From Dehalococcoidia bacterium (GTDB taxonomy: Bacteria; Chloroflexota; Dehalococcoidia; UBA2979), in assembly GCA_963667465.2 (NCBI GenBank), contig CAXXDN010000002.1:1120001-1184000 (forward strand): a DNA stretch of 64,000 nucleotides, in the 5' to 3' direction. Below, piece after piece: positions 1 through 64,000 of the stretch; the first letter of the stretch is position 1, and every line of letters begins with the position of its first letter. The position numbers and the translations under genes were made by a program. Under the pieces are notes generated by a model that saw only the letters and a list, made by a program, of their open reading frames with translations, ran no database searches and had not been told where the DNA came from.

Positions 1-407
1 TCGGCGAGCGCGACGCGAAGGATGTCGCGCGACGCATGCAGCGGGGCGAGTTCGACCTCGAGGACTTCCTGACGCAGATGCAGCAGATGCAGCAGATGGG
101 CCCGATCTCGGGCCTGCTCGACATGCTGCCCGGGGCCGGCCAGATGAAGCAGCAGCTCGCCATCCCGGACGTGGGCGAGGACTTCTGGAAGCACAACGAG
201 GCGATCATCCTCTCGATGACCCCGGCCGAGCGCCGCCACCCGGAGCTCATCGATGGATCGCGCCGCCGCCGCATCGCCGCCGGGTCGGGCAAGCAGCCGG
301 CGGACGTGAACCGCCTGCTCAACCAGTACCGCGAGGCAAAGAAGCTGATGGTGGCGATGACCTCGGGCACGGGCGCGGGCGGCCTCGGGCGGTTGCTCGG
401 GCTGTAG
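1..407 (+). CDS. ffh: Signal recognition particle protein Ffh, C-terminal M domain (5' truncated by window edge)
   Basis: FDLEDFLTQMQQ..MGPISGLLDMLPG, AIILSMTPAER, SRRRRIAAGSG motifs; followed by rpsP. Confidence 0.95.
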   Translation, partial: GERDAKDVARRMQRGEFDLEDFLTQMQQMQQMGPISGLLDMLPGAGQMKQQLAIPDVGEDFWKHNEAIILSMTPAERRHPELIDGSRRRRIAAGSGKQPADVNRLLNQYREAKKLMVAMTSGTGAGGLGRLLGL

Positions 408-415
408 GGGGCCGG

Positions 416-448
416 CCCTCACCCCAACCCTCTCCCTCGGGGCGAGGG
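416..448. repeat. REP-like palindromic element CCCTCACCCCAACCCTCTCCC..GGGGCGAGGG
   Basis: Imperfect hairpin just after the ffh stop; resembles the widespread CCCTCTCCC/GGGAGAGGG intergenic repeat. Confidence 0.5.
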
Positions 449-541
449 CGCAGGTGGCCGGTGGCAGGCTGACGCTAGCGCGTGCGCGCGGTAGGCTGGC
501 CCACAGCGCTCGCGAGGGCGGGCGTAAGCGAGAGGCAACGC

Positions 542-862
542 GTGCTCCGTATCCGGCTCCGCCGCACCGGTCGTTCCAAGGCCCCCTACTACCGCGTGGT
601 CGTGGCCGACCAGCGCGCGCCGCGCGATGGCGACTTCGTCGAGATCATCGGGCACTACAACCCGCGCTCGGAGCCCAAGGAGCTGGTCTTCAAGGAAGAG
701 CGCGTGCGCCACTGGCTCTCCCAAGGCGCGCGCCCGAGCGAGACCGTGCACCGCCTGCTCCACCGCGAGGGCCTGATCGACGAGCCTCCGCGCCAGCGCC
801 TGTCCAAGCCGAGCCGTGCCGAGCGTGAGGCGGCCGCAGCCGCAGCCGCCGAGGACGCGTAG
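542..862 (+). CDS. rpsP: 30S ribosomal protein S16
   Basis: (V)LRIRLRRTG..PYYRVVVADQRAPRDG..E.IGHYNP; GTG start at 542. Confidence 0.95.
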   Translation: MLRIRLRRTGRSKAPYYRVVVADQRAPRDGDFVEIIGHYNPRSEPKELVFKEERVRHWLSQGARPSETVHRLLHREGLIDEPPRQRLSKPSRAEREAAAAAAAEDA

Positions 863-875
863 CGAAACGACACCG

Positions 876-1103
876 ATGAAAGAACTGATCGAGTACCTCG
901 CCCGCGGCCTCGCCTCCCGGCCCGACGAAATCGTCGTCGAGGCGGAAGAGCGCGGCGACCAGATCGTCTTCCACCTCGAATGCGCCGAGCAGGACAAGGG
1001 CCGCATCATCGGCCGCGAGGGCCGCGTCGTGAACGCGATGCGGTCACTGCTGCATGTCGCCAGCATCCGCGCCGGCGTGCGCACCTCGCTCAACATCGAG
1101 TAG
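876..1103 (+). CDS. khpA: KH-domain RNA-binding protein KhpA
   Basis: MKELIEYLARGL..DKGRIIGREGRVVNAMRSLL; canonical position between rpsP and rimM. Confidence 0.9.
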   Translation: MKELIEYLARGLASRPDEIVVEAEERGDQIVFHLECAEQDKGRIIGREGRVVNAMRSLLHVASIRAGVRTSLNIE

Positions 1104-1110
1104 CCCCGCC

Positions 1111-1731
1111 GTGCCCTCGCCGTCCCGGCCGTCACGGACGCGCCGGCAGCGCGGCGCCGCCGCCTCCCGCTCCGCCACCCGTCCAGCCCGCCGCCGCGAT
1201 CGCACGCCCGACGCCACCGAGGCCACGGGCGCACCCGGCCGCGTCGCCGTCGGGCGCATCAACAGCACCTGGGGGCTGCGCGGGCACGTCAAGGTCACGC
1301 CGCTCACCTCGAACCCGCAGCGTTTCCAGCCGGGCGCCGTCGTGTTCGTGCGCGGCGAGCCGCGGCGCATCCTCGACGTCGCCACTCCGCGCGGCTACCC
1401 CTGCATCGTCTTCGAGGGCTACGAGGACAGGACCGCGGCGGACGCGCTGCGCGATACGCTGATCGAGATCGCCGAGGACGAGTTGCCGGCCCTGCCCGAG
1501 GGCGAGTACTACGTCCACGACCTCGTCGGTCTCACCGTCCTCGACGCGGGCGGGCAGGCGATCGGCGAGTTGGCCGAGGTGCTGCGCACCGGCGCGAACG
1601 ACGTCTACCTCGTGCGCCGCGAGGGCGCACGCGACCTGCTCATCCCCGCCATCCCCGAGGTGATCCGCAATGTCGATCTGCCCGCGGGGCGGATGAGGAT
1701 CGACCCGCTGCCGGGGCTGCTCGAGGGCTGA
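1111..1731 (+). CDS. rimM: Ribosome maturation factor RimM
   Basis: VGRINSTWGLRGHVKV, LPEGEYYVHDLVG, TGANDVY, LLIPAI; start position uncertain. Confidence 0.92.
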   Translation: MPSPSRPSRTRRQRGAAASRSATRPARRRDRTPDATEATGAPGRVAVGRINSTWGLRGHVKVTPLTSNPQRFQPGAVVFVRGEPRRILDVATPRGYPCIVFEGYEDRTAADALRDTLIEIAEDELPALPEGEYYVHDLVGLTVLDAGGQAIGELAEVLRTGANDVYLVRREGARDLLIPAIPEVIRNVDLPAGRMRIDPLPGLLEG

Positions 1732-1811
1732 GCGGAGTCGTTCGCGCACGCTCCCGGCGCGGCGCGCGTGGTTTGCCGCTCGCCGGTGGGCGGCCCATAC
1801 TCGAAATCCGT

Positions 1812-1887
1812 GGGGGCGTAGCTCAGTCGGGAGAGCGCGGCGTTCGCAATGCCGAGGTCAGGGGTTCGAATCCCCTCGCCTCCACCA
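1812..1887 (+). tRNA. tRNA-Ala(CGC)
   Basis: Acceptor GGGGGCG/CGCCTCC with G3:U70, anticodon loop TT-CGC-AA, GTTCGAAT T-loop, encoded CCA. Confidence 0.96.
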
Positions 1888-1936
1888 CCCAGCCCGACCA
1901 CTCTCCAGGGCCGGACAGCCACCGCCGGAAGGGCCC

Positions 1937-3127
1937 ATGGACGGCTCCCTCGCAACCACCGCCCGCGAGCTCGACGAGATCGTCGAACGCGTCCGCGAGG
2001 CGGGCAGCTTCGCTTTCGACCTCGAGTTCGTCCCCGAGGGCCGCTACATCCCCGAGCTGGCGCTCGTGCAGGTCGCATGGGGCGACCCCGAGGACCCCGA
2101 ACTCGCTGCCATCGACCCCCTCGAGGTCGATGTGACGCCCTTCGCTGAGCTGGTCGGCGATGAGCAGATCGAGACGCTGGTGCACGCCGCGCAGGCGGAC
2201 CTCGCGATCCTCGCGGGCAGCTTCGAGACGGAGGGCCGCGCGGTCCGCGATACGCAGATCGCCGCCGCGTTCGCCGGCTACGGCGACCAGATCGGCTACG
2301 CGGCGCTCGTGCAGAGCACGCTCGGCGTGCGGCTGCACAAGGGCTCGCAGTACACGGAGTGGCTGCGCCGGCCGCTCTCGCGGACGCAACTCACGTACGC
2401 CCTCGACGACGTCCGCTACCTCGCGCGCGTCTGGGGCGAACTGCACGCCCGCCTCGCCGGCGGGGAGCGGCTCGCATGGGCGCTCGAGGAGTGCCAGCAA
2501 CTCGCGGCCACGGCCTGGCGGCGGCCCGCGCCCGACGAGAGCTACCGCCGCGTGAAGGGCTGGGCGCGCCTCAGCGGCCCGGAGCGCGGCGCGCTGCGCG
2601 AGCTGGCCGCATGGCGCGAGCGCGAAGCGCTGCGCGGCAACCGCCCGCCCTCGCGCGTGCTCAACGACCGCTCGCTGCTCGAACTCGCCCGCACCGGGCC
2701 ATCGAGCGAGGACGGATTGCGCGCCGTCCGCGGTGTCGACGAGGGCATCGTGCGACGCCACGGCGGGCGGCTGCTGGCGGCGATCGAGGAGGGCGCGGCC
2801 CGCCCGATCGACCGCGAGCCCTCGCGCGCGCCTCTGTCGGCCGCGGGCGAGGTCTGGGCCACGGCGCTGCACGGGCTCGTGCGCGCACTCGCGCTGGAAG
2901 CCGGGATCGCCCCGCGCTTCCTCGGGCCGCGCAGCGAGATCGAGGCGGTCGTGCGCTGGTGGATCGAGGGCGACCGTGAGTCGCCGCCACCCCTGCCGCT
3001 GCTGGAAGGCTGGCGCGGCGCACTGGCCGGAGACGCGATCCTCGCCTGGCTCGGCGGCGAGGCGGCGCTTGTCGCCGACCCCGACTCCGAGGCGGGCGTG
3101 CGGCTGGAGCCGCGCACGCAGCGCTAG
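1937..3127 (+). CDS. rnd: Ribonuclease D (3'-5' exonuclease + HRDC)
   Basis: AFDLEF, LVHAAQADL, DTQIAAAF, WLRRPLS..QLTYALDDV, HRDC-like WREREA..RVLND. Confidence 0.9.
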   Translation: MDGSLATTARELDEIVERVREAGSFAFDLEFVPEGRYIPELALVQVAWGDPEDPELAAIDPLEVDVTPFAELVGDEQIETLVHAAQADLAILAGSFETEGRAVRDTQIAAAFAGYGDQIGYAALVQSTLGVRLHKGSQYTEWLRRPLSRTQLTYALDDVRYLARVWGELHARLAGGERLAWALEECQQLAATAWRRPAPDESYRRVKGWARLSGPERGALRELAAWREREALRGNRPPSRVLNDRSLLELARTGPSSEDGLRAVRGVDEGIVRRHGGRLLAAIEEGAARPIDREPSRAPLSAAGEVWATALHGLVRALALEAGIAPRFLGPRSEIEAVVRWWIEGDRESPPPLPLLEGWRGALAGDAILAWLGGEAALVADPDSEAGVRLEPRTQR

Positions 3128-3152
3128 GCTGCCTCCGCGCTACACTCTTCCC

Positions 3153-4766
3153 ATGCACACGCAGATCAAGAAGATCGTGATCGTGGGCGGCGGAACCGCC
3201 GGCTGGCTCTCCGCCATCCACCTCTCGCGCTTCTGGAAGCGCGGGCGCGGCAACGACGACCTCGAGATCGTCGTCGTCGAGGCGCCCGACATCCCGATCG
3301 TCGGCGTCGGCGAGGCGACGACCGGGCTCTTCACCACCTTCATCCGCAACCTCTCGAACGAGCGCGAGTTCCTGCGCGAGACGAAGGCCTCGTTCAAGCT
3401 CGGCATCCTGCACCGCAACTGGACGGGCGACGGCTCGTACTACCTCGGCCCACTCAACGACGACCGCCAGCTCGGCATTCCCGCGCTGCCGCCGGAGACG
3501 TTCCCCTACTTCTTCGCCGCCTCCGTCGCCGAGGGCGAACCGGCCTGGGAAAACGTGCTCAACTCGCGGCTGATGCTCGACCACCTCGCGCCCTACAGCC
3601 GCCCGCCCGGACAGCCCGAGCAGAGCGCCTGGGACTACGCCTACCACTTCGACACCCACATCGTCGGGGCCTACCTGCGCTCGAAGTGCGAGGGCGTCAC
3701 GCACATCGAGGGCACCGTCGAGGCGGTCAACCTCGAGCCGGGCAACGGGCACGTGCGCAGCGTGACGCTCGCCGACGGCCGGGAGATCGAGGGCGACTTC
3801 TTCCTCGACTGCTCCGGTTTCCGCAAGCTGATCATCGGCGGGGCGTACGAAGAGGAGTGGATCTCCTACGCCGAGCACCTGCCGGTGAACCGCGCCCTGC
3901 CCTTCTCCGTGCCGCACGAGGAGGACGCCTCGATTCCCTCGTACACGCACGCCTGGGCGCTCTCCGCCGGCTGGCTGTGGCAGATCCCGACGCAGGAGCG
4001 GCTGGGCTGCGGCTACGCCTACTGCGACGACTTCATCAGCCGGGACGAGGCGCAGGCCGAGGTCGAGGCGGCGCTCGGCCACACGATCGAACCCTGGGGC
4101 GACATCCCCATCGCGAGCGGCCGCTTCCGCCGGCTGTGGGTCAAGAACTGCGTCGCGGTCGGGCTCTCCGGCGCGTTCAGCGAACCGCTCGAGTCCACCT
4201 CGATCCACGGCACGCTGGTCCAGCTGCTCGTGCTGGTCCAAGAGTACCTGACGGATCACTTCGACTTCGACGCTGAGCCGATCCTCGATCGCTACAACCG
4301 GCGGATGGGCCGGATGTACGACGACTTCCGCGACTTCCTGGTGATGCACTACCAGGGCGGCCGCGACGACACCGAGTTCTGGCGATCGATCGGGATCAAC
4401 GACTCGGCACGCGAACGCCTCAACCTGTGGAGGCACAAGACGCCGATCAGCTCGGACCTCGACCCCTACTTCGGGGCGATCGACATGAAGCTCTGGTTCT
4501 TCACGCTGGACGGCCTCGGCTTGCTCGACCCCGAAGTCGCAAGGCGGGAGCTGGACTACTACGGCCTCTGGGACGACGCGAAGCGGGCACACCGCGAGCA
4601 GCGCACCCGGGGCGACGCCTTCGTGCGTCACGCGGTCCCGCACGCGCGCTACCTGGAGCGGGCGGCCACGGCTCCCGAAGCGCCCTCGCAGCCGCTCTCG
4701 GCAGCCCGCCCGCGCCAGCAGCGGCTCAGCCGCGCCGAGCGGCGCCGCCGCTCCCGAGGCGGCTAG
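3153..4766 (+). CDS. Flavin-dependent halogenase (tryptophan halogenase family)
   Basis: GGGTAGW FAD motif, VGVGEAT, ASFKLGI (catalytic Lys), WLWQIP (WxWxIP), FSEPLESTSI. Confidence 0.9.
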   Translation: MHTQIKKIVIVGGGTAGWLSAIHLSRFWKRGRGNDDLEIVVVEAPDIPIVGVGEATTGLFTTFIRNLSNEREFLRETKASFKLGILHRNWTGDGSYYLGPLNDDRQLGIPALPPETFPYFFAASVAEGEPAWENVLNSRLMLDHLAPYSRPPGQPEQSAWDYAYHFDTHIVGAYLRSKCEGVTHIEGTVEAVNLEPGNGHVRSVTLADGREIEGDFFLDCSGFRKLIIGGAYEEEWISYAEHLPVNRALPFSVPHEEDASIPSYTHAWALSAGWLWQIPTQERLGCGYAYCDDFISRDEAQAEVEAALGHTIEPWGDIPIASGRFRRLWVKNCVAVGLSGAFSEPLESTSIHGTLVQLLVLVQEYLTDHFDFDAEPILDRYNRRMGRMYDDFRDFLVMHYQGGRDDTEFWRSIGINDSARERLNLWRHKTPISSDLDPYFGAIDMKLWFFTLDGLGLLDPEVARRELDYYGLWDDAKRAHREQRTRGDAFVRHAVPHARYLERAATAPEAPSQPLSAARPRQQRLSRAERRRRSRGG

Positions 4767-4839
4767 CAGGGTGCTGCTGAGGCGCCCACCCCACGGACAC
4801 GGTGCGTTCGGGGGCGCCGCCGCATAGATTGGTTGGTGC

Positions 4840-4914
4840 GCCCTCGTAGCTCAGGGGATAGAGCAAGGGATTCCTAATCCCTGTGCGGAGGTTCGAATCC
4901 TCCCGAGGGCACCA
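4840..4914 (+). tRNA. tRNA-Arg(CCT)
   Basis: Acceptor GCCCTCG/CGAGGGC, anticodon arm AGGGA-TTCCTAA-TCCCT, GTTCGAAT, CCA. Confidence 0.95.
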
Positions 4915-5006
4915 GCACCGCTCCCGGGCGCCCGCCTCGTGCTGGACCGAGCGGCGCGCGCTCGGCAGACTATGAGCAGACGGCGCGACGAGTCTCGGAG
5001 GCCGGG

Positions 5007-5210
5007 ATGGCGACCATCGCCCAGGAACTGGAACAGCAGATCCTCGACGCCCTCGCTGAGGGCGAGGACCTGAGCAAGGCCGACCTCGCAAAGCGCATCC
5101 CCGAGATCGAGGCCGCACACCTCGCCACGGCGCTGCGCACGCTCAAGCGCGGGCGCGGCATCGTCGTGAGTAGCGACGGCAGCAAGCGCGTTTACCGGCT
5201 CGCCGATTAG
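5007..5210 (+). CDS. Small winged-helix-like protein (67 aa)
   Basis: GGAGG RBS; ILDALAEGEDLSKADLA..ALRTLKRG..IVV..G..RVYRL pattern. Confidence 0.6.
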   Translation: MATIAQELEQQILDALAEGEDLSKADLAKRIPEIEAAHLATALRTLKRGRGIVVSSDGSKRVYRLAD

Positions 5211-5237
5211 CGCCTGCCGGCACGGGATACCCAGCTC

Positions 5238-6608
5238 ATGAGCACACCGCTCGATGACGCGACGCTGAACCACGCTCGCGCCGAGCGGCGCGCACGCATC
5301 ATCCGCCTCGTCCGCCCCTTCCAGGAGTTCTTGCACACCGAGGCGGCCAGCGGCATCGCCATCATCAGCGCGGTGGTGTTCGCACTGATCGCCGCCAACA
5401 CGCCCCTCTCCGACCTCTACGGAGAGATTGTCCACTATCACATCGCGGTGGACGTCGGGTTCTTCCAGCTTGATGCCGGGCTGCAGCACTGGGTCAACGA
5501 CGGCCTGATGGTGATCTTCTTCTTTGTCGTTGGGATGGAGATCAAGCGCGAGGTCGTCGCCGGCGAACTGTCCGGCGGCCGCAAGGTCTGGGCGCCGGTT
5601 GCCGCTGCGGCCGGAGGCATGATCGTCCCCGTCGTCATCTTCCTCGCGCTCGTCGAGGGCGACACCGCCCGCGAGGGCTGGGCGATCCCGATGGCGACCG
5701 ACATCGCCATCGCCGTCGGCGTTCTGACGCTCGTCGGGTCGCGGGTTCCCGCCGGACTGAAGGTGCTGCTGCTCGCCCTCGCGATCGTGGACGACATCGG
5801 CGCAATTGCCGTCATCGCCATCTTCTACACCGACAACATCGATCTCGCGGCGCTGGCGATCACGATCGGACTGCTCGGCCTCGTGCTGCTCATGAGCTTC
5901 AACGGCATCAAGGTGGTGTCGCTCTACGTCGCGGTCGGCCTGGTGGCCTGGATGATGGCCCACAACTCGGGAGTCCATCCAACCATCCTCGGCGTCGCGC
6001 TGGGGCTGATGACGCCGCTACAGCCGTGGTACCGCAGCACCGCGCTTCCAGACCTCGCCGAGGCGCTGCTCAGCCGGATCCGCGCCCGCGAGTCCGCGCC
6101 CGACGACGACGACGAGGCGCACCACGAGCGGGTGGGCGCCCTGCTCACGCTCGGTGAACTCAGCGAGCAGGCAATCTCGCCACTCGACCGCATCGAGCAC
6201 CGCGTGCTGCCCTGGTCGGCGTTCCTCATCGTCCCGCTCTTCGCCTTCGTCAACGCCGGCGTCGACTTGCGCGGCGGGGCGCTCGAGGAAGCAGCCTCCT
6301 CGACGCTCGCGCTGGGCGTCGGGCTCGGGCTGCTTGTCGGCAAGCCTGTCGGCGCGACGCTCGCCGCCTGGATAGCCGTGCGCCTCGGAGCCGAACTCCC
6401 GGCAGGCGTCACCTGGCCCGGCGTCGCCGGCGTCGGCCTCATCGCCGGCATCGGGTTCACCGTCGCGCTGTTCGTAACCGAGCTGTCCTTCGATGACGAG
6501 ACGCTGCTGGCGCAGGCCAAGGTCGGTATCTTCATCGCCTCAGTCGTGGCCGGACTGGTCGGACTGGCCATCATGCGTTTCCTCGTCCCCATACGCGAAG
6601 AGTCATGA
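5238..6608 (+). CDS. nhaA: Na+/H+ antiporter NhaA
   Basis: WVNDGLM..FFFVVGMEIKRE, GWAIPMATDIA, LAIVDD, GIGFTV. Confidence 0.95.
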   Translation: MSTPLDDATLNHARAERRARIIRLVRPFQEFLHTEAASGIAIISAVVFALIAANTPLSDLYGEIVHYHIAVDVGFFQLDAGLQHWVNDGLMVIFFFVVGMEIKREVVAGELSGGRKVWAPVAAAAGGMIVPVVIFLALVEGDTAREGWAIPMATDIAIAVGVLTLVGSRVPAGLKVLLLALAIVDDIGAIAVIAIFYTDNIDLAALAITIGLLGLVLLMSFNGIKVVSLYVAVGLVAWMMAHNSGVHPTILGVALGLMTPLQPWYRSTALPDLAEALLSRIRARESAPDDDDEAHHERVGALLTLGELSEQAISPLDRIEHRVLPWSAFLIVPLFAFVNAGVDLRGGALEEAASSTLALGVGLGLLVGKPVGATLAAWIAVRLGAELPAGVTWPGVAGVGLIAGIGFTVALFVTELSFDDETLLAQAKVGIFIASVVAGLVGLAIMRFLVPIREES

Positions 6609-7927
6609 CCGCGCCCGCCTTCCCGGCGGCCGTCTTCGCGAGGCGTCGCGCGCGCCTGATGCGCCGCCTGCCACGCGACAGCGCCGCGGTCTTCGGCGCC
6701 GGCCGCGAGGCGCAACGCAACGGCGACGTCGACTATCCCTTCCGCCAGCGCTCCAGCTTCTACTACCTCACCGGCCTCGAGGAGCCGGACGCCGTCGCCG
6801 TGCTCCGCCCCGGCCACGAGCAACCGTTTGTGCTGCTCGTGCGCCCCTATGACCCCGAGACCGCCATCTGGGACGGACCGCGCCTCGGCGTCGAGGGCGC
6901 GACCGCCGAGCTCGGCGCCGACACCGCCTACCCGATCGGCGAACTCGCCGATCAGCTGCCGAAGCTGCTCGGCGAGGCGCGAACCGTCGCCTTCTCGCTC
7001 GGCAGCGACGAGCGTCTCGAGCGGCTGATCTCGCGCATCGTCGCCGGGCGGCGCGCCGGAGCGCAGCGTGGGACTCCGGCGATCGAGCGGCTGATCGACC
7101 CGGCCCCGCTCGTCGACGCGCTGCGCCTGATCAAGACGCGCGAGGAGATCACGGCGCTGCAGCGCGCGATCGACATCACCGGCGCAGGCATCGAGGCGGC
7201 GATGCGCGCGACCCGCCCCGGCCTGCACGAGTACGAGGTGCAGGCCGTCCTCGAGGCCGAGTTCCGCCGCCTGGGTTCACCGCGCGACGGCTTCCCCTCG
7301 ATCGTCGCGGCGGGCGTCAACTCCTGCACCCTGCACTACACCGACAACCGCGCGCCGATCGCCAACGGCGACCTGCTGCTGCTCGACGTGGGCGCCGAGG
7401 TCGACTACTACGGCGCGGACGTGAGCCGCACCTTCCCCGCGAACGGCCGCTTCCGCGCCGCTCAGCGCGATGTCTACGAGGTCGTGCTCGCCGCGCAGCG
7501 CGAGGCGACCGGGTTGGTGGCGCCGGGCGTCCGCTTCCACGACGTGCACGAGCGCGCCCGGCGCGTCATCACCGAGGGTTTACGCGACCTCGGGGTCATC
7601 GAGGGCCGGCTGCCGACGCTGCTCAAGCAGGAGGCGAGCCGCCCGTATTTCATGCACGGCACCTCGCACTGGCTCGGCATGGACGTGCACGACGCCGGGC
7701 TCTACCGCGAGGACGGCGAGTCGGTGGTGCTGCGGCCGGGGATGGTGCTGACGGTGGAGCCGGGTCTTTACTTCGCGCCCGGCCTGCGCGGCGTGCCGCG
7801 CCGGCTGCGCGGCATCGGCGTGCGCATCGAGGACGACGTGCTCGTCACGCGCAACGGCCACCGCGTGCTCTCCGAGGCGATCCCGAAGGACCCGGACGCC
7901 ATCGAGGCGATCGTCGGCGAGGGCTGA
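6605..7927 (+). CDS. pepP: Xaa-Pro aminopeptidase P (M24B)
   Basis: FRQRSSFYYLTG, LHY, D.G...ADVSRTFP, HGTSHWLGMDVHD, TVEPGLY, GVRIEDDV; ATGA overlap with nhaA. Confidence 0.93.
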   Translation: MTAPAFPAAVFARRRARLMRRLPRDSAAVFGAGREAQRNGDVDYPFRQRSSFYYLTGLEEPDAVAVLRPGHEQPFVLLVRPYDPETAIWDGPRLGVEGATAELGADTAYPIGELADQLPKLLGEARTVAFSLGSDERLERLISRIVAGRRAGAQRGTPAIERLIDPAPLVDALRLIKTREEITALQRAIDITGAGIEAAMRATRPGLHEYEVQAVLEAEFRRLGSPRDGFPSIVAAGVNSCTLHYTDNRAPIANGDLLLLDVGAEVDYYGADVSRTFPANGRFRAAQRDVYEVVLAAQREATGLVAPGVRFHDVHERARRVITEGLRDLGVIEGRLPTLLKQEASRPYFMHGTSHWLGMDVHDAGLYREDGESVVLRPGMVLTVEPGLYFAPGLRGVPRRLRGIGVRIEDDVLVTRNGHRVLSEAIPKDPDAIEAIVGEG

Positions 7928-7967
7928 TCACCGGCTTCCACACGAATTGCTCAGGCGCGTTCTCGCA

Positions 7968-7997
7968 TTGACAACACGCCCCGAAAATGGCTAATCT
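7968..7997 (+). promoter_or_regulatory. Candidate sigma70 promoter for nrdJ
   Basis: TTGACA (7968-7973), 18-nt spacer, TAATCT (7992-7997). Confidence 0.5.
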
Positions 7998-8144
7998 GCC
8001 GTCCCTTGACGCTCACTCGCTCAAGCAGGTGCGCAGTGCCGAAACGCACCTGCCTGCGGTGATTTCCGGGCTCAGGGGTATCGGGGGGGCGCGGGCGGCG
8101 AGATGCCGCCGAGCGCGATTACGGGCGCTACGCGGGAGCAGATC

Positions 8145-11100
8145 ATGCGCATCGAACGACACTTCACCACCGCCGGGCAGGACCCGCTCGAGGGGATCGC
8201 CTTCGCGCCAAGGGACTCGCGCATCGTCAACCCTGACGGCTCGGTCGTCTTCGAGGCGTCCGGGGTGCGCATGCCCGCCGACTGGTCGCAGGTCGCCGTC
8301 GACATCATGGCGCAAAAGTACTTCCGCAAGACCGGCATCGCCGACGAGCTCAGCGCCGTCGAGGAAGACGGCGTGCCCGAGTGGCTGTGGCGCTCCGTGC
8401 CCGCCGAGGGCTCCGACGACTCCGGCGGCGAGATCGACGCGCGCCAGGTCTTCGGCCGCCTCGCCGGCACCTGGGCGTACTGGGGCTGGAAGAACGGCTA
8501 CTTCGACGGCGAGGAGGACGCACGCGCCTTCCACGACGAGCTGGTCCTGATGATGGCGACCCAGCGCGCCGCGCCCAACTCGCCGCAGTGGTTCAACACC
8601 GGCCTGCACTGGGCCTACGGCATCACCGGCCCCTCGCAGGGTCACTCCTACTTCGATCCGGACTTCGGCGCCGTGCGCCAGTCGACCAGCGCCTACGAGC
8701 GCCCGCAGCCGCACGCCTGCTTCATCCAGTCCGTCGCCGACGACCTCGTCAACGAGGGCGGCATCATGGACCTCTGGACGCGCGAGGCGCGGATCTTCAA
8801 GTACGGCTCCGGCACCGGCTCCAACTTCTCCAGGATTCGTGGTGAGAACGAGTTCCTCTCCGGCGGCGGCAAGTCCTCCGGCCTGATGTCCTTCCTCAAG
8901 ATCGGCGACCGCGCCGCGGGCGCGATCAAGTCCGGCGGCACCACCCGCCGCGCCGCCAAGATGGTGATCGTCGACGTCGACCACCCCGACATCGAGGAGT
9001 TCATCGACTGGAAGGTGGCCGAGGAGCAGAAGGTCGCCGCCCTCGTCGCCGGCTCGCGCGTGATCCGCCGCCGCCTGGCGGCGGTCCTCGCCGCCACCGA
9101 GGGCGGCTTCGACCCTGCCGCGAACCGCTCGCTGCGCCGCGCCATCGCGCGCGCCCGCCGCGACGGCGTGCCGGACAGCTGCGTCCAGCGCGTCCTGCAG
9201 CTCGCCGAGGCCGGCGAGGGGCCGATCGACTTCAGCGAGTTCGACACGGACTGGCAGGGCGAGGCCTACCAGACCGTCTCCGGCCAGAACGCCAACAACT
9301 CCGTGCGTGTCAGCGCCGACTTCCTCGAGGCCGTCGAGGAGGACCGCGAGTGGACGCTCTACCGCCGCGTCGACGGCAAGCCCGCGAAGACGGTGCGCGC
9401 CCGCGACCTGTGGGAGCGCATCGCGCGCGCCGCCTGGCAGTCCGCCGACCCGGGCGTGCAGTACGACACGACGATCAACGAGTGGCACACCTCGCCGGCG
9501 GGCGGGCCGATCCGCGGCTCCAACCCCTGCTCCGAGTACATGTTCCTCGACGACACGGCCTGCAACCTCGCCTCGCTCAACCTGCTGCGCTTCCACGACG
9601 AGGAGAGCGGCGAGGTGGACGTCGAGGCGTTCGAGCACGCCACGCGGCTGTGGACGATTGTGCTCGAGATCTCGGTGCTGATGGCGCAGTACCCGAGCCC
9701 CGTGATCGCGCAGCTCTCCCACGAGTACCGCACGCTCGGCCTCGGCTACGCCAACCTCGGCGCGCTGCTCATGCAGCAGGGCGTGCCCTACGACTCGCCC
9801 GAGGCGCTCGCCCAGACCGGCGGCTTCAGCGCACTGCTGACCGGCGTCTCCTACGCCACTTCCGCCGAGATCGCCGCCGAGCTCGGCCCCTTCCCCGCCT
9901 GGGAGCCGAACCGCGAGGCGATGCTGCGCGTGGTCCGCAACCACCGCCGCGCCGCCTACGACACGGCCGCCGAGGACTACGAGGGCCTGACGACGCTGCC
10001 GAAGGGCCTCGACGCCAGGCACTGCCCACGGCCGCTGCTCAAGGCGGCACAGGCCTCGTGGGACCGCGCGCTTGCCCTCGGCGAGGAGCACGGTTTCCGC
10101 AACGCGCAGACGACGCTCATCGCGCCCACCGGCACGATCGGCCTGCTGATGGACTGCGACACGACCGGTGTCGAGCCGGACTTCGCGCTCGTGAAGTTCA
10201 AGAAGCTGGCCGGCGGCGGCTACTTCCGCATCATCAACCAGTCCGTGCCCGGCGCGCTGCGCACGCTCGGCTACAACGCCCGGCAGGTCGAGGAGATCGT
10301 CGCCTACTGCGCGGGCACCGGCCGCCTCGAGGGCGCGCCGCATATCAACCGCCACACGCTCGCCCAGCACGGCTTCACTCGCCGCGTCCTGGACGAGGTC
10401 GACGGGGCCCTCGGCTCGGCGTTCGACATCACCTTCGCGTTCAACCGCTTCGTGCTCGGCGACGACTTCTGCCGCGATGTGCTCGGCCTCAGCGACGAGC
10501 AGCTCGCCGGCGCGAACCTGCTCGAGGCGATCGGCTTCAGCCGCGAGCAGATCGAGGAGGCCAACGACCACATCGTCGGCCGCATGACGATCGAGGGCGC
10601 CCCGCACCTGCGCGAGGACGACTACGCGGTCTTCGACTGCGCCAACCGCTGCGGCCGCTACGGCACGCGCTACATCGAGGCGATGGCGCACGTGCGCATC
10701 ATGGCGGCCGCCCAGCCGTTCCTCTCCGGCGCGATCAGCAAGACGATCAACCTGCCCGAGGACGCCGGCGTCGCAGACATCGCCGCCGTCTACGAGGCCG
10801 GCGCCGACTCGATGCTCAAGGCGCTCGCGCTCTACCGCGACGGCTCCAAGCTCTCGCAGCCCCTCGCCGCCACCGTGCTCGGCGACGACTTCGAGGACCT
10901 CGACGACTTCGAGGACTTCGACGACCTCAAGGAGGAGTCCGCGGAGGCGGAGCTCGACCCGAAGCAGGCGCTGGACGAGGTCGAGCGCCTGATCAGCACG
11001 CTGCCTCGGGCGGACGCGCGCGCGCTGGCGCGACGGCTCGTCGGCCTGCAGCGCGGCGAGCGCGAGCCGCTACCCTCGCGGCGGCCGGGCTTCGCGCAGA

Positions 11101-11804
11101 AGGCCAAGGTCGGCGGCCACACGATCTATCTGCACACCGGCGAGTTCGAGGACTCCCGGCTGGGCGAGATCTTCATCTCGATGTCCAAGGACGGGGCGGC
11201 GTTCCGCTCGCTGATGAACTGCTTCGCGATCGCCGTCTCGATCGGGCTGCAGCACGGCGTGCCGCTCGACGCCTACGTGGACTCCTTCCTGTTCACGAAG
11301 TTCGAGCCGAACGGCATCGTCACCGGCAACGACCGCGTCCGCATGGCGACCTCGATCATCGACTACGTCTTCCGCGAGCTGGCGGTCAGCTACCTCGGCC
11401 GCAGCGACCTCGCGCACCTCGGCGCGGTCGACCTCTCCAGCACCTCGACCGCCGAGGACGAGGACGAGCCGGGCGCCTGGCCGACGCCGACACCGGAGCC
11501 GCTACCCGCGCCCGACCCGGCCGAGTACGTACTCGCCCCGATCGCGGGCGGCTCGAACGGCCACGGCACGGCCGACGAGGGCAACGGCGCGGCGTCACCC
11601 GTCGCCGACCCGAGCCCCGAGGCGCCCTCGGGCGCGACGGAGGGCGAGGGCGCTCTGGCCACCGCCACGGCCATCTCGCAGACGACGGCGCGCCACTACG
11701 GCTTCGAGGGCGACCCCTGCCCGGAGTGCGGCCAGATGATGATGGTGCGCAACGGCACCTGCCTGAAGTGCATGTCCTGCGGGTCCACGTCGGGTTGCAG
11801 TTGA
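8145..11804 (+). CDS. nrdJ: Class II (adenosylcobalamin-dependent) ribonucleotide reductase with TSCPD domain and C-terminal Zn ribbon
   Basis: [66 protein letters not shown]; GGGAG RBS before ATG 8145. Confidence 0.95.
10884..10937 (+). repeat. 18-bp imperfect tandem repeat (x3) encoding acidic linker DDFEDL in NrdJ
   Basis: gacgacttcgaggacctc / gacgacttcgaggacttc / gacgacctcaaggag. Confidence 0.7.
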
Positions 11805-11806
11805 GG

Positions 11807-12034
11807 GGAGAGCCAGATCGACTGATCCAGACCGAGGCGATGCGGGCTGTGCTGAGGCGCAGTATCTACCGCGCCTGCCACCACGTGAGGGTGAAACGCC
11901 TCGACCGTTCAGGTGAACGCGGCGACGTTCAGTTGAACGAGGGCAACGTCGATCGGCACACACAAGCTCGGCTCGCACCCTTCGGCGAGCGCACGTTTCA
12001 CACACGCATCGCCTACAAGGAATTGACAGCATGA
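11807..12034 (+). mobile_element. Degenerate C-terminal remnant of an IS1595-family (ISXO2-like) transposase
   Basis: Frame reads AVLRRSIYRACHHVRVKRLDR...QLNEGNV...RIAYKELTA*, resembling the IS1595 C-terminus (LKR.IYG.YHHVS.KHL.RY..E..FR.N...RLTYKELTA); no N-terminus or TIRs visible. Confidence 0.6.
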
Positions 12035-12981
12035 GCGAACAAGCCCCAGACGCCATCACCAACAACGTGCTGACGCATGGTGACCAATCTGGCCCGCTGA
12101 AGGTCATCGCCGGAACGCCCGACACCCCACTGATAATCGATGATGTCGAGATCCCCTGCTACGTGCTGGAGGATGAAACGCGCGTACTCAGCGAGCGAGG
12201 GTTCCTGTCGGGCATTGGGCGCTCTGAGAGCAGTCCCGGCAGGCCACAGAGCGGCGCCGACAAGCTCCCCGGATTCCTGTCCGCGAATAACCTAAGGCCC
12301 TTTCTTGACAAGGCGATTACCGTCCCGACAACCCCCATCGTTTTTCAGCTTCCACGGGGCGGGCGGACGGCCTACGGCTATCCTGCGATCCTCTTGCCGC
12401 AGGTCTGTCGGGTGTACCTCAACGCACGCCGGGCGGGCGCACTCTTGCCGTCGCAGCTGCATATCGCTGAACGCGCCGAGATACTCACTCTGGGTTTGGC
12501 CAACGTCGGGATCATCGCGCTTGTTGACGAGGCTACGGGCTACCAGCGCATTCGCGAGGAGCGCGCACTCGCCACCATCCTCGAGAAGTTCATCGCCGAT
12601 GAGTACCACAAGTGGACCCGTACATTCCCGTACGAGTTCTACGCCCAAATCTTTAGGCTCAAGAAGTGGGAAGACCCGGGAAGCGGCAGGCGTCCCAGCG
12701 TGATTGGCCACTACACCAACGATATCGTCTACGAGCGCATCGCCCCGGGCCTCCTCGACGAGCTCAGGCGCCTCAACCCCAGGCTGCCACGGGGCTGGCG
12801 CAGGAACCGACATCATCAATGGTTCACCGAAGACTACGGGCATCCGCGCCTCGGGGAACATATCCACGCAGTGATCGCGCTGATGCGGATCTCCCACACA
12901 TGGCACTCATTCATGAATCGACTCGATGCTGCGTTCCCCAGGCAGGACAAGACTATCGCGATGGCCTTAGACGGCGACTAG
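12031..12981 (+). CDS. P63C-domain protein (phage Mx8 p63-like), probable IS passenger gene
   Basis: EIPCYVLEDETRVLS, LLPQVCRVYLNAR, LANVGIIALVDEATGYQ, W.RTFP.EFY, GHYTNDIVYERIAPG, RHHQW; visibly lower GC than flanks. Confidence 0.85.
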   Translation: MSEQAPDAITNNVLTHGDQSGPLKVIAGTPDTPLIIDDVEIPCYVLEDETRVLSERGFLSGIGRSESSPGRPQSGADKLPGFLSANNLRPFLDKAITVPTTPIVFQLPRGGRTAYGYPAILLPQVCRVYLNARRAGALLPSQLHIAERAEILTLGLANVGIIALVDEATGYQRIREERALATILEKFIADEYHKWTRTFPYEFYAQIFRLKKWEDPGSGRRPSVIGHYTNDIVYERIAPGLLDELRRLNPRLPRGWRRNRHHQWFTEDYGHPRLGEHIHAVIALMRISHTWHSFMNRLDAAFPRQDKTIAMALDGD

Positions 12982-13010
12982 CGTTCCCGGAAAACGGCTA
13001 CGCTGCCCCC

Positions 13011-13316
13011 ATGATCGACCGAGTGGTCCCCGTCCGCGTGCGCGGTGAGCGCCTCCTGGTCCGGGTGCAGCAGCAGACGTGCGACGAGGGCGGCGCCGGC
13101 CGCGCGCTGCTCAAGGGGCCGCCCGAGGCGCTACGACGCCTCGAGGGCTACACCTTCGCCGAGGACGGGCGCGCCGTGAGGCTCGCCGGGGTGCGGCTTG
13201 CGCCGCCGCCAGACCGCGGCGAGGCCTGGCTCGCCTTCGCCGATCTGCGCCTCGCCGCGGCAGATTCAGCACAGGCGGATAGCCCCTCCGACAGAGGGCC
13301 GCTACGATCGTCCTGA
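13011..13316 (+). CDS. Hypothetical protein (~101 aa)
   Basis: ATG preceded by TACGCT-6 nt (leaderless-type); GC-rich codon usage. Confidence 0.45.
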   Translation: MIDRVVPVRVRGERLLVRVQQQTCDEGGAGRALLKGPPEALRRLEGYTFAEDGRAVRLAGVRLAPPPDRGEAWLAFADLRLAAADSAQADSPSDRGPLRSS

Positions 13317-13350
13317 CCATCCGCTATCGCCGCCGCTCCGGAGGCCTCGC

Positions 13351-15666
13351 ATGACCCTGTCCGCCATCACCGGCTACCCGCGCATCGGTCCGCGGCGCGA
13401 GCTCAAGCGCGCCGTCGAGCGCTACTGGGACGGCAGGGTGGAGCTCGATTCCCTCGCCGAGACCGGACGCGCGCTGCGCCTCGAGGGCTGGCGGCGCATG
13501 CGCGAGGCGGGCATCGACCTCATCCCCTCGAATACCTTCTCCCACTACGACCACGTGCTCGACGCGATCGCGATGGTCGGCGCGGTGCCGCCCCGCTACG
13601 AGGACAGCGGCGAGGGCGAGGTGGACACCGGCACCTACTTCGCGATGGCGCGCGGCGCCCAGCGCGAGGGCCTCGACGTGACGGCGATGGAGATGATCAA
13701 GTGGTTCGACACGAACTACCACTACATCGTCCCCGAGCTCGGCGCGCACACGCGCTTCCGGCTCGCCTCGCGCAAGCCGCTCGACGAGTACCGCGAGGCG
13801 CGCGAGGCGGGCATCGAGACGGTGCCGGTGCTGCTCGGCCCGCTCTCGCTCCTCCTGCTCGGCAAGGGCGTCGGCGAGGACGGCCACCAGGACCCCACCT
13901 TCGACCGGCTCTCGCTGCTGCCGGCGCTGCTCGACGTCTACGAGCAGGTCGTCGCGCTGCTGCGTGACGCCGGCGCGCAGTGGATCCAGCTCGACGAGCC
14001 GGTGCTCGTACAAGACCGCACGCCCGGGGAGCTCGCCTCCCTCGCAACGGCGTACGACCGCCTGGCCGCCGCCTCCGGCAGTACGAAGCTGCTGGTGCAG
14101 ACCTACTTCGGCGATGTCGACGAGTCGTTCGGCGCGCTCGCCGGCCTGCCGGTTGAGGCGATCGGCCTCGACCTCGTGCGCGGGCAGCGCAACCTCGGGC
14201 TACTGCAGCGCCACGGGCTGCCCGGCGGCAAGCACGTCGTCGCAGGCGTCGTGGACGGGCGCAACGTCTGGATCAACGACCTCGACGCCTCGCTCGCTAC
14301 ACTGCGCGAGGTCGGCGCGGCCGTCGGCAACGACCGCGTGATCGCAGGCGCCTCCTGCTCCCTGCTGCACGTCCCCATCGAACTCGACCTCGAAACCCAA
14401 CTCGACCCCGAGCTGCGCTCCTGGCTCGCCTTCGCCAACCAGAAGATCGACGAGGTCGCCGCGCTCGCCCGCGCCTTCGAGGACCCGAACGCCGCGGCCG
14501 ACGAGCTGGCCGCCAACCGCGCCGCCCTCGAGTCGCGGCGCAACTCCCCGCGCACTCACGACCCGGCCGTGCGCGAGCGCGTCGCGGCCACCTCGGAAGC
14601 CGACTACAGCCGCGACGGCAGCGTCGAGGAGCGCCGCCGCGCCCAGCGCGAGCGGCTGCGCCTGCCCGAGTTCCCGACGACGACGATCGGGTCTTTCCCG
14701 CAGACGCCGGAGATCCGCCGCGCCCGCCGCCGCCGCAACAGCGGCGAAATCGACGAGGCCGAGTACGAGACCTTCATCGAGGCCGAGATCACGCGTGTGA
14801 TCCGGCTCCAGGAGGAGACCGGGCTGGACCTGCTGGTGCACGGCGAGTCGGAGCGCAACGACATGGTCGAGTACTTCGGCGAGCAGCTCGCCGGGTTCGC
14901 CTTCACGCGCTTCGGCTGGGTGCAGTCCTACGGCTCACGCAACGTGAAGCCGCCGATCATCTACGGCGACGTGGCCCGGCCGGGCCCGATGACCGTGCGC
15001 TGGTCTGCCTACGCGCAGTCGGTCACCGACCGCCCGGTGAAGGGCATGCTGACCGGGCCGGTCACGATCCTCAACTGGTCGTTCGTGCGCGACGACCAGC
15101 CGCGCGGCGAGACCTGCCGCCAGATCGCGCTCGCGATCCGCGAGGAGGTCGCCGACCTCGAGGCGGCGGGCATCGCCGTGATCCAGGTCGATGAGCCGGC
15201 GCTGCGCGAGGGCGTCCCGCTGCGGCGCGCGGACTGGCCCGCCTACCTCGGCTGGTCGGTCCCCTGCTTCCGGCTCGCCACGGCCGGGGCGACGGACTCG
15301 ACGCAGATCCAGTCCCACATGTGCTACGTGCCGCTGCGCGACGTGCTGGACGCAGTCTCCGACATGGAGGCCGACGTGATGCTGCTCTTCAACGCCCGCT
15401 CCGACGCCGAGGGCCTCGACGCGTTCCGCGACCACGGTTATGACAAGGAAGTCGGCCTCGGCGTCTACGACATCCACTCGCCGCGCGTGCCCTCGACCGA
15501 GGAAATGGCGAGCAGCCTGCGCAACGCCGCCACGGTGCTCGACCCCGACCTGCTCTGGGTGAACCCCGACTGCGGCCTCAAGACCCGCCGCTACGAGGAG
15601 GTCGTTCCGGCCCTCGAGCACATGGTCGAGGCCGCGCGCGCCGTGCGGGCGGACGCCTCGACGTAG
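13351..15666 (+). CDS. metE: Cobalamin-independent methionine synthase
   Basis: GYPRIG..RELK, KWFDTNYHY, PTTTIGSFPQT, HGESERNDMVEYF, VKGMLTGPVTI, HMCY, WVNPDCGLKTR. Confidence 0.95.
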   Translation: MTLSAITGYPRIGPRRELKRAVERYWDGRVELDSLAETGRALRLEGWRRMREAGIDLIPSNTFSHYDHVLDAIAMVGAVPPRYEDSGEGEVDTGTYFAMARGAQREGLDVTAMEMIKWFDTNYHYIVPELGAHTRFRLASRKPLDEYREAREAGIETVPVLLGPLSLLLLGKGVGEDGHQDPTFDRLSLLPALLDVYEQVVALLRDAGAQWIQLDEPVLVQDRTPGELASLATAYDRLAAASGSTKLLVQTYFGDVDESFGALAGLPVEAIGLDLVRGQRNLGLLQRHGLPGGKHVVAGVVDGRNVWINDLDASLATLREVGAAVGNDRVIAGASCSLLHVPIELDLETQLDPELRSWLAFANQKIDEVAALARAFEDPNAAADELAANRAALESRRNSPRTHDPAVRERVAATSEADYSRDGSVEERRRAQRERLRLPEFPTTTIGSFPQTPEIRRARRRRNSGEIDEAEYETFIEAEITRVIRLQEETGLDLLVHGESERNDMVEYFGEQLAGFAFTRFGWVQSYGSRNVKPPIIYGDVARPGPMTVRWSAYAQSVTDRPVKGMLTGPVTILNWSFVRDDQPRGETCRQIALAIREEVADLEAAGIAVIQVDEPALREGVPLRRADWPAYLGWSVPCFRLATAGATDSTQIQSHMCYVPLRDVLDAVSDMEADVMLLFNARSDAEGLDAFRDHGYDKEVGLGVYDIHSPRVPSTEEMASSLRNAATVLDPDLLWVNPDCGLKTRRYEEVVPALEHMVEAARAVRADAST

Positions 15667-15734
15667 CCTGTCGAACCGGTTTCGCCCCTCGCGGGCCGTA
15701 TAGTCTCTCCGCGAACACCAGACGGAGGTGCACG

Positions 15735-16571
15735 ATGCGCGATCTGGACGGCCGAGTGGCCCTCGTGAGCGGCGGCGGCAGCGGCATCGGCCGCGGGATC
15801 GCGATCGCGCTGGCCGGCGAGGGCATGCGCGTCGTGGTCGCGGATGTCGAGCGCGGCGCCGCCGGGGCGGTGGCGGCGGAACTCGTCGCCTCGGGCGCCG
15901 AGGCGAGCGCCGAGGTGGTCGACGTGAGCGACGTCGCGGCCGTCGAGGCGCTGGCCGACCGCTGCGATGAGCGTTACGGCGGCGTCGACGTGCTCTGCAA
16001 CAACGCCGGCGTGGTCGGCCAGACACCGATCGGGCCGGACAGCCTCGAGAGCTGGCGCTGGATCCTCGACGTCAATCTCTTCGGCGTCGTGCATGCGATC
16101 AACACCTTCGTGCCGCGCATGCGTGCCCGGGTGGCCGCGAGCGGCGGCGAGGCGCACATCGTCAACACCTCGTCGCTCGGCGGCGGCCTGATCGCGGGCG
16201 ACGGTTGGGAGATCACCGCCTACCGCGCCTCGAAATTCGCGATCGTGGGCATGAGCCGCGACCTGCGCAACGAACTGGCCGGGAGTAGCATCGGCGTCTC
16301 GGTGCTCTGCCCCGGCGCGGTCGAGACGCGGATCTGGCAGGCGGGCCGCAACAGGCCGGCCGAGCGTGGCGGGCCGGAGACCTGGGAGCGGCCGAGCCGC
16401 CTCGAGGGCGAGCGCGTGATCGGCCCGCTCGAAGCCGGACGGCGCGCGCTGCACGCGATCCGCGAGAACGAGCTCTATGCGATCACACACCCGGAGCGAA
16501 AGTTCCAAGTGGCAGCCGGTACGCAGGAGCTGTTGGACGCCTTCGACCAGGCAGCGAACACCCCCGTCTAG
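15735..16571 (+). CDS. Short-chain dehydrogenase/reductase, paralogue 1
   Basis: SGGGSGIG, LCNNAG, NTSS, YRASK. Confidence 0.92.
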   Translation: MRDLDGRVALVSGGGSGIGRGIAIALAGEGMRVVVADVERGAAGAVAAELVASGAEASAEVVDVSDVAAVEALADRCDERYGGVDVLCNNAGVVGQTPIGPDSLESWRWILDVNLFGVVHAINTFVPRMRARVAASGGEAHIVNTSSLGGGLIAGDGWEITAYRASKFAIVGMSRDLRNELAGSSIGVSVLCPGAVETRIWQAGRNRPAERGGPETWERPSRLEGERVIGPLEAGRRALHAIRENELYAITHPERKFQVAAGTQELLDAFDQAANTPV

Positions 16572-17401
16572 TGCAGAACCTCGAAGGCCGCGTCGCGCTC
16601 GTCATCGGCGGTGGCGGCGGCATCGGCCGTGGGATCACCCTTGCGCTCGCGGGCGAGGGCATGCGTGTCGTGGTCGCCGACATCGAGGCGGACTCCGCCG
16701 GGGCGGTGGCGGCCGAGCTCGCCGCCTCGGGCGCCGAGGCGAGCGCCGAGGCCGTTGACGTGAGCGACGCGGCCGCCGTCGAGGCGCTGGCGGAGCACTG
16801 CTTCGCGCGCTACGGCGGCGTGGACGTGCTCTGCAACAACGCCGGCGTGGTCGGCCCCACCCGGCTCGGACCGGCGAGCCTCGACAACTGGCGCTGGATC
16901 GTCGACGTCAACGTCCTCGGCGTGGTGCACGTGATTAACGCCTTCGTGCCACGGATGCTCGCCCGGATCGGCGACCGCAGCGGCGAGGCGCACATCGTCA
17001 CCGCCTCGTCCATCGCGGGCCTGATCTCTGGGCTGGGCTGGGAGATCTCGGCGTACCGCGCGTCGCAGCTCGCGATCGTCGGGATGACCCGGGATTTGCG
17101 CAACGAGCTGGCCGGCAGCGGAATCGGGGTCACCGTGCTCTGCCCCGGCGCGGTCGCCACTCGCATGTGGCAGGCGGGCCGCAACCGCCCGGCCAAGCAC
17201 GGCGGGCCCGAGGCGTACGAGCGGCCCGGCGCCCTCGACGGCCGCGTGATCGACGCCCTCGAGGTCGGACGCCGCGCCCTGCACGCGATTCGCGAGAACG
17301 AGCTCTACGCGATGACCCACCCGGAACGGCGCGATGTCGTCGAAGCGGCCGTGCGTGAGCAGCTCGACGCCTTCGATCGGGCGGCGGAGACGCCGGTCTA
17401 A
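16571..17401 (+). CDS. Short-chain dehydrogenase/reductase, paralogue 2 (YxxxK changed to YxxxQ)
   Basis: GGGGGIG, LCNNAG, YRASQ; TAGTG stop/start overlap; highly similar to paralogue 1. Confidence 0.9.
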   Translation: MQNLEGRVALVIGGGGGIGRGITLALAGEGMRVVVADIEADSAGAVAAELAASGAEASAEAVDVSDAAAVEALAEHCFARYGGVDVLCNNAGVVGPTRLGPASLDNWRWIVDVNVLGVVHVINAFVPRMLARIGDRSGEAHIVTASSIAGLISGLGWEISAYRASQLAIVGMTRDLRNELAGSGIGVTVLCPGAVATRMWQAGRNRPAKHGGPEAYERPGALDGRVIDALEVGRRALHAIRENELYAMTHPERRDVVEAAVREQLDAFDRAAETPV

Positions 17402-17504
17402 CCTTGCCCGGTGTCGCGCCGCCCTCGTGTTTGCTGGACGAGCGTGGGCGGTGTACAAGGGCTTCGGTAGAGCAAGACCGGTTCAAACTGTGGATGCGGT
17501 GACG

Positions 17505-17945
17505 ATGCAGTACGTGAGATTCGCGGCGGCGTTCGTGGTGTACACAGTCATCGACGTGGGTTGGAACGTGTCGCCCCTCGCGCGCGGGATGTACGACAGT
17601 CTGTACGAGGCCAGCGGCAACGATGCGCTCCTGGACAGCTTCGGAAAGGACACGTGGGGCGGGGGCGAGATCCTCGCCTTGCTCGCGTTCCTTGCGCTGA
17701 TTGCACTCGGCAACAGCTACCTGGCGATTGAGCCGGCAGTGAAGGAGCGGAGCCTCCGCAGGGCGATGAAGAACAGTGTTGTCCTGGGCTGCGCCGCCTA
17801 CGCCACGTACATCGTGCCGATCTTCCTCATGATGTCCACCTGGCCCGCCGTCCTGGTGCCGATAGACATTCTCATCGGAGGCCTGCTCAGCCTGATCACG
17901 TCGACGGTTGTCACCTACGTGACCCTCCGCCGGAGCAGTTCCTGA
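17505..17945 (+). CDS. Small membrane protein, DUF2177-like
   Basis: About four hydrophobic segments; FVVYTVIDVGW, LGCAAYATY, W..VLVPID. Confidence 0.6.
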   Translation: MQYVRFAAAFVVYTVIDVGWNVSPLARGMYDSLYEASGNDALLDSFGKDTWGGGEILALLAFLALIALGNSYLAIEPAVKERSLRRAMKNSVVLGCAAYATYIVPIFLMMSTWPAVLVPIDILIGGLLSLITSTVVTYVTLRRSSS

Positions 17946-18089
17946 CGTTCCCCAACAACCCGGCGCCACGCCGGGAGAGCCCCGCGCTCCCGCGGGATCG
18001 AGGCGGCCGCCGCGACAGGCTGGATGCCCTCGACCAGGAGGCAGCGACGCCCGCCTGACGGGCGCCTGCCTGGGCCGTTGCGGGAGCCC

Positions 18090-19229
18090 TCAATAGACGC
18101 CGGGGAAGATCCGGTACTTCACGCGGGCCTGGTACTCCGCCCACTTCCCGGCGCCGTACTTCTCCGCGCAGTACCCATCGTCGAAGCGCTGCCGGAAGGT
18201 GAACAGCGTGACGATGAAGGCGAAGTAGGTCCAGGCCCAGGGATTGGCGAAGTGGCCGAATACCAGTGCAATGGACAGGGACAGGAACCCCTCGCCCATG
18301 TAGTTGAAGTGGCGGGCGACCCCCCAGAAGCCACTGGTGAGGATCTTGCGGTCGCCGGCCGCGATGTACTCGGGTTCGATCAGACCGAGGAACTTGCGCT
18401 CCGGCCAGCGCTTGAACGTGTACTTCTGCAGGTTGGCGCCGCGCGAGATGCCCCACCCGAGCAGGAACAGCGTCGCCGTCCCGATCAGCCAGACATACGT
18501 CCATGCCGTCGAGAATCCGGGGTCCGGATGGGCGGCCATGCCCCACAGCGGGAGGATGAACAGCCACCCGTAGACGATGAGGCCGCCCCAGAACAGCTTG
18601 AAGCCGAGATTCTCGTGGATCAGGTCGTAGGTGTAGAGCTGGACGCGCTCGAAGATGAAGTAGTCGAGGATGTAGAACGTGAAGAACGCCGCGTAGAGGT
18701 ACACGCCCGGGTTGGCGTTGTCGCCGAAGAGTTCGTGGTGGTACGCGGCCCCGGAGAGGGCATTGAGCGCCAACATCGTCCCGCCGACGACGTAGAACCA
18801 CATCTTGATATCGATCCGCTCGTTGAAGAACGACAGCTCCTGGGCCCGCCCGTCCCACAGATCGACGATGAAGTTTCGTTCCTCGCGCTTCGGCTGGGTA
18901 TAGACCGCGATGACCGTGAAGATCGTCGCGAAGACCGTTCCCCCCGCCACGGCATAGACCGAGGCCCGGTAGAACCAGTCACGCGGTATCCCGGTGATCT
19001 CGGTCCACCAGACGATCAGCGCGATCGCAAACACGAGCAGCCCGTTGAGCCGATAGTTGCGAGGCTCACCCGTCGCCGTGTTGATGACGTAGCCGGGCAC
19101 GCGCCTGGCCGGTAGCAGGAACTGCGCCACGAAGAACACGGCGAAGATCGCCAGCGGGCTGAAGAACGCGACGATTGCTTCCGTCCGGGAAAGCTCGAAC
19201 AGGTGAGCAATCCCAAGCCAGTCGATCAT
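18090..19229 (-). CDS. ERG4/ERG24-family sterol reductase (delta14-sterol / 7-dehydrocholesterol reductase-like)
   Basis: YRLNGL, ENLGFKLFWG, ANLQKY.FK, ILTSGFWGVARHFNYMGE, RQRFDD..CAEKYG..W.EY..RVKYRIFPGVY. Confidence 0.88.
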   Translation of the reverse strand: MIDWLGIAHLFELSRTEAIVAFFSPLAIFAVFFVAQFLLPARRVPGYVINTATGEPRNYRLNGLLVFAIALIVWWTEITGIPRDWFYRASVYAVAGGTVFATIFTVIAVYTQPKREERNFIVDLWDGRAQELSFFNERIDIKMWFYVVGGTMLALNALSGAAYHHELFGDNANPGVYLYAAFFTFYILDYFIFERVQLYTYDLIHENLGFKLFWGGLIVYGWLFILPLWGMAAHPDPGFSTAWTYVWLIGTATLFLLGWGISRGANLQKYTFKRWPERKFLGLIEPEYIAAGDRKILTSGFWGVARHFNYMGEGFLSLSIALVFGHFANPWAWTYFAFIVTLFTFRQRFDDGYCAEKYGAGKWAEYQARVKYRIFPGVY

Positions 19230-19334
19230 GATCGGAGAACCCTTCGCGGTGTGCTGCAGCTGGGTGTGAGTCTACCCGTGGCGCGATCGCGGTGCCCGTA
19301 TAGTGCCTCCCACGAGACCTGAGCGCGGAGGTGC

Positions 19335-20174
19335 GTGATGCGTGAGCTGGACGGGCGCGTCGCCCTCGTGACGGGCGGAGGCAGCGGCATCGGCCGCGGG
19401 ATCGCGATCGCGCTGGCCGGCGCGGGTATGCGCCTGGTGCTCGCCGACATCGAGCCGGACGCCGCCACAGCGGTCGCGGCGGAGATTGCCGCCTCTGGCG
19501 GCGAGGCGAGCGCTGAGACCCTCGATGTCACCGACCCGGAAGCCGTCGAGGCGCTGGCCGAGCGTTGCTACGGGCAGCACGGCGGCGTGGACGTGCTGTG
19601 CAACAACGCGGGCGTCCTGGGCCCCACGCCGGCCGGACCGGACAGCCTCGACAACTGGCGCTGGGTCCTCGACGTCAACGTCCTCGGCGTCGTGCATGTA
19701 ACCAACGCCTTCGTGCCGCGCATGCGCGCGAGCGTCGGCGAGCGGGGCGGGGAGGCACACGTGGTCAACACCGCCTCGATCGGCGGCCTGATCGCGGGTG
19801 ACAGGTGGCTGATCAGCGCCTACATCGCCTCGAAGTTCGCGGTGGTGGGCCTGAGCCGGAACCTGCGCGGCGAGCTGGCAGGCAGCGGCATCGGCGTCTC
19901 GGTGGTCTGCCCCGGCGGCGTCGAGACGCGCATCTGGGAGGCCGGACGCAACCGGCCCGCTGAATACGGTGGGCCCGAGGCGTACGAGTGGCCGGACCGC
20001 ATCGCCCGATCGCGGCCGATTGACCCGCTGCTGGTCGGACGTCACGTGCTGCGGGCGATCCGCGAGGACGAGTTCTTCGTGATCACTCACACGGAAGGGC
20101 GGGGGACCATCGAGGCAGACGCGCGCGAAGTGATCGAGGCGTTTGATCGCGCGGACCGGGATCCGCTCGACTAA
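19335..20174 (+). CDS. Short-chain dehydrogenase/reductase, paralogue 3
   Basis: TGGGSGIG, LCNNAG, NTAS, YIASK. Confidence 0.92.
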   Translation: MMRELDGRVALVTGGGSGIGRGIAIALAGAGMRLVLADIEPDAATAVAAEIAASGGEASAETLDVTDPEAVEALAERCYGQHGGVDVLCNNAGVLGPTPAGPDSLDNWRWVLDVNVLGVVHVTNAFVPRMRASVGERGGEAHVVNTASIGGLIAGDRWLISAYIASKFAVVGLSRNLRGELAGSGIGVSVVCPGGVETRIWEAGRNRPAEYGGPEAYEWPDRIARSRPIDPLLVGRHVLRAIREDEFFVITHTEGRGTIEADAREVIEAFDRADRDPLD

Positions 20175-20208
20175 GCATCGAGGGCTGCGGACATGGGAGG
20201 GTTGCAAG

Positions 20209-21036
20209 ATGAAGGAAGCTATTCGCGCGCACGTCATCGCCGGGGGCTTCCCGCCGGGTAGGCCCGCCGGGCACGACCACGACTACGCACGGCTGCGCAT
20301 CCTCGAGCAGCTCAAAGAGCGTGACTACGTCCACACCACCGTCTCCGGGGACTACACGGACATCGAGAAGTGGCTGCCCGATTGCAAGTTGCTCGTCACC
20401 TACGTCGCCGGGCCCTTCGCCGACGAGCACGGCAACACGGTGCTGCGCCAGTGGATCGAGGCCGGGGGCCGCTGGCTGGCGCTGCACGGCAGCAGTGGCG
20501 GCAAGGCAGTGCGCCGAACCGATACGACCAAGCGCGAGATGGTGAAGCTGCCCTACCACGACACGCTCGGAGGCTTCTTCCTCAGCCACCCGCCAATCCG
20601 CAAGTTCCGCGTCGACCTCGTGGACGCGCAGCACCCGCTGACCCGCGGCCTGCCCGAGTCCTTCGAGACGATCGATGAGCCATACATGGTCGAGCTGCAG
20701 GCGCCGGAGCGCAGCCAGCTGCTGCTCACCGCCGACTGGGGCGAGGTCGACCCGAACGCGCCGACCGGCTTCTACTTCGAACGCGACACGACGCTGCTCC
20801 CGAACGGCGGCAGCACGAAGCGAGCAATCGCCTTCGTGCGAGAGCTTGGCGCGGGCGGCGTCGCCTACACCACGCTCGGCCACTGCCACACGCCGACGAC
20901 GAACACCCAGCGCCTCGTACACGAGAATGTCGCGGCAGATCGCAAGCCGCCGCTGCACCTGCTCGGCTCGTGGGAGACCGAGGGCTTCCGCACGCTGCTG
21001 CGCAACGGCATCGCCTGGGGCCTCGGCGAGGACTAG
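20209..21036 (+). CDS. ThuA-like (class I glutamine amidotransferase-like) domain protein
   Basis: GGRWLALHG, LGGFFLSHPP, HPLTRGLPESFETIDEPY, G.VAYTTLGH, LRNGIAW. Confidence 0.8.
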   Translation: MKEAIRAHVIAGGFPPGRPAGHDHDYARLRILEQLKERDYVHTTVSGDYTDIEKWLPDCKLLVTYVAGPFADEHGNTVLRQWIEAGGRWLALHGSSGGKAVRRTDTTKREMVKLPYHDTLGGFFLSHPPIRKFRVDLVDAQHPLTRGLPESFETIDEPYMVELQAPERSQLLLTADWGEVDPNAPTGFYFERDTTLLPNGGSTKRAIAFVRELGAGGVAYTTLGHCHTPTTNTQRLVHENVAADRKPPLHLLGSWETEGFRTLLRNGIAWGLGED

Positions 21037-21089
21037 CATGTCCGGGCCCCGGCTGCCCGCGAGGAGGCGCACATGACTGGCGGATCGCG

Positions 21090-22403
21090 CTGACGACGGC
21101 GACGCGACGCCCCCGCGTCTTCTGGGGCTGGTGGATCTTCGCGGCCGCGATCGTCGGGCAGTTCGTGACGATCGGCTTCGCCGCACAGGTCATCGGCGTG
21201 TTCCTCGTGCCGATGACCGAGGACCTCGGTTGGTCTCGCTCCGAGTTCGTGCTGGCCTCGTCGCTCGGCTTCGGGATCGGCGCGATCACCGGGATGCTGA
21301 TCGGCCCGCTGATCGACCGCTACGGCGCGCGGCCAATCATGCTCGTCGGGACGACGATCAGCGGCCTCGCGCTGGTCGGCGTCTCGCAGGTCGAGGAGCT
21401 GTGGGAGTTCATCCTTGTGCGCGGCGCGCTCACGCAAATCGGCCTCTTCATGATCGGCCCGTTCGTGGTCAACACCACGCTCTCCAAGTGGTTCGTCATC
21501 AACCGCGGGCGCGTGATCGCGCTTGCCTCGCTCGGCACGGGGATCGGCGGGATCATCCCGCCGCTCGTGCTCACGCCGATCGTCGATGGCGCCGGCTGGG
21601 AGCTCGGCTGGGTGGTGATGGGCATCACCACGCTGGTGCTGATGTACCCGTCCTCGCTCGTCATGCGCAGACAGCCGGAGGACTACGGGTTACTCCCCGA
21701 CGGCAAGACCGGCGACGAGGAACCAACGGCGCACGAGCTCGAGCAACTGGAGCTGATGCGGCAGGACTTCGACAACTCCTACACGCGCGGCGAGGCGCTG
21801 CGCACGCGCTCCATGTGGCTGCTCGTCTTCGGCTTTGCCTTCGCCGTGGCGGCGGTGGCGATCATGTACTCGCACGTGATCCCGTTCATGACCGACGTCG
21901 GCTACACGCGCTCCCAGGCGGCCGTTGCCTTCGCAGTCCAGGGTTCGTTCGCGCTGGTCTCGAAGTTCTACTGGGCCTGGGTCGTACAGAAGCACTCGCC
22001 GCGCGTCCTGACCGTGCTGACGATGGTGCTGATGGGTATCTCGACGGCGTTCCTGGTCCCCGCCGCGGACAGCGGGTACAGCGCTCTGCTTGTGGTATTC
22101 GCCGTGTTCGGCTTCGGGATCGGCGGTATGTTCCCGCTCTTCGACTTCATCTGGGCCTGGTACTTCGGGCGACAGCACATCGGGGCGGTGCGCAGCATGG
22201 GATTTCCGGTCAGCGTCGTAATCGCCGTGACAGGGCCGATCCTGACCGGGATCTACTACGACTCGGTCGGCAACTACCGGGGCGCGTTCTTTACCCTCGC
22301 GGTCCTCCTCGGCCTCGGCTCGGTGCTGATCCTCGCCTCACGCAAGCCCCCGGCGAAGGCCGCCCTCGAACCCGCCGAGGCGCGTGCCGCAGCCGCGGGC
22401 TAG
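21090..22403 (+). CDS. MFS transporter (start ambiguous, see findings)
   Basis: FWGWWI, DLGWSRSE, GPLIDRYGAR, KWF..RGR, PEDYGLLPDG; about 12 TM segments. Confidence 0.85.
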   Translation: MTTATRRPRVFWGWWIFAAAIVGQFVTIGFAAQVIGVFLVPMTEDLGWSRSEFVLASSLGFGIGAITGMLIGPLIDRYGARPIMLVGTTISGLALVGVSQVEELWEFILVRGALTQIGLFMIGPFVVNTTLSKWFVINRGRVIALASLGTGIGGIIPPLVLTPIVDGAGWELGWVVMGITTLVLMYPSSLVMRRQPEDYGLLPDGKTGDEEPTAHELEQLELMRQDFDNSYTRGEALRTRSMWLLVFGFAFAVAAVAIMYSHVIPFMTDVGYTRSQAAVAFAVQGSFALVSKFYWAWVVQKHSPRVLTVLTMVLMGISTAFLVPAADSGYSALLVVFAVFGFGIGGMFPLFDFIWAWYFGRQHIGAVRSMGFPVSVVIAVTGPILTGIYYDSVGNYRGAFFTLAVLLGLGSVLILASRKPPAKAALEPAEARAAAAG

Positions 22404-22444
22404 CCCCGCGCCCGCCGACCGTCGATCGCGCTATCGTGACCGCG

Positions 22445-23146
22445 ATGATCGACACAGTACTGTTCGACCTCGACGGGACGTTGCGCGACTGGGAAGCGGG
22501 CATCTCGCGGGCGCTCGCCGATCTGCGAGCCGAGGCGCCGGGGACGCTCCCTGAGGAGCTGCGCGAGGACCTCGACGCCCGCATCTGGCGTGCGATCGAC
22601 GAGCAGCTCGTTGTGCGCCGCGACGGGCGCGTCATGGAGCGGCGGCACTACTGGATCGACATCGACCCGATCCCTGTCTGGCGCACGCTGCTCCCCGACC
22701 TTCACCAACGCTCCCTCGACAAGCTGCTGGCCCGCTTCCGCGAGCTGATCGACGCCGTGCCCTTCGCCGATGTCTACCCCGCCCTCGAACAGTTGCGCGA
22801 GGGCTACGCGCTGGGCGTGCTGACCAACGGGCCGCGGCCGGAGTCCGTGCTGCGGCGCATGGGCTTCGCCCACTATTTCGACGCGATCGTGACGGTCTTC
22901 GGAGGGATCAAGAAGCCGGCGGGCGCGGCATTCGAGGGCGCACTCGACGCGCTCGGCGCGGAACCGGCGACGACGGCTCACGTCGGCGACAGCCTGATCG
23001 CGGACGTGCAGGGCGCGCTCAGCGCCGGCCTCACCCCGATCTGGATCGACCGCTTCGGCGATGACAACCCGCTGCCCGAGGGCGCGCATCGCATCGAGTC
23101 GTTGACAGAGCTGCCGGAGCTGCTCGCCTCACTCGCCGAGGGGTAG
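22445..23146 (+). CDS. HAD-superfamily hydrolase
   Basis: VLFDLDGTL, LTNG, KKP, HVGDSLIADVQGA. Confidence 0.9.
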   Translation: MIDTVLFDLDGTLRDWEAGISRALADLRAEAPGTLPEELREDLDARIWRAIDEQLVVRRDGRVMERRHYWIDIDPIPVWRTLLPDLHQRSLDKLLARFRELIDAVPFADVYPALEQLREGYALGVLTNGPRPESVLRRMGFAHYFDAIVTVFGGIKKPAGAAFEGALDALGAEPATTAHVGDSLIADVQGALSAGLTPIWIDRFGDDNPLPEGAHRIESLTELPELLASLAEG

Positions 23147-23181
23147 CCGCAGTGCGCGAAGCCTCGACCGGGGTGCGCCTG

Positions 23182-24525
23182 CTAATGGTGGCCCGCCGCG
23201 GTGGCGCCACTCGCCTCGGCGCTCGCCAACGGCCCGCGGCGCTGCGACGGCGGCGGGGCCGGTCGCGTTGAGGCGAGGAAGAGCAGCGAGCCGAGGCCTG
23301 CGACGAGCGCCAGGCCGATGAAGCCGCTGCGGTAGGAGCCGGTGAGGTCGTAGCTCAGCCCGGCGACGATCGGGCCCAGCACCATCCCGATGATGATGAT
23401 CAGCGACGAGAACCCCATCACTGTGCCGAACGAGGCGCGGCCGAAGTAGTCGGCGCGGATCGCCTGCGTCAGCGGGCCGCGCACGCCGAACGCGAGGCCG
23501 TGGATCACCGTGAAGGCGAGGGCGCCCCACAGCGAAATCCACAGCGTCAGCACGAGCAGCGACACCATGTGCCCGAGCATCGCCACCGTGAGGATGTAGC
23601 GCATCGGGAGCCGGTCGCCGAGGTAGCCGCCGCCGAGCATGCCGATCACGCTCGTCCCGGTCATCACCAGCAGCAGGTTCGCCGCCTGACCGAGCGAGTA
23701 GTCGAGGCTGTCCGTGACGTGCGAGACGAAGTGCACCATCACGGCGCCGACCACCAGCAGCGAGGCAGCGTGACCGAACGAGATCAGCCAGAAGGCGCGT
23801 GTCCTCAGCGCCTGCTGCAACGTGAAGTTGACCTCACCGGGGTCGAAATCACTCAGCCGGCCGTCGGCCGTCTGGTGCTGGAGCGGCGGGTCGCCGTCGA
23901 CACCGTAGCCGTACTGGGAGGGCCGGTGGCGCATGAAACTCGCGAGCGGCAAGCCGACGGCGATCACGATCAGCCCCGAGGCGATCGCGGTCTCGCGCCA
24001 GCCGATGTGCTCAAGCGACCACGCGACACCCGGCTGCAAGACACCACCGAAGGCGAAGCCAGCGGTGGCGATCCCGATCGCCAGCGCGCGCCTGCGATTA
24101 AACCAGTTCACGACCGCGACCATCATGCCCATCCCCGCACCGGCGCTCAGACCCAGCGCAATGACGATGAAGGCGAGATAGAACTCGGTGATGGTGTTGA
24201 TCTGGCTGAGCAGCAGGAACCCGAGCCCGAAGATCGTGATCCCGATCAGCATGATCCGCCGCGGACCGAATCGGTCGAGCGCCCAGCCCTGGATGGGGCC
24301 AAGCAGACCGGACTCGACCATCTGGATCGAGAAGGCGGCGGAGAGCGAGGTGCGGCTCCAGCCGAACTCGGCCTCCAGCACCACGACGTACTGCCCGAAG
24401 GCGTGGAACATCAGCCCGCCAAGGGTCGCGGAGAGCAGGAACCCTGCGGCCACGATGTACCAGCCGAAGAAGATGCGCCCGCCCCGCCTCGGCGTGGTGG
24501 GCAGGTCGGCCCGATCGAGCGTCAC
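23182..24525 (-). CDS. MFS transporter
   Basis: FFGWYIV, FGWSRT, GWALDRFGPR, NWFNRRRA, ADYFGR; hydrophobic. Confidence 0.9.
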   Translation of the reverse strand: MTLDRADLPTTPRRGGRIFFGWYIVAAGFLLSATLGGLMFHAFGQYVVVLEAEFGWSRTSLSAAFSIQMVESGLLGPIQGWALDRFGPRRIMLIGITIFGLGFLLLSQINTITEFYLAFIVIALGLSAGAGMGMMVAVVNWFNRRRALAIGIATAGFAFGGVLQPGVAWSLEHIGWRETAIASGLIVIAVGLPLASFMRHRPSQYGYGVDGDPPLQHQTADGRLSDFDPGEVNFTLQQALRTRAFWLISFGHAASLLVVGAVMVHFVSHVTDSLDYSLGQAANLLLVMTGTSVIGMLGGGYLGDRLPMRYILTVAMLGHMVSLLVLTLWISLWGALAFTVIHGLAFGVRGPLTQAIRADYFGRASFGTVMGFSSLIIIIGMVLGPIVAGLSYDLTGSYRSGFIGLALVAGLGSLLFLASTRPAPPPSQRRGPLASAEASGATAAGHH

Positions 24526-24630
24526 GGCCGCAACAGCGGCCCCGGCTCGCTGAGCGCCGTCGGGGGAGTGCTCGGGGTCAGCATGTTGCCCTCGATGATA
24601 GCGCGGCGAGTGCTACGGTCTGAGTACGGA

Positions 24631-24865
24631 TCATTCGACCACACCCAGCGCACCCCAGCTGCCTCCGTCTGGCCGCACGCTCGCCCGGATGTCGCCGTGG
24701 CGGACGCCCTCCCGGATCCGCATCTGGACGACGACACTGCGTTCATCGTCGAGCGTGTTGTCCGGAACCGATGGCCGCCGTGGCGGTGGCGCCGAGGGCA
24801 ATGAGCGCGACCAGCGTCGCGATCGCCAGCGTGGCCGTGACCGTGGTCCGCGGCAGGGCCTTCAC
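24631..24865 (-). pseudogene. Frameshifted relic of a secreted-protein gene
   Basis: GTG-start signal-peptide-like VKALPRTTVTATLAIATLVALIALGATATAA, then frame change to DNTLDDERSVVVQMRIREGVRHGDIRASVRPDGGSWGALGVVE*. Confidence 0.4.
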
Positions 24866-24961
24866 CTGACTCGCGGCCTGCAGCGCGCCTCGTCCATCCG
24901 CCCGGCGCCTCGCGGCGCTGATCGCCGCCGTGCCGAAGGACAGCCTGCGTCAGGCGAGCGG

Positions 24962-25534
24962 CTACCCCTCGCGGGCCAGGCGCTCGCGGTGCGCCTCGCG
25001 CAGGGTCTCGAGGGCGCCCTCGAGCAGCTTCGGGATCTTCGCGTCGCCGAACGAGTAGAAGTCATCCAGCGCGCGCTCGAGGCCGAAGGCGACGTTGAAG
25101 CGGTGCGCCGTGTCGTAGCGGCCGACGATCAGCGCCAGCTCCACGATCTGCTCGTCCGTGTAGTGCTCACGCAGCTGCTCCAGCAGTTCGCCGTCGATGC
25201 CCTGCGCGTGTGCGGCCACCCAGCGCTCCGTGAAGCGCAGCGCCAGCTTCGTCTTTTCCGGGAGATCCGAGGCCTCGAAGTCCTGGACCTTCGCGACCAT
25301 CTCCTCGTCCATGCCTTCCTGCTGCGCCGCAGCAGATCGACCGGGGATTCACCACTTGCAATCGTTGAGATTCGCCGACTTCAGCCGGCAGAGGTCGACC
25401 GTGACCGGGTCAATCGAGGTGAACTCCTGCCACGCCGCGTGGAACAGCGCGAACGCCATCTGCGTCTCGGGCGCCAGACTGCGCGGGTTCGGGATGGTCC
25501 TCGGGCTGGCTTCCGGGTCGTGCACCTGCGTCAT
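24962..25534 (-). CDS. AhpD/carboxymuconolactone decarboxylase-family protein, probable selenoprotein (CxxU), 190 aa with readthrough
   Basis: ORFs 25349-25534 and 24962-25312 are in frame across TGA 25349-25351: LCRLKSANLND-C-K-W-U-IPGR..; C-terminal half LALRFTE..LREHYTDEQIVEL is AhpD-like. Confidence 0.82.
25319..25335 (-). promoter_or_regulatory. Candidate bacterial SECIS hairpin of AhpD-like gene
   Basis: CTGCTGC-GGC-GCAGCAG starting 14 nt after the UGA; loop starts with G. Confidence 0.6.
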
Positions 25535-25563
25535 CGCGTCGCTCCCATTCTCGCGCCCCTTGC

Positions 25564-26223
25564 TTACGGCACCCAGATCCGCCGCGCCGCCTCGAGGCCG
25601 AGGACGAGCGGGCGACCGTTCAACTGAATTGTTACGGTTCCCCGATAGGGCGCAACCTCGATCACCTCGAAGCCCGCGCCGGGACGGATGCCTTCCTCGT
25701 CAAAGAAGCGCAGCAGCTCCTCGTCTTCCTCGTAGACCCGATCCACCGTCGCGCCAGCGCCCGCCTCGAGGTCCGTGAGGCGGCGCATGGAGAGCGGGTG
25801 GCCGTGGGTGGAGCCGGGGATGGGGTAGCCGAAGGGAGAGACCTTCGGGTTGCCGAGGCGCTCGACGATCAGCGGCTCGGTCACGTCCGAGATCGCGTGC
25901 TCCATCAGGTGCGCTTCCTCGTAGGCGCGCCACCACTCGAGGCCGAGCGTGTCCACCAGCAGGCACTCGGCGAGGCGGTGCCGCCGCACCATCTGCTCCG
26001 CCCTCGCGAAGCCGCTACCACTCAGCGAGATGCGCTTGCGCCCGTCGATCCGCACCAGCTTGTCGCGGCGCAGGCGCGTGAGCATACCCGCCGCCGAGGC
26101 CGGCTTGATGTCCAGCCGCTCGGCGACGCGGGCAGCGATCACTTCCTCCTGCTCGTCGTGCGAGAGGCGGTAGATCGTGGTCAGTGCGTCGTCGGCCGCG
26201 ACGTTGGTGACTTGCTTGGGCAT
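25564..26223 (-). CDS. DtxR/MntR-family metal-dependent repressor with C-terminal FeoA/SH3-like domain
   Basis: IYRL..VAERLDIKPASAAGML.RL, RRHRLAECLL, EEAHLMEHAIS, SPFGYPIP. Confidence 0.92.
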   Translation of the reverse strand: MPKQVTNVAADDALTTIYRLSHDEQEEVIAARVAERLDIKPASAAGMLTRLRRDKLVRIDGRKRISLSGSGFARAEQMVRRHRLAECLLVDTLGLEWWRAYEEAHLMEHAISDVTEPLIVERLGNPKVSPFGYPIPGSTHGHPLSMRRLTDLEAGAGATVDRVYEEDEELLRFFDEEGIRPGAGFEVIEVAPYRGTVTIQLNGRPLVLGLEAARRIWVP

Positions 26224-26250
26224 TGTCCCTCCGCGCCATGATACTCCATG

Positions 26251-26290
26251 CGCGATTGCGCCCTTGCACGGCTGCGGGGGCGCAATCGCG
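26251..26290. repeat. Long inverted repeat in divergent promoter region
   Basis: CGCGATTGCGCCC (26251-26263) / GGGCGCAATCGCG (26278-26290), extendable with G-U pairs. Confidence 0.8.
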
Positions 26291-26364
26291 GTGACGGCAG
26301 ACGTTGCGTCGATGACTGGTTATGATGACGTTCCATATTCCCGCCGTCCCAACCCGGAGGCGCG

Positions 26365-26949
26365 GTGACCATCGAAGAACGCCCCCGCCTCGACGCCGAG
26401 CAGGACGCCGTGCTCGGCCCACTCGTGCGCATCATCGAGGAGGCTGCGGACTCACAGCCGTGGGCGCTCATCGGCGCGGCGGCGGCCCAGCTTCAGGGCG
26501 TCGCGGTCAGCGCCGCCAATATCGAGTTCATCACCAGCGACCCCGCAATCCGGGAGCTCGCCGGGATGCTCGGCGTGGACGCGAACTGGGAGCGCGGCGC
26601 CTACCTGGCCGCATCGAGGCTGCAGTTCCAGCGCGGGCAGGTGCCCGTCTTCGTCCACGCGAACCCCACCTTCCACGGCGCGTACGACACGCTCACGCCG
26701 CTCGAGATTCCCTCGCTCTGGGACGCCCGCGCCCCGATCGCATTCGAGGGCGCCACCGTCCTCGCCACGCCGCTCGAGTGGGAGTTGCTGCTCGCCGTCG
26801 TGCTCGGCAACACGGGACGCAGCGAAGCAATCCGCAACCACATCGAGACCAGCGGCGAGTGCGACACTCGCCTGCTCACGCGCCTGATGCGCGAGGGCCA
26901 CGTGGAGCACGAGACCGAGGAAGCCGTCTGGGCGCTGATCGGGCGCTGA
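26365..26949 (+). CDS. Hypothetical protein, possibly degenerate nucleotidyltransferase fold
   Basis: GGAGG RBS; WALIGAAAAQLQGV..ANIEF resembles G-S-x-A..DxD NTase motif but lacks the acidic pair. Confidence 0.6.
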   Translation: MTIEERPRLDAEQDAVLGPLVRIIEEAADSQPWALIGAAAAQLQGVAVSAANIEFITSDPAIRELAGMLGVDANWERGAYLAASRLQFQRGQVPVFVHANPTFHGAYDTLTPLEIPSLWDARAPIAFEGATVLATPLEWELLLAVVLGNTGRSEAIRNHIETSGECDTRLLTRLMREGHVEHETEEAVWALIGR

Positions 26950-26964
26950 TCCGGACTGGACGCG

Positions 26965-28077
26965 TCAACTCTCGCGGAGCAGCGGCGCCGCCTCGCGGCC
27001 GAGCCGGTCGTAGCGGCGCAGCAGCGCCGGCAGTGCGCGACCGCTGCGCGGCGCCTCGCGGTGCATCCGCTCGAACAGCCTCACGAGGCCCTCGAGGTCG
27101 GCGAGGTGCACGGTCTCCGCGCGCACGCGGCCGCGCGGGCCGGCGTTGTGGTAGTTGCCGAGCGCGATGCAGGCCGCGCCCGTCTCGTAGCCGTAGAGGT
27201 CGTAGGCCGTCGCCTCGGTCACGCCGCCGTCCATCAGCCGGCGCTGCCAGCCGAAGCTGTCCTGTTCCTCGGCCAGCTCCTGCGCGAGCGCCGTCATCCA
27301 CTGCGTCAGCGCGGGCGAGAAGATATGCAGCGCATCGCCGACGCGGATGATCGGACCACCGCCCTGCGCCGCCCGGCCGCCCGCGAACGAGGACGTCTCG
27401 ACCGCGATCACCAGCGCGTCGCCGGGCAGCAACTGCTCGCGCCCGACGACCGAGGCGCCGCGCAGCCCGACCTCCTCGGCGCGGGTGAAGAGGCCGACCA
27501 GGTGACCGGTCCGCCGCTCCGCGGCAACGCGCTCAAGCGTCGCGAGCACAGCGGCGCAGCCTGCGAGATCGTCGCAGGCGCGGGCCTGCACCAGATCGCC
27601 GCGAAAGCGGCAGGCCGGGACGTCCCAGAGCGCCAGGTCGCCCTCGGCGGCGCGCTCGCCCGAATCGAGCGTGGCTGCGGCGCCGGCCAGCCGCCGACGC
27701 TCGTCGCGCCGCACGGAGGTGATACTCGCGCGCGCGTGCGGCTTGCGTTCGCCCTCGCGGTAGAGGGCGAGGCGTTCGCCCCCGCCGTACTCGGCGGACA
27801 GTCCGCCGCGGAACTCGAGGCGCAGCCGCCGGCCCCGTACCCCCTCGACGACGAAGCCCGGATGGTCCATGTGCGCGCCAAGGACCAGCGGCCGGCGGCG
27901 GCGGCCGCGGCGATAGGTGATGTAGACGTTGCCGTACGCGTCCTCCTCGTGCGTCAGCCCGCGCTCGGCGGCGAAGGCGCGCAGGTACTCGCGCACACCG
28001 CCCTCGAGGTACGGCGCGGACGGGATTGAGACGACCTCGCGCACCAGCTCACGGAGCCGCTCCGGCACGTCCACCAC
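26965..28077 (-). CDS. M20/M28/M42-type metallo-hydrolase
   Basis: AHMDHPGF, ARACDDLAG, FTRAEEVG, AVETS, GGVTEA, NYHN. Confidence 0.85.
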   Translation of the reverse strand: MVDVPERLRELVREVVSIPSAPYLEGGVREYLRAFAAERGLTHEEDAYGNVYITYRRGRRRRPLVLGAHMDHPGFVVEGVRGRRLRLEFRGGLSAEYGGGERLALYREGERKPHARASITSVRRDERRRLAGAAATLDSGERAAEGDLALWDVPACRFRGDLVQARACDDLAGCAAVLATLERVAAERRTGHLVGLFTRAEEVGLRGASVVGREQLLPGDALVIAVETSSFAGGRAAQGGGPIIRVGDALHIFSPALTQWMTALAQELAEEQDSFGWQRRLMDGGVTEATAYDLYGYETGAACIALGNYHNAGPRGRVRAETVHLADLEGLVRLFERMHREAPRSGRALPALLRRYDRLGREAAPLLRES

Positions 28078-28156
28078 GCGGCGCCCCCTTCCGGCTCGGC
28101 GGGGCCGATGCTACCCGCGCTCGCGCGCTGCCGCCTCCGGCGCGTACGATCGGGCG

Positions 28157-29443
28157 GTGACTAGCATGGACCCCGCAGCGCCAGACCCCACACCCCCACG
28201 CCGGCGGAAGCGCGCCCGGCGGCGGCGGCGCGTGCTCGATCGCCCGCGCAAGCCAATCGAGATCGAACTGACCGGCTTCGCCGCGGGTGGCAAGGCCGTG
28301 GGCCGTGCGCCCGACGGCCGCGTCGCCTTCGTCGAGTATGCGATCCCCGGTGAGCGCGTCCTCGCCGAGGTCGTCGAGGAGACGCCGTCCTACCTCGAGG
28401 CGACAACGGTCGAGGTGCGCGAGTCCTCGGAGTCACGCGTCGAGCCGCGCTGCCAGTACTTCGGGCGCTGCGGCGGCTGCCAGCTCCAGCACGTCGCCTA
28501 CGGGGAGCAGTTGCGCCTCAAGACCGGCATCGTGGGCGAACAGCTGCGCCGCATCGGCCGCTTCGAGGACGAGGCGATCGACGGGGTGCTGCGCGAGATG
28601 ATCGGCATGGCGGACCCGTGGGCGTACCGCAACCACATGCGCTTCACCGTGCGCCGCGACGGCGATGTCGGCTTCATGGAGCACGGCAGCCATCGCTTCC
28701 TGCGCATCGACCACTGCGAGATCGCGCTGCCCGCGGCCAACCGCGTGCTGCAGGACGCGCAGGGCCGCACGATGCAGACGCGCGCGCTGACCGTGCGCGC
28801 GGGAGAGCACAGCGGCGAGCTGCTGGTCCAGCCGAAGCTGCGCTGGCGCCCGCACCGCCGGGGTAACACGCGCAGCGGCCAGCCCAACTACCACGAGCTG
28901 CTGCGCGGGGCGCGCTACCGCGTCTCCTCGCCCGCCTTCTTCCAGGTCAACTCGCGGCAGGCCGAGCGGCTGATCGAGCTGGTCGTCGCGCGGGCCCGCG
29001 CGGTCCAGCCCCGCCTCGTCGCCGACGCCTACTCCGGAGTCGGCACGTTCGCCGTCGCGCTCGCGCAGGTGGTGCCGGACGTCGTGACGATCGAATACTC
29101 CGCCGCCGCCGGCGACGACGCCGAGGTCAATCTCGCGCCTTATGACAACGTGCGCCGCATCGTCGGCACCGTCGAGGATCAGCTCCCCGCGCTCGACCCC
29201 GCGCCCGACGTGGTCGTCGTCGACCCGCCGCGTGCGGGCCTCGACGCCTCCGTGATCGACGCGATCCTCGATTCGCGGGTGCGGCGGCTCGTCTACGTCT
29301 CCTGCGATCCGGCGACGCTCGCGCGCGATCTGCGCCGCCTCGCCGACGGCGGGATGGCGCTCGGCGAGGTGCAGCCGATCGACATGTTCCCGCACACCCA
29401 GCACATCGAGTGCATCTCCACGCTTGACCGGGCCGCGAGCTGA
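28157..29443 (+). CDS. TrmA/RlmD-family RNA m5U methyltransferase
   Basis: TRAM-like N-terminus, CQYFGRCGGC Fe-S motif, FFQVN, DAYSGVG, VDPPRAG, YVSCDPATLARD, DMFPHTQHIE. Confidence 0.9.
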   Translation: MTSMDPAAPDPTPPRRRKRARRRRRVLDRPRKPIEIELTGFAAGGKAVGRAPDGRVAFVEYAIPGERVLAEVVEETPSYLEATTVEVRESSESRVEPRCQYFGRCGGCQLQHVAYGEQLRLKTGIVGEQLRRIGRFEDEAIDGVLREMIGMADPWAYRNHMRFTVRRDGDVGFMEHGSHRFLRIDHCEIALPAANRVLQDAQGRTMQTRALTVRAGEHSGELLVQPKLRWRPHRRGNTRSGQPNYHELLRGARYRVSSPAFFQVNSRQAERLIELVVARARAVQPRLVADAYSGVGTFAVALAQVVPDVVTIEYSAAAGDDAEVNLAPYDNVRRIVGTVEDQLPALDPAPDVVVVDPPRAGLDASVIDAILDSRVRRLVYVSCDPATLARDLRRLADGGMALGEVQPIDMFPHTQHIECISTLDRAAS

Positions 29444-29446
29444 GGC

Positions 29447-30064
29447 GTGGAGCAGCCCACGCTGGTCCTGGCCTCCGCGTCGCCGCGCCGGCGCGAGCTG
29501 CTCGCGGCGCTGGGCGTCGACTTCCACGTCCGTCCGACCGACGTGGACGAGACCAGCGAGGAGCCCGACCCACGTCGCCGGGCGTCGCAGCTCGCGCTGC
29601 GCAAGGCACGCGCCGCCACGCAGGCGCACCCGCAGGCGGCGGTCATCACCGCCGACACGATCGTCGTCCTCGACGAGCGCATGCTGGGCAAGCCGGACGG
29701 CTCCGGCGAGGCCGCCGCGATGCTCGATTCGCTGCGCGGACGCCGCCACGAGGTGGTGAGCTCCGTCGCAGTGACCTCGGAGGGCCGCGAAGCCGTCGAG
29801 GCGGCGGTGACAGCCGTGACGATGCGTGACTACGGCGAGGAGGAGATCGAGCGCTTCATCGCGCGCGGCGAGCCGTTCGACAAGGCGGGCGGCTACGCGG
29901 TGCAGGACCCGGAGTTCGCCCCGGCCACGAGCGTGGACGGCTGCCTCTGCGCCGTCATCGGGCTGCCGCTCTGGACCGTGCGCGGCCTGCTCGCGAGCGT
30001 CGCCGGCATCGAGGCTGCACCGCCCGCGCTGGAGCGCTGCGCCGCCTGCCCGCTGCGGGCGTAA
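29447..30064 (+). CDS. maf: Maf-family nucleotide pyrophosphatase
   Basis: LASASPRRRELL, ADTIV..LGKP, DKAGGYAVQ, VIGLPL. Confidence 0.93.
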   Translation: MEQPTLVLASASPRRRELLAALGVDFHVRPTDVDETSEEPDPRRRASQLALRKARAATQAHPQAAVITADTIVVLDERMLGKPDGSGEAAAMLDSLRGRRHEVVSSVAVTSEGREAVEAAVTAVTMRDYGEEEIERFIARGEPFDKAGGYAVQDPEFAPATSVDGCLCAVIGLPLWTVRGLLASVAGIEAAPPALERCAACPLRA

Positions 30065-30083
30065 CCCCGGGGCGAGCCCGCGA

Positions 30084-30650
30084 CTACACCTGCACGACGA
30101 GCAGCTCGCCGACGAAGGTCGAGAGGCGCATCTGGACACGGCGTTCAGTTTGCTCGTAGCCCTCGCTGCGCACGTGGATGTCGCGCACGACGCCCTCCTC
30201 GCGACGGCCGAGGACGTCGACGCTGCCGACGATCGACTGCGCGGTGACGTCCACGCCGACGGCGCGCGGCACGCGCACCTGGATCGTACCGAGCCAGCAG
30301 AGCAGCGCCAGCTCCGTCTCGCCGGGCGGCAGCTCTGCCTCCCGCAGGTCGAGCTCGATGTCACCGACGACTGTCGAGATCACCGCATCGTCCTCGACAG
30401 TCCAGCCGTCCACGGAGGACCGCACGTGCCCGACCGCGAGGCGCAGCTTTCGCGAGAAGCGCCGCACGCGCCAGGCCGCGAGGATGGCGAGCGCGCCGAG
30501 CGCCACGAAGGCGAGGCCGAAGGCGCTGCCGATCGCGCCGGCGAGGCCGAGCGAACGCGCGCCGGTGCTGTCGATCAGCAGCACGGCGCCGAGCGTCACC
30601 AGATAGAGCGCGACGGTGATCGGGGCCACGTCGCGCGCGCGGGCGCTCAT
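30084..30650 (-). CDS. LiaF-like cell-envelope stress membrane protein (DUF2154-type C-terminus)
   Basis: Two N-terminal TMs then [20 protein letters not shown]...[10 protein letters not shown]. Confidence 0.75.
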
Positions 30651-30814
30651 TGGCCTCGCCTCCGCCAGGCCCGGCGCAGGCGCTCGTAGAGAATCACGGC
30701 GCCGACGCCGATCAGGATCAGCGGCCACAGCTCGCGGATGCCGAATTCGGTGATGCCGAGCGACTCCGCGAGGAAGATCAGTCCGATGATGACGAGTACG
30801 ACCCCGAAGGCCAC
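30647..30814 (-). CDS. Small membrane protein (DUF5668/LiaI-like)
   Basis: [22 protein letters not shown]; GGAGG RBS; TACAAT -10 at 30870-30875. Confidence 0.7.
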
Positions 30815-30979
30815 CTTCGGTCCCTCCGCCTCGCTGCCGCGCACGCGCGCTGGCGATTCGCGTGGCCCCATTGTACGGCGACGCTGCCGTACCCCGGCAG
30901 CGCCGGGTGCTGGCGCTCACCCGGACGCAGTCCGAGAATGGATCGGAGCGCAGCAGGCACATTCGGGTCAGGGGGTGAG

Positions 30980-31675
30980 ATGAGCGAAGCGATCATCGAG
31001 ATCACGGACCTCGTCAAGACCTACGACGCCGGCGAGATCCAGGTCCACGCCCTGCGCGGCGTCTCACTCTCCGTCCAGCCCGCCGAGATGGTCGCCATCA
31101 TGGGCCCCTCCGGCTGCGGCAAGACTACCCTGCTCAACACCGCCTCCGGCCTCGACGACCCCACCAGCGGCACGATCTTGATCGAGGGCACCGACCTCGC
31201 CAGCCTCGACGACAACACGAAGACCTCGTACCGCGCGAGGCGCATGGGGTTCATCTTCCAGTTCTACAACCTGCTGCCCGTGCTCAGCTCCGTCGAGAAC
31301 GTCGAGCTGCCGCTCCTTGTCTCCGGCACGCCGCCGGGAGAGGCGCGGGAGCGCTCGCTGGCGGGGCTCGAGCAGGTCGGCCTGGCCGACTGGGCGGACC
31401 ACCGGCCGGGCCAGCTCTCCGGCGGCCAGCGTCAGCGCGTCACGATCGCCCGCGCCCTCGTCAACAACCCGGCGATCGTCTGGGCCGATGAGCCGACGGG
31501 CGACCTCGACTCCGTGACCGCAAACCAGATCATGGACCAGCTCATCGACCTCAATGAGTCGCAGGGGCAGACGTTCGTGCTGGTGACGCACGGACGCGAG
31601 ATCGCCGAGCGCTGCCACCGCATCGTTCACATGCGCGACGGCGAGATCGAGAGCGAGGAGCAGCTGGTTGGATAG
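30980..31675 (+). CDS. ABC transporter ATP-binding protein (LolD/MacB type)
   Basis: [38 protein letters not shown]. Confidence 0.93.
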
Positions 31676-34600
31676 CCTCTTCGGGATTCCGCTGACCAGC
31701 ATCCTCGTCGCGCTGCTGCTCGCGCTCGGCGCGATCTTCGCGATCCTCGGCGTGATCGCCTGGCGCCAGCCGCTGCTCGTGCGCATGGGGCTGCGCAACA
31801 TCGGCCGGCGCAAGCCGCAGACCGCGCTGATCGTCATCGGGCTGATGCTCTCGACGCTGATCATCAGCGCCGCCTTCGCCACCGGCGACACCGTCGGCTA
31901 CTCGATCACCAACGAGGTCTACGACTCCTTCGAGGAAGCGGACATCCTGATCGCGTTCGACGACGACATCTCCGAGTTCGGCGACGACTTCCTCGATGCG
32001 CTCACTGCCGAGTTCAGCGACGATCCCGACATCGACGGGATCACGGGCGTCCTCAACGAGGTGCTCCCCGTGGTCAACCCTGAGCAACGCCTCTCCGAAG
32101 CCAACGCCAGCTTTATCGGCGTCGATCCCGACACTGTGGACCCGTTCAAGGGCCTCAAGACCATCGGGGGCGAGCTGATCCCCGGCTCAAGCCTCGGCGG
32201 ATTGCGCGCCTACGTCTCAGAGGATCTTGCCGACGGCGTCAACGTCCGGGCGGGCGACACCATCCACGTCTTCCTGGGCGGCGCGCCGACAGCGTTCGAG
32301 GTCATCGAGATCGTCCAGAACACCTCGATCACCCAGGCCGAGGGAGGCGGCGGGGGTCTCGTCGTGAGCCTCGATGTCGCTCGCGAATTGACCGGCCACG
32401 AAGGCAGCCTGACCGCCATCGCGGTATCCATCACCGGAGGGGTGCGCGACACGCTCGACCTCAACGACGAAGTTGCGAGCCGGGTCGAGGACTTCATCGC
32501 GGCGAACCCGGAAGGCCAGGCCGAGATCTTCTTCACGAAGAAGGAGGCCGTCGAGCTGGCGGAGCTGATCGGGTCGATCTTCGTCACGTTCTTCCTGATC
32601 TTCGGCCTGTTCGCGATCGCCTCGGGCATCCTCCTGATCTTCCTCATCTTCGTCATGCTCGCCGCCGAGCGGCGCTCCGAGATGGGGATGGCGCGCGCCG
32701 TCGGAATGCAGCGGCTGCACCTCACCGAGTCGTTCCTCGCCGAGGGCATGGCCTACAACGTTGGCTCGGCTGCGGTGGGCGCCCTGCTCGGCCTCGCCGT
32801 CGCCTTCGTGCTGGTGCTCGTACTGGCCCAGATCTTCAGCGAGGCGCTGGGCTTCGGAATCACGTTCCACTTCAACTGGCAGGGCTTCCTCATTGCGTAC
32901 AGCCTGGGCGTGGTCCTGACCTTCGCAACCGTCGCGTTCTCCTCGTTCCGCATCGCGAACCTCAACATCGTGCGCGCGATCCGCGACCTGCCGGAGCCGC
33001 AGCCGCTCCGAGGCGCGGACCGCTCGATCGGCGCCCTGATCAAGTCCGCGGTCGGCGCGTTGTGGTTGGTCGGCTGGATCGTCGTGCTGGTGGTCTCGGG
33101 CACCGTCACCATTGTGCTGAGCGCGTTCGTCATCGGGGCGGTCTTCGGCGGCCTGCCGCTGATCCTGTCTGGACTCTTCGGCGGCGCTGCGCTGATGGCG
33201 GTGAGCGCCCTCATGTTCTTCGGAGCCCGAACGGTGCGCCGAGGGCAGTTCCTCGAGCTGCAGGGCTGGCGCGACTGGCTGCTCTGGGTGCTGTGGGTTG
33301 CCGTCTTCAACGTCGTCGCCGCCTGCGTCTGGCTGCTGCAGCTCTCACGCGACTGGGCCGGACGCCACCGCAACGCGGGCGGCTGGGCCGTGATCATGCT
33401 GATCCTCGGCGCGGCATTCGCCTGGCTGTCTGGCTGGGGCTTCGACGCCCTGAGCGGGCTGCAGGGCCAGGCGTTCGCCTATGCGGGAGGCTTCACCCTC
33501 GCCGTGCTCGCCGCGGCAATGCTCTTCGTCTACTTCGGGGTGAACGAGCGCCTCTCCTTCACGGTGGCCGGGCTCGGGCTGGTCTGGTACTGGGTGCTGC
33601 CACTCCCCTTCTCGCTCTTCCTCGACCGCGAAAGCGTGGGCGAACTCGACCCGATCGACGGCGTCCTCCGCCTGCTCGGCCTCCCCAGACCGGGGCAGAT
33701 CGAGGGCAACATCGAGATGTTCTTCGTGTCGGGGATCGCGATCACCGCAGCGGCGGTGCTCGTCATCATCCTCAACGCCGAACTAGCCCTTGCCCCGGTG
33801 CGCTGGCTGGGCGGCCTGTTCGGCGGGATCGCGCCGGCGATCAAGACGGCGATCGCCTACCCGGTCGCCTCGAAGTTCCGCACGGGCATGACCCTCGCGA
33901 TGTTCGGACTCGTCGTCTTCAGCCTCGTGGTCATGGCTACGCTCAACTCGAACTTTACGCAGGCGTTCCTCAGCGACGACGCGGCCGGCGGCTTCGACGT
34001 CGAGGTCGACGTCAACCCGAGCAACCGCATCCCCGATCTGCGCGAGGCGCTCCGCTCCGCCGGCTACGAGCCCGCTGCCTCGATCGGCGGCGCCGGGCGC
34101 CTCGTCTCCGCCTTCCCGCAGGTGCGGCGGAGCGACGACCCCGACGGCGACGACGGCTACGAGACCTACCACCTTGCGGGCATGGACGACGAGTTCCTCG
34201 ACCTGCAGCGCTTCCCCATCGAGCACCGCGCGGCGGGGTACGACAGCGACGAGGCCGTGTGGGAGGCGCTCCGCACCGATCCCACAGTCGCCATCGTGGA
34301 CGCCTCGCGCCTCGTTGAGCCCACCGACTTCGGCGGCGACCCGAATGAGCCGGGCGACTTCTTCCTCGGCGTCGCCGACCAGGACCTTCGCGGTGAGCCG
34401 TGGGAGCCGATCCCGCTGACCTTCCGCGACCGGGATAGTGGTCAGACCATGGAGCTGCGGATCATCGGCGTACTCGAGCCGCAGGTCACCTCCGTGATCG
34501 TGGACTTCTTCGCCATCTTCACGCACACCGCGGCGGTCGAGGACTACTTCGGCGGCGGCGAGTGGGAGGGCTACTACGTCGTGACCGCCGAGGCGACGGA

Positions 34601-35114
34601 CGAGGCCGCGATCGAGACTGCGCGCGACATCGAGTCGACGCTGCTGGAGCTCGGCGTGCAGTCGAACTCGATCGACAAACTGATCGACGACCAGGCGTCC
34701 ACCTCGCGCTCGTTCCAGTTCCTGTTCGAGGGCTTCATGGGGCTCGGGCTGATCGTCGGGATCGCGGCGCTTGGCGTGATCGCGTTCCGCACCGTGGTGG
34801 AGCGGCGGCAACAGATCGGGATGCTGCGCGCGATCGGCTACAGCCGCAGGCTGGTCGCGATTTCCTACTTCCTCGAGTCCTCGTTCATCGCGCTGGCGGG
34901 CATCGCGATCGGGATTACGCTCGGGCTGGCGATCTCGTACAACCTGCTGGCGAGCCCGGACTTCACCGGCGGCACGGAGATCGACTTCCAGGTGCCGTGG
35001 GCGCGGCTGGCGGTGGTCCTCGGCGTCGCTTACGGGGCGAGCGCGCTGATGACGTTGCTCCCCGCCCGCGCCGCCTCACGCGTCGCCGTCGCCGAGGCGC
35101 TGAGGTACGAGTAG
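31668..35114 (+). CDS. Large FtsX/MacB-like ABC permease (duplicated architecture)
   Basis: [13 protein letters not shown] and [13 protein letters not shown] repeats; ends [15 protein letters not shown]. Confidence 0.9.
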
Positions 35115-35167
35115 GCGTCGCGCGCCACTGCTACCGGTCCGGTTGGTTGGGAGCCTGAAGAAGCAGT

Positions 35168-38100
35168 CTAGACCGCCGTCTGCGCCCGCAACCCCTCGAG
35201 GTGGCGGCGCACCACGGTCATCGGGCCGCCCTCGGTGAGGGCGAACTTGGGCGCGACCTTCCAGAACTTCGGCAGGTACTGCCGCCACTGATCGAGGATG
35301 TGGCGCGCCCGCGGCGACCCGGTCATCTCCAGGTGGCGGCGGATCAGCATCTCGAGCAGCTCGATCGCGTCGGGCGTCGTCACCTGCTCGAGGCCGACGA
35401 GCTCCTGGTTGACGCGCGTTCGGAAGTCGCCTTCCTCGTCCAGCACGTAGGCAATGCCGTCCGACATGCCGGCGCCGAAGTTGCGGCCCGTGCGGCCGAG
35501 GATCGCGATCACGCCGTCTGTCATGTACTCGCAGCCGTGATCGCCTACGCCCTCGACGACGGCGCGCGCACCGGAGTTGCGGACGGCGAAGCGCTCGCCC
35601 GCGCTGCCCGCGACGAAGAGGTGCCCACCGGTCGCGCCGTACAGCACGGTGTTGCCGACCAGCACCGCCTCGGTGCCGGTGCCGATGAAGCCGGCGTCGT
35701 CGGGCGGGCGCACGACGATCTCGCCGCCGTTCATTCCCTTGGCCACGTAGTCGTTGGCCTCGCCGACGAGGTGCAGCCGCATCCCCGATGAGAGGAACGC
35801 GCCGAACGACTGTCCGGCCGATCCGTTGAACGAGATCTCGATCGAGCCCTCCGGCAGGCCGTTGTTGCCATAGCGCATGGCGATCTCCCCGGAGAGCCTC
35901 GCGCCCACGGTGCGGTCCGTGTTGCGAATCTTGTAGGAGCGTCGCTCGGGGGGGCCGCCCGCGATGGCGCTGCGCACGTCGGCGATGATCGTGTCGTCCA
36001 GCAGCGGCTCGCCGCGGTCGTTGCGGTCCTGAATGGAGTGCCTCGGCTCGAGCCCGCTCGGGTCCGCGGGCATCAGCACGTTCGCGAGGTCGATGCCGTC
36101 GCCGCGCTTGCCGCCCTCGGGCGGCAGCTGCTTGAGCAGTTCGGCGCGCCCGATCACCTCGTCCAGCCGCTCGAAGCCGAGCTCCGCGAGGATGGCGCGC
36201 ACCTCCTCGCCGACGTGCGTGAGGTACTTCACCACCATCTCAGGCGTGCCGAAGTACTTGGCGCGCAGATCCTCGCGCTGCGTCGCCACGCCGACGGGGC
36301 AGGTGTTGATGTGGCACTGGCGCGCCATCTTGCAGCCGACGGCAATCATCGCCGAGGTGCCGAAGCCGTACTCTTCGGCGCCGAGCATGGCCGCGACGAT
36401 GACGTCGCGGCCGGTGTGCATCCCGCCGTCGGTGCGCAGCCGCACGCGGCCGCGCAGGTCGTTGGCGACAAGCACCTGCTGCGTCTCCGCCAGCCCCAGC
36501 TCCCAGGGTGCGCCCGCGTACTTGATCGAGGACCACGGCGAGGCGCCCGTGCCGCCGTCGTGGCCGCTGATCTGGATGATGTCGGCGTAGCCCTTGGCGA
36601 CACCGGCGGCGATCGTGCCGACGCCCTCGGCGGCGACGAGCTTCACGCAGACCCGCGCGCGTGGGTTGACCGCCTTGAGGTCGAAGATCAACTGCGCGAG
36701 ATCCTCGATCGAGTAGATGTCGTGGTGCGGAGGCGGCGAGATCAGCGGCGTCCCCTCCATGACGTGGCGCATCGAGGCGATGTAGGTGGAGACCTTGTGG
36801 CCGGGGAGCTGTCCGCCCTCGCCCGGCTTCGAGCCCTGCGCGATCTTGATCTCCAGCTCGTCGGCAGCCGCGAGGTAGGCCGGGGTCACGCCGAAGCGCC
36901 CGGACGCCACCTGCTTGACCCTCGAGTTGGCGTCGCGCAGGTCGCCGTCGGGGCTGTAGCGCCGCGGGTCCTCGCCGCCCTCGCCGGTGTTGGAGCGGCC
37001 GCCGAGCACGTTCATTGCGCGCGCGATGTCCTCGTGCGCCTCGCGGCTGAGCGCGCCGAGCGACATGGCGCCGGTGTTGAAGCGTCGCGTCACCTCGCCG
37101 ATCGGCTCGACGCGCGAAACATCGATCGGGTCGCGGTCGGACTGGAATCCGAGGGCGTCGCGCAGCGCGGTGCGCGGCCGCGAGTGCACCAGCTCGCTGT
37201 ACTCGCGGTACTCCTCTTCGCCGCCGCCGTCCTGCACCACCTTGTGCAGGGCGCGCCAGACCTTCGGCTCGAAGGCGTGGTAGTCGCCGTCGCGGCGGTA
37301 CTTGTACCAGCCGCCGTGCGGCATCTCCGCCTGCGGGTAGGCGCGCGTGTGACGGTCGAGGATGTCGCGGCCGATGTTGTCGTAGGTGATACCGGCGATC
37401 CGCGACGTGGTGCCGGGAAACGAGCGCCCGATCACCTCGTCGGAGATACCGAGCGCCTCAAAGATCTGCGATCCGTGGTAGGAGGAGACGGCGGAGATGC
37501 CCATCTTGGACATCACCTTGAGGATGCCGGCGTCCACCGCCTGCTGGTACTGGCGCATCACCTGGTCCAGCTCGACCTCGCCGAACTCGCCCTCGTGGGC
37601 GAGGTCGCGCAGCGTCTCGAAAGCCAGGTAGGGATTGACGGCGCTGGCGCCGAAGCCGATCAGGCAGGCGAAGTGGTGCACGTCGCGTGCATCGCCGGCC
37701 TCCGCGACGAGGCTGGTCTTCATGCGCCGTCCCGTGCGAATCAGGTGGTGATGCACGGTGGAGACCGCGAGCAGCATCGGGATCGGCGCCCACTGCTCAT
37801 CGCAGAGGCGGTCGCTGATCACGATCACGTCGTGGCCCTCGTCCACCGCCAGCTCGGCGGCGGCGCACAGATCGTCGAGGGCGGCGCGCAGCCCGCCCGG
37901 GCCCTCCGCGGCCGCGAAGCGCGCATGCAGCGTGGTCAGCGCAAAGGTTCCGATCGGCGTATTGCGCAGCGCCGCCATCTCCTCGTCCACCATCAGCGGG
38001 CTGGTGAGGTGGACGAGGCGCGCCGCCTCCGGCGTCGTCTCCAGCAGCGAGTGGCGGCGACCGAGCAGCGTATCGAGGGACATCACGATCTCTTCCCGGA

Positions 38101-39718
38101 TCGAGTCGATCGCGGGGTTTGTGACCTGGGCGAACTTCTGCTTGAAGTAGGTGTAGAGCAGCCGGCTGGGATCGAACAGCGTGGACAGCGGCGTGTCCTC
38201 GCCCATGGAGCCCACCGGCTCCTTGCCCTCGCGCACCATCGGTTTGATGACGTACTCGATCTCCTCGCGGGTGTAGCCGTGCAGCGTCTGCCGGACGCGC
38301 ACGTCGTCGTCCGGGCGATCGCGGTGCAGGCCGTTCGCCGTGTCGAGGTAGCGGCTGAGGCTGTGCAGGTTGCGCCGCACCCAGTCGCCGTACGGACGCC
38401 GCGACGAGATCTCGCGCTTGATCTCCTCGTTGTGCAGGAAGCGCCGCCGTGCGGTGTCGACGGCGATCATCTCGCCCGGCCCAAGGCGTCCCGACTCGAC
38501 GATCTCGTCGAACGGCAGCTCGACGAGGCCAACCTCGGAGCCCATCACGACGGTGCCGTCGCGCATCACCTGGTAGCGGGCGGGGCGGAGGCCGTTGCGG
38601 TCCATGATCGCCGCGGCGACGGCGCCGTTGGTGAAGGCGACAGCCGCCGGGCCGTCCCATGGCTCCTGCAGACAGGCGTGGTACTCGTAGAACGCCCGTA
38701 GCTGGGGGTCCATGTTCGGCATGTTCTCCCAAGCCTCGGGGATTAGCATCATCATCGCGTGCAGGATGTCGCGGCCGGACGCGGTCAGGAGCTCAAGCGC
38801 CTCGTCGAGGGAGGCGGTGTCCGATCCGATCGGCCAGATCACCGGCAGCAGATCCTCGATCTGCTCACCCCAGACCGCCGAGGTCAGCTCGGGCTCGCGC
38901 GCGCTCATCCAGTTGCGGTTGCCGAGCAGCGTGTTGATCTCGCCGTTGTGCGCGACCAGCCGGAACGGCTGCGCCAGCTTCCAGTTCGGCAGCGTGTTCG
39001 TCGCGAAGCGCTGGTGGAACAGCGCCACCGAGGCGACCGTGCGCTCGTCCTCGAGGTCCGGGTAGAACGCCGCCAGCTGCGGCGCGACCATCAGCCCCTT
39101 GTAGACCACGATCTGCGAGGACATCGAAACCACGTAGCAGTCGATCGAGCGCTCGCGGAAGGCGCGCTCGGCCTGCCGTCTCGCCAGGTAGAGCGCGCGC
39201 TCGCAGTCCGCCCCGCCGAGGCCGGGGGGCCGCCGCAGCAGCAACTGCTCGATGCCGGGAAGCGACTCGAGCGCGAGCCCGCCGAGGACGGACGGGTCGT
39301 GCGGCGTCTCGCGCCAGCCGATGACATCTACGCCGCAGCCCACGACCGCCTGCTCGATGATCGTGCGCGCCTCGAGCTTGTCCGCCTCGTCCTGCGGGAG
39401 GAAGACCATCGCCACGGCGAGCTCATCGCGGCGGGTGAGGGTGTGGCCGAGCCGCTCCGCGTCCTCGCGCAGCAGCTCGAATGGAATCTGGATCGTGACG
39501 CCGGCGCCGTCGCCGGATGCGGCGTCGGCGGAGACAGCGCCGCGGTGGGTGAGGTTGACGACCGCCTCGACGGCAAGCTGCACGATTCGATGCGAGCGCT
39601 CGCCGTCGATGCGTGCGACGAAGCCGGTGCCGCAGGCGTCGTGATCCATCGACGGGTCGTACAACCCGCGCGAGGGAATGGTCGCCCCTGTCGCTGTACG
39701 CGACTCGATGCCACTCAC
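35168..39718 (-). CDS. gltB: Glutamate synthase large subunit
   Basis: HDACGTGF, HQRFATNT, HNGEIN, EPWDGPA, NTGEGGED, KQVASGRFGV, KPGEGGQLPG, C.MARQCH.NTCP, GXGXG domain. Confidence 0.97.
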   Translation of the reverse strand: MSGIESRTATGATIPSRGLYDPSMDHDACGTGFVARIDGERSHRIVQLAVEAVVNLTHRGAVSADAASGDGAGVTIQIPFELLREDAERLGHTLTRRDELAVAMVFLPQDEADKLEARTIIEQAVVGCGVDVIGWRETPHDPSVLGGLALESLPGIEQLLLRRPPGLGGADCERALYLARRQAERAFRERSIDCYVVSMSSQIVVYKGLMVAPQLAAFYPDLEDERTVASVALFHQRFATNTLPNWKLAQPFRLVAHNGEINTLLGNRNWMSAREPELTSAVWGEQIEDLLPVIWPIGSDTASLDEALELLTASGRDILHAMMMLIPEAWENMPNMDPQLRAFYEYHACLQEPWDGPAAVAFTNGAVAAAIMDRNGLRPARYQVMRDGTVVMGSEVGLVELPFDEIVESGRLGPGEMIAVDTARRRFLHNEEIKREISSRRPYGDWVRRNLHSLSRYLDTANGLHRDRPDDDVRVRQTLHGYTREEIEYVIKPMVREGKEPVGSMGEDTPLSTLFDPSRLLYTYFKQKFAQVTNPAIDSIREEIVMSLDTLLGRRHSLLETTPEAARLVHLTSPLMVDEEMAALRNTPIGTFALTTLHARFAAAEGPGGLRAALDDLCAAAELAVDEGHDVIVISDRLCDEQWAPIPMLLAVSTVHHHLIRTGRRMKTSLVAEAGDARDVHHFACLIGFGASAVNPYLAFETLRDLAHEGEFGEVELDQVMRQYQQAVDAGILKVMSKMGISAVSSYHGSQIFEALGISDEVIGRSFPGTTSRIAGITYDNIGRDILDRHTRAYPQAEMPHGGWYKYRRDGDYHAFEPKVWRALHKVVQDGGGEEEYREYSELVHSRPRTALRDALGFQSDRDPIDVSRVEPIGEVTRRFNTGAMSLGALSREAHEDIARAMNVLGGRSNTGEGGEDPRRYSPDGDLRDANSRVKQVASGRFGVTPAYLAAADELEIKIAQGSKPGEGGQLPGHKVSTYIASMRHVMEGTPLISPPPHHDIYSIEDLAQLIFDLKAVNPRARVCVKLVAAEGVGTIAAGVAKGYADIIQISGHDGGTGASPWSSIKYAGAPWELGLAETQQVLVANDLRGRVRLRTDGGMHTGRDVIVAAMLGAEEYGFGTSAMIAVGCKMARQCHINTCPVGVATQREDLRAKYFGTPEMVVKYLTHVGEEVRAILAELGFERLDEVIGRAELLKQLPPEGGKRGDGIDLANVLMPADPSGLEPRHSIQDRNDRGEPLLDDTIIADVRSAIAGGPPERRSYKIRNTDRTVGARLSGEIAMRYGNNGLPEGSIEISFNGSAGQSFGAFLSSGMRLHLVGEANDYVAKGMNGGEIVVRPPDDAGFIGTGTEAVLVGNTVLYGATGGHLFVAGSAGERFAVRNSGARAVVEGVGDHGCEYMTDGVIAILGRTGRNFGAGMSDGIAYVLDEEGDFRTRVNQELVGLEQVTTPDAIELLEMLIRRHLEMTGSPRARHILDQWRQYLPKFWKVAPKFALTEGGPMTVVRRHLEGLRAQTAV

Positions 39719-39984
39719 GGCACACGCCCTCCGGAACGGATCAACTCACCCCCACCGCAGGGGAGAAGTCTCCGAGGAATGCACAATCATAACCCACGCC
39801 CGGCACCGCCGTTGTGGGTGTTGCTTCGCGATCTCCTATTCTGCGCAAAATTTCACAAACTTTCAAGCGGTCGCCCCCCACCGCTCGCGCGGTGGCGGCA
39901 GCGTCACCTCGATGGAGACGGTGCGCAACTCCGTGAATGGAGCAACGGAGGGATCCGGATCGACCCTCCAGGCTGCCCCCTCCG

Positions 39985-40014
39985 CCCGTCATTCCGGCTC
40001 CCCGGAATGACGGG
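39985..40014. repeat. CGTC-type REP-like hairpin / possible terminator
   Basis: CCCGTCATTCCGG-CTCC-CCGGAATGACGGG, perfect 13-bp stem. Confidence 0.7.
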
Positions 40015-40061
40015 GTGGGAGAGCTGGTACGACGGGTCTGCAGAGGTCTCCGGCGGCGAGG

Positions 40062-41309
40062 CTAGCCGAGGTCCGGCGTCGGTCGCTCGTCCCACAGCAC
40101 CGCGCGCTCGACGAGCGCCTCGATCGCGTCGCCGTCGAGGCCGAGCATGTCGGCGAGGAGCGCCCTCGAGTCCTGGCCCATGTCCGGCGAGGTGCCCCGC
40201 ACCCCACCCGGAGTCCGCGAGAGCTTGATCGGCGTGTCCACGAGCGGGAGCGTGCCGAGCGTGTGGTGGTCCACAGGCTTGAGCATCCCGCGCGCCTCCA
40301 CCTGCGGCTGCGCCGCCGCCTCCGCGATGTTGTTGAGGGGTCCACAGGGAATCTCGTACGGGGTCAGCCGTTCCACCCACTCGTCCGTCGTCCGCTTGCG
40401 GAAGGCCTCGTTGAGCAGCGGCTCCAACTCCGCGTGGTTCGCCGAGCGCGCGTGCGCCTCGGCGAAGCGCGGGTCGTCGATGAGCTCGACGATCTCCAGC
40501 TCCGAACAGAGCAGCGCCCACTGGTTCGGCACACCCCAGGCGAGGGCGACGACGATGTAGCCGTCCGCTGTCGGGAAGGCCTGGAACGGCACGGCCCAGG
40601 AGTGGCGCGTGCCCAGCGGCCGGGGCAACTCACCGGTAAGGTGGTAGCGCAGGAAGGCGTTCTCCTGGACCGCCAGCTGACAGTCGAGCATCGAGATGTC
40701 GACGAGCTGGCCTCGGCCGGACGTCTCGCGCTCGCGCAGCGCCGCGAGGATGCCGACGGCGCCGAACAGCCCGCCCGCGATGTCGGCGAGCGAGAGGCCT
40801 GGCTTGAGCGGCGGCCCGTCCGGCTCGCCGGTGACGGACATCACCCCGCCCGCGCCCTGGATCACCACGTCGAGGGCCGGCCGATCGCGCATCGGCCCGG
40901 TCTGCCCGTACCCGGAGATGGCGGCGTAGATCAGGCCCGGATGGACCTCGGCGAGCCGCTCGTAGCCGAGGCCGAGGCGCTCCAGCGTGCCCGGCCGGAA
41001 GTTCTCCACCAGCACGTCGAACTGCGGCACGAGCTGCAGGAACAGCTCGCGCCCCTCCTCCTGTTTGAGGTCGATCGCGATGCTGCGCTTGCCTCGATTG
41101 ACGCTGAAGAAGTAGCCGGACTCGCCATCGAGGAGCGGTCCCGTGGTGCGGGCGACGTCCCCGAAGGGCGGGCGCTCGCACTTCACCACCTCCGCGCCAA
41201 GGTCGCAGAGGATCATCGTGCAGTACGGGCCGGCGAGCACCCAGCTCAGGTCGAGCACGCGCAGGCCGCTCAGCGGACCGCCGGTCATCGAGGCTCCCTC
41301 CGCCATCAC
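40062..41309 (-). CDS. Family III CoA-transferase (CaiB/BaiF)
   Basis: PLSGLRVLDLS..LAGP, NRGKRSI, ENFRPG, SGYGQTGP, LADIAGG, GRGQLVD. Confidence 0.93.
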   Translation of the reverse strand: MMAEGASMTGGPLSGLRVLDLSWVLAGPYCTMILCDLGAEVVKCERPPFGDVARTTGPLLDGESGYFFSVNRGKRSIAIDLKQEEGRELFLQLVPQFDVLVENFRPGTLERLGLGYERLAEVHPGLIYAAISGYGQTGPMRDRPALDVVIQGAGGVMSVTGEPDGPPLKPGLSLADIAGGLFGAVGILAALRERETSGRGQLVDISMLDCQLAVQENAFLRYHLTGELPRPLGTRHSWAVPFQAFPTADGYIVVALAWGVPNQWALLCSELEIVELIDDPRFAEAHARSANHAELEPLLNEAFRKRTTDEWVERLTPYEIPCGPLNNIAEAAAQPQVEARGMLKPVDHHTLGTLPLVDTPIKLSRTPGGVRGTSPDMGQDSRALLADMLGLDGDAIEALVERAVLWDERPTPDLG

Positions 41310-42217
41310 ACTCCCGCGGCGTCGCGCCGCACGAGGCTGAGCCCGCCCCGCAGGGCGACATACACGCCCGCGAGGAGCAACGCGGCGCCGAGCGCCTCAA
41401 GCAGTGTAGGCCGCTCGCCGAGGAGCGTCGCGCCAATCGCGGTCGCGCCCACCGGCTCGCCGAGCACCGCGACGGCGACGACCGCCGCCGGCAGCGAGCC
41501 GAGCGCCCAGGTCAGCGCGCCGTGCCCCATCAGCTGCGGAACGAGCGCGAGCAGCACGATGAAGATGTAGGCCTCGGCGCCCCAGCCGAGCAGCGATTCG
41601 CCGCTCGCGGCCAGCGCGACCAGCAGCGCGACCGCGGCGATCGCGTTGACCAGCGCCGCGTAGCTGACGTTCGACAGCCTCGCGCGGACGCGCCGCCCCG
41701 CGACGAGGTAGATCGAGGCGAAGACGGCGCCGAGGGCGGCGAAGGCGTCGCCGCGCAGCGAGACGCCGTCGCCGAGGTCGGAGCCCGCCAGCAGCAGCGC
41801 TCCGGCGGCGGCGCTGGCGATCGCGATGAGCAGCGCCCGCGTGGGCCGCTCCCGAAGCCACAGCCAGGCGCCGAGGCCGACGATCAGCGGCTGTGTCGCG
41901 ACGATCGCCGTACTGGCGGCGATCGTCGTGTCCTGCAGCGAGGCGACCCAGAAGCCGAAGTGTGCGGCGAGCGCGAGCCCCGCGAGCAGCAGCAGGCCTG
42001 CGTCGCGGCGGCCGAGCAGGCTCAACTCCTCGCGCCGGCGCAGGCCGGCGAGCGCGAGGAGCGGGAGCGCCGCGAACGTCATCCGCAGCGAGGCCACAAC
42101 CAGCGGCGGGGCGTCCGCCAGCCGAATCAGCGGCGCGGCCCAGGAGAGCGCGGCCACTCCCACGAGCAGCACGATCCACTCGTGCGACGCCGCGCGTCCA
42201 GGCAAGGTCCTGACCAT
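41306..42217 (-). CDS. DMT/EamA-family transporter, copy 1
   Basis: Ten-TM hydrophobic pattern; LAAHFGFW, TQPL, GH..LTWAL, LGEPV. Confidence 0.9.
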   Translation of the reverse strand: MVRTLPGRAASHEWIVLLVGVAALSWAAPLIRLADAPPLVVASLRMTFAALPLLALAGLRRREELSLLGRRDAGLLLLAGLALAAHFGFWVASLQDTTIAASTAIVATQPLIVGLGAWLWLRERPTRALLIAIASAAAGALLLAGSDLGDGVSLRGDAFAALGAVFASIYLVAGRRVRARLSNVSYAALVNAIAAVALLVALAASGESLLGWGAEAYIFIVLLALVPQLMGHGALTWALGSLPAAVVAVAVLGEPVGATAIGATLLGERPTLLEALGAALLLAGVYVALRGGLSLVRRDAAGV

Positions 42218-42243
42218 GGGGCGACGCTAGCAGGTACGCGCGC

Positions 42244-43164
42244 TCACGAGGGCGCTCCATCCTCGCCCTCGCGCGTTACGAGGCGCAGCCCGCCCCGCAG
42301 GGCGACGTACACGCCGACCAGCAGCAGCGCGGCGCCGAGGGCTTCGAGCAGCGTCGGCCGCTCGTCGAGGAGCGTCGCGCCGATCGCGGTCGCCCCAACC
42401 GGCTCGCCGAGCGCGGCCACCGCGACGACGGCGGCGGGCAACGAGCCGAGGGCCCAGGTGAAGGCCCCGTGCCCGATGAGTTGCGGCAGCAGCGCGAGCA
42501 GCACGATCAGGATGTAGGCCTCGGCGCCCCAGCCGAGCAGCGATTCGCCGCTCGCCGCCAGCGCGACCAGCAGCACGATCGCACCGATCGCGTTGGCCAG
42601 CGCGAAGTAGCTGACGTTCGAGAGCCTCGCCCGGATCCGCCTGCCCGCGATGAGGTAGATCGAGGCGCAGACAGCGCCCAGCGCCGCGAAGGCATCCCCG
42701 CGCAGCGAGACGCCGTCGCCCAGGTCGGCGCCCGCCAGCACCAGCGCCCCGCCCGCGGCGATGGCGATGCCGATCAGCAGCGGGCGCGTCGGCTGCTCAC
42801 CGAGCGCGACCCAGGCGCCGAGCCCGACGATCAGCGGCTGCGTCGCGATGATCGTGGTGGCCGCGGCGATCGAGGTGTCCTGCACCGAGGCGGTCCAGAA
42901 CCCGACGTAGCCAGCGAGAGCCAGTCCCGCGAGCGCCAGCAGCGCCGCGTCGCGGCTGCCGAGCAGCCTCAGCTCTTCGCGGCGTCGCAGGGCGGAGCTG
43001 GCGAGCAGCGGGAGCGCCGCCAGCGCGAGCCGCAACGAGGCGATCACCAGCGGCGGGGCGTCCGTCAGGCGGACCAGCGGCGCGGCCCAGGCGAACCCCA
43101 CCACCCCCACGAGCAGCACGATCCATTCGCGCCCCGCCACGCCCTCGCGCCAGGCTCTGTTCAT
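42244..43164 (-). CDS. DMT/EamA-family transporter, copy 2 (tandem duplicate)
   Basis: Near-colinear, highly similar paralogue of 41306-42217. Confidence 0.9.
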   Translation of the reverse strand: MNRAWREGVAGREWIVLLVGVVGFAWAAPLVRLTDAPPLVIASLRLALAALPLLASSALRRREELRLLGSRDAALLALAGLALAGYVGFWTASVQDTSIAAATTIIATQPLIVGLGAWVALGEQPTRPLLIGIAIAAGGALVLAGADLGDGVSLRGDAFAALGAVCASIYLIAGRRIRARLSNVSYFALANAIGAIVLLVALAASGESLLGWGAEAYILIVLLALLPQLIGHGAFTWALGSLPAAVVAVAALGEPVGATAIGATLLDERPTLLEALGAALLLVGVYVALRGGLRLVTREGEDGAPS

Positions 43165-43214
43165 GCGGCGACGCTAGCAGGTGCGGCCCCTACTGGCCGG
43201 AGGATCGCGGAGTG

Positions 43215-44111
43215 CTAGCTCTCGCCCCCGTGCTCGGCGAGAACGCTCTCGATCATGTCGCGCAACTCGTTGCTCCGTGGGGCCAGGAAGAGGGTGTCCA
43301 CGACCTCGTTCGAGTTGGGCTCGAGGGTCGCGAAGTTGGGGTGGTAGCTGAAGCCAAGACCCATCCCAAACGCCTTCTCCTCAGGGATGTCCCAGTCGAG
43401 GATTACGAAGTTCACCTGGTCCTGGAATTCGAGTCGCAGCCTGTTCACGACAGGCCGTGCGCGGTTGCAGTTCGGTCACCAGATCGCATCGAGGAAGACG
43501 AAGGTCGGCTTCCCGTTCACCGGGAGGTACGCGCCCGTCGAGTCCACGTGCGTGCTCGGCGGCTCGTAGTCGGCCGCGACCAGCTGGGCTGGCCCGGTTG
43601 GGAAGTCGTAGCTCGGCTCAGGCGTCGCGGTCGGCGTGGGCTCAGGCGTCGCGGTCGGCGTCGGCTCAGGCGTCGCGGTCGGTGTCGGCTCAGGCGTCGC
43701 GGTCGGTGTTGGCTCTGGCGTCGCGGTCGGTGTTGGCTCTGGCGTCGCGGTCGGTGTTGGCTCTGGCGTCGCGGTCGGCGTGGGTTCGGGCGTCGCGGTC
43801 GGTGTTGGCTCTGGCGTCGCGGTCGGTGTTGGCTCTGGCGTCGCGGTCGGCGTGGGTTCGGGCGTCGCGGTCGGCGTGGGTTCGGGCGTCGCGGTCGGCG
43901 TGGGTTCGGGCGTCGCGGTCGGTGTTGGCTCAGGCGTCGCGGCCGGCGTCGCCTCCGCTATCGCCGTCGCGACTACCGCCGAGGGCGTCGCCGTCGCGGC
44001 GGGGGTGGTCTCGGCCTCGTCGCCGCCGGAGCAGGCCGCCGCAAGCGCCGCGCAGGCGAGGGCCAGCGGCGCGAGGTGCAGAACTCGCAGGTGACGCTGG
44101 ATGCGCTGCAT
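43215..44111 (-). CDS. Thioredoxin-fold lipoprotein A, probable selenoprotein (W-U-P-N-C), with Pro/Thr repeat stalk
   Basis: GAGGTG RBS; lipobox LAAAC; ORFs 43476-44132 and 43215-43448 in frame across TGA 43476-43478: [41 protein letters not shown]. Confidence 0.85.
43439..43455 (-). promoter_or_regulatory. SECIS-like hairpin A
   Basis: GCCTGT-CGTGA-ACAGGC at +21..+37 after the UGA. Confidence 0.75.
43615..43950 (-). repeat. 24-bp tandem repeat, 13 full units plus one variant (TPEPTPTA)
   Basis: Units ggctcaggcgtcgcggtcggcgtg with synonymous variants, period 24. Confidence 0.95.
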
Positions 44112-44118
44112 CAGCACC

Positions 44119-44562
44119 TCAGGCTGGCTCAATCAGCTGGATCGCACCCGCCTCGACGAGCTGCACGCACTCGCAGGGCGTCATGCCGGGCAACGACTCC
44201 TCGCCGGGCTGCATCCGCTCGAGGCTGTCGGCGATCGTCGTGATCTGCTCGCGCGAGCGTTCCAGTTCCTCGATGCGGTCGTCGAGCTGCCCGACGGCCT
44301 CGGCGAGCGTCCGGCTGAGCACCGTGCGAATGTCCCCGCAGGTGCCATCGTGCGCAAGGCCGAGCACCGTGCCCATCTCTTTGAGCGACAGGCCGAGGCC
44401 GCGCAGCCCGACGGCGAGCCGCAGCGTCTCAACATGCTGCTCGCTGTAGTCGCGGTAGCCGTTCGCCCGTCGCGGGGGCGAGGGCAGCACGCCCTGCCGC
44501 TCGTAGAAGCGGATCGTGTCGGCGCTGAGGCCGCTGGCGGTGGCGGCTTGCTGGATATTCAT
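44119..44562 (-). CDS. MerR-family transcriptional regulator, metal-sensing type
   Basis: [32 protein letters not shown]; Cys at start of dimerisation helix (GTCGD) and C-terminal CEC. Confidence 0.9.
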
Positions 44563-44629
44563 CCGGTTCGCCCGCTCCCGTTCTCGTCGCCGTTAAGGAT
44601 ACGCCGCCACGAAGCGCCCGTGGCGCCGG

Positions 44630-45163
44630 CTACCCACCCTGGCCGGCGATCGCGTCATCGAGAAGCTCGCGCAGCGCCACCTCGCGCAGCGGGCCGAAGG
44701 TCGTCTTCAGCACATCGCCCGCGTCGGGTGCGACCATCGCGAAGGAGGGGTGTCGGCCGACGCCCAGCTCGCGGGCCAGGTCGCGCTCCGCCCCGATGTC
44801 GAAGTCGAGGATCACGAAGTTGATCCGGTCCTGGTATTCCTCCCGAAGCCCGTGCACGACGGGCCGCGCGATCGCGCAGGTCGGTCACCAGATCGCATCG
44901 ACGAAGACGAGCGTCGGTTTCCCGTTCGAGGGCACATAGGCGCCGGTGGAGTCGACCTGCTCTGACGAGTATTGGAAGTCGGCAGGCACGAGCACTGCCG
45001 GGCCCGTGGGGAAGGCCCCGTCCGCTGCGGCTGTGGCGGCGGACGACCCCGCGGATGGCGCGGGCGCGCCCTCGTCACCGCCGGAGCAAGCGGCGATCAG
45101 CGCCAGACCGGCGAGGAGCGCGAACACGATGCTGAGAGTTCGCGGGATGCTCATGCGCTCCAT
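44630..45163 (-). CDS. Thioredoxin-fold lipoprotein B, probable selenoprotein (W-U-P-T-C)
   Basis: GGAGGT RBS; lipobox LIAAC; in frame across TGA 44885-44887: GKPTLVFVDAIW-U-PTCAIARPVVHGL..RINFVILDFD..RHPSF. Confidence 0.85.
44848..44864 (-). promoter_or_regulatory. SECIS-like hairpin B
   Basis: GCCCGT-CGTGC-ACGGGC at +21..+37 after the UGA. Confidence 0.75.
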
Positions 45164-45242
45164 ACCTCCCTCGCCCGGGGTGCTGGCTGCTGATGATCTC
45201 CGGGATCAAGGATATGACGCGACGCGGTTGTGCGGAGCGCGG

Positions 45243-45836
45243 TTATCCCTCGTAGCGTGCGATCAGGGCGTCGAGCATGCCGCGCAGCTTGGGCTCACGC
45301 TGCGCCCCGAAGACCCGCGCGATCACCTCGGCCGAGTCGGGCGCGATCAGCAGGTAGGCGGGTGTGCCCGAGTAGCCGAGCGCGCGCGCCAGCCTGTCGT
45401 CCTCGCGGTCGTCGACATCCAGCACGACGAAGTTCACCTGGTCCTGGTATTCCGTTCGGAGCCCATGCACGATGGGCCGCGCGATCTCGCAGAACTGTCA
45501 CCAGATCGCATCGACGAACACCAGCGTCGGCTTCCCGTTCGAGGGTATGTAGGCCCCCGTCGAGGCGACGCGGTCCTCGGGCGGCTCGAAGTCGGCGGCG
45601 ACCAGCACGGGAGGGCCGGTCGGGAAGGCGTAGCTCTCCGGCGTCGGCGTGGGCGAGGGCGGCGCCGTCGCCTCGGGAACGACCGTCGTGGCGGGAGTCG
45701 CCGTCGTGACGGCCGGCTGCGGCGTAGCCATGGACGCGGGTGCATCCCCACCCGTGCAGGCGGCGGCGAGCGCCAGCGACGCGAGGGCCGGGATCAGCAA
45801 GCGCCGTACGCGGGATTGCAGCATCGACTCGATCAT
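45243..45836 (-). CDS. Thioredoxin-fold lipoprotein C, probable selenoprotein (W-U-Q-F-C); start uncertain
   Basis: Lipobox LAAAC; in frame across TGA 45498-45500: GKPTLVFVDAIW-U-QFCEIARPIVHGL..QVNFVVLDVD..GTPAY. Confidence 0.85.
45461..45477 (-). promoter_or_regulatory. SECIS-like hairpin C
   Basis: GCCCAT-CGTGC-ATGGGC at +21..+37 after the UGA. Confidence 0.75.
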
Positions 45837-45861
45837 ACTCCCCGGGGTGAGGCCCGACACG

Positions 45862-46500
45862 CTACTCGTACGTGCCTCCGGCCGTGTCGGCGTCCGCTAC
45901 GCCCACCTCGAGCAGGTGGCCGACGACAGTGCCGAGGGCGGTCGTGCGCACGATCCCGTCGCGGTCGATGAAGAACGTCGCCGGCAGCGCTTCCACGCCG
46001 TAGCGCCGCGCCACCTCGCCGCCCGCGGTGTCGAAGAGTATCGGGAAGGTCAGCCCGAACTCGTCGACGAAGGCCTCGGCCGCCGCCAGCGTGTCCTCCG
46101 GCAGCAGATTCACGGCGAGGATCACGAGGTCGTCGGGACCGCCTGGGCCGCGCTCCTCCCACAGTTCCTGAAAGTCCGGCAGCTCGCGGCGGCAGGGCGC
46201 GCACCAGCTCGCCCAGAAGTTCAGCACCACGGTCTTGCCTCGAAAGTCGGAGAGCCGCAGCGCGCCGCCGCCCAGCGCGTTCAGCAGGAAGTCGGGCGCC
46301 GGCCGGTCGACATCCACGAGCGCATCGTCCAGCAGCCCGATCGTGGCCCGCCGGGGCGTCGGGGTCGCCGTCGCGACGGCGGTCGCGGCCTCGGTTGCAG
46401 TTGCGGCAGGCTCGGGGCCGCCATCCCCGCAGGCGGCCGCGATCAGGGCCGCGCAGGCCAACGCCAGCAGACGGGCGTACGTCGAACGGCCTGACGCCAT
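45862..46500 (-). CDS. TlpA/ResA-like thiol-disulfide oxidoreductase, lipoprotein
   Basis: Lipobox IAAAC; [42 protein letters not shown]. Confidence 0.92.
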
Positions 46501-46524
46501 CCCAACTCCGCGCCGAGGCTACAC

Positions 46525-47121
46525 CTAGCCTCCGCCGCCGGCGTCCGCCTTCGCTACCCCCGTGGGCAGCAGGTTGCCGAAGACCGGGCCGTAGTTTACC
46601 GAGCGCACCACGCCCTCGCGGTCGATGAAGAACGTCGCCGGCAGCCCGCGCACACGGTAGCGGTCCGCCACCGCGCCGTCCGCGGTGTCGAACAGCACGG
46701 GGAAGGTGAACCCGTTGCCCTCGATGAACTCGCGGGCGTCGGTCATCGTGTCCTGCACGAGGAAGTCGAGCGCGATCATCACGAGGTCGTCCGAGCCGTC
46801 CTCGCCGCGCTCGTCCCAGAGCTCTTGGAACTCAGGCATCTCCTCGCGGCAGGGGGGGCACCAGCTCGCCCAGAAGTTGAGCACCACCGTCTTGCCCCGG
46901 AAGTCGGCGAGCATGACGGTCTCGCCCTCGAGGTTCGTCAGCGCGAAGTTCGGCGCTGGCTCGTCGATGGCCACCGTGAGGTCGTCGAGCAGGCCGATCT
47001 CGACCATCACTCCCTCGCTCGTCATGCCCTCCTCGACGCCCGGGTCGATGAACTCGCGTTGCACGAACAGCGCGGCGATCACCGCCACGATCAGGAAGGC
47101 GAGCCTTCTGTTCTCCTGCAT
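46525..47121 (-). CDS. TlpA/ResA-like thiol-disulfide oxidoreductase, membrane-anchored
   Basis: N-terminal TM; [42 protein letters not shown]. Confidence 0.92.
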
Positions 47122-47168
47122 TACCGCACCCCTTCCTGATGACGCCCGCAGCACGGGCGCAGCCCCCG

Positions 47169-48527
<1,359 letters not shown>

Positions 48528-48738
48528 GCTGCCCTCTCATACCCCTCGCAGGCAGCGCCCGGGACGGGGACGCACTGCACGTTCGCGATGCCGCGACCTC
48601 CCGTGATCCGCCCTCGTTTCCCGCGACTCCATGATACGTCTCGCCACGCCTGACGGCGGCGATCCGGCGGGGCTGGTGGCCTCGATCCCTCGCGACTACG
48701 ATGGCGCTGATCGAGGACGGCGGCGCGAGGAGGGGCCC

Positions 48739-49539
48739 ATGGACCAGGATGCGCTCGACCGCGCCGCCGCGATCCTCGCCGACGCCTCGCACACCGTCGC
48801 GCTGACCGGAGCGGGCATCTCGAAGGAGTCAGGCATCCCGACCTTCCGAGGCCCGGACGGCCTCTGGACCAAGCGCGGCGAGCCGCCGCTCAACGGCTAC
48901 CAGGTCTTCCTCCAGGACCCCGCCGCCTGGTGGGAGCAGCGCCTCGAGCAGCTGGAGCAGCCCGACGAGTTCCGCAGCTCGTTCGCAGCGGCGCAGCCGA
49001 ACGCCGGACACCGCGCGCTCGCCGCGCTCGGGGAGCTCGGGGCCCTGCAGCACGTGATCACGCAGAACGTCGACGACCTGCACCGCCGCGCCGGCACGCA
49101 GTCGCTGACCGAGATCCACGGCAACACCAACTGGATGCGCTGCCTCGGCTGCGCCGCGCGCTGGCCTCGCGAGGAGTTCCCGATCGACCCCGGCCAGCTC
49201 CCGCCGCGCTGCGCCCAGCCCGGCTGCGAGGGCATCGTGAAGGGCGACGGCGTGATGTTCGGCGAGCCGATCCCGCCTGAGGCCCTCGAGCGCTGCGGGC
49301 TGGAGGCGCGCCGCTGCGACGCCTTCATGATCATCGGCACCACCGCCGTCGTGTACCCCGCCGCCGAGTTCCCGCAGCTGGCCGTGCGCCGCGGCGTCCC
49401 ACTGATCGAGATCGACCCCGATCCAACTGCGCTGACCGAAATGGCCGCCGTGGTACTGCGCGGACCGGCCGGCGAGGTCCTCCCCGCGCTCGTCGAGGCG
49501 GTCCGGGTTCGGCGCGAAGCAGACGCCACCGCGCCGTGA
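48739..49539 (+). CDS. cobB: NAD-dependent deacylase (Sir2/CobB family)
   Basis: LTGAGISKESGIPTFRG, ITQNVDDLH..AG, EIHG, CxxC..CxxxxC, FGE, GTTAVVYPAA. Confidence 0.9.
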   Translation: MDQDALDRAAAILADASHTVALTGAGISKESGIPTFRGPDGLWTKRGEPPLNGYQVFLQDPAAWWEQRLEQLEQPDEFRSSFAAAQPNAGHRALAALGELGALQHVITQNVDDLHRRAGTQSLTEIHGNTNWMRCLGCAARWPREEFPIDPGQLPPRCAQPGCEGIVKGDGVMFGEPIPPEALERCGLEARRCDAFMIIGTTAVVYPAAEFPQLAVRRGVPLIEIDPDPTALTEMAAVVLRGPAGEVLPALVEAVRVRREADATAP

Positions 49540-50507
49540 CGTCGAGGTACGACCCTCGCAGCGAGCCGCTCGGCGTCCTGATCGGCACGGAGCGCGGCCT
49601 CTGGCAGCTGCTCCCGGGTGAGCCGCTGCGCTGCGTCCTCCCGGACCTCGCGGTCACGCGGATCGAGGTGCGCGACGCGGTCGCGCTCGCCGCCGCGCCC
49701 GGGCACGGCGTCTGGCAGCACGACGGTGGCCCCGCAACGACCTGGCGCCAGGTCTGGGAGGGCGACCCGCGCTGCGTGCGCATCCGCCCTGAGGGCGTCC
49801 GCTACATCGGCGCGGCGCCCGCCGCCCTGCTGCGCGCCGAGCCCGGCGAGGAGCAGTGGACGGCTTCGCAGAGCCTCGACAGCGTGGTGCGCTACCAGCG
49901 TACGCGCAGCCGCGGCCCGGCCGGATCGGGCTGGGACCTGAGCGCGATCGCCTTCCCCGGCAGTGCGCTGCTCGTCGCCGTCGGCGGCGCGGGCGCCTGG
50001 CTCTCGAACGACGAAGGCCGCAGCTGGATGCCGCGATCCGAGGGCATCGACCCGAGCGTGACCGGCCTGCAGGAGCACCCGGAGCGCAGCGACCGCGTCT
50101 ACGCGACCACCGGCGGCGGCCTCTTCCGCTCCGAGGACGGCGGCTTCAGCTGGCTGCAATCGATCACCGGCCTCGACCGCTCGGTGGCGCACAGCGTGGC
50201 CGTGCTGCCGGGCGCGCCCGACGCGCTCGTGCTCGGCGCAGCGCGTCGCGCCGGAGGATCGGGCGGCGCGCTGTTCCGATCGATCGACGGAGGAGTGCGC
50301 TGGATCCGCCTGATCCTCGGCGACGAGGACGAGTGGCCGGAGGCGCCGCTGGTCGCCTCGCTGCCCGGCAGCCGCGACACCGTCTTTGCGCTCGCCGCCG
50401 GCGTCGTCTGGGCCTCGCACGATCGAGGCGGCGACTGGCGCCCGCTGACCGACGCTTCGGCGCGCCCCACGCTGCCCCGCCCCCACTGCCTCGCCGTCGC
50501 GCTCTGA
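49536..50507 (+). CDS. WD40/YVTN/BNR-repeat beta-propeller protein
   Basis: Repeated SxDxGxxW (SNDEGRSW, SEDGGFSW, SIDGGVRW, SHDRGGDW); GTGA overlap with cobB. Confidence 0.8.
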   Translation: MTSRYDPRSEPLGVLIGTERGLWQLLPGEPLRCVLPDLAVTRIEVRDAVALAAAPGHGVWQHDGGPATTWRQVWEGDPRCVRIRPEGVRYIGAAPAALLRAEPGEEQWTASQSLDSVVRYQRTRSRGPAGSGWDLSAIAFPGSALLVAVGGAGAWLSNDEGRSWMPRSEGIDPSVTGLQEHPERSDRVYATTGGGLFRSEDGGFSWLQSITGLDRSVAHSVAVLPGAPDALVLGAARRAGGSGGALFRSIDGGVRWIRLILGDEDEWPEAPLVASLPGSRDTVFALAAGVVWASHDRGGDWRPLTDASARPTLPRPHCLAVAL

Positions 50508-50578
50508 GCGCGGCGCTTGGGAACCCCGGGCACGTCCGTGTCGCCTAAGCTCCAGGGACCTGTTGGCAGGGGGCCACC

Positions 50579-50966
50579 GTGCCGCTGCGGCGCACGCTCG
50601 CCCTGCCCTTCGCCGTCCCCGTGCTGTCGCTCACCGCGGCCCTCACTGGATGCACGGGCGACTCGGACGAGAGCGTCGAGCCTCCCCGCGACGGCGACCT
50701 CGGTCGCGGCGCTCGTACCCACGGCCACGCCAACCGCGACGGCTGTGCCGAGCCATAGCTCCTGATCCCCTCGCGCTGGAAGGGTGAGACCGGCCGTGCT
50801 GTGGTACGACCTTACCGGCGCGCTCGAGATCCCTGTGACCAGGTGGCATGTACGACGAAGTGACCGGAATAAAATACATCGTCTCCGGTTACACCTTCGG
50901 TTCGTCGAGATTGAGCTGCTGATCGCGATCGCGCGCAGCCTGTTCGAGCCTCCGAATCCTCAATAG
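50579..50966 (+). pseudogene. Frameshifted, internally deleted lipoprotein gene related to the C-terminus of the 62377-64000 protein
   Basis: Lipobox LTAALTGC, PTATPTAT linker, then fragments RPAVLWY / MYDEVTGIKYIVSG / IAIARSLFE in shifting frames. Confidence 0.65.
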
Positions 50967-51051
50967 CCGCACGCGGCCGGGCAGCGCACAGGGGAGCGCG
51001 GTGCTACCATGGCCATCCCTCATCACGCTCGCTCCCACGGAGGCACACGCA

Positions 51052-51924
51052 GTGGCGAACCGCGCCCAGGCTGAAACCGTCGAGATCAACGGCATCACGC
51101 TCAACTACCAGGAATGGGGCGACTCCCGCAGCAAGCATGCCTTGCTGCTGCTCCACGGCTTCGGCGAGACCTCCAGCATCTGGGAGGAGATCGCGGTCGA
51201 GCTGTCGCGCGAGTACCGCGTGCTCGCGCTCGACCAGCGCGGCCACGGCGGCAGCGAACGCCCGCGCGACCACAACTACAGCCGCAACAGTCAGGTCGAG
51301 GACCTCGAGGCGTTCGTCGAGGCGATCGGGCTGCGCAGCGTGACGATCGCCGGGCAGGCGATGGGCGGCGCCAACGCGCTCTGCTACGCCGCCGAGCACC
51401 CCGACGTCGTCTCCGCGCTGATCGTGATCGAGGCCGCTCCCGAGGTGCTGCGCAGCGGCGTCGAGACGATGCGCCGTCTGCTCGCGTCCGCCGACAGCTT
51501 CGGCAGCCTCGACGACGCCATCGAGACCTGGGAGGCGTTCTACCCCTACGCCACCAGCGAGCAGCTCAGTCGCCGCATCAAGGCGACCCTGACCCGCAGC
51601 GACGACCTCACCTACGTCTGGGACTTCGACCCAATCTTCCGCGACCCGACAGCGCGCCCGCCCGACCCGGACCCCGGCCAACGCCGCATGACCAACCTCT
51701 GGGAGTGCGTCGAGCGCGTCCAGTGCCCGGTGATGATCGTGCGCGGCTCCGAGACCGACATGCTCACCCCGGAGGCGATCCAACGCCTGCACCGCCGCAT
51801 CCCCGGCTCGCGCGTCTCGCTGATCGAGGAGGCCGGCCACGCCGTGCCCACCGACCAGCCCGCCGCGCTGAGCCAGCACATCCGCGAGTTCCTGCAGAGC
51901 CTCTCGAGGACCCCGGCAGCGTGA
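51052..51924 (+). CDS. Alpha/beta-hydrolase fold protein (nucleophile Ser replaced: GQAMGG)
   Basis: LLHGF, LDQRGHGGS, GQAMGG, VRGSETD, EAGHAV..DQP. Confidence 0.88.
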   Translation: MANRAQAETVEINGITLNYQEWGDSRSKHALLLLHGFGETSSIWEEIAVELSREYRVLALDQRGHGGSERPRDHNYSRNSQVEDLEAFVEAIGLRSVTIAGQAMGGANALCYAAEHPDVVSALIVIEAAPEVLRSGVETMRRLLASADSFGSLDDAIETWEAFYPYATSEQLSRRIKATLTRSDDLTYVWDFDPIFRDPTARPPDPDPGQRRMTNLWECVERVQCPVMIVRGSETDMLTPEAIQRLHRRIPGSRVSLIEEAGHAVPTDQPAALSQHIREFLQSLSRTPAA

Positions 51925-53171
51925 CGACGACCCGAGAACTGCAGCGCGTCCTGGTCACGGGCATCGGGGCGGTCACGCCGATCGGCGGCGACGCGGCCTC
52001 GTACTGGGATGGCCTGCGCAACGGCCAGAACGGCATCGGGCGCGTCACGCTCTGCGACCCCGAGGGTTTGCCCGTGCAGATCAGCGGCGAGGTCAAGGAC
52101 TTCGACCCGGAGCAGCACCTCGACCGCCGCGTCGCGCGCCGCACCGCGCGCTTCGCCCAGTTCGCCGTCGCCGCCGGCCGCGAAGCCCTCGAGGACGCGG
52201 GCCGCGCCGGAGACGGGGAGCTGCAGGACGAGATCGGCGTCGTCATGGCGACCTCGGGCGACGCGTTCGAGATGGGCATCCCCTACATGGAGATGGAGCG
52301 CCGCGGCCCGATGCGGGCCGACCCCTTCATCATCACGCGCTCCGGCCAGCACATGGGCGCGGCGCGCGTCGCGCGTGAGCTCGGGCTGCGCGGCCCCAAC
52401 ACCACGATCAACACCGCCTGCGCCTCCGGCACGGACGCCCTCGGGCACGCGCTCAACCTGATCCGCCTCGGACAGACCCAGGCGCTGCTCGCTGGCGGTA
52501 CCGAGGCGCTGATCGGCCGTCTCTCGCTCGCCTCGATGGGCCGCCTCGGCGCGCTCACCCGCAACAACGAGGATCCGGAGCACGCCTGCCGCCCGTTCGA
52601 CAAGGACCGCGACGGCTTCGTGCTCGGCGAGGGCGCCGGCGTACTGCTGCTCGAGTCCGAGCAGTCCGCCCTCGAGCGCGGCGCGCGCGTCTACGCCGAA
52701 CTGGCCGGCGCCGGCTGGTCCTTCGACGCCACCGACGACACCGCCCCCGACCCCGAGGGCGAGTCGCTGGCGATGAAGCGCGCGATGGACGACGCCGGCA
52801 TCGACCCGTCCGAGGTGGACTACATCAACGCCCACGGCACCAGCACGCAGTACAACGACCGCAGCGAGACGCGCGCCGTGAAGCTCGCCCTCGGCGAGCA
52901 AAACGCCTACAACATCGCGATCTCCTCGACGAAGTCGATGACGGGCCATCTCGCGGCGGGCGCCGGGGGCATCGAGGCGATCGCGGCGCTGTTCGCGATG
53001 CACTACGGCTGTATCCCGCCAACGATCAACTACGAGACGCCGGACCCGGACTGCGACCTGGACATCGTGCCGAACGAGGCGCGCGAGGCGGACCTGCGGG
53101 TCGTACTCTCCAACTCGTTCGGCCTCGGCGGGCAGAACGCCTGCGTCGTCTTCCGCCGCTACGAGCCGTAG
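51921..53171 (+). CDS. fabF: Beta-ketoacyl-ACP synthase II
   Basis: VLVTGIG, TACASG, RPFDKDRDGFVLGEGAG, YINAHGTST, KSMTGH, SNSFGLGGQN. Confidence 0.9.
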   Translation: MTTTRELQRVLVTGIGAVTPIGGDAASYWDGLRNGQNGIGRVTLCDPEGLPVQISGEVKDFDPEQHLDRRVARRTARFAQFAVAAGREALEDAGRAGDGELQDEIGVVMATSGDAFEMGIPYMEMERRGPMRADPFIITRSGQHMGAARVARELGLRGPNTTINTACASGTDALGHALNLIRLGQTQALLAGGTEALIGRLSLASMGRLGALTRNNEDPEHACRPFDKDRDGFVLGEGAGVLLLESEQSALERGARVYAELAGAGWSFDATDDTAPDPEGESLAMKRAMDDAGIDPSEVDYINAHGTSTQYNDRSETRAVKLALGEQNAYNIAISSTKSMTGHLAAGAGGIEAIAALFAMHYGCIPPTINYETPDPDCDLDIVPNEAREADLRVVLSNSFGLGGQNACVVFRRYEP

Positions 53172-53190
53172 CAGCCGCGACCCGGCCCGC

Positions 53191-53589
53191 TCAGCCGCCC
53201 AGCCGCAGCTCGCCCGCCCACTCCTCGACGCCAACCTCGAGGTCGCAGGAGACGCGGTCGCCTTCGGCCGCGAGCGAGCCGTCGACGCCGTCGACGACGA
53301 ACGAGGCGCGCACCTGCGCCGCGCCCGTCTCGTCTCCTGCGAGCACGGAGCCGGCCTCGAGCGAGCCGTTCAGCTCGCCCCGCTCCGCGTCGACGGCGGT
53401 CACATAGCCCTCGGAGAGCGGGACCTCGCCCTCGCGGCCGAGCAGCCAGACGAGGGTCCACGAAACCTCGATGCCCGGCGCCTCCCCGGCGGCTCCATCG
53501 AGCACGACCTGGAAGCGGCCGTCGAGCAGCTCCTCGCGCTCGCTGACCTCGCCCTCGACCCGGAGGCGCCGCGGCACGGACTCGCTCAT
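53191..53589 (-). CDS. Hypothetical protein
   Basis: ATGA overlap with upstream phosphatase gene; acidic, beta-rich. Confidence 0.6.
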   Translation of the reverse strand: MSESVPRRLRVEGEVSEREELLDGRFQVVLDGAAGEAPGIEVSWTLVWLLGREGEVPLSEGYVTAVDAERGELNGSLEAGSVLAGDETGAAQVRASFVVDGVDGSLAAEGDRVSCDLEVGVEEWAGELRLGG

Positions 53590-54224
53590 GCGTCGCTGAG
53601 CCACGGCTCGGTCTGCGGGCCGCCGAGCGAGCGCAGGTGGCAGGTGTCGTTGAGGCTGCGGAGGGTGAGCCTGCCGTCCTGCGCCACGCTGACCGCGGTG
53701 ATGCCGCAGTTGGCGGTGTAGATCTGCGCGTACTCCCCGTCGCCGAGGCCGCAGATGCGGCCGACCGCCGCACCGAGCACGCCGCCGTGCAGCACCGCGA
53801 CGGCGGTCCCCTCCCGATGGCGCTCGGCGAGCGCGCCGACCTGGCGGGCGACGCGGTCGCGGAAAGCCGTCGAGCCTTCCTCGCCCGGGATGCTCCCGCG
53901 TCCCCAGGCGCGCCCGACGACGTCGAAGCGCTCGCGCACCTCGTCCCAGCTCAGGCCCTCTGCCTCGCCGAAGCCGTACTCCTGCAGGTCGGGCACTTCG
54001 ATCACCTCGTGGCCGATGTGCGTAGCGACGATGTCCGCCGTCTCTCGCGCGCGCCGCAGGTGGCTGGAGTAGAGCGCGTCGATCTCGACGCCGGCGAGGC
54101 GGCGACCGGCGGCCTCGGCCTGCTCACGTCCCAGCGACGTCAGCGCGTAGTGCGTCAGCTGGCCCTGCACGACGCGCGCGAGGTTGCCCTCGGACTCTCC
54201 ATGGCGGAGCAGCAGCAGCGTCAC
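53586..54224 (-). CDS. Histidine phosphatase (PGM family)
   Basis: LLRHGESEGN, SSHLRRARETA, LQEYGFG, HGG, LNDTCHL. Confidence 0.92.
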   Translation of the reverse strand: MTLLLLRHGESEGNLARVVQGQLTHYALTSLGREQAEAAGRRLAGVEIDALYSSHLRRARETADIVATHIGHEVIEVPDLQEYGFGEAEGLSWDEVRERFDVVGRAWGRGSIPGEEGSTAFRDRVARQVGALAERHREGTAVAVLHGGVLGAAVGRICGLGDGEYAQIYTANCGITAVSVAQDGRLTLRSLNDTCHLRSLGGPQTEPWLSDA

Positions 54225-54778
54225 GACGCATCCTCGAGCAGCTGCAGGAAGTTGGCGACGACACGGGCGGTGGCGCCGAAGATCAGGTGCTCGCCGTAGC
54301 GGTAGGCCGGCATCACCGGCCCGTCCGGCCGCGCGGTCCACTCGAGGGCGTCGCCTGAGATCAGCAGGTCCAGTGGCACCTCGAGCAGCTCGGCCACCTC
54401 TATCTCTGCGAAGCGGAAGGGGTACGGTCCCGGCCGCGTGATCGCGCCGACGAACGGCGTCATCACGAAGTGCGAGCGCGTCGGCACGTCGTCGAGGCGA
54501 CCGAACAGCTCGACATCGGAGGCGGGGACGCCGATCTCCTCCTCGGTCTCGCGCAGGCAGGTCACCTCGAGCGTGCCGTCCCCGGCGTCCTGCGCACCGC
54601 CGGGGAAGCTGATCTCGCCCTTGTGGTGCTCGACGTGGTGGGTGCGGACCTGGAACAGCAGGTGCTCGACGCCGTCGCGCTCGTAGAGCAGCAGCAGCAC
54701 GGCGGCCGGGGCGAGGGCGTCATCGTCCAGTGGCGTCGCCTCGTGGGCCTCGACGATCTCGCGGATGCGTTGACGCAT
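54221..54778 (-). CDS. Nudix CoA pyrophosphatase family
   Basis: AAVLLLL, HKGEISFPGG..D...TCLRETEEEIG, IFGATA. Confidence 0.92.
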   Translation of the reverse strand: MRQRIREIVEAHEATPLDDDALAPAAVLLLLYERDGVEHLLFQVRTHHVEHHKGEISFPGGAQDAGDGTLEVTCLRETEEEIGVPASDVELFGRLDDVPTRSHFVMTPFVGAITRPGPYPFRFAEIEVAELLEVPLDLLISGDALEWTARPDGPVMPAYRYGEHLIFGATARVVANFLQLLEDAS

Positions 54779-54934
54779 CAGGATGTTTTCACCCTCCGTG
54801 ATGTTCCGGCCTCGCGGCCTGGATGTCGTGAGACTCCGTATACTATGCAGGTGGCGGCTCCTCACGCGAGGCGGCCGGCCGATGTGGCCCGGGCTGGACG
54901 GCGAGGCAGAGGCACGCACACCGGAGGTCGAGCA

Positions 54935-55597
54935 ATGCTGAGACTTGTCGAGGAAATCGTCCTGCTCCTGCTCCGCGACGACGACGGGACGTTCGTGCGC
55001 GTGCCCAGCTGGTCACGCAACTACGCCATCGCCGGCGGCGTGCTGATGGACCTGGCGATGGAGAACCGCATCGACACGGACCTCGAGAACCTGATCCTGA
55101 TCGACGACACGCCGACCGGCGACAGCCTGCTCGACCCGACGCTGGCGGACATCGCGGCGGGTGAAACGCAGGGCGCACGCTACTGGGTGGAGCGCACGGC
55201 GGAGCACGCCGATGCGATCCAGGACGAAGCGCTCTCCCGGCTGATCGAGCACGGCATCCTCGAGCGCCGCGACGACCGCTTCCTCTGGGTGTTCAAGTCG
55301 AGGCGCTACCCGACGATCGATGGTCGGGCCGAGCGCGAGGTCAAGCTGCGCATCATGGGCGTGCTGTTCAGCGACGACATCCCGGACCCGCGTGACGTGA
55401 CCGTCATCTGCCTGGCCGACGCCTGCGACATCTTCAAGGAACTGCTGACCAGTCGCGAGCTGGAGCAGGCAGCACCGCGAATCGAGCAGGTCCGCAAGCT
55501 CGACCTGATCGGGCAGGCGATGTCCGGGGCGATTCGCGACATCGAGGTCTCGGTGGCCGCCTCGGTCGCCGCCTCGATCGATGGTCACGTCTACTAG
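54935..55597 (+). CDS. GPP34/GOLPH3-family protein
   Basis: LVEEIVLLLLRDDDG, AGGVLMDLAMENRI, PTGDSLLD, RLIEHGIL..FLWVF..RRYP. Confidence 0.82.
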   Translation: MLRLVEEIVLLLLRDDDGTFVRVPSWSRNYAIAGGVLMDLAMENRIDTDLENLILIDDTPTGDSLLDPTLADIAAGETQGARYWVERTAEHADAIQDEALSRLIEHGILERRDDRFLWVFKSRRYPTIDGRAEREVKLRIMGVLFSDDIPDPRDVTVICLADACDIFKELLTSRELEQAAPRIEQVRKLDLIGQAMSGAIRDIEVSVAASVAASIDGHVY

Positions 55598-55619
55598 GCG
55601 GGCTACTCCTCGACCGGTT

Positions 55620-55770
55620 CGACCCGCACGGTTCGACCCGCACATCGGGCAGCCATTCGAGCCACGACGGCAGGTGCCAGTTGCGGCTGCCCGGCAGCTC
55701 CATGCTGGCCGGCACGAGCACGGACCTCACGAGCATCGGAAGTAGGAGCGCGTCACCGCCACCATCGGGA
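55620..55770 (-). pseudogene. Isolated C-terminal fragment of an MMPL/RND transporter
   Basis: LVRSVLVPASMELPGSRNWHLPSWLEWLPDVRVE matches the typical MMPL terminus VRxxLVPAxMxLLGxxNWxLPxWLxWLP. Confidence 0.6.
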
Positions 55771-55899
55771 TGCGGACGAGCAGGAGGCCGATCACCGGAA
55801 GCGGTCACGGGTGCGCATGGTACCGGGCAGCCTCGAGGGCCGCGATGTCGCGCCTGCGCGGCTCGCACCGGAGAGGGGGAACACCGGGTCATCGAGGGT

Positions 55900-56010
55900 T
55901 AAAGCGAAACCGCACACTCCCGGTTGCCCGGATGTGCGCGGTCTCTCGCCTCGCTGGATTCCGCTGTTCCCTGGAAGCCTCCTGCGGATCTTGGCTTCCG
56001 GGACACCCCC
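55900..56010 (-). ncRNA. Candidate structured leader RNA with terminator-like hairpin
   Basis: Minus strand: TCCCGGAAGCC..GGCTTCC(A)GGGA stem, then CGCACA..CCGG-GCAA-CCGG..TGTGCG followed by GTTTCGCTTT. Confidence 0.35.
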
Positions 56011-56141
56011 GCTCGGCTGATGAAGAGACTAGGGGATCGCGCGGTAGCCGTGGGCGGATTTCGGCCCTACTTGAGCACAACCCGTGCGCAATACATCCAC
56101 CGTCGTCGACAATTGTGCCTCGAGGAACCGTTGCGCCTCGA

Positions 56142-57515
56142 TCAGCCGCTCGGCGGGCCGGCCGCGGCCGTCTCCTCCTCCAGGTACGGCATGATCGATT
56201 CGATCAGGTCGGTCCGCGAGTCCAGCGTGCGGCCGATCCCCGAGAGCAGACCCATCACGCGCGCGATCAGCACCACGTCGCCCGGTACCTCGACGAGCGG
56301 GTTCGCGCGCAGCACGCGGCCGAGCCGCACGTTGACCTCGGCGAACAGCCGTTGGTCGGCGTAGGCCTGCCCGGAGCGCAGCACATCACCGAGGAACGCC
56401 TCGCCCAGCTCGTAGTAGGTCTCCTCGTCGCGCACGCGGGTGCGGAAGCCCATGTCCTCCATCGCCGCTGACACATCGGCGCGGTGCTGCGCGATGATCG
56501 CGCTGGTCAGCACCACCACCTGCTGCCGGAACTCGTCCGGCAGCCGCTTCGTCAGCCCGAAGTCGACGAGGCCGATGCGGTGCGGCTGGCCATCCCGTGA
56601 GGGCAGCACGAACAGGTTGCCGGGGTGCGGGTCGGCATGGAACATGCCGCGCCTCAGGATCATCACGTTGTAGATGTCGATCAGCGAGTCCGCGACCTGC
56701 GCCGCGTCCACGCCGGCCTCGCGCAGCGCCTCAACGTTCGTGATCTTGATGCCGTCGAGGTAGTCCATCGTCAGCACGCGGCGGCTGGAGCGCTCCCAGT
56801 AGATGCGCGGGACCACCACGTCCTCGCGGTCCTGGAGCAGCGCCGCGATCTCCTCGGCGGCATCGCCCTCGTGGACGAAGTCGATCTCATCGGGTGCGTT
56901 GCGCTGCATCTCGGAGGCGATCGGGCGAAAGTCGATCACCGTCTCGATGCGCGCCCAGATCGCCGTCAGCCAGCCGATCGTCTCGAGGTCCCACGCGACG
57001 ATCCGCTCGATGCCGGGATACTGCACCTTGACGGCGACATCCGTGCCGTCGTGCAGCCGCGCGCGGTAGACCTGCGCCAGCGAGGCGGCAGCGACGGCCC
57101 CCCTGTCGAACTCGGCGAACAGCTCGTCGACGGAGCCGCCCAGTTCGCGCTCGATCAGCGGACGCAGCTCATCCCAGGGCCGCGGCGGCACGGCATCGTG
57201 CACGAGCGAAAGCGTCTCCACGTACTCCTCGCGGAGGATGTCGGCGCGGCTGCCGAGGAATTGCACGGCCTTGATGATCAGGCCCTGCTGGCGAATCGAG
57301 CGGCGCACGATCGCCCGGGCTGCGGCGAGATGGAAACGCTCGGTCGCTTCGGGCAGTTCGGAGCGCAGCAGGCGGCGCCTGAGCCTCAGCCAGCGCCAGC
57401 GCAGCCAGAGCAGCACGACGGTCGCCGCCAGCGGTACGAAGCGCCGCCAGCGCCCCGACGGTGGGCGCGGCGCGATGTCGGCGTAGGCGCCGCTCACGGC
57501 AGCATCCGCGTGCAT
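56142..57515 (-). CDS. ABC1/AarF/UbiB-family atypical kinase
   Basis: IKAVQFLGSRAD, AAASLAQVYRA, VAVKVQYPG, FHADPHPGN, LVDFG. Confidence 0.92.
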   Translation of the reverse strand: MHADAAVSGAYADIAPRPPSGRWRRFVPLAATVVLLWLRWRWLRLRRRLLRSELPEATERFHLAAARAIVRRSIRQQGLIIKAVQFLGSRADILREEYVETLSLVHDAVPPRPWDELRPLIERELGGSVDELFAEFDRGAVAAASLAQVYRARLHDGTDVAVKVQYPGIERIVAWDLETIGWLTAIWARIETVIDFRPIASEMQRNAPDEIDFVHEGDAAEEIAALLQDREDVVVPRIYWERSSRRVLTMDYLDGIKITNVEALREAGVDAAQVADSLIDIYNVMILRRGMFHADPHPGNLFVLPSRDGQPHRIGLVDFGLTKRLPDEFRQQVVVLTSAIIAQHRADVSAAMEDMGFRTRVRDEETYYELGEAFLGDVLRSGQAYADQRLFAEVNVRLGRVLRANPLVEVPGDVVLIARVMGLLSGIGRTLDSRTDLIESIMPYLEEETAAAGPPSG

Positions 57516-57544
57516 GTTTCGGTCATTGGAGTACGATCCAGTGG

Positions 57545-58747
57545 ATGGCGATCTTCAATCCGTTTCTGCCCTCGTTCCAGGCCGACCCGTATCCCCAGTA
57601 CGCCGCCCTGCGCGCCGAAGAACCCGTCCATTTCAGTCTCGCGCTCCAGGCCTGGGTGCTGACCGCCTACGAGGACTGCGCTCTGGTCCTGCGTAACGAT
57701 GAGACCTTCTCCTCCAGCTCCAACACCGCCTCGGGACAGCTGGCGGAGGTCCTGCAGCAGCAACGGCGCGAGTTCCCGCTGGGCGAGACGCCGACCGTGC
57801 TCAACTCTGACCCGCCCGTGCACACCCGCCTCCGCAGCCTGCTCAACCGCGCCTTCACCCCGCGCGCCATCGAGGGCCTGCGCCCGCGCATCGAGGAGAT
57901 CGCTGCCTCGCTGCTGGACGACATCGACGCCTCGAACGGACGCTTCGACGTCGCCACGGGCTTCGCGCAACCCCTTCCAATCATCGTAATCGCGGAGCTG
58001 CTGGGAGTCCCGCCCGAGGATCGCGACCGCTTCAAGCGCTGGTCGGTCGCGATCGCGCGCACGACGGACGTGTTCAACACGCCCGCCATCCTCGAGGCAG
58101 CGCGCGCTGCCACCCGCGAACTGATCGCCTACATGGACGAGGTGGTGGCACAGCGCCGTGAGGCGCCCGGCGCCGACATCCTGACCGCGCTCGCCGCCGC
58201 CGAGCAGGAGGGCGAGCGCCTCTCGCACGATGAGCTGCTGGCGTTCTCGATCCTTTTGCTGCTCGCGGGCCACGAGACCACCAGCAACCTGATCGGCAAT
58301 GGCCTGGTCGCCCTTGCCGCGCGTCCGGAGCTGGTCGCGCGCCTGCGCTCCGAGCCGTCGCTGCTGCCCTCGGCGGTCGAGGAGTTGCTGCGCTACGACA
58401 GCAGCGTGCAGGGCGTCGTGCGCTTCGCGCGGCGGCGCACGGAGCTGGGAGGCCGCACGATCGAGCAGGGTGCAGCGCTGCTGCCGATGGTCGGCGCCGC
58501 CAACCGCGATCCGGCGCAGTTCAGCAAGCCCGAGGAGCTCGACATCGAGCGCTCGCCGAATCGCCACCTCGCGTTCGGGCGGGGCATCCACTTCTGCCTC
58601 GGCGCCCCGCTCGCCCGCCTCGAGGGCGAGGTCGCCTTCGCCGCGCTGCTCGATCGCTTCCCGCAGCTGCGCGTCGCGGAGGGCGGCGTCGAGCGCAGCG
58701 GCACGCTGCTGCTGCGCGGCGTAGGGCGGCTCGAGCTGGGGGTCTGA
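57545..58747 (+). CDS. Cytochrome P450
   Basis: DPPVHTRLR, LLAGHETT, EELLRYD, ANRDP, FGRGIHFCLG. Confidence 0.95.
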   Translation: MAIFNPFLPSFQADPYPQYAALRAEEPVHFSLALQAWVLTAYEDCALVLRNDETFSSSSNTASGQLAEVLQQQRREFPLGETPTVLNSDPPVHTRLRSLLNRAFTPRAIEGLRPRIEEIAASLLDDIDASNGRFDVATGFAQPLPIIVIAELLGVPPEDRDRFKRWSVAIARTTDVFNTPAILEAARAATRELIAYMDEVVAQRREAPGADILTALAAAEQEGERLSHDELLAFSILLLLAGHETTSNLIGNGLVALAARPELVARLRSEPSLLPSAVEELLRYDSSVQGVVRFARRRTELGGRTIEQGAALLPMVGAANRDPAQFSKPEELDIERSPNRHLAFGRGIHFCLGAPLARLEGEVAFAALLDRFPQLRVAEGGVERSGTLLLRGVGRLELGV

Positions 58748-58788
58748 GCCGCGCGGGTGCGGCGTAGCGCTATGGCAGAATGCGCGCC

Positions 58789-59154
58789 ATGAGCGAGACA
58801 CCCGGCTACGACCGCGACAACGTCTTCGCGCGCATCCTGCGCGACGAGATCCCCAGCGACCGCGTCTACGAGGACGGCGAGTTCATCGCCTTCCGCGACA
58901 TCAACCCGGCCGCCCCCACGCACATCGTGCTGATCCCCCGCGGCGAGCCGCCCGCCGGTCCCGGCGGCCTCGAGGGCGCTGACGCCGGCTGGGCAGGCCG
59001 GATGCTCGTCGCCGCCTCGCGGATCGCGGCGCAGGAGGGGCTGGCGGAGGACGGCTACCGGCTGGTGCTGAACAACGGCCGCAACGCCGGGCAGGAAGTC
59101 CCGCACATCCACCTGCACATCCTCGGCGGCGGCCCGCTCGGCCCGATCGCCTGA
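58789..59154 (+). CDS. HIT-family (histidine triad) protein
   Basis: FARIL..EIP, AFRDINPAAPTH, GQEVPHIHLHILGG. Confidence 0.93.
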   Translation: MSETPGYDRDNVFARILRDEIPSDRVYEDGEFIAFRDINPAAPTHIVLIPRGEPPAGPGGLEGADAGWAGRMLVAASRIAAQEGLAEDGYRLVLNNGRNAGQEVPHIHLHILGGGPLGPIA

Positions 59155-59241
59155 GGCCGCGCGCGGCGAGGCGCCAACGGGGCTCGGAGGGCGGACCGGC
59201 CATTCGCAGTCCGCGTGTACCCTAGCGACGCCGCGTGGAGT

Positions 59242-59318
59242 GGGCCCGTAGCTCAGCGGCCTAGAGCAGTCGGCTCATAACCGATCGGTCCCAGGTTCGA
59301 ATCCTGGCGGGCCCACCA
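59242..59318 (+). tRNA. tRNA with CAT anticodon, most likely tRNA-Ile2 (lysidine)
   Basis: Acceptor GGGCCCG/CGGGCCC fully paired (not initiator), GTCGG-CTCATAA-CCGAT, GTTCGAAT, ACCA; Ile2 versus elongator Met is an inference. Confidence 0.9.
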
Positions 59319-59418
59319 GAGCTGGACAAAATCGAGAACCTTCGCCAGCCGGTTCAGGCTGATCCCGTACGCGGTGCGCGCGGCTCCGGGCGCAAGCGCC
59401 GGGTGGCGCCCGGAGCGG

Positions 59419-62370
59419 CTACTCAGACTCGGCGCGTGCGCAGAGGTCTGGTATCGACTCGCAGGGGTTGTCGAAGCTCGCCGTCACGGTCCGGTTGCGG
59501 TTCATCGTGACCTTGCACGTCGTCCCGCTCGAGCTGTCACAGCCGATCCAGGCCTTGAGGTAGTACGGCGCTACCGCCGTGGCCGTGAGCGTGACGGGCG
59601 TCCCCTCCGTGTACGAGCCGGCACCGGTAACGCTCCCAGCGCTGCGCGGGACCGCCGCAGCGGAGAGGGTATAGCTGCGCTTCGCCCGGAACACAGCCTG
59701 ATAGATCACGTTGCCGCTGCTCGTCTGCACGCTGATCGAGCTGCTCGTGGCGCAACTACTGCTGGTCTGTCGTGCGAACTCGCCAGGCGGACGCAACTGC
59801 TGCCAGTAGTTGAAGCAGTAGCCCGCCTTCGCCGTTGCGCGGATCGGGACCGTCTTCCCGCAGTCGACGGTGTCGCTGCCCGTAGCGGCGCCGCCCGTCG
59901 AACCGACCGCCACGACGGTGCACTGCTCTGTGAAGCTGGCGTGGGCGCTCATGCTGGTCTTGTTCACCGTGATCGTCTTCGGGCTCTGTGCGCCGCTCAC
60001 GTCCCCCGACCAGCCGCTGAAGCGGTAGTTGTCGTCCGCCGTCGCGCGGATCGTGACCGAACGGCCGCAGTCGCCAGTGGAGCCGCCCGAGCTGATCTCG
60101 GCAGACCCGCCGCTGCCGTCCGTCACGCTGAGCGTGCACTGCGGCGTGGGCGGCGGCTTGGCTGCGAAGTGCGCCGCCACGCTGCGGTTCCTGTCCATAC
60201 GCACGCGACACGCCCCCGAGCCGCCGCAGTCGCCCGACCAGTGACTAAAGTCGTAGCCCGCCTTCTCGCTCGCTGTGGCCGTCCTCCACGTGCTCGCGCT
60301 GCACGGCACCGTCCCACCCCCGCCGACCGTCCCGCCTGTGTCGTCGTTGTCGCTCCCGCCGGTGTTCGGGATCACCGTCAGGGTGCACTGCGGCGGGGGA
60401 TCGTTGTCGTCCACCCGCACGGACGCTGCCGCGGGCGTCCCAACTGTGTAGCCGCTGCCCGGCTTCACCACCACGCTGATCGCTCCCGCCGCCTCATCGA
60501 CATTGTCGTCCTGGGTCGCGACGTCCCTTGTGAATGTTCCGCTGGTGGGAATCGCAATGGAGACGGTGCGCGGCAGCGTGGCGCTGGCGAAGCTGCCGGA
60601 CTCATCCTCCGTAATGGTAACGAGGAGCGGTGCGGCAGGCGCCGGTCTGGCGGTGATCGTGAACCGTGCGTCCGCGCCCTCCGTGACGCGGCCGCCACCG
60701 GCGACGCTCACGACGGGTACTACCGGCTCGTCATCGTCGCGGACCGTCACGGTTGCGGCATCGCCCGGCGGCGTAGCCACCTCGTATCCCGTACCTGACT
60801 TCACCGTCACCGTGACCGAGCCATCCGCTTCGTCGACCGAGTCCTGCACCGTCGGGACCTTGTAGGTCGCGGTGCCGCCCGTGGGTATTTCGACAGTCTT
60901 CGCTCCCTGGTTCGCGGAGGTGAGGTAGCTTCCCGATTCTGAGACCGTCAGCTCCACTGCGATCGCAGCAGTTGGAGTCGGGTCTGCTGTCAGCGTGAAC
61001 ACCGCGTCGCCGCCCTCCGTGATCGCGTTGCCGGAGGAAACCTTGACGATGGGCGAAGGGGTGGGCGTTGGCGTAGGAGAGCCACGTCTCGGGACGGAAC
61101 TCAGAGTGTACGCGGGGCCCGCTCCCTTCCCGTTCTTCGCGCGAACCTGCACCGTGTAGGTCCTCCCGTTCCTAAGCCCGGTCAGCGTGTGTGTAACCGC
61201 AGCACTGCCGCCTTGAACTATGGTCCACGCCGTCCATTCGGAATCCCGTTCGTCCTCTGCACGCCGCTTCGGCTTCGGCCGATAACGTACTTCGTAGCCA
61301 CTGGCCCTCGTGTTACTCGAACCAGCCCACGTAAGCCTGATCGCTCCGTCACGTTCAGTCGCTTCAACGTCGGCCGGTCGAACCACTGGAGCGCCGCATG
61401 GCACAACAGGTGCTGTAGATGGAGGACCTAGCTCAGCACCCGGCGCGGGCGGCGGATACAACTTGAAGACCCATGAATCCGAGCAAAATTCCCGTCGAGT
61501 CCCGTCAAAACCATGAGCGTCGTAGTTCAGTTCCGGGCCGCGGTAAACGTTGCGCCAAATGCTACTAAACGCCTCGTGGCTGTTCGCCTCTTGGTGCAGA
61601 TGCGGTGCGGTGGATGCGCACTTGGCGCCATCTCTGTTGGCAGGCGGTGTGCCCTCACGCCATCGCTGCTCGTACCATCGACCGAACATCCGCCGAACCG
61701 AAAAGGTCTGACCTTCTACCGTGACGCTCTGGATCGTTCCTACGCCCTCCGCGCCGTCCACGACGAGCGGTTTGGTGGTTGTCGCGCGCCTCTCGATCTC
61801 CGCTCCTGTATCGCTCTTTGTTGGAACCCAACTCGCGGGTAACAACTCACCGATCTGTTTGATCGTGACCGAGTTCTTTTCAGTTGTGAGATCGAGCTCG
61901 CTTCCGCGCGCGAAATAGTGGACGGCAACTCCGTTGACAACTTGGTATTCGGACGTGTGCAGAAAATAGACCTCACCAAGTGACTTGAAACTCCCATTGA
62001 TGTCACGGATGAACTCTGCCAATACGTAGCGGCATTCTGACTGTTCCCGTTGGTCCCATGTGAGCCTTACCTTGATTGCCGGATCGTCTGTTACTGTACG
62101 CACTGCGGCATACACTGGCTGGCCAACTGGCGCAGGGACGAAGTCGAGGGCATTCGCGTTGCCATAATGCCATCCTTGCGTCAATGTCACGTTCCGGGGC
62201 GAGAATGGAATCCCCGCTGGCTCGAGACCGGGCAGGATGTCGTATTCGCAGCGCGTCTCCTCACCCATGACTCGCACTGGATCCACGCTTGGTGACACGC
62301 CGAATGGTATCGCAGGCAAGGTGAGCCAAGCGACGAGCACGGAGAGTGTAGCGCTAGTGATACGCTGCAC
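59419..62370 (-). CDS. Secreted modular protein: M23-like peptidase domain, FN3, two Calx-beta-like domains, several InlB-B-like repeats
   Basis: Signal peptide; WH..ALDF/PVYAA/YFLH/STAPHLH; LTW..GYEVRY..LTGLRNGRTYTVQVRA.N..G.G; ITEG.DA.FT..DD.VDE.DG.V.V; A...GY.F..WSGDC repeats. Confidence 0.8.
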   Translation of the reverse strand: MQRITSATLSVLVAWLTLPAIPFGVSPSVDPVRVMGEETRCEYDILPGLEPAGIPFSPRNVTLTQGWHYGNANALDFVPAPVGQPVYAAVRTVTDDPAIKVRLTWDQREQSECRYVLAEFIRDINGSFKSLGEVYFLHTSEYQVVNGVAVHYFARGSELDLTTEKNSVTIKQIGELLPASWVPTKSDTGAEIERRATTTKPLVVDGAEGVGTIQSVTVEGQTFSVRRMFGRWYEQRWREGTPPANRDGAKCASTAPHLHQEANSHEAFSSIWRNVYRGPELNYDAHGFDGTRREFCSDSWVFKLYPPPAPGAELGPPSTAPVVPCGAPVVRPADVEATERDGAIRLTWAGSSNTRASGYEVRYRPKPKRRAEDERDSEWTAWTIVQGGSAAVTHTLTGLRNGRTYTVQVRAKNGKGAGPAYTLSSVPRRGSPTPTPTPSPIVKVSSGNAITEGGDAVFTLTADPTPTAAIAVELTVSESGSYLTSANQGAKTVEIPTGGTATYKVPTVQDSVDEADGSVTVTVKSGTGYEVATPPGDAATVTVRDDDEPVVPVVSVAGGGRVTEGADARFTITARPAPAAPLLVTITEDESGSFASATLPRTVSIAIPTSGTFTRDVATQDDNVDEAAGAISVVVKPGSGYTVGTPAAASVRVDDNDPPPQCTLTVIPNTGGSDNDDTGGTVGGGGTVPCSASTWRTATASEKAGYDFSHWSGDCGGSGACRVRMDRNRSVAAHFAAKPPPTPQCTLSVTDGSGGSAEISSGGSTGDCGRSVTIRATADDNYRFSGWSGDVSGAQSPKTITVNKTSMSAHASFTEQCTVVAVGSTGGAATGSDTVDCGKTVPIRATAKAGYCFNYWQQLRPPGEFARQTSSSCATSSSISVQTSSGNVIYQAVFRAKRSYTLSAAAVPRSAGSVTGAGSYTEGTPVTLTATAVAPYYLKAWIGCDSSSGTTCKVTMNRNRTVTASFDNPCESIPDLCARAESE

Positions 62371-62376
62371 GATGAC

Positions 62377-64000
62377 CTACTCGGCGAAGAGGCTCCGGGC
62401 AATCGCCACTACTCCCTTGAGCCGATCGCCCCTCAGGCTCCCGTCCAGGCCGGTCACGGTGTACATGGTGCCAGTTGCCGCGTCGTAGATGGAGACGACG
62501 ACGCGGGCGAGCTTGTCATGATTGGGACCGGGAGGACTGTAGATTACAGTCGCTGGCCGTCCGTCCAGCACGAGTGCTTCTTGTACGATCGAGCCACTCG
62601 CCCACAGTGCCTGATCTCGATCGTGAAGCAGGCTGAGATAGAAGCCGCAGATTCTTACACCTGCGTAGCCGCTGGATGTCACGAAGACGGCGCAATACCC
62701 ATGATCGGGATCGGATGGCGTTCCGCTGCTGGCACTCCCGAACGTCCATCCGCCAGGAAGGGTCGGAGTGCTCCAGTACGGAAGTTTCCGGGCCTCGGCG
62801 AGACTTGTCGTGTAGACAGGACTCGCGCTCGAATCCGCGGGCGTGTCCCGGTACTGTTCGGGCACCGTCAGGCCGCGCCAAGTCTCAGGAACAAGCTGGA
62901 ACGGCCCGTGCAACACGGGCGTTGTGAGCGACGCTCCACCGTAGACGGGCGGCTCCTCCAGCATCACCCCGCTCACCGTCGAGTCGAAGGCGATTGCCCC
63001 GCTACAAGCCGCGAACGCGAACGTCACGGGTTCGAGCGCGAGGTTCTTCCGCGGCTGCTCCCCTACGGGGTCCGGCAGCACGTTCGTGACTCGGTAGTCG
63101 ATCCAGCAGTGCTCGGTCAGTTCCCAGCGCAGGTAGTCGCCAGCTGTGACCTCACCGTACGCGGCCGCGTGCGAAACCCCGGAGGCGTCGCGCTGGTGGA
63201 TCAGAAGCCTGCTCGCATCCTCGCGCAGGCTCTCCCAGGTCGTGAGCACCGCAGGCGTCATGAGGGCCTCGGCGCTCTGCTCACCCTGCTGCTGCGCGCC
63301 CGATCCTCCGAAGAACGCGTAGCTTCCCGGCTTCGTCGCCTCGCCGGTCGTGTCGAGCTGGTTGTACGGTAGCGCGGAGGACTCCGGGCTCTGTACGAAC
63401 ACGGCGCTCGCTGTGCGGTCCGCGTCCATCGTGAGTGAGCACGTCGTCGAGGTCGCTGGCGTGCCAGCGCAGTCATCGCCCCACGACGACAGCTGGTACC
63501 CGTCCGCAGCGGTCGCCGTGACGGTGACGACTGTACCCGCAGCGTGGCTCTCCCCCGCGGGGTCCGCACTCAGGCTCCCATCCGTCGCGGCGGAGAGCGT
63601 CAGCGCGTAGGTCACCGGTGTCGCCGTGGCCGTTGGCGTCGGCGTGGCCGTCGCTGTCGCCGTGGCGGTCGGTGTCGATGTGGCCGTCGCAGTCGCAGTC
63701 GGCGTGGGGGTGGGCGTGGCGCAGTCCTTGATCGAGAGCTTCCCGAGGTCGTTGCTCGACACCTTGCGCAGCACGGGCGGCAGGCAGCCCGTGAAGGCGT
63801 TGCCCGACACCTTCAACGTCGAGAGCCCCTCGAGGTTCGCGGGCAGGCTGCCGGTCAGCCTGTTGCCGTTCACGGTCAGGTGCCGCAGCGTGGCCGACTG
63901 ACCCAGTTCCTCCGGGATGGACCCGCTCAGCTGGTTGCCGGCCAGGTGCAGCGCCCACAGCGGTGGGCCTGAGCCCAACTCCTTCGGGATGCTCCCCGTG
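62377..64000 (-). CDS. Surface protein with plant-type leucine-rich repeats, Pro/Thr linker, InlB-B-like repeat and a C-terminal domain (5' truncated)
   Basis: GSIPKELG..LHLAGNQLSGSIPEELG..LTVNGNRLTGSLP..GNAFTGCLP; TPTPTATATAT; GYQLSSWGDDC. Confidence 0.82.
   Translation of the reverse strand, partial: TGSIPKELGSGPPLWALHLAGNQLSGSIPEELGQSATLRHLTVNGNRLTGSLPANLEGLSTLKVSGNAFTGCLPPVLRKVSSNDLGKLSIKDCATPTPTPTATATATSTPTATATATATPTPTATATPVTYALTLSAATDGSLSADPAGESHAAGTVVTVTATAADGYQLSSWGDDCAGTPATSTTCSLTMDADRTASAVFVQSPESSALPYNQLDTTGEATKPGSYAFFGGSGAQQQGEQSAEALMTPAVLTTWESLREDASRLLIHQRDASGVSHAAAYGEVTAGDYLRWELTEHCWIDYRVTNVLPDPVGEQPRKNLALEPVTFAFAACSGAIAFDSTVSGVMLEEPPVYGGASLTTPVLHGPFQLVPETWRGLTVPEQYRDTPADSSASPVYTTSLAEARKLPYWSTPTLPGGWTFGSASSGTPSDPDHGYCAVFVTSSGYAGVRICGFYLSLLHDRDQALWASGSIVQEALVLDGRPATVIYSPPGPNHDKLARVVVSIYDAATGTMYTVTGLDGSLRGDRLKGVVAIARSLFAE

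Follow-up and report, generated by a model that had tools for sequence, protein, structure and literature searches.

How are the in-frame UGA codons of three neighbouring genes in this DNA decoded, and does the hairpin that follows each of them act as a bacterial selenocysteine (Sec) insertion element (SECIS)? The window, by which we mean the whole 64,000-nucleotide stretch analysed, carries three paralogues, all on the minus strand, each coding for an exported thioredoxin-fold lipoprotein with a W-U-x-x-C motif (U being the residue at the TGA). Standard ORF calling breaks each of the three genes into two. Based on the evidence set out below, we consider each hairpin to be a bacterial SECIS, with a probability of about 90%. 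The features on which the argument turns, together with a regulator gene that belongs to the context of the locus and is not part of the SECIS, are the following.

43215..44132, minus strand: paralogue A, a frame of 305 amino acids, uninterrupted with TGA translated as U
43438..43456, minus strand: probable SECIS hairpin A, G GCCUGU CGUGA ACAGGC U
43476..43478, minus strand: UGA, the presumed Sec codon of paralogue A (U219), aligned with the first Cys of CxxC in Cys homologues
44119..44562, minus strand: MerR-family regulator gene between paralogues B and A (Pfam MerR_1 64.1, MerR 55 and MerR-DNA-bind 35.8 bits)
44630..45163, minus strand: paralogue B, uninterrupted with TGA translated as U
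44847..44865, minus strand: probable SECIS hairpin B, G GCCCGU CGUGC ACGGGC U
44885..44887, minus strand: UGA, the presumed Sec codon of paralogue B (U93)
45243..45860, minus strand: paralogue C, uninterrupted with TGA translated as U
45460..45478, minus strand: probable SECIS hairpin C, G GCCCAU CGUGC AUGGGC U
45498..45500, minus strand: UGA, the presumed Sec codon of paralogue C (U121)

The predicted proteins share one plan. In paralogue A, whose true start is likely the ATG 21 nt within the ORF, a lipoprotein signal (LAACSGG) is followed by a long linker of Thr/Pro-rich repeats and then by a thioredoxin-fold domain whose motif is W-U-P-N-C. Paralogue B combines the signal IAACSGG with a domain carrying W-U-P-T-C, and paralogue C the signal LAAACTGG with one carrying W-U-Q-F-C. 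Against Pfam, B scores 31.5 bits with Thioredoxin (PF00085; cut-off 23.5), and C scores 28.4 bits with the same model and 30.3 bits with Thioredoxin_2 (PF13098; cut-off 27). The match of A to PF00085 is weak (20 bits, below the cut-off), and its domain is 52% identical to those of B and of C. A thioredoxin-fold domain is thus predicted in all three, in A through this identity. A scan of the three proteins against NCBIfam matched no selenoprotein-specific model, only general thioredoxin models, all far below cut-off. The gene cluster also holds two Cys-type TlpA/ResA-like redoxins, a DUF3179 protein and the MerR regulator.

The first-pass annotation of this DNA had described a perfect stem with a CGTG(A/C) loop at +21 to +37 after each UGA, flanked by a G-U pair, and we located it exactly so in all three copies: six unbroken base pairs carry a CGUG(A/C) loop and rest on a G·U pair at +20/+38, and in A an additional C-G pair (43437/43457) brings the stem to 8 bp. 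The folding check that had been suggested also agreed, as the minimum-energy fold of the 72-nt stretches contains the hairpin in the three paralogues. The 23-nt hairpins have energies of -12.2 (A), -11.2 (B) and -9.8 kcal/mol (C), and for A one shuffle in 200 folds as well. The 72-nt folds have no thermodynamic significance against shuffles (z = 0.07, -0.52 and 0.52 for A, B and C), and the whole genome, at 70.5% G+C, contains 137 hairpins that combine a CGTG(A/C) loop with 6 bp. The folding energies by themselves carry no weight as evidence; it is in the comparison of homologues that chance is exceeded. An extension of the lower stem (columns 26-28 with 48-50) was considered and rejected, columns 28 and 48 being unpaired in 79 of 81 rows and columns 27 and 49 in 30 of 81. 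An Rfam scan of positions 43000-46000, at E up to 10, returned only two chance-level matches (Twister-sister and sX4), and none of its families spans the hairpins.

Loss of the hairpin in other TGA-containing homologues, which would have spoken against the claim, was looked for, and the structure proved to be retained. At this offset, 71 of 90 homologues keep 7 of the 7 pairs and a further 17 keep 6, so that at least 6 pairs stand in 88 of 90 (89 homologues counted by computation, the distant L092, with 7/7, added by inspection). The remaining two, with 5 and 4 pairs, re-fold in a shifted register with a GUU triloop. In the loop, G37 and U38 are the same in all 86 sequences, and a few family members have a true GUC, GUU or GUG triloop in place of the pentaloop. 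The hairpin was also sought in Cys-encoding homologues, the other outcome set in advance as damaging, and there it is absent: the 10 distinct Cys genes, which read W-C-x-x-C where the Sec forms read W-U-x-x-C, have only 1-3 of the 7 pairs, about chance level. Two of these Cys forms are nested (support 84) in a 43-member clade otherwise made up entirely of Sec forms, and the others are sister to the Sec forms of another family.

These comparisons bear on the rival that survives best, in which the hairpin is a functional RNA with another role (slowing of the ribosome for export or lipidation, or mRNA stability) and Sec is inserted through a different element. The products are indeed exported lipoproteins, and it is we who infer both the binding of SelB to the hairpin and the actual insertion of Sec at the UGAs. 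Nevertheless, the structure is present only together with the UGA codon, and the Cys forms, themselves lipoproteins, have lost it; a spacing of 26 nt and an invariant G-U in the loop are features of a SECIS; and the 63 nt after the UGA hold no alternative conserved structure. We regard this rival as very improbable.

A second rival gives the hairpin no RNA function: it would be a by-product of a conserved peptide written in G+C-rich codons, any real recoding signal lying elsewhere. The hairpin doubles as the coding sequence for R-P-V-V-(H/N)-(G/R)-L, and the peptide R-P-V-V-H-G-L is well conserved in Sec forms. G+C-rich coding sequence folds easily, and both the insignificant z-scores and the 137 similar hairpins of the genome are what such an origin would predict. 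The pattern of substitution argues strongly in the other direction. In 81 distinct rows from the 86 homologues, 84% of the cells at paired positions are paired, compared with at most 47% in slid controls. Changes on both sides of a pair occur in 35 cells, against 5.9 +/- 2.1 in shuffles (none of 500 reaches 35) and at most 16 in slid controls; the shuffle control overstates significance because the homologues are related. When mapped on a protein tree from which the hairpin residues had been masked out, Watson-Crick pairs switched type at least 7, 3, 2, 1 and 1 times at five pairs. At least 14 independent double changes thus preserve pairing, as counted on this quickly built tree, some of whose branches are weak (support 7 at one ancestor node). 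An A at column 43 is always accompanied by a U at column 33 (11/11), and an A at column 34 by a U at column 42 (10/10). The homologue L062, with the altered peptide R-P-G-V-A-G-L, still forms a perfect 7-bp stem with a GUC loop, whereas Cys forms that retain R-P-V-V do so without the hairpin.

Codon choice points the same way. We compared 90 Sec forms with the 1480 long ORFs of this genome, which alone supplies the codon background; the homologues' own genomes differ in G+C content. At synonymous sites the pairing base is the one retained, contrary to the genome's preference: the Pro codon CCG is used in 0 of 77 Sec forms (59% in this genome) and the Gly codon GGC in 0 of 75 (70%), while GGG accounts for 64 of 75 (18.5%) and the Arg codon CGG for 70 of 88 (20%). 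The compensatory codons first seen among the three paralogues are real, copy A matching an Arg AGG with Pro CCT and copy C an Ile ATC with His CAT, and they do run against the codon bias as proposed, CCT making up 4.1% of the Pro codons and CAT 9.9% of the His codons of the long ORFs. The by-product explanation is largely refuted by the covariation, and we hold it to be less probable still than another RNA role. Covariation, codon choice and absence from the Cys forms together uphold the first-pass view of a hairpin of SECIS type whose RNA structure is under selection.

The machinery for selenocysteine insertion is encoded in the same genome: SelA (517 bits), SelB (299 bits against a cut-off of 242), SelD (358 bits, its gene also containing a TGA) and a tRNA-Sec (77 bits, anticodon TCA). 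By hand count, SelB is above cut-off in 57 of the 61 genomes with a TGA form, the search giving no match in four (completeness 91, 78, 86 and 73%), and no SelB match was obtained in the two genomes of the same family that carry Cys forms. A global reassignment of TGA is ruled out, as it terminates 638 of the 1480 long ORFs. That the TGAs are real stops in split or decaying genes, or are read through without selenocysteine, is the least probable rival: TGA is a common stop in this genome and ORF calling splits each gene, but in 86 homologues from 61 genomes one TGA interrupts a frame that is otherwise open, and conserved before and after it, the TGA occupies the position of the catalytic Cys, the full Sec machinery is present and the TGA forms track SelB.

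We thus return to the reading of each hairpin as a SECIS, for which the following course of events is proposed. A ribosome translating one of the lipoprotein mRNAs would meet the UGA with the hairpin 26 nt downstream, where the 7-bp stem would display the apical G-U to be bound by SelB·GTP·Sec-tRNA(Sec), and the UGA, with which the U-x-x-C redox motif begins, would be decoded as selenocysteine and not as termination. As the hairpin also codes for part of the protein, RNA and protein would therefore constrain each other, and changes in the stem would survive only with a change of the partner base, often by way of a rare synonymous codon.

The claim that found no support concerns the reach of the hairpin, which had been presented as a SECIS consensus specific to the lineage, with which more selenoproteins could be found. 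The same genome contains nine other selenoprotein candidates (FdhA, three UGSC genes, a rhodanese-CBS gene, two AhpC/TSA genes, SelD and a weak CC/Se-like ORF), and these use different hairpins: in eight of the nine a candidate stem, topped by a G(U/G)N triloop, stands 16-32 nt beyond the UGA. The 26-nt spacing of the family lies on the long side compared with most of these genes (16-25 nt; SelD 32). A descriptor of 6 bp with a CGTG(A/C) loop finds its 137 matches genome-wide, of which three have a TGA at the family offset, all of them the paralogues. The covariance model R1, built on the 29-nt hairpin, gave 40.2 (A), 42.8 (B) and 43.8 bits (C) in a genome search that scored 150 of 5322 first-look candidates; the next best match had 18.9 bits (E 0.7), and the six weak matches all fall outside the other selenoprotein genes and lack a TGA at the offset of the family. 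We therefore rejected the family hairpin as a general selenoprotein finder, descriptor and model recovering the three paralogues only. Its sequence, offset and loop belong to the gene family because they are written into the codons for R-P-V-V-(H/N)-(G/R)-L, and the form is family-specific within what the general bacterial model allows, as far as that model is restated in PMC13188914.

What we describe is an ordinary bacterial mechanism with unusually clear evolutionary support, and the known mechanism of Sec insertion is unchanged by it. For this locus, recognition of the SECIS restores three predicted full-length extracytoplasmic selenoproteins from split ORFs. Beyond it, 86 homologues with a fixed offset and matched Cys controls form a natural data set, unusually clean, on how a SECIS covaries within coding sequence, one that shows the RNA requirement shaping the choice of codon and residue, and that can serve as a benchmark, a teaching case and a family-specific search model. 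More tentatively, and with somewhat less than even confidence, we would join these observations into the description of an uncurated family of exported U-x-x-C lipoprotein selenoproteins, expanded in tandem, with its own form of SECIS, residues dictated by RNA and members with two UGAs. Among the genomes searched, this family may lie mostly within one family-level group of Chloroflexota; its tandem arrays may reach four or five copies, and its own SECIS form may be a pentaloop, C-GUG-C/A, placed 26 nt from the UGA. Two residues in the helix that follows the active site appear to be set by what the RNA requires: the Pro, and the Gly or Arg found where Cys forms have Asp, Glu or Gln. If this joint description is true, the U-x-x-U members of two related genomes would use one hairpin for two UGAs 9 nt apart.

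How, finally, do these hairpins compare with known systems? The bSECISearch model, as restated in section 5 and in the legend of Fig. 2A of PMC13188914, asks for 3-9 nt in the apical loop, 4-16 bp in the upper stem, a G in loop position 1 or 2, usually followed by G or U, a distance of 16-37 nt from UGA to loop and an energy of -7.5 kcal/mol or lower. As far as this restatement goes, the hairpins of the window agree with it: they lie within the coding region directly 3' of the UGA, with a 5-nt loop on a 7-bp stem (8 bp in A), a G at loop position 2 followed by U, 26 nt between UGA and loop, and energies of -9.8 to -12.2 kcal/mol. One difference is that the common loop of the restated model, N1-G-[G/U]-N-N2, has N1 and N2 paired, whereas the corresponding bases of the window loops are C·C or C·A and unpairable. 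In our own implementation of the published model, 83 of 90 Sec forms pass (73 of these 83 with the passing loop at 26 nt after the UGA) and 7 fail on the minimum-energy fold; of the 10 Cys forms, 3 pass as well, owing to chance hairpins unrelated to that of the family. The generic model is permissive here and a poor discriminator of Sec from Cys forms.

As for the proteins, the main text of the deep-Sep paper (PMC12013277) contains none of the words 'thioredoxin', 'Chloroflex', 'lipoprotein' or 'UxxC', and the main text of BSepDB (PMC13326102), which lists selenoprotein-rich Dehalococcoidia, does not name the family; the supplements of both may list it. Among the genomes that we searched, the gene family was found only in Chloroflexota. 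In Escherichia coli, the fdhF SECIS is likewise a hairpin directly 3' of the UGA, with an apical-loop G-U that is recognised by SelB; the window hairpins differ from it in sequence, stem length and spacing, and no bulged U is evident in them. Like known thioredoxin-fold UxxC selenoproteins, the proteins of this family have the predicted Sec at the position of the first Cys, have Cys homologues and are encoded with a SECIS-like hairpin after the UGA. Unlike them, the members of this family are lipoproteins with a distinctive F-P-T-G-P...S-T-G-A-Y N-terminal extension.

On the minus strand of the window, positions 43215-45860 hold three paralogous genes, here called copies A, B and C, and one MerR-family gene, with further redox genes beside them.

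Features of the cluster (window coordinates)
43215-44132, minus: copy A, a single open frame if its TGA is read as U (U219)
43438-43456, minus: hairpin of copy A
44119-44562, minus: MerR-family regulator, between copies B and A
44630-45163, minus: copy B, a single open frame if its TGA is read as U (U93)
44847-44865, minus: hairpin of copy B
45243-45860, minus: copy C, a single open frame if its TGA is read as U (U121)
45460-45478, minus: hairpin of copy C
45862-46500, 46525-47154 and 47169-48527, minus: two Cys-type AhpC/TSA-redoxin (TlpA/ResA-like) genes and a DUF3179 gene

Each copy starts with a signal peptide ending in L/I-A-A-C-(S/T)-G-G, which we take to be lipobox-like from the general consensus, and closes with a thioredoxin-fold domain carrying W-U-x-x-C (Pfam Thioredoxin or Thioredoxin_2, above cut-off in B and C, just below in A). 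These domains are 52-58% identical, and no fourth copy of the gene was found in this genome. The Cys-type AhpC/TSA-redoxin pair lies upstream of the Sec genes and two EamA transporters lie downstream, all on the same strand. The same-strand association of the three Sec genes with the MerR, AhpC/TSA-redoxin and DUF3179 genes suggests a regulated extracytoplasmic thiol-redox module. Copy A alone contains a 24-nt tandem repeat (minus strand, 43615-43949; 14 copies, 92% match) that codes for a T-P-T-A-T-P-E-P linker joining the lipoprotein signal to the thioredoxin domain.

Numbering from the first base 3' of the UGA, we recovered in all three copies a G·U pair (+20/+38), a perfect 6-bp stem (+21..+26 with +32..+37) and a 5-nt CGUG(A/C) loop, at the offset proposed by the first-pass annotation. 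Its reading of the codons also held: Pro CCT pairs with Arg AGG in copy A and His CAT with Ile ATC in copy C, and both CCT and CAT run against codon bias (across 1480 long ORFs, 4.1% of Pro and 9.9% of His codons). The hairpin is present in the minimum-energy folds of the three copies, and in isolation reaches -12.2 (A), -11.2 (B) and -9.8 (C) kcal/mol. Stability is not what sets this family hairpin apart: the 72-nt folds showed no unusual stability (z-scores 0.07, -0.52 and 0.52), and the genome, at 70.5% G+C, contains 137 6-bp hairpins with the same type of loop.

To collect relatives, we searched 99 genomes from the same family-level group in all six frames. At E up to 1e-5, matches fell in 19 of 21 genera, weak generic thioredoxin matches included; by our reading of the search table, TGA or Cys forms of the gene family occur in 16 genera. 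The gene nearly always has one in-frame TGA in this group, which yielded 86 distinct TGA-containing and 2 TGC-containing genes. Another 400 genomes sampled from the phylum contributed four TGA forms and three Cys-form genes in two other families, and scanning all species-representative genomes with a W-C-requiring pattern gave nine Cys-form loci, four of them already in the set and all in Chloroflexota or Dehalococcoidia records. The final set comprises 90 Sec forms and 10 distinct Cys-form genes, which likewise encode lipoproteins. Array size varies within the genus, since some relatives (G076-G080; loci L047, L048, L054, L055, L066) have four or five tandem gene copies within about 6 kb.

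Among 89 TGA forms, all seven pairs are kept at the family offset in 70, six in 17, five in one and four in one, so that 87 of 89 keep at least six, and the loss among other TGA forms that the first-pass annotation would have counted against its proposal is not seen. The two weakest re-fold shifted by one register, with a GUU triloop. A relative from another family (L092, 38% protein identity) has an identical GCCCGU-CGUGC-ACGGGC hairpin, and in L062 the peptide is altered to R-P-G-V-A-G-L, yet a perfect 7-bp stem with a GUC triloop is formed. In the homologue alignment (86 sequences, gap-free from -6 to +63), invariance is limited to the UGA, to T16 and G17 in the Cys codon, to A56 and to the loop bases G37 and U38. 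Across its 81 distinct rows, 84% of cells are paired, against 22-47% with the 3' arm slid by 1-3 columns, and 35 cells are changed on both sides, against 5.9 +/- 2.1 in shuffles (0 of 500 reaching 35) and at most 16 in the slid controls. A lower stem (columns 26-28 with 48-50) was unsupported by pairing across the same rows.

Because the sequences are related, we constructed a protein tree after masking the seven residues that the hairpin encodes (a quick tree, some branches being weak), and on it took the minimum number of changes between the main pair and a standard pair differing from it at both bases. The minimum was seven at pair 33-43, three at 34-42, two at 31-45 and one each at 30-46 and 35-41, at least 14 in total. 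Wherever column 43 is A, column 33 is U (11/11), and wherever column 34 is A, column 42 is U (10/10), with no C·A or A·C mismatch at either pair.

Several relatives of copy A vary around the active site. L038 (genome G070, TGA at locus position 806, minus strand) and L077 (G063, position 184) have a second in-frame TGA three codons downstream (U-P-H-U) and retain the family hairpin; as this second UGA is 17 nt from the loop, within the 16-37 nt range of bacterial SECIS elements, one hairpin might serve both. Several copy-A-like loci (L039, L054, L065, L079, L019 and L050) have replaced the Trp before U (P-G-U, Q-T-U, V-L-U, E-T-U) and retain the hairpin; this part of the motif is less constrained than the RNA structure.

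Codon choice was compared between the 90 Sec forms and the genome at large. At the Pro codon, the Sec forms use CCC 63 times, CCT 13, CCA once and CCG never, CCG making up 59% of Pro codons in the genome; at the Gly codon they use GGG 64 times, GGT 6, GGA 5 and GGC never (genome: GGC 70%, GGG 18.5%); and the Arg codon is CGG in 70 of 88, versus 20% in the genome. The favoured bases are exactly those that pairing needs. Four of the first five Cys forms tabulated use CCG for Pro, and these five have Asp, Glu or Gln in place of the Gly.

Equal conservation in Cys forms, the other outcome that would have weighed against the proposal, was not found: all ten Cys-form genes keep 1-3 of the seven pairs (roughly 2.6 being our estimate for random bases), even with R-P-V-V kept (in L105 and in one of the L106 copies). 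The same family-level group contributes two Cys forms, which pair together (support 93) within a clade of 43 otherwise made up of Sec forms (support 84); the remaining Cys forms branch as sister to Sec forms from their own family. Because the Cys forms are nested in, or sister to, Sec forms, the hairpin has been lost together with the UGA at least twice.

The genome (two contigs, 2.97 Mb) encodes SelB (299 bits, cut-off 242), SelA (517 bits), SelD (358 bits, itself interrupted by one TGA) and a tRNA-Sec with anticodon TCA. Genome-wide reassignment of TGA is excluded, since TGA terminates 638 of 1480 long ORFs. By hand count of our tables, SelB is above cut-off in 57 of 61 genomes with a TGA form, the four others being 91, 78, 86 and 73% complete, and SelB gave no match in either of the two genomes of the same family that carry Cys forms (62 and 76% complete); as related genomes are not independent, we take these counts as descriptive.

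Covariation, codon choice, loss in Cys forms and the Sec machinery together support the reading of the family hairpin as a bacterial SECIS, to which we give a probability of about 90%; we infer that SelB binds it and that Sec is actually inserted. The window hairpins satisfy each rule of the consensus model published in PMC13188914 (section 5; Fig. 2A legend): a loop of 3-9 nt, a stem of 4-16 bp, a G at loop position 1 or 2, usually with G or U next, a distance of 16-37 nt from the UGA and a fold energy of at most -7.5 kcal/mol. As implemented here, the model passes 83 of 90 Sec forms and also 3 of 10 Cys forms, through unrelated hairpins. It is permissive in G+C-rich DNA of this kind, and the case for a SECIS therefore rests on position-specific covariation rather than on passing the model.

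The suggestion of a lineage-specific SECIS consensus usable to find further selenoproteins is not supported. Screening for in-frame TGAs with 35 coding-like codons on each side gave 69 candidates, which were checked against Pfam and NCBIfam; this requirement misses genes with Sec near an end, SelD among them. Outside the window, this genome has nine more candidate selenoprotein genes, each with an in-frame TGA.

Further candidates in the same genome (contigs C1 and C2)
C2:1517823: FdhA, candidate stem with GUC triloop
C2:315221, 496571 and 912254: three UGSC-family genes; GUG triloop in UGSC-1 and UGSC-3, and in UGSC-2 by reading the sequence against the computed fold
C1:712385: rhodanese-CBS protein, GGC triloop
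C1:262420 and 876477: two AhpC/TSA proteins, one with a GGC triloop (from the hairpin scan; a separate computed fold of this gene differs), the other with GGU
C1:810932: weak CC/Se-motif candidate
C1 near 106777: SelD, GUG triloop

Eight of the nine have a candidate hairpin capped by a G(U/G)N triloop. These candidate hairpins have stems of 6-8 bp lying 16-32 nt from the UGA and a sequence unlike the family hairpin, the resemblance being limited to the generic plan and to a loop G with U or G after it; the family loop can itself be seen as a GUG triloop above an unpaired C·C or C·A. Searching with a descriptor of the family hairpin recovered only the three paralogues, as did a 29-nt covariance model (40-44 bits; next match 18.9 bits, with 150 of 5322 first-look candidates scored), and none of its six weak matches among those scored fell at another selenoprotein gene. 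The element is therefore gene-family-specific, and useful for finding additional members rather than other selenoproteins.

None of the NCBIfam selenoprotein-specific models matched copies A, B or C, and no Rfam family matched their hairpins. Catalogues have included thioredoxin-fold UxxC selenoproteins with hairpins of this sort ever since the Sargasso Sea and GOS analyses (PMC1088965, PMC2398784), Table 2 of the latter listing Trx-like 1, 2 and 3, and BSepDB places Dehalococcoidia among selenoprotein-rich bacteria (PMC13326102); the gene family may already be present in the supplementary tables of such catalogues. The mechanism is textbook, and what our results contribute is corrected gene models together with a clean natural data set on covariation that has matched Cys controls.
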